A stretch of DNA of 63,885 nucleotides, counting the filler, from Bipalium vagum (lineage: Eukaryota), in the NCBI GenBank assembly GCA_037834085.1. It is 3 parts of 3 records of this genome, joined end to end, with 100 filler letters (N's around TTAATTAATTAA, not from the genome) between each part and the next. Parts side by side here need not be neighbours in the genome. Positions count along the whole stretch, not along the records: positions 25,502 to 47,811 come from JBBMKC010223565.1; 2 more parts are not named here. One strand, given 5' to 3'. A model generated the notes under the pieces. It did no database searches and was not told where the DNA came from. It worked only from the letters and a program-made list of their open reading frames with translations. This document shows positions 1-63,885 of the stretch, one piece after another. A program made the position numbers and the translations under genes. Position 1 is the stretch's first letter. Every line of letters starts with the position of its first letter.

Positions 1-72
1 TTTGTATTGGGGTCGCGTTCAATTAGTCCCTTCAAAATGGGGTCGCGATTCAAAAAAGTTTGAGAACCACTG
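1..72. mobile_element. Terminal part of a hAT (Charlie-like) non-autonomous element/MITE, cut by the window edge
   Basis: Ends in AAAAAGTTTGAGAACCACTG (reverse complement CAGTGGTTCTCAAAC, a typical hAT-Charlie TIR) and carries two GGGGTCGCG subterminal motifs. The same terminus recurs at 13471-13482. Confidence 0.7.
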
Positions 73-1059
73 TTTTAAATGAAGAATCGGATCTCATTCG
101 ATATAACTGCAGCATTTTGATTTTGTTTTAAATGATTAATTTAATCAAAAATAATATTAATTTTTACCTTTACTCTTGTAACTATATAATATTTTAAATA
201 AATTTAACGAAAGTGGTCGATATTAAGGTCACTATACACCAATAAAATGCTTCGTTAATTAAAAAAATCACTCTATAAGTCTGGATTCTACAAACAATTC
301 TTTACATAACAAACAAGTTAAAATAATGGTTAATAAATTTAGTTTTGATTAACAAAGACTTATATAAAGCAATATAAATATGAGGTAATTCGGTTTCACA
401 TGATCAATATTCATAAATCAGAACGTTCAAAAAGGTTTGTCTTTTTGCAAATACACTAAAAAATATTGAGGTTTTTAAATAAAAATCTATATATTTAGAG
501 ATATGAGCACTCAATAGTTAAAATTATACTTTTGTATTTTTCCACAATTTATAATATCAATGTAATAATATTGGATAATATTTTATATAATTTTTTTAAA
601 ATAATCTTTTAAAACTTCAGTGATATATCAAGATATGAACATCGAAAAAATGCATTTGTGATATATCATACTTTATGATTTTCTGTAAGACATGAACGTT
701 AATTAATCAAAAATTGTTTTGTTTAATTTTAGTCTTTAAATTTTTATTAAATACCAACCAGAATTTTTACAATAATATTATATTTGCAAATCATCATGAT
801 TTCGTTATTTGTGGTGTTCATCTCTTAGGAGTAAAATTTAAATTTTAACGAATACTATTCAATATTTTTGTTATTACTTTAGGTTAAAACCAACTTTTGG
901 GTGCCACTTATTTTAATTATCAATATTAGAAAAAAATATTAAAAATTTATCAAAAATAAGATATTAATCGAAGTCTTATAAATATTTATTTATATGAAAG
1001 ATAAAGGAAGCAAAACAATCATTACAGTATAATTTTTATAATTCACATCATTCAGATAC

Positions 1060-1850
1060 TTTTCAATATTATTTATATAATAAATACCTTCATTCGTGGT
1101 TAATACCCTTTTTAGAACGCTCCAAAATGCCTCAATGTTTTATTTTTTTTTCTTTATTGAATGGATTCACAAAATTGATTTAGTGATTTACCATAATTTA
1201 TGAAACTCATATTGGCCAAATTCTGAAACACTTTCCAGCTTTCATTTATAGTTATAGATGTAGGTAAAATTCGTTTATTTATTATTGAGATTAAATTCTT
1301 TCGATTTCTCCACTCAAAAAATTCTATTAAAAATTTTGTTTGTTCAATCCTTTGACTTCAGTAAAAATTTATTGTTGATCACGTAATTCTCAACCTTTCA
1401 ATATTTATTTTTTACGAACAAGGATTCATCAATCTCTATGATGATATCTGAGCCACCAATTTGGTAATCAGCGTCAATAAAATAAAAAGGCATACCAGAT
1501 CACGGAATTAGTGGTGCCATTTGGTTATAATAGAATAAGAAATTAGAGGCTATTTCAGTTTCTCAGAAATATCCTTCTTTGTCATTCCGGTGCAAATTAG
1601 GTACATATTATGACCTTTTTTTTCCATTCTTCAGGCCATTGATAATTGTTGAAATTCTGTAACATTTCGATTTTTGAATAAAGCATTGATCCAGCTAAAT
1701 TAAACGATTAAAACAATGATATAATGGCAATTATTTTGTAAGATTTTTTATTTAGAAAATTACGCAAATTCTACTCGCGCACTCTGTGTATTCACAATAT
1801 TGTTTTTGTTAAAATAACCCAAAGTGTAACACTATACAAAGAGTTTTATC
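1060..1850 (-). mobile_element. Degenerate Merlin (IS1016/ISXO2-like DDE) transposase remnant
   Basis: Manual minus-strand translation gives, in order: ITKWHH*FRDLVC, QIGGSDIIIEIDESLFVKK, RILPTSITINESWKVF, VNH*INFVNP, NIEAFWSVLKR. These match Merlin motifs (DWFNFCREVC, IGG..VEIDES, ILPGSII.SD.W, VNH..NFVDP, NIE..W...K). Stops and frameshifts present; boundaries approximate. Confidence 0.8.
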
Positions 1851-2384
1851 GAAAAATAAAGCCCATGATTAATGTATTGCATTTATTTTGTAGGTAGTTG
1901 TAAGGTGTATTTTTTTCATTTAAAGGTCATCCCAAGTTTTTAGTCAACTTTATCTATACCTAACAAAAATTATTAAACAGTTATCATCTGTTGATATAAG
2001 ACAGATGATAAAGTACATTAATAAACACCAATCAAGGCTTAAAATACAATAAAAAGTTAGAAATAAGATAATTTTCTTCTGATGAATATCGTTCTTATCT
2101 AGGGAGTTGACTTAATTCATAACAGAATTCACTTCGCCCATTAATAGTGTTTGATATGTTAAAATGTATGTAAAATATGGATAAAAAAATAATAATCTCA
2201 TCAAATTACGAATAGAGAAATTTAAAATAAGAAGAAACTGTTTTGTTATTAAAATCAAAAATGTTCAATATATGTTCCGTATAGAACCAAATAATAAGTC
2301 TTTAATAAATGTTAAAATTAAAAATTCTTTATTAAATTAATAATTATATTATAATGTTTTCTTAAATAGTCCTAATTAAAAGAT

Positions 2385-2820
2385 GAAGTTGAAAAATGTT
2401 CCAAAAAATCTTGATAAAAAGGAATAAGAAAGGACAATCCAAGTAAACATATTTGTGCTCATTTTTTTGGGAAAATCTATAGTATAGTTTTTGTCAAAAC
2501 AATAAATCGAATTTGGATTGATATTGATTTTGATCCTGATATCGCACCATCGGACTATCATTTATTTCGATCCTTGCAAAACTCCTTGGTCGATAAAACC
2601 TTCACCACAGAATCCAGCATCAAATTGCACTTGGAGAATTTCTTAGATATAAAAGACAAACAATTCTTCAAAAGTGGAATTATGGCATTATCTGATAGAT
2701 GGCAACAAATTATTGTGCAGAATGGTGCTTATATTTGTTTATAAAAATATATTTTTCTGTAAAGAAGTAGTCTTTGTTTTTCTAATAAAAAAACGCACGA
2801 ACTTTCCGGACAACCCAATA
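2385..2820 (+). mobile_element. mariner transposon 3' remnant with right TIR
   Basis: DIAPSDYHLFRSLQNSL...GIMALSDRWQQIIVQNGAY*, followed by a TIR-like end GCACGAACTTTCCGGACAACCCAATA. Confidence 0.85.
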
Positions 2821-3269
2821 GCATCAAATTTTAAAAAGTAATTTATGAGTTAAAAAAATATTTTTGAATGAAGAATAAAGACAAACTGAAATAAAAATCT
2901 ATTTAAAGATGAAATGCTTTTAAGAGATCTTTGAAAATTGATAAATACTCAAGGTTAAATTTTGATTAATTCAAACATCAACTAATATAAAAATATATTA
3001 GTTTTTTCTTTAAATTATTTTCAAAACTGTTGAGATTAAATTTAAAAATTAAAAGAAAAAGCTAAATTGAGTGCAAATACCAAACAGGACCACTAGAAAC
3101 GTGATTTGTGTTAGTTATTATTTTATTAATAGTTGAAATAGCATAAAATACTTTTGTACTAGATAGTTATTGGTTGAGAAAAAAGTCAACGTATTTTAAA
3201 GAAAAATTCAAAGTCAATTTTTTATTATTATTAAAAATATTTTATTCAACAATATATGCAACATTTAAA

Positions 3270-3560
3270 TTATCAAATTTTTGCCAACTGTCAGGTAATT
3301 TGAAAATCCCATCCTTTCAGAATTTCTCTGGGCGTAGATCAATAAGCTCTTCTAGTTACTTTTGATAGTTCTCTAAGGAACCAAATTTTCCAAAGATCTT
3401 TTGCGCTGGACATTATATAAAAGCCATGTTTCATTGCCCGTAATAATTCTTTTGAGAAATGGACTTTCCAGATTTCGCTTGAGCCATGAATTTCATATTG
3501 ATATTTGATCAATTAATTTTTTTTACTTGTGTGGGATTCAAATATCGTAAAGAGTTTGAG
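3270..3560 (-). mobile_element. Internally deleted mariner remnant
   Basis: Minus strand: KRNLESPFLKRIITGNETWLLYNVQRKRS (TGDEKW region), followed within about 100 nt by PEKF*KDGIFKLPDSWQK (C-terminus). Confidence 0.7.
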
Positions 3561-6500
3561 ATACTATTATAGTACTTATAATTCACGCGTTTCGTAACAT
3601 GGGTTTACCTTAATCAAACCATCGATATATTCACACTCTGTCAACAATGGTCCCACTTTCTGTTCACAATCTTCACCGACTTTTAAAACAAGTTCCAACA
3701 TACGTGTTTCCTCAATGCACTTTCTCATAAATTTTACAAATTTTCTTTTTGGTCGAAAATAACATAACACCAAGCAACGAGAATGTTGATTATTCTCTTC
3801 CAGATTTCTTCCATAATTTCAAATAATAATAATTTTTGAAAAAAAAGTTGGCTATTTTGAGTATTAAAACAAATATATAATGTTCTAAATAATAATTTAG
3901 ACTTAATATTTTTCTTATTTAAGTCAGAAGAAAATAACGAAAACATTTTTACTCAATCCAATATATTTTCTTTGCTTTCCATTTTGTTTATTTAAAATTA
4001 ATTTTTCTTTCATAAATTAAGAGTTAAACTCAAATATTATCCATAACTTTTACAAAAAGTAATTTTAGTTGTTAATATCAATCGGTTTATAATCAAAATT
4101 ACAAGTAATCTCCAGGTCCGATTAGCCTTCTCATATTATTAAAGGGATTTTTCTTTTTGTTTTAATGTCAAGTTAAATTTTTATTGAAAATACAACAAGA
4201 CTCATATTATAAATCTATTTCACTTTTCAAAAAATTCAGTACTTTAGAATTTCTAAATATTTTTATTAAAACATTAATTTAATAATAAAATTAAATATTA
4301 CACTAAACGTTATAATTATTAATAATTAAATTAGTAATTTAAAACACATTTATTTAAACAGAAATATTTAAAAATAATTAATTAATATTTATTTGTCTTT
4401 TAAACAATTAAATTCAAATAAAAAGTTAATTTAATTTTAAAAAAATATTTTTCAAGATTTTCATTGGTAAATAATTTTGCCCAATCTGAAAATGATTTTC
4501 ACAAATTGTCATCATTGTTTCATGTTGATATTCCGACTTTTATTTTAAAAAATCGACAGTTTTGTTGGTAAAACTCACTTGTTCTTTTGGGAAAATAATT
4601 AAAGTTTGTGAGTATTTTAATATATTCAAAAAATATTTATAAATTTAAATCGAGGTCATTTGATTATAACATACTACTGATAATATTGTATAAATAATAA
4701 CAATATATAATTTTATATGAATATTTTGTTTTGTTTTATTTTGGTTTTATGTAAAATTAAACAATTAATTAAAAAAAAATATTATATATTTATATTATTA
4801 TTTATATATCCAAATAAATTCTTATAAATAGATTGTAAATTTTATAATATAATTATATTAATTATATATTATATTTTATCAATTATATATATATCCATTT
4901 TTGTCAATATATAGAAAATAACAATTAGTTCATTTATATATAAAAATCAATAAGAATTCAATAAAATAGTTTAATGATAAAAACAAATATTATTTTTCTA
5001 ATATTTTTTTTGAAAATATAAATAAAAATAAAACATAAATAAAATATCGCATATGAAACATTTAATTTCCTGCATAGTAGACTTTATTTATAAACATATT
5101 AATGTCTGAAAATTGACTTTTATAATTATTAAAGTGTAATAAAACTACAAATAATTTTTCTTTAATAAGCTTATTTAAAAAAAAAGAAATTCTTATTAAA
5201 TATCAATTAGACTTAAATATAAGACACTTAGAATATTTTCATTTAAATTGTTTAAGCGTGTTTGAAAAGCATTATTTTAATAAGTTTATTTAAATAATTA
5301 TTTAATTTTAATAACTTGTCCTAGAGCGATTTCCTCTTAAATAATTTGATATATAAAATCGTTCTTTTGAATTACAACTTATATTTCTTAACATTACTTA
5401 TGTATAATTGAATAAAATTTTTCTTCACTGAATATATACAGCTTGATTATTTTTGTGAAATATTTTAATAAAAATAAAAATTGGAAAAATAGTATAAAAT
5501 AAATTATATATTTTTATTTTATTTTATTATTATTTTTATTTTTATAATTTTTTTATTATTTAATTGAAAAATTTAAAATGTATAGAAACTATATTATTTC
5601 TTATTTATAATTTAACATATTTTTATCATAGTTATAATTTTTAAATTCAAAATATTATATATTTTTAAATTATTTAATTAAAAATTTAATAAGTTAAGCT
5701 TGATATTATTATTATTTTATTTTATTTTAAATAAATAAATAAAATTATTATTTCAATTTATTTATTTATTTATTGACAATTCTTATATTAATAGAGTGGC
5801 ATGAAACGAATAGATTGTTGGTATCAATCAATCATTAAGTTTTTTATTAAAATAAATTTTAATGCACCAGTGTTATAATTTTTATTTTATAATTTACTTG
5901 TGGATTTAAGTTTAATATCCAATAATACTACTAGAATTACTCTTCATTCCGAAATTTCCCAAGAAGAAGATAGGGTTCCATCATTTATTTTCTTAGAATA
6001 TCCTAATTTTAATGCATATGTATTTTGAAACCACCACGTCGTATATAAAGGTGAAATGTGAATAAAGAAAGCTTTAACAAGTTGAGACCATTCTTAGAAA
6101 TATCTCTAAGGTAAATTAAGTGAGTTATCGCGCAGATATTAGTTTACAACAGAAAACATAAAGATAAAAAATAATGTAAACAAAATTTGTAAAATTTGAA
6201 AATTAATTCTGTAACAGAAAAGAGCTTGCGGTCACAATATCTTTCTATAGTATTGTGGGATCGTATGCCGTTGAAAAATCTAAATTAAAAAGGAAAATAA
6301 TAAAAATTGTTTTTGTTCTTACATCGCAAATAGTACAGAAGAATTTCTTTAATTATACATCTATTAAAACAAAATTTTCCTTTACTTTTACGGAAAAGTA
6401 GTGAGATTGTTGCTCGGTGAATTTGTAGAAATTTTCAAAGAAGGTATAAGGAAATGAAAAGGAAATTATACCACCGGAAGTGGAAATCTTTCTTAAAAAC

Positions 6501-7149
6501 AAGTGCTATTGTCCAAAAGAATATTAACAATATATAATCCTGGACATCTTTAGCTATTGCTTCAAAGAAACGTTTGAACTTTTCTCCCACAAATTCATAT
6601 TTCACCATCAAGAAAGTATTGCTGATTTTTTTGAAGTCAACTAAAATTTATTTTCGCAACAAACAATACACAGTTAACCAATTCTGTATCGACAATCACT
6701 GTGATAACATTCCGCCACGTGTACCATCCTTAAAGAAATTGTTTCGATTCATTGCATTCATGTTGATTCCATGATTGTCGTTTACTTTATCAATCTTTTT
6801 ATCTAATGTGTTATTATATATTTATTTATATTTGATCCGTGAATATTTTTAATTTTATGAACTATATTGGGTATTTTCTAATGCCCAATACCACACTGTC
6901 CAACTTTAAAATGTTTCCGACGAATCTGAGACACTTGAGTTTCTAAATCAGGTTTATATTAATTAGAGAAAACAATTAATAAATTATAATATTTATATTT
7001 GTCTTTTACAGACTTGTGTGTCAATTAAATAAAATAACGTATTTTGACAATCTAATCCATTTCAGAATTTTTTTCGAAGAAATACATTTCTTAAAATACA
7101 AATAAAATATTAGCATTGTCATCTAAGAAATTCTGTAATAAAATTGATA

Positions 7150-7310
7150 ATGCTTATTCCAACGTTTAAATCAAATAAGAACAAGCTTTTACCTATCAGA
7201 CAAACATGAGAAATGCTATTGGACAATTCTTTGAATCCAAAACAAAGATTTCTTTAAATCAGGAATTTATGCACTATCAAAGAACTGACAGAAGTCTATC
7301 CATTTTCATC
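7150..7310 (+). mobile_element. Short mariner C-terminal remnant
   Basis: IGQFFESK..DFFKSGIYALSKN*QK resembles the mariner C-terminal FF.SK...F...GI..L..RWQK motif. Confidence 0.5.
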
Positions 7311-8551
7311 AGCCTAATACTATATCCGCAAATCATTTAAATCTCTTTAATTCATTGATAAAATATGAGATCAATAAACCGAATATATAAAAAATCGAAT
7401 TTCCAATTTAATGACAAAATTTTTTTAAAAAATATTTCCAATAATAATTTTATTATTAAAATAATCATCTTTTAATTAAATTAAGATTAATACCAGGTTG
7501 AAATAACATTTGATAAAATCTGAAAACAAGGAAGTCGAAGAGAATTATGACAAAATATAAATCAATTATTTAAACAAATAATATTATCTATGTAATATTT
7601 TAGAAAATGAAAATAAAATAATGCAAAATGTATTGGATAACTATGTTATTAAGATTGATAAAAAAGATAATAATAGACCTCATTTTATAATTTTTCACAA
7701 TTATTTGGATTATGTCTTTCATTATATCTGCAAACAAAAATTTTATAGAAAAGATTATTTCCAATTCATCATATGATGCTGAAAGATAGGACTAATTGTT
7801 GTACATTCATTTTAAAATAATTACCTTGTAAAATTGATTAAAGAAAAATTTTAATTTTTTTAATTAATAATAATGACAATAATATTAATAATAATAATCC
7901 AAATCGTGAAATATTGTGAAATATAAAAAAATATTTAATTTCTTTTTATTTTAAAATAAAAGAGAAAGGTTCAGGAAATATTTTTCATTATTTCAACATA
8001 TTGAACCAAAATAAATAAATAAATAAATAAAGTTATTTTTAGATTTCTCCAAATTTTAAAATTGAAATACTAATCAAATTAAAATAAATTAACTTAAATT
8101 TAATTAACTCAGTGGAAATTAACACATCAGGAGTGTATATTCAATTTGATTGTTAAATCTCTTATAGATGCAAATATTTTATTAAAATGGAAAAGTTAGT
8201 AGAAAAGAAATAATTATTTTAATTCTGGAGAGTATTCAAAGATTAAGAGCTCTGACTTGTATCCTCATTAACTTAATTCATTTTATTTATGTTGCCCGCC
8301 TCGTGCTGAACTCTGCTATCATAGAGAAACAGAATTCTGGTCAAAATAGTCTCAAACTTTTCGTAATCATTCTGGAATTCATTATTCAACATTGCCTTAT
8401 ATATGTATACAGAGTTCACTGTTGAGTACTGGACTTTCTAATTTTCAAATATTAATTAATTATTAAGAAAAGATGAATATCTACAGAATTTAGCTGGCTG
8501 AAAAAATTCATAAGAAAATTTATTTTTGAAAAAAAATCAAATATTTAAATA

Positions 8552-8806
8552 NNNNNNNNNNNNNNNNNNNNNNNNNNNNNNNNNNNNNNNNNNNNNNNNN
8601 NNNNNNNNNNNNNNNNNNNNNNNNNNNNNNNNNNNNNNNNNNNNNNNNNNNNNNNNNNNNNNNNNNNNNNNNNNNNNNNNNNNNNNNNNNNNNNNNNNNN
8701 NNNNNNNNNNNNNNNNNNNNNNNNNNNNNNNNNNNNNNNNNNNNNNNNNNNNNNNNNNNNNNNNNNNNNNNNNNNNNNNNNNNNNNNNNNNNNNNNNNNN
8801 NNNNNN
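8552..8806. other. Assembly gap (255 N)
   Basis: Run of N. Confidence 0.99.
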
Positions 8807-10090
8807 TTATTTCAAAGAGCAAAGAGTGATATTGGTCATTATTATTATTTAAATTTACGGAAAAAATTCCGACAGTTTCACTAAAAACCGGTTTTCAGAT
8901 GCTTCAGGGGTAACAATTAGTATAGAAAATGGTCGGTAAAAATAGAATGAAGAAAAAGTTTATTGTCGTAAGACCATCTAATGTGATGGTCAAAAATTAT
9001 ATTTGTCTTAAAATGATTTTCATTGGTCAAGTTAAGATTTAGCAACACTGCAAAGGATAAAAGGGTTTTTATTATTCTAAATAAAATTTTTTCATTCTTT
9101 ATTTAAAGAAATCTAAAAAAATTAGATAAAAATTTTTTCTGACTATTCTAAAACTTTAAATGTTTATTAAAATCAATTAAAAATAGATTGAAAATAAATT
9201 TATGAAAAAATAAATCGATTAATTTAATTTTAATGTAAAATTATAATTGCTATTAATTGATCATTAATAAAAAATAGATAAATTATTATTTTTTCTCATT
9301 TTTTGTTCATTGAAAAAAATTGATTGAAATTGAAGTTAATTTTTAATAAAAAGTTAATGAAAATTTAAGATGAATAAAACCAGTTTGAATCGATTTTTTA
9401 AAGAAAAATATTTTGACCATAAATTAATTATTCGTGACCAAGTTAATCCTTTCTTTGATTTTAAAATGCCCAGACATTAACGCTTACCGATAAAATATCT
9501 ATGGTAACCACTCGTGAAAGAAAATAAAATACTACAAATCAAAAACTGAGTACCTTTCTATGTTTAGAATTTAATTTGAATTCTTATCCATGAAATGATC
9601 ACTCGACAATGACAATTTTTCTATTTTTTACAAGTCATGTATACTGCTTTAATGTAAAGGGGAGATTATAGAAGATCACACGATTTCTTCGATTTTATGG
9701 TGATGTCTTTCCAAACAGAGAAATGATTTCCTTTCAAACCACTTGTTTTGATAGATACATTTTGTTTTAATTTTCATTTGTTTAACTGTTTCAGTATATC
9801 AACCGCAGTTAACGATAGATTGTTTCTGGACTTAAAATTATAATTTAAAACAAACGGTAAATGCGATTGACATGAAATCAAAATACATCCGTGTTTTTAA
9901 TACCGAAAGTCATTGGCATTGTTTTTCACATTATATCACTTTTACTAGGCCCAAGAATCGCGTGTTATATTGGACGATATCAAAATAGTAAGGGTTCAAA
10001 ATAGAAAATAAACTGAGATAATCGAAATGAATAACAGAAAGAGTTGACCGAAGTGGACAATCAAAAAAATATTTCGGAATATTAGCTTAC

Positions 10091-10273
10091 TTGAGATTTC
10101 TCTAATGATGCCGTTTGTCTATCACACATCGGACTGAATTCCAAATTTTTCTCTCTTTCCTTGTCTCCCTGGAGATAGAACTCCTCCATCACGCGATTAG
10201 TCCAATTTTGATATATGTGCAAAGGTTTTGTTGGATTGCTTAAGTCAGCACAGTGAATCAGATTCTGTAAAAT
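10091..10273 (-). CDS. PDE4: cAMP-specific phosphodiesterase 4 (dunce-like), internal catalytic-domain exon
   Basis: 183-nt phase-0 exon bounded by tttccAG and GTaagc. Encodes [61 protein letters not shown], with the PDE4 signatures [19 protein letters not shown] and EKSQ (invariant Gln). Confidence 0.96.
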
Positions 10274-10389
10274 CTGGAAAATAAACAACATTATTATCCA
10301 GGTGATCAATGTATCCATTTTCATGAAAGACTGTGTTGAAAATGATGACTTTAATAATATTCGGTTGTCAGGAAAATAATATTTTAAAA

Positions 10390-11040
10390 ACAGAGATGAT
10401 ATTCAGAGTGACATTGCATGGACCCAGAGAAACGGAATTAATTATGGCGCAATATGGTAAAGATCAATGATAACTATTAAAATACTGGGACGCAAATTGA
10501 AATGTTTACAGGATGTCGGATCACGTTTAAATTTAGTGAACCGTCAAATCATCAAACTTTTAGGTACAGTGAAAATACAAAAATATATGGATAAAATAAT
10601 GGATGTGATCTGGAAAACCAATAGTTGGTGGACATATCGATGAGGCAAACAAATCGATAATATTCAGTAGTGTAGAGGAAGTATTTCTGAACTTACTGGA
10701 ATCCCAGATATATCATATCGCAGATAAATTTGTAGGATCACAAGAGATGAAGGAAGTTTACATAGAGCAGTAACGACATTACATTTTAGACCGTAAATCC
10801 CCGCATTAGTCCAGTCGTTGACAGAAGAGAATTTTGAAAGACTAGGGAAGTTTTGTGAGGAATTTATTGGTTCTTAGACAATTCTCATCATGACATTGGT
10901 GTTCAGTAGTTCAAGAATGACTATGGAAAAAATTTTCTGGAAAATAGATTGGCAGAAGAGGAACTATTGATTGGCCACCAAGGTCACCGGTGGAGATTTT
11001 TGTGTGGGGGCATATTAATTATGAAGAAAGTTAATTGCGT
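10390..11040 (+). mobile_element. Highly degenerate Tc1/mariner (DD41D/rosa- or maT-like) transposase remnant
   Basis: Near 10930-11020 it reads F.GK*IGRRGTIDWPPRSP..(D)FFVWG, matching the WIGR.G...WPPRSPDL.P.DFFLWG motif. Boundaries approximate. Confidence 0.6.
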
Positions 11041-11894
11041 GAAATGTAAATGACACATCTTTTAAATATCATTCATTTTTATCAAAAACAACAATTAACA
11101 AAAATCAATTAATACAACCGTTTCCATCTATTTTAAAAAGTTTTTAAAAACAATTTTATTTTTAATAAAATCAGATTAAACAATAATAATAGATTTTGAA
11201 TAGAAAACAAATAGAAGCATGATTTTTCTAATTAATTATTAATTAATTAATTCATTATAATTTTAATTGGATAAATTATTAAAAATTTCCTATTTGTACA
11301 ATTTTGAAAAAAAGTCTAGGTATAATTTAGTAAAAATATAATGAAATATTTTGTTCAGTTAGTTAGAAACCCCTTGAGAAATATCTGAAAAGATTAACTT
11401 AGATTAATGTATATATTTATAAATAAAGATATTAAAAATAAATAAATGTTTATATTTGATTTCAGCATTTCAGAAAGGTAATTATCATTCAAAACGTGAC
11501 TTCTTAGGATTTTGTCTTTCAAGACACAAGGCAATTATGAGTTTTTCCTAATCTTGTATATATTCAAGTCTTAACGGATTTTGATTAGGATTTTACAACG
11601 GTGGGACGGTTTGGATAAAATCTCGTCTCAGATTTTGGTAAAATATGCCTTAAAAATGAAATAAAAAAAATATTTTTCTTCTTTTTTTCTGTGTATTCAT
11701 AAAGTAATAAAATCTGAAAAGCATAATTAACAAAGTCCAATAAAATATAAATAAAATAATTATAATTTAAGGATTTAGAGACAAGGAAATATATGAGATA
11801 TATTTCTTATATACGAGAGATAGTTAGAAGATTCGTGTCATGAAAAAACATTTTTTTTATAATTTAATTGAATAATTGATTTAATTAAATCCAT

Positions 11895-12480
11895 ACAGAA
11901 TGGGCCAATGAAGACGATCTGATTTAAAAAGAAAACCTGGTAATTTGAGCACCTCTAAATTTTGTTTATATAAATAAAATATTGACTTTTTTTCTTAAAA
12001 CCTTTATAATTCTGACATCTCTATATTTTGGGCAAAATTTTCGATCCCGTTGGTGCCCAACATTGACAGATTTCACTATAACTATTTTTAAAATTGTTTA
12101 AATGTTCTAATTTTTTGTAGATTTTAGATAAATATCAGAAAATTTATAATGCACAATTTGCAAAGTGAAGCAACGTGTAGACACAATTGAATTTTTTTAT
12201 TCCTCGCAACAATCAGTTATTCAAACTCACAGAAAATATTGTCAGCATTTTGGAATTAAAACAAATTCCTGGTCGTCCATGATTAGAAATTTAATTATGC
12301 GTTTTCAGGAAACAAGATCTGTAGAAAATCTTGACAGAGTTTTCTCGCAGATAACCGTACATTTGCCAAACGCTGTGGGTTGTTCGACAGAGTGTTAGGA
12401 GAAAAAAGATGTATTTCTACGCAAAGTTGTGTTGATATCAAAATCATCAGAAGATTAATCAACATTTGTGGAGGATGAAC
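11895..12480 (+). mobile_element. 5' remnant of a DD41D/rosa-like Tc1/mariner element (DUF4817-type HTH)
   Basis: ORF 12165-12398 (KQRVDTIEFFYSSQQSVIQTHRKYCQHFG...SMIRNLIMRFQETRSVEN) resembles the N-terminal HTH of these transposases. A TA+CAG.. TIR-like start lies near 11895. Confidence 0.65.
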
Positions 12481-13159
12481 CGAGGATAAGAACATTGAAA
12501 AAAATCATTCCTTGATTGTTAAAAACTGATAAACATCACTTGAGTTCAATAAAGTAATTTATTTAGCAAGAGATAATTATTCTAATTTTCTGTAGTGTTT
12601 TTACAAAAAACTTTACTCGTGATGATGGGTAACAGTTGTAAAATATTTTTATAGCAGTTTCGCAAGTTAATGTTATGTATGTAGTAAGCTTTTGTTTTTA
12701 CAATTTTGTCTTTATTTACATATAAACCACGAAAGATACAATATTTAAAAAATTTAGGTTTCGTTTACAATGACTTTAGTGTATCTTTGAGGAAGTTGAA
12801 GAATTCTGCAACGAAAAAAAACTACTTCTTTGATATCATATAAGTGAACTGTTTTTCAATAACTTTGAAAGATTTCCAAGTAGATGAGTGTAAAAATGGT
12901 ATCAGAAATAACACAGATAGATGAATAATATACAAAAGAGCACCATGTGTCATCATAGCTATTATATTATGTCCTGAACTCTGTGAAATGTGACTGAACA
13001 TTGTCATGAATTCAAACTAATAAACAAACATTCAAGCACCTTGAATTGTCCTAAACTTTGATAGTAGACATCATATATGACTAAGACAGATTATCTGATC
13101 TTGATACAATTACTCTTTAATCGTTTGAGCAGGTTTCAAAAGTGAATCTCTATCTACAT

Positions 13160-13482
13160 CAGTGCTTGTCAATATTTCCTCTATCGTGACCAATTTTCTC
13201 ATTTTTAAGATCTTGGCAACCCCAAAGAAAACCAATATTAATAAAACCAAGTCATAACTCACCATGTTTAATAAAACGAATCTATAATAATAAGATTACC
13301 TATAAAAAACTAAATTGTAGTAATTAAGGTACAGAAGTAGTTTAATCAGCATCAAAAACTTTTTAACAGCATCATAAAACAGTATTTTGTACATGTAAAG
13401 AATTGTACAGCTGCCATAATTCGGCGACCCTTTTAAAAATGCTTACCCATTCGAGGTCTCGATCCCAAGGTGAGAACCACTG
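13160..13482. mobile_element. hAT-Charlie-like MITE (~320 bp)
   Basis: Imperfect TIRs CAGTGCTTGTCAA...TGAGAACCACTG and a subterminal GCGACCC motif. Flanking 8-mers ATCTACAT / CTTTAGAT both resemble the Charlie NTCTAGAN target-site duplication. Confidence 0.7.
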
Positions 13483-26765: not shown

Positions 26766-27626
26766 TCATTGGCCAGTTAAGCGTTCTGGTGTAGCTGTAT
26801 CAGTGGTGACAGTGGATGTCTGAAGGTGGTCTTGAGGGCAAAGAAAAGAAGTGTCTGACGAGAAGGCATGATCGTCGTCTCCATTGACACCACCAGCGGT
26901 ATCATCGGAAACTGTACCAACTTCGTTACCAAGAGTAACAGTTGAACTATCAACAACCTCATCCCTCTTATCAACTTCTGTAACTTCACCGATAACAACA
27001 TTATCATCACTCTTACAAATGGTAACATCCCCCTTAACAACAGTATCATCACTCTTAGCCACGGTAACACCATCTTTAGGAGCGGATTCAATATCATTGA
27101 CTTTGTTCCTATCGATATTTGACAACGAAGACTCAAAAAGGATGGCACACTCCGACTGGTGCTGAAGAAACCGCGACTCTGCCGATTCCCCGGCCACCAG
27201 AGTCTGACACTTGTTGCACACGAAAGCCAACCTCGTTGATTCGTTGAGCTTTTCATATGGGTCAATGACACTGCTGACAGCACTGATCGCAGTCTCGTTC
27301 AACTTATCACCATTGGTCGACCCTAATAATACTTCTGATGACGATGACGATGTTGCCATAGTCGCTGTTGTAGTAATAGTCGTTGCCAAAAGTGACCGTT
27401 TCGATGAGCAATTCTTTCCCATTACTTTCCGATGATGATTGAAACACATTGTGCTGGAGAATTTGGTTCCGCACTCTTCGCAGATGGGGGCCTGCTTTTC
27501 CAAATGGACAATGTGATAATGGTCCTTCAAATACGATTTGCCGTCGCGACCGAAAAACAGGCGACAACATTTGGGACAGGCGAATTGGGCCGGTTTGCTC
27601 TTTTCGTTGATTTCACGCTCGTGTTC
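26766..27626 (-). CDS. Multi-zinc-finger protein, last coding exon (286 aa)
   Basis: Acceptor tctttcAG at 27627-27628. The phase-0 join gives CLICQEVLDNEFELEIHTI|EH, completing a C2H2 finger. Further fingers: CPKC..HYHIVH, CEEC..H, CNKC..HQSEC. Stop at 26766-26768. Confidence 0.88.
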   Translation of the reverse strand, partial: EHEREINEKSKPAQFACPKCCRLFFGRDGKSYLKDHYHIVHLEKQAPICEECGTKFSSTMCFNHHRKVMGKNCSSKRSLLATTITTTATMATSSSSSEVLLGSTNGDKLNETAISAVSSVIDPYEKLNESTRLAFVCNKCQTLVAGESAESRFLQHQSECAILFESSLSNIDRNKVNDIESAPKDGVTVAKSDDTVVKGDVTICKSDDNVVIGEVTEVDKRDEVVDSSTVTLGNEVGTVSDDTAGGVNGDDDHAFSSDTSFLCPQDHLQTSTVTTDTATPERLTGQ

Positions 27627-27810
27627 CTGAAAGAGAACGATCAAAGACGGTGTTTATTATTTTATTATTAATCCATGATAATTATCATTGATTTGTGATA
27701 AGCATTATTATTATTAATTATAAATATCATTATAATTACTATTAGTAAATATCATAAAAAACAAAACTTTAAAAATCAATAACAATATTCCGTAAAGGTA
27801 AACCGCTTAC

Positions 27811-30800
27811 AATGGTATGGATTTCCAATTCGAACTCATTGTCCAGCACCTCTTGACAAATCAGACAACACTGGGGCGAAAAGCTGGGATCGGCCTCTGA
27901 CAATTTAACAACGAATTCATCGGGAACCAGCATCGACGATGACGGCTGCAGCGAGCCGTTCTCCGTTCCAGTTCCGCCTGTCGATCTGTCCATCATCGTG
28001 TCGTTCTTGTGTCCACTGGTAATGTGATGATTCAATCCCGATCGACTGGTGAACTGCAGCGGACAAAACGTACACTGGAATGAAAAACAATTGATCATGG
28101 ATCCACTGTTACCGTTCCGATGGGCGTCGACTCCGGTATCCCCTGCCACAGTTGTCGCCATTGGACCGAAAACAGCAAAGGAAACGTTGTCGCTATGGTA
28201 TTTTTGGGCATGCTTTCTCAACAAAATATGAGTCGTGAAGCTCAACTGGCAGCAGTGGCATGAGAACAGCTTCAGGCCTTTGTGAACGGTCGTCGTATGG
28301 TTGTCACGTGCACGAAGCGATTTAAATGTCATCTGACACACGTCACAAGGAACGAATCGATTGTTTTGTTCGAGCGATTTGTGCTTTTTTTCACTACCAG
28401 GTGTTGATGATTGTCGGTTGATAGTGGTTAACGTGACCGGAGACAATGATTGGATTGAAGTGGATAACGGTGATTTATTGTTGTTGCTGCCCCCAGTGTT
28501 CCTAGTGCTTTCGTTATCGATTCTCATGTACTTTGTCACTTCTGGTTCGATTCCTCCTAATGCTGCCGTTCCGCTCAGCTTCCGCTTTTCTGCCTTCCGC
28601 ATTCTGGACGGCGATGACAGTTTAGGTTCCAGTTGGATTATTGATTTCAAATATTCCCGTGTTCCATCGTGCTCCGATGACGCATCTTGTTCGGCCAGCA
28701 GTTTCCGAATCAAATCTGTTCTATCGATTCGAGAATCGATACGACACCGTTCATTGATTTCTGCCAATTGTCGATCTAGTGCCATCATTTGTTCCCGTTT
28801 CTGTTCCGATCGATATTTTTTCAACTGACGAATCTTTCTCATTCGGTCCATAAACGATATTCCTCCTCCTCCACCACCACCGCCGCAGATAACGTTACCA
28901 TCGACATCAGGAACGCTGTTGTTAACCGTTGGAGCACGATCGACTGTTTTCAACTTTTTCCACGGCGACAATTGGGACTGAATCTGAACAGACTGCTTTT
29001 TCGGTCTTATCGATCCTGTCGTTGTCGTTACTGATGACATTATAGATTTGTTGTTGTTATTATTATTAATTTTCGATTCTTTGATAATATCGTTAAGATC
29101 GACAAGTTGCGACAATTCCATCAGGATCGGTGGTCTGTCCTTTCCTTCATGATCGCCCAACAGAATCGCTTTCTCGCTTCGTCGAACGTATTTCCGTTTT
29201 GCTTTTTTAACGACGGGTTCTGATTGTATGATCGACTGATTCCCGCTCTCATCGGCAATTTTTGTTGTTGTGGTGATGATAGGATTCTGTTGTGAGTGTT
29301 CCTTACCCTCATTTTTATCTACATCATTCTCCGGTCGTTGCTGTTGGAGCAGTTCCAGCTTCATTCTTTTCGACATTCTTTTCTTGCGAGGTTTTTTAAT
29401 CAATGTATCCGTTGTCAATGATGATGGCGACGGTTCAGACAAGCAACTAGGCAAAATTCCCGACTGTGTGCAATCTTTGCCATATCTGTCTACTATTTCG
29501 GTGAAATTCGATTCATTGCTTACAATACGAGAAGAATCTTCTAAAACGATCGGTTGGTTGATTTTCTCTGATGGATTGATTATAGATTCGATAATGGAAT
29601 CGATATCCGTTTCCAATTTGTTATTATTACTGCTCGTATTGATTACTGGTGATGCATCCTTATTATCGATTTTCAATCTATCATCGTTGACAACGGTTTC
29701 ACTTTTCGTTTCTATCTCGGTTTCGACTAGCCGCCTGTCATCACTTTGGTGTTCCGTTCCATCGATCTCCTGGACCGCATTGGTGTCGATTGATTTATTT
29801 GAAAATGATTTTTCACTTGTTCCCTGCTTTTCCTCTTTTTCTTCTTCCTCTTGGTTTTCCTGTTTTGGTTTGGAATCGACATCTGTACAATCGCACTCCT
29901 CGGTTGTTTCCACTAATTTTTCCTCAACCATTTCAATTGGTTTCAGTTCTTCATCAATTTTTAAATCGATAATTTCAAAATTGCACTCTTGTTCGTTTTC
30001 CTCTTTGGTAGCACTACTGGCACAGTTCTCAATATTGAACAATTTGATTTCCAATTCTTTCATTTTATCAATCGATTTTTGAGCTCCATCTTCGACACTG
30101 TTTTGTAAATCGTTATCGATTACTTCAGTCGTCGAAGACAGTGGTGCCGCAGTGGAAACGATTCCACCATTTGATAAATTACTGCCCATTCGTCTTAACG
30201 AATAACTTTTCCGTCTCGTGATGCGATCGTTTTTCTTGGTGCTGTCACCAGTGAGGCAGAATTGATTTCTCGATCGTTTAACTGGAGAATAAAAGTGTTC
30301 CGGCTTTTGTGCTTCATTTTCTGGCAATTCATCGACTTCAAGGATCGTTACTTCCTCCGCTGGAGCGGAAAGCGAAGATGTTGCTTGGAGCGACAATTCG
30401 ATTTGATCGGGAACCGTCGTCATGGCAACATGAGGATTATAAGAGAGATCTTGTAATACCACAGAAACGTTCAGAAATCTATTGCAATCTGATTGACAAT
30501 AATGTTTCGTCAACAGAGTATTGGAAGAGAACGGATTGGCGGAACAGAAGCAGCACTGGAACTGATACGGTTCTCCCTCTTGGAATTGGTTCTGTTGTCC
30601 AGTCGGGACATAGTCGGAGGAGGTTGAAGATGATGATGAAGAAAATGAGGATTCCATAAAGGCTAGAAATGGGTCCCAATTTATCAAATGGTGAATGAGC
30701 ACGTGGTGATACAAAGTGGACAGTCGATTGTATCGATCGCTACAAATATAACAATGAAAATGGGTCTGGTTGTCGTGTTCTTGAGCAGCGTGCAAGTCTA

Positions 30801-32982
30801 GCTTGGTGATGGTACCAAATCGATACAGAGATGGGTTGCATGGACAGCAAATCATTTGCTGTTTTGTTCCTCTTGCTACAGTAATGGTAGGTTGATAGTC
30901 ACACAGACTTATGTGCTGGATCAAATCGTCAGTCTTAGCAAAATTCGATTTGCATTGGGGACATGTCCAATTTGGAGAGCGCAACCGTGCTGGGGACCGC
31001 AGCGGTTGTTTTCGTTTTACAGGCCCTGAACAGCTATGAACAGATGATCTGACATCATTTTTATAGTCCACGGTTTCTATGTAACCTTCGGACATGCGTT
31101 TGTAGTCGACTTTAAATCGTTCACCAGATTTCAGCCGAGTAAAACGCGTTCTGTCTTCAATTGGTGTTGTCATGCGTTGATTATCTCTCGGTTCACGACC
31201 GGAACCATGACCTGGCTCCATTCCCATAACACGACAGGCTTCATTGTGATAGGAACATTCTTCATGTTGATACAGCTTTTTGCGGAATTGTAAATATGTT
31301 GTTCGTGGATGAATTTTCTCTTCTCCCGTCACAAAGGGGTTGCCAGGCAATGGTAACGATGACGTTTTTTGTGTGCTTTTATTGCTCGCTGACACACAAA
31401 TTCGACATGCATACGTTGTTCCGTCATTGGTCAAATAGAACCAATTGTAATGGGACCGAACGTAATTGAATTGACTCTTGGTCAGGAACAGCGACACGGA
31501 CCGAAACAGTTCGCTATCTGACGGGTAACGATCGTTACTAACTATTGAGCAGTCGAAAGCTTCGATATTGACTTTCTTTGATTTACCTTGAGAATGATTC
31601 GAAACCAATGGCAGTTTCGCTTGTCGTGACGACGAGGAGCAGGAACTGGAACCGGAATGTGGAGCCATATTTGATAATTTCATCGGAGCCGACTTCCGAC
31701 TCATTCGACCGGTTCTCAACATTGGGAAATTATTTTGGGATCTTCTTCCCACTTTACGAGGACTGGTTCCAATTTTCGTAGTCGTTTTTGTTGTCAATGA
31801 CGATATATAATTGGTTGCTATTTCGTGATTTCTCGTACTCTCGTGATAAATCAAACGAGACTTGGATTTCAACTTATCAAGAGTGAGAAGAGAGTTAGGA
31901 TCAATGCTCGCAACTGTATCCAAGAAAGGAGGACATGTCCAATTAGTTGAGATCATTGATTTGTTGTGGTGAGTTTTGTATGTCTGTTCGCAGAAGTTAC
32001 AACGAATGACAGTACTCCCATCATCAACAAAGACCCATGGGAACTGTTTCCGACACTCTGTCCATAGATCATCCTTGTCAACGACTGTCACCTTGGAAAC
32101 TGGACTCGTTTTGTCAATCGCAGACAATCTGCTAGCCGTTCTGGTTGTCACGTTCGGAGATAAATACATCACTGACTTTCTCCTCGGTGACGAAGTTGTC
32201 TTGGTGAGGATTTCGTCTTTTTTTGAATTTTTAACGGACTCTGTAGATCTGGAAGACCGCAGGTTCGGGCCCGATACACGGTGAATGATTTCGAAAGCTT
32301 TCCGGTGGTTCTGAGACTGCTCGTGCTTCTCGAATTGAGCAACGCTCGGCACTGTTTTCGCAATCGATTGTCTCACTCGATCGGGTGTAGTCCATTGATT
32401 GCAGATTAACGATTTTGAGTCCCGATTGAAAGCGTCCTCACAGACTGAGCATCGAAACGAACCGGCTTTGAAAGACAACCATGGAAACTTTGTTGTCATG
32501 GAATCCCAAAGAGGCTTATCCAAGGAGTCCGGACAGTCTTCCGAGGATGTTTTCTTATTTTCTTTCTGGGATTTGTTGGTTTTATTGATTGTCTCTGTGT
32601 CATTGTTGTTGTTTGTGACGAATTTGGTGGCCAAAATGTGATTTTGTGATTCCGAATGATTGCTGAGTATTTGAGCTTCGTCCCAAGTCGATTCGGTGAT
32701 GACCAATTGAGTTTCGGAACTTGTCCAACAAGTTTTTACCATTTCATCGATTTCTTTAAAAGCTTGTTCACAAAATGTACAGTTAGGATTGTTATTGAGC
32801 AAATATAACCAAGGATATTTTCCACTGAAATCTATCCATTTCGTGAGTTTCTTGACAATTTGATTGTCTTTGTTTTTTGATTTATTCAACCTCAATTTTG
32901 CAATATCACTGAGGTTACTGTCAAAATTATAATTGATACATTCTTCCATTGACTTTTCGTTATTTGAAAAGCTGGAATTCAT
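27811..32982 (-). CDS. Multi-zinc-finger protein, 5.2-kb coding exon (1724 aa): 4 TTF-like zinc fingers plus C2H2/C2HC fingers; ~2010 aa in total
   Basis: Long open frame, more GC-rich than its flanks. Donor GTaagc at 27810-27809 opens a 184-nt AT-rich intron. Four N-terminal repeats of (Y/F)(P/N)W...CxxC...H(E/S)xxxxH; C2H2 fingers such as CYIC..HHVLIHH, CDVC..HTTTVH, CHCC..HAQKYH, CTFC..HITSGH; basic NLS-like stretches (KKPRKKR, KKAKRK). Confidence 0.92.
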
Positions 32983-34257
32983 TGTAATAATTGAGAAATA
33001 AAATGAGTTTGTTAAAAATGGTTATTATTTCTGAACAAAAGTCTAAAAGATAAATAGTAACCCTTATTAAACAATAATAAAAAGAATTAAATTTAATTAT
33101 TTATACGGAAATGTTAGACGATATTTGTCGTCCATACTTTATTTATTTTAAACATAAAATGTATTTAAATGTGAATATTAAAACATATGTGTATTTTAAT
33201 TTATTAATAGTAATTTTTAAGTTACATAAATATATTTATCTTATTTTAATACTTGTTTGGGTAACAACATTAATTAAGGTTATTCTTATTTCAAATATCT
33301 ATATAATCGAAAGAAATAAAAGGCTATTTTATAAATTCATATTGAAAGTTATTACTAAATATATTTCCATTTTTATTAAAATTAATAATAAAATTGTTGA
33401 CAACTGTTGACAAATTCTTAGACTTTGTTTCACTTTAAAAATATTCAAACAAGTAGGATATTTACTTATAAATCCAGAAAATTAAAGAAGAAATACTAAT
33501 ATTTAATTTTATCAGAATTTTATGTCAAACAAGTACAGATGTGAAATTGATAAGACTTTTCTATATTTCTTCAGACTTTAACAAAAACTCCAAATGACCT
33601 ACAGATGGATGGTGTTGAGTCAGTGACTCAAATTGGCTATAAAGGGGAGGTCATGAAAGTTATCTTTGGAGAGATTAGAATCACTATTAAATGTGCTCAG
33701 TCGACTGTGCTTGATGTGTTCTAAACCTGTCAGGGTTGGATGATAACTCTGTAAATATTTACATATATTTAATTAATAATTATACATATTAATATTTAGA
33801 AATTTATATTTAATAAATGATGTGAAAGACAAAGATTATTGTTATATTAATCTATTAAAAAAGCAATTCTTTCAAAAAACTGGAACTGGTTTAGGTTTTC
33901 AAACTTATTAACCAAAACGAACCAACGGATGCATTTTTTTGAAAAAAATATTTTGAATGATGATCTTTTGATGACTTAATTTTTAAAATATTAAATAAAT
34001 CAAAAGAGTAAAATAAGAGAAAGTCGAAGGCTTTTCAAAATATTTTTAAAAACTACACAAAATAATTATAAAATACAAACGAAGGTTCAATTGACTGTAT
34101 AAGTAATAAAAGCTTGCACTTTTCGTTAACATAAGTCAAAAAATATTTGGATCCGAAAAACTAATTAATTCTAATGTTCAAGCTTTATTGTTTTACACAT
34201 AAATCAGCGAATTTATGTTGATTGGTCATAGAAGTAAAAAGAAAATCAAAATCAAAA

Positions 34258-34294
34258 TAATAACAATAACAATAACAATAACAATAACAATAAC
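34258..34294. repeat. (AATAAC)n hexanucleotide microsatellite
   Basis: About 6 tandem AATAAC units. Confidence 0.85.
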
Positions 34295-34779
34295 GTAAGT
34301 AGAGATATAATTAATTAAAGTGTCAGATTATCTTTTCATGATTATTTCTTCCCGCGTCTCTTTTATTATTCATAGTGGTAGGTTGTAGATCTAGCTAGTT
34401 TGAGTTAATTCTAATATCGTAAGGCTGGAATTCGTTAATCTCTTTGTATGAAACGATTAAAGGTGCCTCCTTTTTGTATAAAATTTTCTGGTAACTTTCA
34501 CCAAAAGGGTCAAGTAAGTAATGTATAAACGGAAGCGTGTGAGAATTTTTAAAAATTATTTTAAAAAACCCTGTTTTCACTCCTATTTTGGCACTTTTGA
34601 CCCTAATTTTTCATCTTTTCTAGTTAAAACAGAGGTGTGAGAATTTTTATTTTTTCTAAATTAAAGAACCCCGTTGTGACCGATCATGTAAAATTTGTTT
34701 CTCATTTTATAAAAATTATAAAATTTTAAGAATTTAAAAAATTTGCAATGAAATAACCACGAGAACAACAGAAAAACGA

Positions 34780-35225
34780 ATAATAATCAAGCTGTACCAT
34801 TATGGTGTAGTTAATTGTCAATAATTAAAAACAAAAATTACTCATTATAATAAAAATAGTTGTAAGTGCTATAATAACTCAGAATAAAATATGACCTCAC
34901 AGTAATTGAAGGAAATGAGCTGCGAAATTATGCTTTACCCAACTTATGGTCCGATGTAGTCCTGACTGATTACCACTTATCTTTAGCATTACCAAGATCT
35001 ATTGATAGCAAAAAATTTCATGATGAGAATGAAATTAAAAAGAACCTCGATAAGTTTTCGAAATACAGCCGACAACGTTCTGGGAGAAAGATATTCAAAG
35101 TTTGCCAGAAAGATGGAAAAAAAGATAGAGAAAGAGGAAAATTACTTTTTTGATAGTCTTTTTTTTGTGTAATTATGATCAATAAATGTCTGTGTTATAA
35201 AGCCTAACAACGTATTACCCAACTT
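34780..35225 (+). mobile_element. mariner 3' remnant
   Basis: Decayed MLYPTYG.DV..TDYHL and FWEKDIQSLPERWKK motifs. Confidence 0.65.
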
Positions 35226-38200
35226 GATTTAAACTCTATAATTTTTTTATAAATATTCAGTAAAAAATAAATAAAACTATTCACATAAGAAAAAACGAAA
35301 CAAATTTCACAAGTACAAAATCTACTAAAAATTTTAATAATCGATTTTATAAATAAAATTAATTAAATCAATAAATAATTCAATTTCGATATTATTATGA
35401 ATTATCATTCATATTTTCTGGTAATAATCATAATACATGGAGTAACTCTGATATTAATACAAATGGCTCGCGAAATATTGATCAATGTTTTGTGGAACAA
35501 CTCACAGGTCCAGGACCACCAAAAACAATCTTTAATGTTTCATGAATTGAGATATCCGTCTATAATTTACCTCTGGAGAAATTTTACCATTTCAGACAGT
35601 CATAAACAAACAGAGAAACTTTTGCATATCATAAAATGTATTTTGGAAATACTTTACTTTATTATATTTAATATTTTCGTGTTTATTTTATTTTGGCAGA
35701 GAGAATTACTAATTTTCAGATTTGGGGATCTCTATCACCAATTTAACGTTGAGACAGAAGTCACATCCGGTGGAGATATCGACTCCTAAAATTTTATGTG
35801 AATTAAAATAAAATCAGTCCATTAGAATTATTTTATTTCTAATTCTCAAATAAAAACAATTTATAATGATTTTGATAAATTTCAACTTTAAAACTAATAA
35901 TAAACTTGTACGAGAACGGCTTGTAAAGTTTTGAAAGCGAAAATTTCTTCTTTAAGTTCATAGGGTGTTTTGGGAGTAATAAACCGACTTTGACTTTGAT
36001 TTCAAAATGAATTCGTTAATGGATTAATTCATATTTACCCAACTCTTAATAATATGGAAAAAAGGATATAAAAGCAGATCTCTTCTGTCATTCAAAAGCT
36101 ATTCAGTCGATTGGCCTTTAATATGTACATATAATCAGCTCTCGGAACGAGAGAGTAGAAGACAAAAAGGTAAAAGTCTGAATTTTACTGCTATTAATAA
36201 AAAGTTTTCTTTAACTTCAGTTTTTAAGCTTAGACAGATTTTAATAATATAAAATCCGGTAAATTTTTGAATAAGTCAATAGAAAATTAAAAAAAAACTA
36301 GTTAAAAAATATGGATACCTGATTAAATTATATTGATAAAATAGCAGATGAAATAATTCCGATGCAATTCATTAAAATAATAAATTAGATGTTTTTTATT
36401 GAAAATAAGTACATAAATTTCAATAAATTACAAAAAACTATAAAAATCATTCATTAAAGTATTGTTTATCAGTATTTAATTACTCTTCATCATTGCACAC
36501 TTTTATGATGTAATGCACTTTCTGAAAACCACTAATAAATTCTTTTAGTTTTGTTAACATCAAAAATAATTTTAGAGGTTAATTTGCATTTCATTTCATG
36601 AAAATTTTATTGGGTTAACAGCTAATTTAAGATACTTTTTTATTTATTAGTTTAAACTTGAAATATCGATAATTAAAATTAAAAAAAATGTATATAGTAA
36701 TTGAAAAATGAAAAATGAAAAATACATTTAAGCATTAAGAGCAGTAAACATTTAGAAAGTAAAATCATTTGTGATTCATGCAATATTAAAATGTCCGAAA
36801 TCAAAGTGAACCAGCAAAATGCCTGGAGATTCAATCCTTCCAAGGTATTAAAAGGCATATGGTATAATTTAATAAACCGTTATAATTTTTTTTAATCTTT
36901 CGGTTGAAATTCGATATCACAGCAGCTCTTTTGTCAAGGTTAATTTAAAATTTATTATGTTATACAAATTTTTTTAGAATTCAGACTTAGAGTTATTTTT
37001 TACAATGTCGACTCCAATTTTTGATTTTAATTTCAATTTCTTAAAAATGTCGACTTTAATTATTTAATCCTCACAATTGGTAAATATGGATTTGAAAAAT
37101 TATTTTTTATTTTATTTTCTACATACAGGTTTGCCAAACTTTGTGCTGGTTTTATGTAGGAAAATGTTGATTTTGGTCCTGAGAAAGGTCAATTGTTTCT
37201 CAAATTTTTTTTGCAGGGCAGTGAAATCAAAATCGTCATCGCTTCCAACACTGAAAATTGTGAATATGTGTTCAGGTTTTTTTTATTATTATTTTATAAA
37301 TTTATTTTCATTTTCATAAACTATTAATTTTCTTATTAATTAAAAAGAAATTATTTAACTTTTCCCTAAAACGTTTTATTTAATACATCAAAATGTTCAA
37401 TAAAATATTTTGATTACAATATAATGATAATATAATGTTCACAACAAAATGTTCGATAAAATTTCTCCACCACCATGATTGCAATTGTATTGATATTGTT
37501 ACTGGTTGCTGATTGATGCTTAACTTCTTCTACCTTCCTTTCTTATTTTCCGATGATTCCCACACTAAGAACTTTGTTGATCCAGAAACCGGAGTTCATA
37601 AATATCTTGTAGGAAGTAATTAAAATTTAAGAAGAAAAATCCAGAGAAATGGTAATTATTTAGATGAGTATATTGTCTAGCTTGTATTTAAAAGTTGATA
37701 TAGGGAAGAATCTCATAGAGAGTTTATAAAAATAGTTATGATTTTAAAATAACTTATTTTTTAATAAGTAACCATAATTTTAAAATTAAGTTAAATTAGA
37801 CTTTAAACTTTATTGCCGAACTCAATCAGGACAAGAGCACGACCTCTGTGGAAGATAAACCAATCCTGTATCTCTTATGTCTGACCAAACTCCTGTAGTT
37901 TCCTGACGATAACTATTCTCAAACAGTTCCAGTTTAACCTTTTAGTATATTCTTGGCACCTGGTAAATATTTCTAGTACTTATCAAAATGATTAATTATA
38001 TTTTATTATAAAATATTTAGTAGGCACTATTTTGTGTATTTTATCATTATTTTTTGCATCGTTAGACCGCCATATACTCTTCTTTGACATTATAAAACCT
38101 TAGAAACTGAACAAGTGATAACATCACGTAAGACTGACAATGTTTGACTATTAAAAGATTCATTAAAAATCCTTCAGAAATTCCAGTTCCAGCAATAAAT

Positions 38201-38532
38201 AACCTGTGGTTTTGTAATATTAAAATTAACTCATTCAAAATATGTTCTACTTGACATTTCAAAAGATCCGAATAAACCTTTAAATCATTAATTATACATA
38301 ATAATAAAGTGAAATTAACGGAAATAAATTTTTCATCTTTGATCTTAAAGTAGTTCTTATTTCACTTGATTTAAAATGTAGATATATCTTATCTGCCGTG
38401 TTCCAAAATTGCCAACAGAATAGTTTTACTTTGCTTTCAAGGTTTTGGAACAAAGTCGCAAGAAATCTTTGGTCCAAAGAGCCTTTATCGAGATTGAAAA
38501 CATATTTTACAGATAACAGTCGTCAGTGTGGT

Positions 38533-38556
38533 CCAAGGTCATCAATTTGATATAAA
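38533..38556 (+). promoter_or_regulatory. Candidate core promoter of the secreted-peptide gene: NR5A/ERR-type site CCAAGGTCA plus TATA box
   Basis: CCAAGGTCA at 38533-38541 and TATAAA at 38551-38556, about 45 nt before the ATG at 38602. Confidence 0.45.
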
Positions 38557-38601
38557 TGAAATAAATTGTAAAGTTTATATTATTATTATTATTATTTATA
38601 A

Positions 38602-38829
38602 ATGTCCAAGGTGATTTTATTGCTGTTGGTGGTGGTTCTTCTTTTTTCCTTTTTGTCTGCGAGTCATGATGGAAATTATGCTGCAAAACGAAGATTGGAC
38701 GGATACGGCTCAAAAAGGACCAAGAAGTCGTTTTACTTGACCGACTGGTCCCATGCTCGTTTGCACGGTCATTATGGTCCAGCAGGTCCGTATTACGGAG
38801 ACGAAGAGACAATTTCGGATCCATATTAA
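38602..38829 (+). CDS. Small secreted protein, putative neuropeptide/peptide-hormone precursor (75 aa)
   Basis: Signal peptide MSKVILLLLVVVLLFSFLSA; basic cleavage sites KRR, KR and KK; His/Gly/Tyr-rich C-terminal peptide. GC is elevated relative to the flanks, there is an upstream TATA box, and AATAAA occurs at 39208. Confidence 0.72.
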   Translation: MSKVILLLLVVVLLFSFLSASHDGNYAAKRRLDGYGSKRTKKSFYLTDWSHARLHGHYGPAGPYYGDEETISDPY

Positions 38830-39653
38830 CAGCTGGCAAACTCAAAGCCGAAATCAGGAAAATATATTTAATTATTAAAAATCTTTTGTTATTTTCATCC
38901 CCACTGTATCACAAAATGGGTATGTTGATTTTTCCGTTTTCTGATTGAACATCTAAGGTAATGCGATTCATGTCAGTGAGGCCTCTTTCCTGATTTCCCC
39001 CTTGTCCTGGTCCTATTTTTAGTTCTTTAATGACCTTTTAACATTTTGTTCTTCGTCTATTCAACTTGATACTGACTGAATTTTGACCATTTATGTTTCC
39101 TATTTATTAGTGACCGATTTTTAAACATTTTCTTATCCCCTCTTTCATTATCGATCAATTATTTTCGGTCGATATTGGAAATGGTTCATAGTAATCGATT
39201 ATGATCAAATAAAGAATTGCAAAGACAAGAAATTAAAATCAAACAAAAAGAATATTTTTGATCATTAGAAATCTTTGCTCCCTAATTTTTCACCTTTCAG
39301 TAAGATCTATTAATTTTTCCTCTTACAAGAGATTTATTACTGAGAGCATCTTTTCGATTCGCAAACGACGGATTTTTATTCAAAACTCTTGTTTTTAAAA
39401 TACTTTTACACTTGTAATTATCAATTAATTAATTTCGATTGATATTTTAAAATTTTCACAATTTAATAACTGATAGGTTGAATTGACTCTTCTAAATTAT
39501 TTATCAAATAATAAAGAGCGGAGTACTTTTTAAAATCGGTATTTCTAGCATATTAAAACAAATAATTTTAATTATTTTCTTAGAATAATAATAATCTATG
39601 CTGACAAATGAAAAGACGAAATGAGAAAGTAAAAACAAACAAGATAAATATAT

Positions 39654-41603
39654 TTAATCATCGAAAATCTTTTCACTCTTGATCATTTTCGCTCGATTAC
39701 GTTCGATCTGTTGATTTTTCCGTTTTCTGACCGACTCATCGATAGCGCCAAAATGATTCACCGTATCAAAAGATTCATCGTCGGCAATCACAGAGTCCCT
39801 CACAGAGTTTGTCGGTTTTGCTCTGCCTCGACCACGACCACGTCCCCGACCCGTTGCTCCTCTTTTCGATTGGTTGACGGAAATTTCGGGAATTTCGCTG
39901 TCCCCTTCTCCATCACTATCTCCTCTCTTGGCGATCGCACTATGATCTGTTCTGTCGACGTTTTCCGAGCCAATTGACGACGCCATCAACTGTCGGAACA
40001 GTCTGTCATCATCATCACCACCATCGTCGCCATGGACCCGGTCACCGTTGTCATTGTGTACCGCGTCAAAGGCCTCAATGAATCGCTGAATTTCGTTCCC
40101 AACGTAATCAAACGCCGTCTGTCTTTGCTTCAGATGGCTCTGCACCTTATCAATCTGTAAATCCACCAATCGGTTGACGATATCTTTGTTGTCTTTGATG
40201 ACCGACATTTTGATAGCCTGGCCCAGCCGTTTTTCACTCAGAAACGCCAACTTGTCGTTTGTCGTGCGGAAATGCTGTCTCACCAAATCCTCGACTCGTG
40301 CTCCATCTAGGCCACGATCACCGACAACGTTCTTTACGTTGAGCACCGCCCGGTCTCCCCCGCACAAGTTTGACGCTTCGCGATTGCGCTGCTCTCGTCT
40401 CCGGTGCAACAGAATCATGTCCTTGGGGTTGGCGACCTGATCGATGTAGCGTTGACTGAACCTCATCACGCTGAACATGTCGAAGCCTCCACTGTAATCG
40501 ACGGCCAATCGGATCAGTGGTAACTTTGGTTGGTCCTTGTGACCAGTTAATAGAGCAGGAACCGTTGCCAGCATCTGGCGCACTCTGGCGTGACAGAACT
40601 GCTCAACCTTGTCGTTCAGTGCGGTGTAGTTCGCCAATCTGTTGTCATTGTTGTTGAACTGGTCCTCCTCGTCCTCCAGGACGACAGTGTCCATAATCAA
40701 TGGTCGCACGGTTTGCAGCTTTAGCTTTTCAATTCGAAACTCTTTGGCCCGGATCTCTAACAGTCCAATGAATTTTTCCGCCGCTTCGCCCTCACATAGG
40801 GACGTGGCCACAGAGCTCCCGGGCTGGGTAACGTAGAACTGCTGCGAGACGTTGAACTCGGGGTCAATACGACAGTCGTGCTCGTGGCCCCATAAGACTA
40901 AATCGATAAATGGGGGTAGAAACGATTCCGGAATGTAATTAGTCGCTCCGTGCTTCACCCGGTTCTGGTGCATGACAAGAACCGAGAACCACTCGTCGGT
41001 CTGTTCTGTGGGTCGCAGAAAGGAGATTTTGTTCTGCTGGAAAAGTCGGTGGAGTCGCTCGTTGCGAATTGCACCCAATCCGTACAATGCCACTTTCGTG
41101 TCGCCCTTCACTAATAATATCGGCTGGATCGTTATAAACTCCACCGACGATGTTTTGCCAAATAGGTTCACCAGGCCCGACGCGTGGAACAGGTCCAGGG
41201 CACACAGGTTAGACTGGTCGACGGGATCGTCATGGTTGCCGTGAATGGTAAAGATCGGCATTCCAACGTTCAGGTTTTGATCGTTGAAGTTTGAGAATTT
41301 GAATCGTTCGCTGTGGCCGAAGTTAATTGATTGATCGCTGATGATTTTGAAATTTATAGGGTCATTGTTGAACGAATATTTCCTTATAAGTTCTGTACAT
41401 TTGAAAAGCGCCATTAACGACGGTTTGTTTTCGTGAAAAAGGTCACCGCCAAGCAGAACGAAATCTGGTTTATGTACTTCTGATAGGTTAAGAATCTCTT
41501 CAAAAGTCACAAAAGAATCGTTGCCTCGAATTGGGTCTTTTTCTAGGAATCCTAAATGATTATCCGTGGATAACAATATGCGGAACTTGTCTTTATCATT
41601 CAT
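39654..41603 (-). CDS. MRE11: Double-strand break repair nuclease MRE11 (649 aa, uninterrupted CDS)
   Basis: All five phosphoesterase motifs (STDNHLG, GGDLFHEN, HGNHDDP, HQNR, WGHEH), QPGSSVATSL, capping domain (PLIRLAVDY, VANPKD), and a C-terminal GAR motif RGATGRGRGRGRGRA. Confidence 0.98.
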   Translation of the reverse strand: MNDKDKFRILLSTDNHLGFLEKDPIRGNDSFVTFEEILNLSEVHKPDFVLLGGDLFHENKPSLMALFKCTELIRKYSFNNDPINFKIISDQSINFGHSERFKFSNFNDQNLNVGMPIFTIHGNHDDPVDQSNLCALDLFHASGLVNLFGKTSSVEFITIQPILLVKGDTKVALYGLGAIRNERLHRLFQQNKISFLRPTEQTDEWFSVLVMHQNRVKHGATNYIPESFLPPFIDLVLWGHEHDCRIDPEFNVSQQFYVTQPGSSVATSLCEGEAAEKFIGLLEIRAKEFRIEKLKLQTVRPLIMDTVVLEDEEDQFNNNDNRLANYTALNDKVEQFCHARVRQMLATVPALLTGHKDQPKLPLIRLAVDYSGGFDMFSVMRFSQRYIDQVANPKDMILLHRRREQRNREASNLCGGDRAVLNVKNVVGDRGLDGARVEDLVRQHFRTTNDKLAFLSEKRLGQAIKMSVIKDNKDIVNRLVDLQIDKVQSHLKQRQTAFDYVGNEIQRFIEAFDAVHNDNGDRVHGDDGGDDDDRLFRQLMASSIGSENVDRTDHSAIAKRGDSDGEGDSEIPEISVNQSKRGATGRGRGRGRGRAKPTNSVRDSVIADDESFDTVNHFGAIDESVRKRKNQQIERNRAKMIKSEKIFDD

Positions 41604-44009
41604 CTAAAATGATTTTAAAGGCCTATAAGTTTAGAATAATATTTTTGAAATTTTCTCCTTATATTTACAAAAATGACATCATAACTTTATTCATATAACG
41701 TGAGAGTTGAAATAAGTCAAAAATGAGAAATTTTAAATTTGCGAACATTTACATTATTTAAACACGCTTTTGTTGCAAGTAAAAGATTAATTAAATTATT
41801 AAAATAGTGTAAGTGCAAATGAATTCATGAAAATACCAAAAAAATTGAGAATTTAAAGGAGTTTACAAGATTAATTTTTTAAAAATTTAAATTATTAATG
41901 TTTTATTACATGAAAACCATATATTTGAAATTTCAGATTTAATTTAGACATATTATAATTAAATTTTAGGCTAAAAATTGAGAAATTATTAGATAAATGT
42001 TATATTCAAAAAATATTTTTTAGTTGATTTTAGATTTCTTAAAAAATTCGATGTTGTAACTTCATTAAATTTTGAAATATTTTTACAGTTTATGGTTTTT
42101 TATTTTTCTAATCTTAATGATTGGAATATAAAATGGCAGTATGAGAGTTATACAGTTCTTAAAATGAATAACCCATCAAAATTTACTCATTTTTAAAATT
42201 TAAATATAGCTTGAGATGAATTTAGAGTTTGATCTACTTTAGTCCTTGATGACCTCTTTATTAAATTGATCTCTATTTTAAAAATAATGTAAAGGTCTCA
42301 AGTGTTTATTAAGGTTAAATGATATTTATTATAGCACATTTAAACAAAATTTTGATTACTTAATACATACCTTTAATTTTAATTATCAGAAATTATTAAG
42401 TAAATTAGGGCAGTTATAAATTTATTCTGTGATTATTCGGTCATATATAAGCATATTCCATTTAAGAAACTACGTTTTTATGGCTATTTTTGAAAGTTTA
42501 TTGATTTATAATTAACATTTTAAGATTAGACTAATAAAAACCTAATCATATCAAAATTTTATTTAGATCATTCACTGGCTGCAAATTGTGTACACTAAGT
42601 CTTCTATCAAAATTGGTAAAGAAAAATGTCATAGATAAAAAGTGGAAAAGTCTTTTCATAGTTAAATTATAAATTATAATTATAAATTATATCATGAGTT
42701 CAGAGAAAAATGCAAAATATCTTGTTGAATAAGCAATATTAGTAATAAATTATTAATTATTATTTAATCAAAAATAAACTATTAATCTACCATATAAAAA
42801 TTAAAACCTTTTAATTATAAGTTAGAGAGCTCTTAAGGGAGTCTAAAGCATTTATTTATCGAAAAGCACAAATATAAAATTTTATAACTGTCATCTCCGA
42901 ATGTACTACGAATTCCCGAACAGATTAAAAAAAATCAAATAAGTCAACAGGGTTTTCGATAGATAGAATCATAAAAAAAATTTTGAATCATTTAATAATG
43001 ATATCGAATAATAAATATCTGCCAGAAACAAAACTAAAGGAAATATCTAAATAGATTGCCGATTGCAATCTTGAGCCCTTGAAATTCTGTACGTTCACCA
43101 TTCAATCATCATTACCAATCTCGCTCACGACCCAAACACAATCCTCAAGGTAATAAACAAAAATTCAATCAAGTTAACGATACAATTACCGAAGAAATAT
43201 ACCATATGTTCAAAGTGTGTAGTTTCTCAATGGCACTCCATAAAACCCTTAAAGAAATCCGATACCCCTTAAAATACTTATTTAAAATATTAATTAATTA
43301 ATCAGGTAATAAATTTTAATTAACCACTGAATAGGTCCTTGGAAAATTTTCCCTAAAATTATTTTTAGCGTAATTAAAACCTATTAAAAATAATTAAAAC
43401 AATAATGAGAAGTTTTAAAGAGTAATTAAGGGAAGATTTTGGGAGAAAATTGGGAAAACGAAGAAATTAGGTCACCCAAAAATGATCATCAAGGAGCACA
43501 TTTGGGAATTTGGAGGGTGCTCATCTCCAAACTGATTAGTTTAGAATCAGTATAAAGGAGAAGCATTTCCTCACAATTTTATTCCTCTAGAAGCGTGCAA
43601 AATAATATATTATTGTATCATATTATTCGATTAGAATAAGATTATTGTTTATTCGATTTACAGAAGAAGATTATTGTTATTCATTTCGTAAGGAGAACAT
43701 TATGGATTATTAAAAATATTATCGTTTATTATTTGCAACAAGCATTTTTAATGAATGCTTACAGAACTGGGATTATGCTTGAATTCCACATCAGAGAGTT
43801 ATCGGTGAGCAACCGTGAGGGCTCAGGTAATAGCTCGGGAGTTTTAGCTGAAGGTTAACCGAAAAATATTTTGTTTTATTTGTTAACTGATTATTTTTAT
43901 TTAAATAATAAAAATAATATTAATACTAATAATAATTTTGTTTGCGTTTTTTTATAATTAACTATTCAAGTTTGATTAAACGTTCAACGTCAATGTACGA
44001 TTCTTTAGA

Positions 44010-44290
44010 AATTTCAAAAAACAGACATAACCTTTTTTGGTTTGCAATTGTTTGTGGACCTTCACCTCTTTTGAACCATTATCTTTAACTCACATCATCA
44101 TTATACTTAATCCACTTTTCATCTCCGACGATCATATATTTATGAAATAGTTCTAGTTTTTTTATTTTTAATAAAAACTCAGAATAGAAATTTTGATGAT
44201 TAAATTCGATGTAGATAAATAGTGAGGCATCAAAACCACTACTATGATACCTTAACATGTAACTTTAGCTCGTAAATCAATAGCACATCA
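44010..44290 (-). mobile_element. mariner internal remnant
   Basis: Minus strand: MIVGDEKWIKYNDDVS*R*WFKRGEGPQTIA...KKVM. Confidence 0.7.
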
Positions 44291-47200
44291 CTACTCAATG
44301 TTCGTTTTACTATTGTAGCTGCACAAATTTAAACCCAATTTGAATCAAAACAATCCCAGTAAAACTTTATTGATAAGCACAAAATAAATCACACAAAAAT
44401 CTAAAGCTGTCAAATAATTGGGTGGATAAAAATCTCGTAACCCACTGATCAAAAGTCAATAAAAATATAACAATAAGTCAATTTCCTTAATATCAAATGA
44501 TCAAAAATGAATATATGAACATATATCGTAATATAATAATGAAACAAGTTATGAGAATTTAAAAACAAATAATAAAACGATTTGTGAAAAGCAAATAATA
44601 ATCAAAAAATCACAAAGAAAAATAAAATGGAATCAATAACTATCTCACCAGGAGCAACAAAGAGTCCCCGGGTCGTCCTCTAGGTATTTTTCAAGTCACC
44701 TAGAGATTTCCAAACTCACTGGGTCCCCTTGGTAAATCTGCTTGCATCATTAGTGGCATAACTAAGTAAAACAAGATCTCACTGGAATATTTTCGTTGAT
44801 GACTGGATCTCGTTTTGAAAAGCAGATCTTTGTATAAATCTTCTTTTGATAAAAACCTTCTTCGGAATAGAAAAATTATCTTAGTCCACAAACAAATCCT
44901 CCTTTCGAAGGCAAACAAATCTTCAAAATAAATCCTCCTTTGTTTTCGATGGTAAGATTTCGATATATGGCTGTTGTGCCTTTGGCAAACTCAACAAAAA
45001 GAATTTTCTTGTAACTATGATTTTCAAAATGATTTTAAAGGTTTTTTAATCTCATTACTGCTTCTGTGATGTTGTTTAATTACTTTTATGATTTCGTTGT
45101 CTTCTGTGATTGCTCAGTTAGAACGAGGTAAATCTTTTAACTCATATTTTCCTTTGCAAAATCTTAGGAACCAATCCCGCAACGCTCTTTGTAATATGGT
45201 ATCAGACACATAAACGGCATACCGTGTTTCTTGGATAATAAGGCCTCCTTGGAAAGTAAGCCCTCGTATTAACTACCCTTGTATTTTAGTATCCTTTTTA
45301 TTTTTAAAAAACGTTTTTTTCAAAGAATTTTTTTATTTATTATTATAATACATGTATTTTTACAAATTAAAGTTACTATTAATATATAATATTTTGCTTT
45401 TATTTAATATATCATTTATTCGTACCTTTTTCTTATATTTTTTTTAGGAAAACATAACTTTTAATCTTTTAAAGTCATTTTTTATTATATTGTTAGATTA
45501 GAAAATTGAGCATCAAAATAATAGACAAGGTTCAAATATATTTATTATATTATATATTGTATTATATAATAAAGAAATTATTTAAATGAAATATTATTAA
45601 TTATTGTAATATAAGCTCTCCTTTGATAATAAGCTTTGACGTGATTTTTCCTCAAAAATTTTATATAAGACCGGTTTTATTTTCGAAAAAACACGGTATA
45701 TTCTTTTGACCACATGACTAGCATTTTTCAATTTCAGAAAAAATTTTGGTTGAACTTTGATATCACTGCAGCTCTTTTGGTAAGTTTAATTTAATATTTA
45801 TGAATTTAATATTTCTTATGTTATAAAAGTTTTTAAGAATTCTGACTTCCAGAGTTATTTTTTTCACTAGCGGAGCGCTTTATGGGAGCACAACTTTCGT
45901 TAAATTTAATAAAATACTATATAGTTACAAAAGTAAAGCCAATATTAATAATAATTTGAGATTAAATTAATCATTTAAAACAAAAACAAAATGCTGAAGC
46001 TGTATATCGAATGAAATCCAAAATTTTAAAAATCATTGGATTTCTTCTTTATTTTAAATATTTTGCTACATATTTTAATTCAAATAAACAAATGATATTA
46101 ATATAATTTTTTATAAATATTTGATGGTTTGATTTCATTAATAAATTTTTTCAAAACTGCATTTCAAACTAAAATATTACCTGTAAGTCCAATCAAAACA
46201 GTTTATGATAAACACGATGGAATTTTTTTAGCATATTTGTGACTCGGTCAATGATCAACCTGTTTATCGAATACATTCGATCTGAGCTGAATATTTAAAA
46301 GTTCCAGGTTAATTCATTAATTTACAGAAAAAGGAAAGAGTCACTGACTTGTGAAAAGACTCTGACTCCTACATATGGATTGGCCAAGTCTCCATTGACA
46401 GTCACTAGAGTCAGTCGAGATTTAGACGAGAATTAGGCTAAAAGAGAATTACAGAAAAATCAATTAGGGATCGAAATTGTACTGAAATTATAAATTGTGA
46501 TGAAATTGTAAATTGAATTAAAGATATAATCGAAATGGGTTGTGAATTGAGCAAATTGGAAAGAAGAATTTGTTGGATCAAAAGCGATTGACTCTTCATC
46601 TTATTATTTGTGATTTGGTAATTTTGTTTTCCTTTAGTGGTTACTGAATAAATATGGCAAAATCTTGACAATATTTGTTTTTATTTTTTGTCCGGTGGCG
46701 AACGGACCAAAAGAAAATTATTAGAGTCAGAGAGCAATAATAGATAGGTTGAGGAGCACCGATAAAAACAAAGTGATTCTTTTGAATATTAACAAAAACA
46801 GCAAGTACTTTCCTTAAAGTTAAAAAGTTATCTAAGTGCTGTCTGTTCCTGAAACTTCTACAAGACTTTTCAACACTTGTCTTAAAGAAGAAGATCAGAT
46901 GTTAGCCCAATGTATATGTCAGACAGAGCTTTATGTCTTCATAATAAAAAGTTGTTTAAAAAAATTTTGTAACCATCACCTAGTGTTAACTAGTCGACCG
47001 ACCTAGTTTAGTATTTACAATTTATTTAACCTAAATACCGATCTATTTATTTTTAAACTAGGTCACATACTATTTCGGTCATCTAATATTTTATAAAATT
47101 AGGAAATAATTATTAATATTATTAATAGATAATAATATCATTCAATAAGACATCATCGTATTTAAATAGTATTAGGATATTTTAGACTGTCTAACTATGA

Positions 47201-47811
47201 ACAGGTAACCGAAACATTGTGCATTATACACAAGGAATGTAATGATCTTGATAATATTTTGAATTAAATATGTATTATTGTTATAATTTCACTTAAAACC
47301 AAAGACAGTGAAAAATTAGGAGAAAATTATTTGATGGTAAGCTAAAAGATAGAGAATTAAAAGAAAGGTATAAATGGAATCTAAGATTAAGAGGATCGTC
47401 TGAAAATCAATTTCATTAAACAGCAACACTTTATTAAGATCTAGGGAAAGTACTAAAGAGCATATTACACAATTATTTGAATAACGAAAAGAATTACGGA
47501 ATGGTCGATAAGGTCTTAGGTGACCAGTTAGACTGTGAATAGTTATCATGGTCAATTGTCAATATTTCTAACAATGTAAATGATAATTAAAGAAGGAAAG
47601 CTGATCAATTCCGAAAAGATATTTAACATGAAAAAAGGGAAGGATGAACTAAAAGACGATTTGAGTGAAAAAGAAAACATAAACAAAGATCACACATGCA
47701 GAGTTTTGGTAAATTGGCTACAAGTAGAAACTTAGCAGTAGTAATCTCCGATGTGCCAAAGTGTTCAAAGAAGAGAGAATTTTCCTTATGTACAAACAAA
47801 ATATAGGTCAT

Positions 47812-47911
47812 NNNNNNNNNNNNNNNNNNNNNNNNNNNNNNNNNNNNNNNNNNNNTTAATTAATTAANNNNNNNNNNNNNNNNNNNNNNNNNNNNNNNNN
47901 NNNNNNNNNNN
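47812..47911. other. Synthetic 100-nt scaffolding spacer
   Basis: N44 + TTAATTAATTAA + N44. Confidence 0.95.

Positions 47912-47960
<49 letters not shown>
47912..47960. repeat. (TAT)n microsatellite at a contig start
   Basis: About 16 TAT units immediately after the spacer. Confidence 0.95.
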
Positions 47961-47962
<2 letters not shown>

Positions 47963-49920
47963 TTTAAGAAACAATGAAATCGTTTAAAGTTATACTTTTA
48001 TTTTGTTATCAAACACTTTTCCAAGCTACATTTAATAATAAATTCAAATTTTTAAAATAAATTCAAATTTTAATCTTAATAAAATTATACTTTTTATGAA
48101 TTATTATTAATTTGTTTAAAATAATATTTTAAATTTAGTAACATTTCTTTTGTCTCTTGTACTAGAGAATAGCCCAAATACCGTTAATTATGTGATAATA
48201 ATAATAAAATAAAATCGCGTCAATTAATTAATATTTTTATCGACTGAAAACGCTACAAAAACTGTAAAGCTTAAGACTCATAGTGAATAATGACAGTTTA
48301 TTAAAACAATTTATCACTTTAAAAAATTAATTTTTGAATAAAATTTTTAAAAATCAATTTTTTATGTACTACAATAAATGATCTTCAAACCATAATGGTC
48401 ATTCTTTCATTCAGGAAATCTTTCAACATCTGATCTTCAAATTGTAAGGGTCTTTCTTCATTAAATATTAAATCGAATACATGAGTGATCATCAAACTGT
48501 AGAATAAATAAATAAATTATTTTAATAAATTATAATTATGATTTTTATTAATTAAATAAATAAAAAATCGATAAACAATTATTTTTAAATATTTTAAAAA
48601 ATTATTGAAAGTCGATTTAATCAATTCATTTTCTTGTAATATTATTATATTGATTTATTAATAAATTAATTTTTATTATTAATAGATTAATAATATCAAT
48701 ATATATTTCTTAATTTATTATATGTCCATTGTATATTTTTCAATTTAAAATAATTTAGTTAATTTATTTTACAAATATTTTATTTATTCACATTTTTTAG
48801 AATTAACATTTCTCAATAGAAAATCTTCGTGAAGTAAACCCATAAAAAATTAAAACTAGTCAGGCGGAAATCAATTATATTTAAACAAACAATACCAAAT
48901 AAAATTGACATGGGATAAATAATATTTGTGTATATTAAAACAACAAATATCATTTAAAATTTAATTCACTTTGAACAATAAATAAAGAATTAACAATAAA
49001 AATTGAAATAAATCTAATTAATTTAAAATTAGGATCAAATTATATTTTTTGGATAATTAATTAATTATGAAGATATTTTCGAGAAATTATTTTTACTTGT
49101 CACAACTGTGAAAGATGAGTGAAATTGAGCAAGGCTCGGTTATAAGGCCAGCTGTATTTTAGAAGAAGCTGGGTGAGTTATCCATACGTTGATGAGGCAT
49201 CTCGGCTTATTTGCTTACGATAAATAGGAAGTGATATTTCCTGAACAAATCTTTGCTCTAATTGGCTTTCGAGACCAACTGATTTGAGAACAAATACTCT
49301 GCAATCGTTTTAGCAAATCTTGCAAGTAACGCAAGAGGCCAGAGAGAATATCACCAATAAATATCAGCAACTGTGCTTCTGTGGAGAATGGAAAAAGCCA
49401 TTTTGAGCACGCAAGAGCACAAAGCTGTTCTCAATTCATGCATCGACTGAATGTTTCGTGCAGCTGAGTTTCCTGAGAAGCTGTATCTCTTCCTCTCTAG
49501 GTTAATACTTCCGGTTTGCGATGTTTAGAAGAGCATACATAGTTGGTTTTCGATTTGTTAATACTGACTTCGATTTTTTTTTAATTTATCTTAAGAAACT
49601 TTGTTGTGATTGGGAAAAATTGCCCATTTCATACTTATAAGTCCCAATTTTCGTTTAGAAAAAATTGATGTTGAGATATTTTACATTTTAACATTTCATA
49701 TATTTTAGTCAAATTTAAAATTATGTTGCTTATTATTTTACAGCAATCAAAAATATTTACATGGGTTTTGATTCAATTATGTTAATTTAATTAAGTTAAT
49801 TAATTAAGTTTCTTATCAAATTCCAGTGTATTAATTCTTTATTTTTGACTTAATTCCTATTTTGAGATTGTGATCACTTATTGGCGAATTTCACTTCAAT
49901 TTTATGCATAATTTGAAAAA

Positions 49921-49973
<53 letters not shown>
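49921..49973. repeat. (ATT)n microsatellite
   Basis: About 17 ATT units. Confidence 0.95.
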
Positions 49974-49974
<1 letters not shown>

Positions 49975-52900
49975 ATATTTTGAGTTTAGAAGCTTAAATA
50001 CAAACAAAATATTAAATATTTATAATATTTCAATAATCATAAAATTCATGAACAAATATATATTATTATTGCACAAATGAATCAATACTAAGTTGCTTGT
50101 CAAATCCATTGTTATTATTATTGTTATTATTATTATTATATTAATAATAATAATATATTAGTTTTGGAAAATAATGGTAATAAATTAAAAAGACCTTATG
50201 ATTTTCTCACTAAATTCATTTGAAACAAAATCAATGAACATGGTCAGTTAAAATAAAAAATGTTTAGTCCACGAATATAATGGATAACTGAGTATTATTA
50301 GAAAGTTTCTTATAATAATAATAATAATAAAAACCCAAGTAATTTCTAGACTTTATATTCTTCTCAACATGTATTTTTAAAAAATATGCCATAAATATTA
50401 AAAGTAGTTTTATTTATTTCTCAATGGTGATACAAAAGGGTTTAATAACCCTAGGATGGATAATTGTCAGTTGAAATGTCTAACTATTCATAATAATTTT
50501 CGGTTCAAGTCTCATTTTTGACGATTAATTACATCAAGTATATTTTTTGGCCGATTTTATATAAATACTCAAATTTTTCATGTTGATAATAAAAAGTGAA
50601 TATTAAATTATTAAACAGCATTGTGATGGATGTTCCATCCGATGCAATTATGTTTTTAAGAGAAAACAGTCTGTTATTACTATCAGGTCATTTATAATAT
50701 TTATGTTACCTTCTTAATGTTTTTAAATAAATGCGATGGTTGCGATTTTCAAAGAATTCACATCAAAAAGAAACACTGATTTGTTTCATGGTGCGAAAAG
50801 GAGAGTTTATTTCGAACTGTCTAAAGATCTTCACACCCAAAGAATTGAATCAATTTGTGTGAAGCTGATGACTAAGATCTTGTCAATGAAGGGCGTCTTA
50901 GGAATCACATCTATATGAATGGGTGAGGCGACAAAATATTCAATCTATGAATTGCCAATCAATTTTTTATTTATTGTATTTTTTTTTCAAGTACTTTTTT
51001 TGACCGATCATGCTTATCAAGTATCTTCTTGACCGGTCGATTACATCAAGTATATTTTTTGAAAAAATCATGATCCTAGTTTTTTTGCTTATAAGTTTTG
51101 TTTAAATTAAATTATTAAATGGTCATTTGCAAATAGAGTAAGACAGCAACTAAATTGCCTCGGAAATGTCATTAGTCTCCTTTAGGTAGCTAATGCTGTC
51201 TATCATTAATAAATTTCTTTTTTAACAAGCATTTTTGACTTCCGATAAGTTAATAAATCGTAGGAACTCTGCGATTCTATATGAGAAATTCACAGATCTG
51301 CCATACGTAGAAGCTTTACAAAAAACAATTAATTTTCCAGAATTTTCGATTATTGAATGATTATTTTGTTGTAAGGTGATTGATAATCTTGTTTTATTAT
51401 AATTTAAGAAGGTACTCGATTGATAAATTGATTTTGGCTATATTGAAAAATAATCGATTTTTGATACAGTAATTTGTCATTTACTCTTGATAAAATAATA
51501 TTAATAAAAAAAATTTTAATTCCAGGTTTTCTTTGAATTTAGGAGTGATTTAATTAGTATGATAGTGAATTGTGGATTTTGAGTGATTGAAAGGTACTAC
51601 CATGAAATTCCGATTTTGTTGAGAAATTTTATCTGAGGGCTATCTAGGACTGTGTTTTCATTGCATTGTTCATTTCAATCATGTGTGTCATATTGAATTA
51701 AATTCGAAGCTTTATTTTCATTTAACCCAATTTTCAGTAATCATTGTGCTTTAATAATTGGAGTCAATAGGTAGACCAAAGTATTAAAGGGACTTTTGTG
51801 TTACTCGGAAATTTAGATCGCGAAATTAGTGTTTGCGTGAATTATGACATTTTGTGTTGATTCCCCTTTATTTTGTTAGTGAAAATATTGCCTTTGGCTT
51901 TGTTTATTAAATGAAACTTTAAGCTTATATGCTTATTATTCCTCTGAGTTTACCATGCCAATATATCCTTTTAGTCAGATTGAACGCATTTTTTAGTTAT
52001 GATTTCACAAATATTAACAAACAGATATTTAATTATATGAAAGAACACTAAAAAGCTTTTCATTCTAAGAAAGAATTTATTAATTAATGAAAGACCATTG
52101 AATGACGAATATTCACTACAAATAATTACCATGTTGCTTGCACATATTTTGTATACCTCCTAAATATGTAACATTCTTGACTTGAAGATTTCAAAAGCAG
52201 AGACAAATTTTTGGTTCCATATGAACTTATTCACCTGTAAGGTTGAAATAAAAAAAATTATGTTGATAATTTTGTTTTTTAGCATTGTTTTTTGTTTCCG
52301 TAGTGTAATATTTTTATTTGTCATGTTTTTTTTAATTTCTGGTAATATTTATGTCATATCAGTCAAAAGAATTTCCATACTAAGTGATTTTTATAAGTTC
52401 CCTTGTATATTTTGAAATTTTGATAACAGAAAACAGAACAGTCTCATGCTTGGAATTTCACATAATCAAATTTGTGACCTTCATTCAGAAAGAAATATCA
52501 AAAAGAAGGAAATAAACAATAACCCCACAAGCACACCAATCACATCTACTTACAAAATATTTCTAAAAATAGAACTGTTGTAGTTGTCCGGGGTTCAAAC
52601 ATCCATCAGTGATCAATTTATGTCTGGTCAATTTAGACGCTTTTTTCCAAAGCTTCAAGTCAACCAGCCAAATACCAAACAATTTAAAACATGGTATTCG
52701 TCTTAATACCATCAAAACTTGATTAAACTCTTTCTATCCAAAAATGTGGATATTTTATAAAAATATTATTTCTTATAATATATAATATAAAATAAATAAA
52801 TTAAGATAATTATTTCTCTTCAAGTATTTGAACATTTTGAAATGGAAATTAATTTTAAGTGTAATTTAGTTTTGATTTTTAACTAAAAATGGAATGCGCC

Positions 52901-54279
52901 TTTGCGCATCGATAAATAATAGGACTTTATATATGAAACAAGCAGATTAAATGAAAAGTATATGATCTTATCGAACTAATATTGTATTCAAGTAGCAAAT
53001 ATCCAGCACTGCCGTCCTGGAAATAAAGTGGAATAAATACAATAACTTTGGCAGGCGGCGAATCAAAATCAATTTCCTTTTGATTGCGTGACCAAATCGT
53101 GGTAATTCTCATTACCCGATGATAATGTATTGAGAATAAATAATAGAGCGCATCTCATCAGGTTTGTCTGGTAGAGTGGCTATATTTTGTTTGGGATATT
53201 ATATCCTATTTGTTGGTGTTAGTGGTCATCAATAGCTTTGGAGGATCAATATATGGTTTGATGAATGATTCTCAATCTGACCGTTGCTAATTTGTACATT
53301 GCATTTTTATTTATCTTTTATTAATGAATTCGTTGGAATTCGTTAATGTTTCATTTCATTTTTCTGTGTGGCTTTATTTATTGATTAAAATTCGTCTAAG
53401 AAATAATTAATAATAATTACTATTGATCAACTATTATTAAATTATTTTTTTAAAAATTATTACATTTGATTATTATAATAATAATAATTTTTAATTATAA
53501 ATTGAGAAAATTAAGTTTAATTATATATTATTATAAATTCCTGATAATTTTAAATTATGATTGATTATTATTTTTCATTAAGAAATTTTCAGTTATGAAA
53601 TCATTTTCATTATTCGAAAATCAATTGGCTTTTTTATACATTGCATTTATTGAAATATTAATATTATAATAATATTATTTAAACAAATTTAACTTTGGAA
53701 AAATAATTAAAATAATAATAGCATCATTTTCTTATAAAGAGTTCCTAACAGATTTTCTGACATCTTATGTCGTGTCAGATAATAATCTTTAAGACAAATA
53801 TTTCTGCATGAAAGAATTACGCATTTTCATGTCCTTGGACAATTGAATACATTTTCACTATTTTTTGATGTTGACCTTAATTTGGAAGACTATCCTTGCA
53901 CTCAGAGATCTTCCGTATCGATACTCAGGTGGCTTGTGCTTTGTTAGAAAATGATTTCACCAGACAATATTACAGAAAATCTGATTATAGATATTTTGTG
54001 ATTTTAACAAAATAAATTGATACAAACTCAAACTGGATGTAGGGATTCCACATAAATTAACTGAAAGAAACAAATTGAACGTTATTGATATTTTAATTTA
54101 TATCATTGGATAATTTTAAAAAAACTTGTAGAAAAGTTGATTAATTTACCAATGTAAAGTGGAAAATGAATTGGAAAATAGTAAAGGATAGCAATGAACC
54201 ATTTCTAAAGCCTGATTTACACCTCAATGAGTGCTGTTGTGAATTAAGTTTATGCATTAAAAGTAAACCTTTTTTACAA

Positions 54280-54690
54280 TATTGGTTCTTTATTTAATAA
54301 GTATTATAAATATAAAATAAACATAAAACAAAAAAGATAATTTATTCAAAATATTTTCCATCGTTGATAATAACTTTCTCTCACTTTTCAGGAAGCTGAT
54401 GAATTCCTCGATAAAAGAAGTCGGCATCTTTGGTACCTGTCCAATCAGTGATCTAGTTTTCAGCTTCCTCGATGGATTGGAAGCGCTTCTCGGAAAGTGA
54501 GTGTACCATCGAACGAAAGAATTGATAGTCAGAAGGGGCATAGTCTGGTAAATAAGCCGCATGATATAACACTTCTTATCGAAGCAGCTCTAACTTTTCC
54601 TGGACTCGATTGTTGATGTGTGTCATGCAGAAAAATTATTTTATGCTGCCTTTTCTCATTTTCTGGTCTTAATGCGCACAATGCCTGGCG
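54280..54690 (-). mobile_element. mariner 3' half
   Basis: Minus strand: QALCALRPENEKRQHKIIFLHD...HAAYLPDYAPSDYQFFRSMVHSLSEKRF...FFYRGIHQLPEK*EK...DGKYFE*. Ends in ...CCAATA. Confidence 0.85.
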
Positions 54691-56050
54691 GAGAATCACC
54701 AATCAAAAAATGTGGAACCGAAACAGAACTTACAGCTTCAAGAACCGGATTAATAGCAATTCCGAAAAGTAACATAGAAAGTGGACAACCTTGTCTCACA
54801 CCTCTCCGAATAGGGAGACTCGATGTTGTCAAAGGCCCACAGCTGTAAAACGTACTGATATTATTGTAAAACAATTCCAATACTTTCACAAAGCTGTTTC
54901 CAACTCATATATACCGAAGGAGCGACCACAGATATTGGTGTGGAACACTCGGAAAAGTGTCTTGGATATCGAGCCAAGCGATGGAAATTGGACAATCTTC
55001 TGAATATTTAGAGTGTTCCAAAGCAGCACTTAAAACTGCATTATGCTCCACACACCCTTCATATTCACTGTCGCCTTTCTGACAAGAGTGTAAAAGATTA
55101 TTATCTTTAACCTAATTGCTCAGTCTGCTATACAAAATCTCAGCAAATATTTTATACGAAGTACAAAGGTGAGCAATTGGCCTCCAACTCGATATTAAAT
55201 GATAATTATCACCTTTCCCAGGTTTCGGAATCAAAAAAGTTTTAAACGAAGACCATGAGGAAGGGATTTTACCACTTTCGATAATTTTATTGAACAAATA
55301 ACTCAAGATATCCCCATCCGGGTCCAGATATTTCAAGTTATTGTATGTGATGCCATCACATCCAGGCGTTGTGTTATCAACGTCTTTCAGTTCCGCACAC
55401 ACTTCAGCAGTCGAAATCAATTCCAAATTCAACTGAGTTGAAGAAGACTTACAAAACTCGTTGAACAGCCAGATCTTGTTCTCAGGTAAAGAATGGGTAA
55501 AATGCTTAATAATGTGTTTCATTGTTGGTCGACAATCAATAGTATCATCATTGAGAATTTTATTCACTGTGTCCTTCATATTTTTATTTAAGTTTGAACG
55601 AACAGTAAATTTACTCATCTTTTTCTTAAACAAGTTTGTACCAAGGTACAGTTTATTACATGGAACAGATGATTGAGATGGTGAAAAGCTGACAATTGTA
55701 TCCATTATCTGATCAACGTCATATTCATTTTCAACCATTTCTCTCAAAAGCGTTTCCGCTGTGTCCTGTCTCTCTTTCAAACTCAATTGCTAACAGGTAC
55801 ATCTGGAGATTCAGAGGGGGAAGATTTGTCAATCACCGGAGAAGCAAAATCTGGAGAACAAAAAAGAACTTTGTCCCGAATCGACTGAAAGTTAAGACCT
55901 ACAAGATCTTCACCTCTTGAATAATTTTCAATCACTCCGAAAAAGATCAAATTTGAGTACAGGCCAGAACCATGTGGTTCATGTGGAGGACTCTCGCTCA
56001 ACGGAAAACAATCAATAATACCTCGAATTCCGAGAAAAAGTCTTAACGAA
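54691..56050 (-). mobile_element. Truncated non-LTR retrotransposon (RLE-type, NeSL/Utopia/R2-like) reverse transcriptase pseudogene
   Basis: One frame from 55786 to about 54690 with two in-frame stops: PGCDGITY..LDPDG, LIPKPGK, WRPIA, QKG..EGCVEHN, WLDIQDTFPSVPH, GVRQGCPLSMLLF. It breaks off just before YADD. The 5' limit is approximate. Confidence 0.88.
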
Positions 56051-56320
56051 TCAGCTATTGAAAAAGCAATTTTGAGTTGTAAAAAAAAGTCGGATTAATT
56101 ACGAAAGACGATCTCTTCTCAAAGTCTATGATTAAAAGTAACTGTTGAGAATTTGGTGGAGAAAAAAGGATAAGGATTACAAATACGTCTCTTATCCGAT
56201 TCAGATAAATAAAGTTAAAAAGAAAATAAATATATACATATATATATATATATATAGAGAGAGAGAAACAATTTGACATTCCAGACTGCCATCCAAAGAA
56301 AACCCCCAGGGTTAACATCC

Positions 56321-57588
56321 ATTGGGTAGTCTAAAAAGTTTCCGCCAATTTTGTTAATAGATGGTGAAAATGTTCTTTATGTAGTTTGATTAAAATTTAT
56401 TTTGTTTTAATATATCATTTTATAATTTATTATAATGCTAGCATTCAAATCACTTTAAAAAGTAGGCATTTTGATTAATTAATAAAATTTAATTCATCTT
56501 TATAAATGGATATAAATAAAGAAGAAATGCGATATATAATGAAATTTTATTTCTTGAAAGGTAAAAATGCTATGCAGGTAACTAAAAAGATTAATGCTAT
56601 TTATGGAGCGGATACTGTTTTGGATAGAACAGTCCGTGAATGGTTCGCTAAATTTCGTTCCGGAAAATTTGATGTCAAAGACGCACCTCGTTCTGGCCGA
56701 CCAATCTGTGAAAAACTCGATAAAATAGTTAGGAAAATTGAAGAAGATAGGAATATAAGCAGCCACGAAATAACTCAGGAATTGGGGATTCATCATCAAA
56801 TAGAGTTAAATCGTTTGGAGAAATGTGGATATAAAAAGAAACTGGATGTATGGATACCGCATAATTTGATTGAAAAGAATTTGAAAGACCGAATTTCAAT
56901 ATGCCAAACATTGTTGAATAAAACATGATCGATCCATTTTTGAAATGTCTTATTACATGTGACGAAAATGGATCAAGTACGATAGTAACATACGAAAAGG
57001 GTCTTGAACAAAATTGGTATGACTAACTGTGGCGAAACCAAAAATGACTTCAAGGAAGTTAATCCTCTATGTCTGGTGAGATTAAAAGGAATATTCCATT
57101 ATGAATTACTCTAACCAGGACAAAAAAAAACTCAGTTATCTACTGTCAACAGTTGACCAGAGTACATCAGGAAATTGCAAGAAAGCGTCCCGAATTAATC
57201 AATAGGAAAGGCATTGTGTTTCACTATAATAACGCCAAACCACATCTATCTTTCACGACTCAGCAAAAATTGAGGGATCTTGATTGAGAAATTTTGTTGC
57301 ATCCTCCATATAGTCCTGATATAACACCGTCAGACTATTATCTTTTTCGCTCATTGCAGAACTCCCTTAATGGTGTAAAATTAAATTTAAAAGAGAATTA
57401 CGAAAAAACACTTATCTTACTTTTTTGCCAATAAATCAAAAAAGTTTTACAGTGACGGAATTTTGGTTTTACCAAAAAAATGGCAAGACATTGTCGATCA
57501 AAATGGTAATTATTTATTATTAATTTATTTAATTCAATAAAATTTTCAATTCGACTTTATTTTTCAAACTTTTTCATTTTACCAAAAT
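56321..57588 (+). mobile_element. Near full-length degenerate mariner (DD34D; cecropia/mellifera-like)
   Basis: Left TIR ATTGGGTAGTCTAAAAAGTTTC. ORF 56506-56928 (WFAKFRSGKFDVKDAPRSGRP, WIPHNL) is followed by decayed TCDE, HYNNAKPH and HPPYSPDITPSDYYLFRSLQN. A degenerate right TIR lies near 57566-57588. Confidence 0.92.
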
Positions 57589-58565
57589 ATATAGGATTGC
57601 ATAAATGTTAAATAACAGTGTTATGAAAAATGAAAAATAAAAACTTTTGTTTATTTTATTTTTCTAGACTTTTTTTCTGATCTGTGCGATCTTCCCACAA
57701 ATTATTCACTTGATGACCATGATAATACTTCCTTTTAACCAATCACCGTAAGACAAAATGTAGATAATAGAAAATAATTTTAAAAATAAGGAAAAAAATT
57801 ATCAAATTATATGAAAAAGGACTTATAATAATTGATTATAATTAATAAATAATTTTAAATATTAAAATATATTTATATATAAAATTGAATTATAAATTAT
57901 AATTATTATTTTAGTAAAAACTAATTTCTAACTATAAAATCACAGAAATAAATAGGGTGGTTTTATTCTCACCTAATATCTAAAAAAAGTTAAATTCTCT
58001 AAATAAAAAAAATTATTGAATAAAAAATAACTATAATTTCCTTGAAAATTAAAACAAAAATTATAAGTTTTTTATATCAAAAGCTAAAAAACTGATTCAT
58101 AAGAACAGTAAGTAGTTTATATACTTTTGGGGAAAAGCAAAGTATTTCTCCGTCAAAGAAAGCTTTTAATTTTTAAAAAATAGAAAAAAGAGAAAATAAT
58201 AAAACTAATCAAGTTTAGTTAAGAAAAAACAATAATATAAAATATTTTTGAAAAAAACAAACCTTTTTAAGACACTTAATAATAAATTAAAACCTTGATG
58301 TTAAATTATACTAAACTTAGTTTCATTACATTTAACAAAAAAATAATTACAATAATTTGTTATAAAAGCTTTAATAACCAACCTTTCTAAACATATGTTG
58401 TCCATCTATTGTAACATCATAATTCCAAGACCTTAAGTCAACAAATTCATTGATAAAATATATAACTTTTGAAGTAAAAAAATATGTTTAAAAAATAAAG
58501 AATAAATTATATTTAAGTAGTAAGATAAATAATCAAAATATAATATTTAATAATTATAAAAACTG

Positions 58566-58648
58566 TAATAATAATAAATAATAATAATAAATAATAAATA
58601 ATAAATAATAAATAATAAATAATAAATAATCATAATAATAATAATAAA
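58566..58648. repeat. (AATAATA)n heptanucleotide/AT-rich tandem repeat
   Basis: Repeated aataata/aataaat units. Confidence 0.8.
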
Positions 58649-61579
58649 TTGATTAAGATATTAACTTGTGAAATGCACAGAATTAGTTTTTTCGTGAAAA
58701 AGAGTAAAAATTTACATTTTCCTTTCTTTCGATAAAAAACAAATTCTAATCAATAAAATGTGTAATACTCTTACATTATTATTCTTGGTTTGTTTGAGTT
58801 TTTGTAATAACCTTTTCAAATGATCTACATAAGCGTTTGTCGATGAATCTTAAAATTCATTATCTTGAGTTTCAAAATATATTGACAAACAGAAATCAAA
58901 CAGAAAATATAAAGTGTATTTTGTATATATTAATTAAATGAATGAATTTTAAACATATATCCATATCTTAAAATAGGTTAAAATTGAACTAGCCTCAATT
59001 ATGCTTTCTTTGTAGAAACTAATAGAAAGTAAATTGTTATTTTTCAACAAAGAGCTTAAGAGAGTTAGCATTGCTACTAGCGTGTGAGAAATATATCAAA
59101 AAGTAAAATGGAGAAGAGTCAGTGGATTTGGTATTCTTTGAAGCGTGACACAATATCCTGTTTCTAGCAATCATAAGGCTTGCTGGCTTCCTCTGTGTCA
59201 GATCAAAGATTCTGAAAATATTCGTGTCGCTAACTGCACTCCATGTTGATGCTAATAGTGTATTGCATAAACTCTAATGTGGGAGACTGTTTTCATGGGT
59301 TAGATTTAACTTTTGTATTCTGACAGAGTGACGGATACGATTCAAGAACTGAAACGCTTGACTATGAAATATAGAAATCGATTTTTTGTTTTCTGTTTTA
59401 ATCGATTATTGTTATTTAATAGCTTGTGTGTTTTAATTATTCAATTATTCGCAATTAGCAAATTCACAACTAATTAAATTATCAATTAAAAATTTTAATT
59501 AATATGTTTATTTAATTATATTTCATTGTGGATTTGACATTTCCCATTTCTCTCTGCAAGACTTTGGTTCCAGTCTTCGTTATGAAAGTTTTACATTTCT
59601 ATTTCACTTTTTCTATGATATTAATTTCAGGATATTTTTAACATATTTTTATTATTAGTTTAATAAATTAATTTATTTTTATTTTAATTTTAAATTATTT
59701 TCAGTTTTATGTTAACATAAACAGGTGGATGATAATTTTGCGTTATGTTTATCTTATCAATAATATTTTACAAATAAGATGTTAATAAAAATTTTAATGA
59801 CCAATGATAAATTTTAATTATCGTGGTTTTATAATAAAATATATAATATACAGGGTGTTAAATAAGCCCTTTCGGATTTTATATAATATGTAATATCAAC
59901 AGAAATTTATTTCATTAAGTTTATTTTGTTATTGGATTTTTATAGATTAATTCAACAGTTCAACAATAATTTAATTGAATATTCTATCGAGAAAAAAGTT
60001 TATATGACATCATGGACTATTACGTTCAATTGTGATGAGTTGTGTAATGTAGTTACATTAAAAATCAAAAGTTATTTAATGTTAATTTATTTTATAATAT
60101 TTAACATTATTAAATATTTTTTATTAAACTACTTTTAATAAAAGTATGAAATTGTTTTTACAGAAATAACAGATAACAAACAATTCTTTATCGCAGTCTG
60201 ATATAATCATGTGTCTGGTTTTTACTAAAAAATTTTTAAAAATATATATACTTTCTTATTTTTATTTTATAATGTGAAAACATTTTATATATGAATATTA
60301 TAAACTCAATGTCTGTCAGTATTGAGAATCTATGGGAAAAAATTCACCAAGTCTGATTTATTTCGAAGCAAAAAATGATTAAATGAATATTATTAAAAAA
60401 TAATATTTATTTGGAAAAAATACATATTTAAAAAAAAACTCATTTTGCAATTTAAAGAAAAATAAATAAGGCAAATGCTTAAGACTTAACTAACCTCAGG
60501 CTAATTAGAGTCCACAAATTTCGGTTTGGTTTGATAAAACTTTATCTAAATAATACACCCGTCAAAGCAATGAGTTTTACTTCTCTTTAACACAAAATTT
60601 TTGTGTAATGGGATTGATTAGTAGTAGTTCGAACTGATATATCACTATGCAATAGGACTATATTTATAAATCAAAAGAAACATTTATTGTTTAACACAAT
60701 TGCAATAAAGTGATTGGTTTCAAGCACAATACATTAAAATCAAATTTTACTAATATATAAAGGACGAAATGACTGATGGTATGAATAATAATGGTATAAT
60801 TATTGGATTCTTGAATGTTTGAAGGAAGAGATCTCTCAAGTATTAAAGTAATATAATTTTTAATAATCTCAGAATATAAGCAATTTATGTTAAATAAGTA
60901 AAGAACTACTGATAGATATCATTAAATTATTTATGGTAGGTAACTTATAGATATTTAACTATTAATGGCTATTTTATAAAAATAAGATCAAAGAAAAATT
61001 TTATTTCAGTCTAGGACGTAATGACAGTTACTATTTTTGATTATTTTTATTAAAGAAATTTTAACTGAATAAATTTGTAAAGTTAATATTTTTTTTAATT
61101 ATTCGAACTATTTTTTAAGTTTTAATTATCTCACTTAATTAAATATGATATTATTTTTTAATATTATTATTTCTAAAATAGAGATGATATGTTTATTATT
61201 AAGACTTCTACTCTTATACTCTGAACTTTGCAAGTCTTTTTACAAAAAAGTAATTAAAAAAAGTAAAATTAATGGCTTCATATATTTTGAGATACTACTA
61301 CATTCTTAAAATAATTTGTTTTCATATAAGAAGAAGATCACATTTTAAAAATCAGATTCACTAAAAAACTTATTAACAGAAAATTAATCTTTTAACAAGT
61401 ATCATATTATAAATGATATAAATAAATAATGCGGATTTATTTAAAATAGATTTAGTGAGATGTCGAAATATAATTTTGAATTGAAATAAAAATCAATTTT
61501 TTTGAATAATATCTAATTAATATGGAAACCATTTAAAATTTCATAATATGTTAATAATTTAAAAATTTTAAATCTAAAT

Positions 61580-62440
61580 ATGTCAACATTTACTTCAAAC
61601 AAAGAACACTTTCGGGGAGTTCTCATTCATTACTTCATGATGACCAAAACTACCGTAGAAAGCTGCAGGATAATATGCGATGTTGAATGAAGACAGCTGT
61701 CAATTGCAAAATCAAATAAGATTATGTGTTACCCAACAAGATTTTAAAGAAAGAAAATTGGGTGCCTCATAAACTGAATAAAAGACAACTAGAAAACCAA
61801 AAATTTGTCAGTTTTATGCTCTTACAACGGCACGAAAGAAATTCTTTCTTCCATTGACTATTGACAGGAGATGAAAAGTTGATCTATTTTGAAAATTCTA
61901 AACGTACGAAAGCATGGGTTAACCCAGGTCAACCATCAAAACAAACTGCAAGACCAGACCACTTCGAAAAGAAAACAATGTTTTGTGTCTGGTGGGATCA
62001 GCAAGGCGTGGTGTACCATTAGCTTCTCAAATCAGATGATAGCGTTAATTCGGAGAGTTGCAAGGCCAAATAGCCCAGCTGAATCAGTCTTTAATAGTAA
62101 ACATTCAACATGGGTCAATAAACAGGGCAAAGTAATTCTTCTACATGACAACGCAACGCCGCACACATCAAAAGCAGTTAAAAACATGTTAAAAGATATG
62201 AAATGGGAAAAACTTACCAACCCGCCGTATTTACCAGATTTTACTGCTTCCGATTTTCACCTGTTCCGTTCAATGGCACATGGACTTGATGAGCAGCACT
62301 TCAAATCGTACTAAGATGGCCAAGATTGGGTCTCTGAATTGTTTTCCTGGAAACCGGAAAAGTTCTTTTGGGATGGCATCCATTAATTGATTGAAAGATG
62401 AAAGAAACGTGTGGATAACAATGGCCAATATTTTGAATAA
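61580..62440 (+). mobile_element. mariner (mauritiana/Mos1-like) with an internal deletion
   Basis: MSTFTSNKEHFRGVLIHYF.., WVPHKLN, LTGDEKLIYFEN, KTMFCVWWDQQGVVY, LLHDNATPH, PPYLPDFTASDFHLFRSMAHGL, NNGQYFE*. Much of the HTH region is missing. Confidence 0.92.
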
Positions 62441-63747
62441 ATTATCTTGCTTCCAATACCGTCATAAAATTGGTCGGATTTCCAATTTTATCTCAATTTT
62501 TCTAAAGTACGCGAAAAACATTTTTTTAATTAATCAAATTAAATGATTATTGTATCTACAGACAGAAAAATTGATTGGGCTTTATTATATATTTTATTAG
62601 AATTTATTAATTGATTAATTTACGTCAAAATCTTGATCTAAAAAGTTATACAATCATATTAAAACTAATATTAACAAGTCAGCACACTGAATTCATAATC
62701 TATCTCACTTTTGATTAGGTCATTACGCAACAAAACAGAAAGCATGTTTTAGTTGTTTTTTAAATCTTCAGTTTTAATCCTTCTTTTTTTAAATATTATT
62801 GTTCATCAAAAATTTTTTTCTAAAAGTGACGCTGGTGTAGTATAGCCTTGTATAAATATTAAAACTATTTCTATTTGTGTAAATTTAGATATACAAAATC
62901 TTTTACACTTAAAGATTTTTTTCTCTACTTAGATAATTTTTAAACGAAAGTTGTGAAGTTTCAAAATAAATAATTCTTTTCATTTTAACGTAAAAAAATG
63001 AAGGAAAATGTTCTTAAAAAATCTTCTGAAATGTAAATTTTGAAAAAATGAAATATTTTCCAGTCATCGCGAAACTGTCAGTTTAGAAAAATAATTTATG
63101 GGAAAATCAAAAATTATGGGAGAAATATTTTTTCAAAATAATGAACTTTAGAAATCAGAATTAATGTAATACGTAGTTATATAAAAAAAATAAATAAATA
63201 CAACCATTTCTTTTAAGTGACGTTAAGTCTAAAATTTAATTAGTTAAAAATGCAAAGAATGCTGATAAATTTTTAAAAATTTGAAATCTTTTTGTTATTT
63301 TTATACTTACTTAAATTTCCGGAAATAATTACTGCTCTGCTTTCTCCTTCAGTATATTGTTAAGAAATTAATAAACAAGTGTTTAATAAAAGTATCTCAA
63401 AATCCAAGACTAAAATCCATACTCACCATATATAATCAGGTTTTTATATGATTAATAAAAAATAAAATCAGAGAAAATAATTTACAAACTTATAGTATTA
63501 AATGTTAGTAAAATATATATTTAGTTAACAAATAAGTCCGTTCGGTTTTTAAGAATGAAATTATTGTTGTTTAAAAAAATAGCTAGAATGAAATTTTAAA
63601 AATCTTTATTTTTTGAGTCAGATTTGTTTTGTTTAAATAATCTTTTTTATCAAATATTTAAATAAATCAAAATTGAAGATATTTATATTCATTTCTTGCA
63701 TATCAGTATTATTTTTTATTTCTTTTTGTATTATACCATTTCTACCT

Positions 63748-63859
63748 CAATTTTAGAATTTTACATCTCAATTTTAGATTTTTGCAATTCAATTTTAGAT
63801 TTTTGCAATTCAATTTTAGAATTTTACATTTCAATTTTAGAATTTTGCATTTCAATTTT
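63748..63859. repeat. 21-bp minisatellite, ~5.3 copies
   Basis: Unit CAATTTTAGA(A/T)TTTT(A/G)CA(T/A)(T/C)T repeated in tandem. Confidence 0.9.
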
Positions 63860-63885
63860 CAAACAAATTTGTTTATTTTATTACA

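Follow-up and report, generated by a model that had tools for sequence, protein, structure and literature searches.

Host regulators that reuse the DNA-binding domains of transposases are well established, as shown by the ZBED proteins, ZNF862, GTF2IRD2 and SETMAR. In the ZBED family, in BEAF-32/DREF and in the zf-C2H2_12 of SPINDOC/GTF2IRD2, a host protein acting in chromatin or transcription makes use of the N-terminal DNA-binding finger that once belonged to a hAT transposase, and in hAT-derived BED-finger host proteins this finger is sometimes present in several copies and sometimes occurs without the catalytic core. To our knowledge, almost all of the studied cases come from vertebrates, flies or plants and most retain part of the transposase, and we know of no BED-finger host protein in which fusion to two C2H2 clusters in one exon is a feature. 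Two of the systems closest to the locus described here carry a TTF-type finger: the DUF4371 hAT transposases combine an N-terminal ZnF_TTF with an RNase H-like core and a hAT dimerisation domain (PMC3985635), and human ZNF862 combines KRAB with two ZnF_TTF and a hAT dimerisation domain (PMC8856651).

We analysed a window of 63,885 nucleotides from the Bipalium vagum assembly GCA_037834085.1, in which a 22-kb piece (JBBMKC010223565.1) contains a gene with four N-terminal modules. Predicted fold, together with sub-threshold Pfam matches, supports the view that these modules most resemble the ZnF_TTF/C17orf113 finger of DUF4371-type hAT transposases. As transposase-type fingers are present without a transposase in an intact gene, the product probably serves the host as a DNA-binding regulator, part of which derives from a transposon module. 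It would be a nuclear multi-zinc-finger protein of 2010 aa that starts with four hAT-TTF-like fingers and lacks the transposase. The same reading, which we consider probable as a whole, takes the locus to be a protein-coding gene of the host, an animal with an AT-rich genome, and not a transposon.

Gene model and protein layout

The gene lies on the minus strand and consists of two exons joined by a single phase-0 splice (27811/27626). An earlier note on this DNA had put the protein at about 2000 aa, a length that holds, at 2010 aa, once this splice is allowed for.

27811..32982, minus strand: exon 1, residues 1-1724, which opens with the first ATG and ends at the donor site ACCATT/GTAAGC
27627..27810, minus strand: intron of 184 nt, very AT-rich, GTAAGC...TTTCAG, phase 0
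26766..27626, minus strand: exon 2, residues 1725-2010 and the stop codon

The ORF at 27769..32982 (minus strand) is intact over 1737 codons, and a stop-free ORF of this length would be expected by chance with a probability of about 1e-47 at the ORF's own base composition. Removal of the intron rebuilds a perfect Cx2Cx12Hx3H finger (CLIC-x12-HTIEH), and an AATAAA is found about 170 nt downstream of exon 2. MRE11, an ordinary housekeeping gene, is located nearby, and its best matches are unnamed Logan contigs of 65% and 55% identity, the latter from a coral-reef metagenome run. The codon-usage correlation between the two genes was 0.21, a value not above those of out-of-frame controls and therefore uninformative. 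A mariner transposase fragment occurs elsewhere in the same 22-kb piece. The joined 2010-aa model was used for motif counts and for comparison with fetched loci, and database searches were run exon by exon.

All four modules fall within the first 590 residues of the protein, and the remaining regions are as follows.

30484..30963, minus strand: central cluster of four C2H2/C2HC fingers, residues 674-833, located by regular expression
29443..30477, minus strand: acidic low-complexity region, residues 836-1180, 21% D+E, no Pfam family
28363..29442, minus strand: basic S/K-rich region, residues 1181-1540, no Pfam family
27147..28347, minus strand: C-terminal cluster of seven fingers, residues 1546-1884, interrupted by the intron
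26769..27128, minus strand: D/V/T-rich C-terminal tail, containing a 42-nt tandem duplication

The proposal of about 11 C2H2 fingers in two clusters with an acidic spacer was upheld, with four fingers in the central cluster and six clear fingers plus one atypical finger in the C-terminal cluster. Residues 1535-1724 scored above the Pfam cutoffs for both PF00096 zf-C2H2 (30.0 versus 25.2 bits) and PF13894 zf-C2H2_4 (31.9 versus 27 bits), with fingers outside this segment identified by pattern only. The C2H2 fingers are spaced 8-100 residues apart and no conserved TGEKP-type linkers were found among them. Three NLS-like basic clusters were detected, two in the basic region (residues 1199 and 1262) and one in the acidic region (residue 923).

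The N-terminal modules and the TTF-type finger

A profile built from the modules themselves recovered all four, within a few codons of the positions at which they had previously been noticed.

32602..32847, minus strand: TTF-like module 1, residues 46-127, with W..YPWL, CTFC and HSESQNH
32272..32520, minus strand: TTF-like module 2, residues 155-237, with W..FPWL, CSVC and HEQSQNH
31792..32076, minus strand: TTF-like module 3, residues 303-397, with W..FPWV, CNFC and HESTRNH
31213..31482, minus strand: TTF-like module 4, residues 501-590, with YNWF, CRIC and HEECSYH, the most diverged

These modules, of about 85 aa each, are homologous to one another. Modules 1-3 matched each other in pairwise BLAST at E values of about 3e-10, while module 4 matched modules 1 and 2 at 4e-3 and 8e-3 and gave no match to module 3 by the same method. 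When each module was left out of the profile in turn, the omitted module scored 33, 40, 40 and 14.7 bits (modules 1-4) against best scores of 10.6-13.9 bits among 1000 shuffles each, so that even module 4 remained above all shuffles. Six columns are invariant in all four modules (W, C, C, H, H and A, comprising the CxxC and Hx5H). The modules are 16-29% identical to each other, which indicates that the duplications are old. No further copy was found when the 22-kb piece was searched with the profile in six frames.

The claim that these are TTF-type fingers fared unevenly: predicted fold and colinear Pfam matches speak for it, and membership by sequence was not established because the Pfam gathering score was not reached. 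The best score to PF25431 (zf-C17orf113) was 20.7 bits, for modules 2 and 3 together, against a gathering score of 29.5, and unrelated zinc-binding families such as PyrI_C and zf-BED score about equally on the modules. Singly, modules 1-3 matched PF25431 at E values of 8.4e-4, 0.01 and 0.1, and the Pfam scan gave no match to module 4. The matches in modules 1-3 are colinear with the family, the CxxC half aligning with profile positions 1-25 and the HxxxxxH half with positions 41-57. All four modules have the four ligands CxxC...HxxxxxH and an aromatic residue before the hairpin; we take CxxC...HxxxxxH with preceding aromatics to be the signature of the ZnF_TTF/zf-C17orf113 family. The BED finger PF02892 reached 17.6 bits, in module 3 only, and did not attain its cutoff of 20.6 bits.

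AlphaFold (AF2) models, built on the four-row alignment and of moderate confidence, had pLDDT values of 70.5 for module 1 and 68.7 for module 4 and share one topology. Each module is predicted to form a helix, a CxxC beta-hairpin, a second helix, a variable loop and two helices bearing the Hx5H. Comparison of the module 1 model with the ESM Atlas, in which both sides are predictions, gave as top match a 708-aa protein (TM 0.74, 80 of 83 residues, rmsd 3.0) that carries DUF4371, Dimer_Tnp_hAT and a FAM200-ZBED5 RNase-like domain. The second and third matches were PF25431 clusters (TM 0.66 and 0.52), and all remaining rows had a TM of 0.38 or less. The alignment extends across the N-terminal helix with its conserved W, and module 1 thus appears, on these models, to have the same fold as the ZnF_TTF/zf-C17orf113 finger. 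Structure prediction had been suggested as a check in the earlier note, and it returned proteins with TTF/C17orf113 fingers as the only good Atlas matches to module 1. The nearest language-model neighbours of the modules were FAM200B, GTF2IRD2, Spin-doc/GT2D2 and BED fingers, all of which are hAT-derived.

A flatworm relative and the rival explanations

Residues 1-850 were compared with 1.84 billion representative proteins, including those of many annotated flatworm genomes, by exhaustive phmmer/HMMER search. No homologue of the modules was detected among these proteins, and the earlier note had likewise not recognised the architecture from any named gene. The sole match was VEL18132.1 of the monogenean flatworm Protopolystoma xenopodis (E 1.4e-4), an unnamed C2H2 protein of 467 aa. 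Pairwise comparison showed that it matches both C2H2 clusters colinearly (1e-8 and 5e-11), the central cluster aligning with its residues 46-150 and the C-terminal cluster with residues 349-467. The two proteins also share specific motifs, such as D-x-L-I-Q-H-I-x-L-C after the first CxxC. VEL18132.1 differs in being a quarter of the length and in having an annotated model without TTF-like modules or the acidic middle region. The presence of both clusters in the same order in a monogenean protein indicates that the C2H2 backbone predates the species. As the VEL18132.1 contig is short (2776 nt) and the frame is open for 55 codons upstream of the annotated start, the contig may have missed exons that encode the N-terminus; the TTF-like modules are thus either a later addition to the C2H2 backbone or located beyond the end of the Protopolystoma contig. 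Word-index protein searches found nothing for residues 1-620, and none of the 14 candidates for the four-module alignment had an E value of 10 or less. A metagenome scan with residues 1-850 was also blank. Five metagenome loci that matched the C-terminal cluster were tandem C2H2 arrays of a generic kind that lacked TTF-like modules, and were rejected as relatives.

Several other explanations of this locus have to be weighed. The modules may not derive from a transposon and may instead be lineage-specific C2H2-like or U1/matrin-like fingers (Hx5H) with a long insert, an alternative that we consider somewhat unlikely. Such fingers might bind RNA or protein, with their resemblance to the TTF finger being convergent or due to a deep beta-beta-alpha ancestry. 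This would accord with the best solved structures, which were the C2H2 finger of TUT4 and U1-like fingers of the SF3A2 type at Z 3.8-4.4 (best Z 4.4, VIA-align wide); all of the PDB matches, however, have a Z below 5, a range that the tool itself calls uninformative. Foldseek gave no PDB fold match at E 0.001 or less, and PDB sequence and profile searches with the modules produced nothing significant, the module profile matching, at E 0.1-0.4, the CxxC regions of fingers from Tramtrack, HIC2 and Gfi-1. The failure to attain the score of the Pfam TTF-type family also fits this alternative, as do weak matches of zf-C2H2_jaz and zf-met to the half of module 2 that bears the His residues. Scores for the U1/matrin type (zf-met and zf-C2H2_jaz; Cx2Cx12Hx5-6H) nevertheless fell short of the cutoffs, at 13.5 and 9.8 bits, and while the Hx5H spacing is present, 37-48 residues separate the CxxC from the first His instead of the 12 of C2H2 and matrin fingers. 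The Atlas comparison, moreover, parts TTF/C17orf113 proteins cleanly from everything else. Alternatively, the whole architecture could be an old, conserved flatworm or spiralian gene that is hidden by fast evolution and poor sampling, with no recent graft. The order of clusters in VEL18132.1, the shortness of its contig and the low identity among the modules can all be accommodated by this explanation, which we regard as unlikely given that the search of 1.84 billion proteins yielded no module match and one match to the central cluster, and that neither the word-index searches nor two metagenome scans brought up anything beyond generic C2H2 arrays.

Finally, the locus could be a transposon or its relic, whether a non-canonical or decaying hAT element with a core degenerated into the acidic and basic middle, or a functionless chimeric pseudogene. 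The finger type is typical of hAT transposases, the piece has its mariner fragment and some 700 aa in the middle of the protein lack a recognisable domain. Against this, no DUF4371, DUF659 or Ac-type/RNase H-like core was detected at E 1 or less in the whole protein or at E 0.1 or less in the middle regions, and the Pfam scan found the hAT dimerisation domain PF05699 (Dimer_Tnp_hAT) in neither exon. A search of the flanks for terminal inverted repeats with an 8-bp duplication recovered AT-rich pairs of 70-79% complementarity, which look like chance matches and do not convincingly bracket 26766-32982. The earlier statement that the locus lacks a DDE core, a hAT dimerisation domain and terminal inverted repeats was therefore borne out in these Pfam scans and inverted-repeat searches. 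In addition, the two exons together read through 2010 codons without interruption, and the phase-0 intron between them leaves a finger intact. The middle region is composed like a disordered segment, not like a decayed fold, and a flatworm host protein has the same C2H2 backbone. We consider a transposon or relic highly improbable.

For a host protein with hAT-TTF-like fingers, the reading that we prefer, we infer nuclear localisation and DNA binding, and such a protein would most likely regulate transcription or chromatin by binding DNA in a sequence-specific manner. In such a protein the transposase core and dimerisation domain would have been replaced, within the same exon, by four C2H2 fingers and the acidic and basic regions, followed by seven C2H2 fingers. 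The TTF-type and C2H2 fingers may together offer a multivalent surface for DNA recognition, and the acidic disordered region may serve as an effector or histone-contact segment. A more specific history, in which a hAT finger was captured by a flatworm-type C2H2 gene, quadrupled and selected, and in which the protein recognises hAT ends and silences or co-opts the elements, is very doubtful; if true, it would provide an invertebrate counterpart, independent of KRAB, to the zinc-finger repressors that target transposons.

Comparison with known systems

Expression of this gene and its conservation in sister species would make it a clean case of a transposon finger that has been amplified and combined with host fingers, and would open the way to asking what these fingers bind; otherwise it would be an orphan zinc-finger gene. 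The modules are similar to the ZnF_TTF (SMART SM00597)/PF25431 finger of DUF4371-type hAT and ZMYM1-like proteins in their CCHH ligands and predicted fold, and differ from it in falling below the Pfam cutoff and in their longer Cys-His loop (37-48 aa). We presume that modules and TTF fingers also have in common an aromatic-P-W-L before the CxxC hairpin, a W one helix upstream and an H-E-x-S-x-x-H end. Unlike in the DUF4371 hAT transposases, the fingers are four in tandem and are accompanied by neither an RNase H-like core nor a dimerisation domain. The BED-finger host proteins are the nearest language-model neighbours and illustrate the same principle of reuse, but the fold search indicates TTF/C17orf113 and not BED, so that the present modules appear to belong to a different finger subfamily. 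ZNF862 is likewise a host protein, is regarded as a regulator and has more than one TTF-type finger, and exhaustive phmmer detected no similarity between it and residues 1-850. It keeps transposase-derived regions and Dimer_Tnp_hAT, has KRAB boxes and is without C2H2 arrays, whereas the protein described here combines four TTF-like fingers with eleven of C2H2 type and has no remnant of a transposase. What is new in this locus is thus the occurrence of four fingers that appear to be of TTF type, without any remnant of a transposase, in one exon with C2H2 fingers and in a poorly sampled lineage.

Gene model and protein architecture

The part of the window taken from JBBMKC010223565.1 (25502-47811) is AT-rich, with an intergenic G+C of 26% and two G+C-richer islands. 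One minus-strand ORF, 1737 codons long (32982..27769), makes up the first island; a stop-free run of this length is expected by chance at ~1e-47 given the ORF's own base composition. A splice donor (ACCATT/GTAAGC) lies 13 codons ahead of its stop, and an acceptor (TTTCAG/GAACAC) 184 nt beyond the donor gives phase 0 entry to a second ORF ending at 26766. A finger that is incomplete in the unspliced ORF becomes a perfect Cx2Cx12Hx3H (CLIC...HTIEH) once this intron is removed, and the exon junction 27811/27626 is therefore strongly supported internally. The two-exon model encodes 2010 aa, in agreement with the ~2000 aa proposed in the earlier note, and an AATAAA is located ~170 nt downstream of the stop. 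For database searches the two exons were queried separately, the joined 2010-aa model serving for local analysis only.

Features of the giant zinc-finger gene and its protein
32982-27811, minus strand: exon 1, 1724 aa
27810-27627, minus strand: intron, 184 nt, phase 0
27626-26766, minus strand: exon 2, 286 aa plus stop
aa 591-670: basic, Ser-rich linker
aa 674-833: central C2H2/C2HC cluster, four fingers
aa 836-1180: acidic region, 21% D+E
aa 1181-1540: basic region
aa 1546-1884: C-terminal cluster, six clear fingers and one atypical finger
C-terminal, after aa 1884: D/V/T-rich tail

The ~11 C2H2/C2HC fingers described previously, in central and C-terminal clusters with the acidic region between them, were recovered as four plus six clear and one atypical. 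These fingers stand far apart and do not form a linker-joined array. The C-terminal cluster exceeds the Pfam cutoffs for zf-C2H2 (30.0 bits vs 25.2) and zf-C2H2_4 (31.9 vs 27), and a Pfam scan of the acidic and basic regions found no family. The whole protein has three NLS-like clusters (aa 923, 1199 and 1262). A 42-nt tandem duplication (79% identical) in exon 2, at 26980-27063 on the minus strand, produces a repeated D/V/T-rich peptide in the tail.

Four N-terminal modules and their likeness to TTF-type fingers

Alignment of the four N-terminal stretches named by the earlier note as diverged copies of one module, and placed by it correctly to within a few codons, gave six invariant columns (W, C, C, H, H, A) and a common pattern that runs from W-x8-(Y/F)-(P/N)-W-(L/V/F) through CxxC and a variable loop to H-(E/S)-x-(S/T/C)-x-(N/Y)-H. 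Pairwise BLAST matched modules 1-3 to one another at E ~3e-10 for each pair, and module 4 to modules 1 and 2 at 4e-3 and 8e-3 with no match to module 3. Leave-one-out profiles scored the omitted module at 33, 40 and 40 bits for modules 1, 2 and 3 and 14.7 bits for module 4, above the best of 1000 composition-preserving shuffles (11.2-13.9 bits for modules 1-3, 10.6 for module 4). The four-fold repeat is real, with module 4 as the outlier; searching the protein and all six frames of the 25502-47811 part with the four-module profile did not turn up a fifth copy.

The proposed TTF/C17orf113 identity of these modules was upheld in part. Modules 1, 2 and 3 match PF25431 (zf-C17orf113) in Pfam at E 0.1, 0.01 and 8e-4 in the correct order, the Cys half ahead of the His half (profile positions 1-25 and 41-57, respectively), the alignments being split because the Cys-to-His distance is 37-48 residues. 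The top score of 20.7 bits, however, did not reach the cutoff of 29.5 bits, and zf-BED and unrelated zinc-binding families scored in the same range, so that the sequence by itself is suggestive of TTF-type fingers and does not prove them. The predicted fold is a clearer pointer. With the four-row alignment as input, AlphaFold2 modelled module 1 (pLDDT 70.5) as a helix, beta-hairpin, helix, low-confidence loop and two helices, and module 4 (pLDDT 68.7) with the same topology. An ESM-Atlas fold search placed first a 708-aa protein with DUF4371, Dimer_Tnp_hAT and a FAM200-ZBED5 RNase-like domain (TM 0.74, 80 residues aligned, rmsd 3.0), followed by two PF25431-bearing clusters (TM 0.66 and 0.52); the remaining seven rows were unrelated bacterial or archaeal proteins (TM <=0.38). 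DUF4371 proteins are hAT transposases in which a ZnF_TTF at the N-terminus is accompanied by an RNase H-like domain and, in most cases, a hAT dimerisation domain (PMC3985635). Language-model neighbours (FAM200B, GTF2IRD2, Spin-doc/GT2D2 fingers and BED fingers) agree with a hAT-type reading, as leads only at scores of 0.80-0.89. Among solved structures, Foldseek found no match for the module model and VIA-align gave a best Z of 4.4, to a C2H2 finger of TUT4 and to U1-like fingers; these weak matches say only that the module would be a zinc finger built from a beta-hairpin and a helix, and that solved structures do not yet include a TTF finger.

Relatives, genomic setting and the transposon alternative

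Among 1.84 billion representative proteins, an exhaustive phmmer search with aa 1-850 (E <=1e-3) found no homologue of modules 1-4, its sole match (E 1.4e-4) falling on the central C2H2 cluster. This protein, VEL18132.1 of the monogenean flatworm Protopolystoma xenopodis, aligns through residues 46-147 with aa 672-771 of the central cluster (pairwise E 1e-8) and through 349-467 with ~aa 1535-1670 of the C-terminal cluster (5e-11), in the same order. We take it to be specifically related to the C2H2 backbone, because it was the only match among the library's very many C2H2 proteins and has unusual motifs in common with the query. On its 2776-nt contig (CAAALY010035769.1) the reading frame runs without a stop for 55 codons (128-292) ahead of the annotated start, and the public model may therefore be N-terminally truncated. 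Word-index protein searches and two metagenome scans found no further relative.

Domain scans detected neither a DDE/RNase H-like core nor a hAT dimerisation domain in the protein, and the inverted repeats at 25502-47811 are AT-rich chance pairs, none of which brackets the gene; the earlier note was right on both counts. Given these results, the intron and an ordinary MRE11 gene 6.7 kb away, nothing within this part of the window indicates that the locus is a transposon.

Neighbouring gene
39654-41603, minus strand: MRE11, complete, 649 aa, Metallophos and Mre11 DNA-binding domain

MRE11 is apparently intronless, since its coding sequence is a single uninterrupted ORF (G+C 48% against a 26% background), and could be a retrogene or a sign of an intron-poor lineage. 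Its closest database relatives are Logan contigs at 65% and 55% identity, the second of which comes from a coral-reef metagenome run and likewise carries one long uninterrupted ORF. Identity to the MRE11 of molluscs, brachiopods and vertebrates is ~50%. A 65-nt direct repeat (83% identical; 36898-36962 and 45744-45808, plus strand, 8.8 kb apart) flanks MRE11 and may be a short dispersed repeat present twice. A 75-aa ORF at 38602-38829 (plus strand), with a signal-peptide-like hydrophobic N-terminus and then a basic, G/Y-rich stretch, matched no family in a Pfam scan and may be chance. At 25504-25737 (plus strand), cut by the edge of the JBBMKC010223565.1 part, are the C-terminal 77 residues and stop of a mariner transposase, matching residues 260-332 of Mos1 transposase (E 1.6e-20) and SETMAR (1e-12), with no match in a Pfam scan.

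Proposed role and comparison with known systems

The gene is intact and encodes 15 putative zinc-binding modules of two kinds together with acidic and basic low-complexity regions. The basic clusters would direct the protein to the nucleus, both kinds of finger would bind DNA and the acidic region may be regulatory. DNA binding by hAT transposases is attributed to their N-terminal fingers, and by analogy the TTF-like modules may act likewise. The explanation that we favour, as the probable one, is a host multi-zinc-finger DNA-binding regulator with TTF-type fingers at its N-terminus, not a transposon; that such a regulator would also recognise hAT ends is improbable.

Host reuse of the hAT transposase finger is well known from ZBED proteins, BEAF-32/DREF, GTF2IRD2/SPINDOC and ZNF862. 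ZNF862 has two ZnF_TTF domains (PMC8856651). The giant zinc-finger protein differs in that it would have four TTF-type fingers in tandem, has wholly lost the transposase and has these fingers fused in one exon to two C2H2 clusters, which have a flatworm relative of their own. Its N-terminal part, moreover, has no detectable homologue. The principle of reuse is thus known and the variant new; as a gene model, the giant zinc-finger protein is real and unusual.
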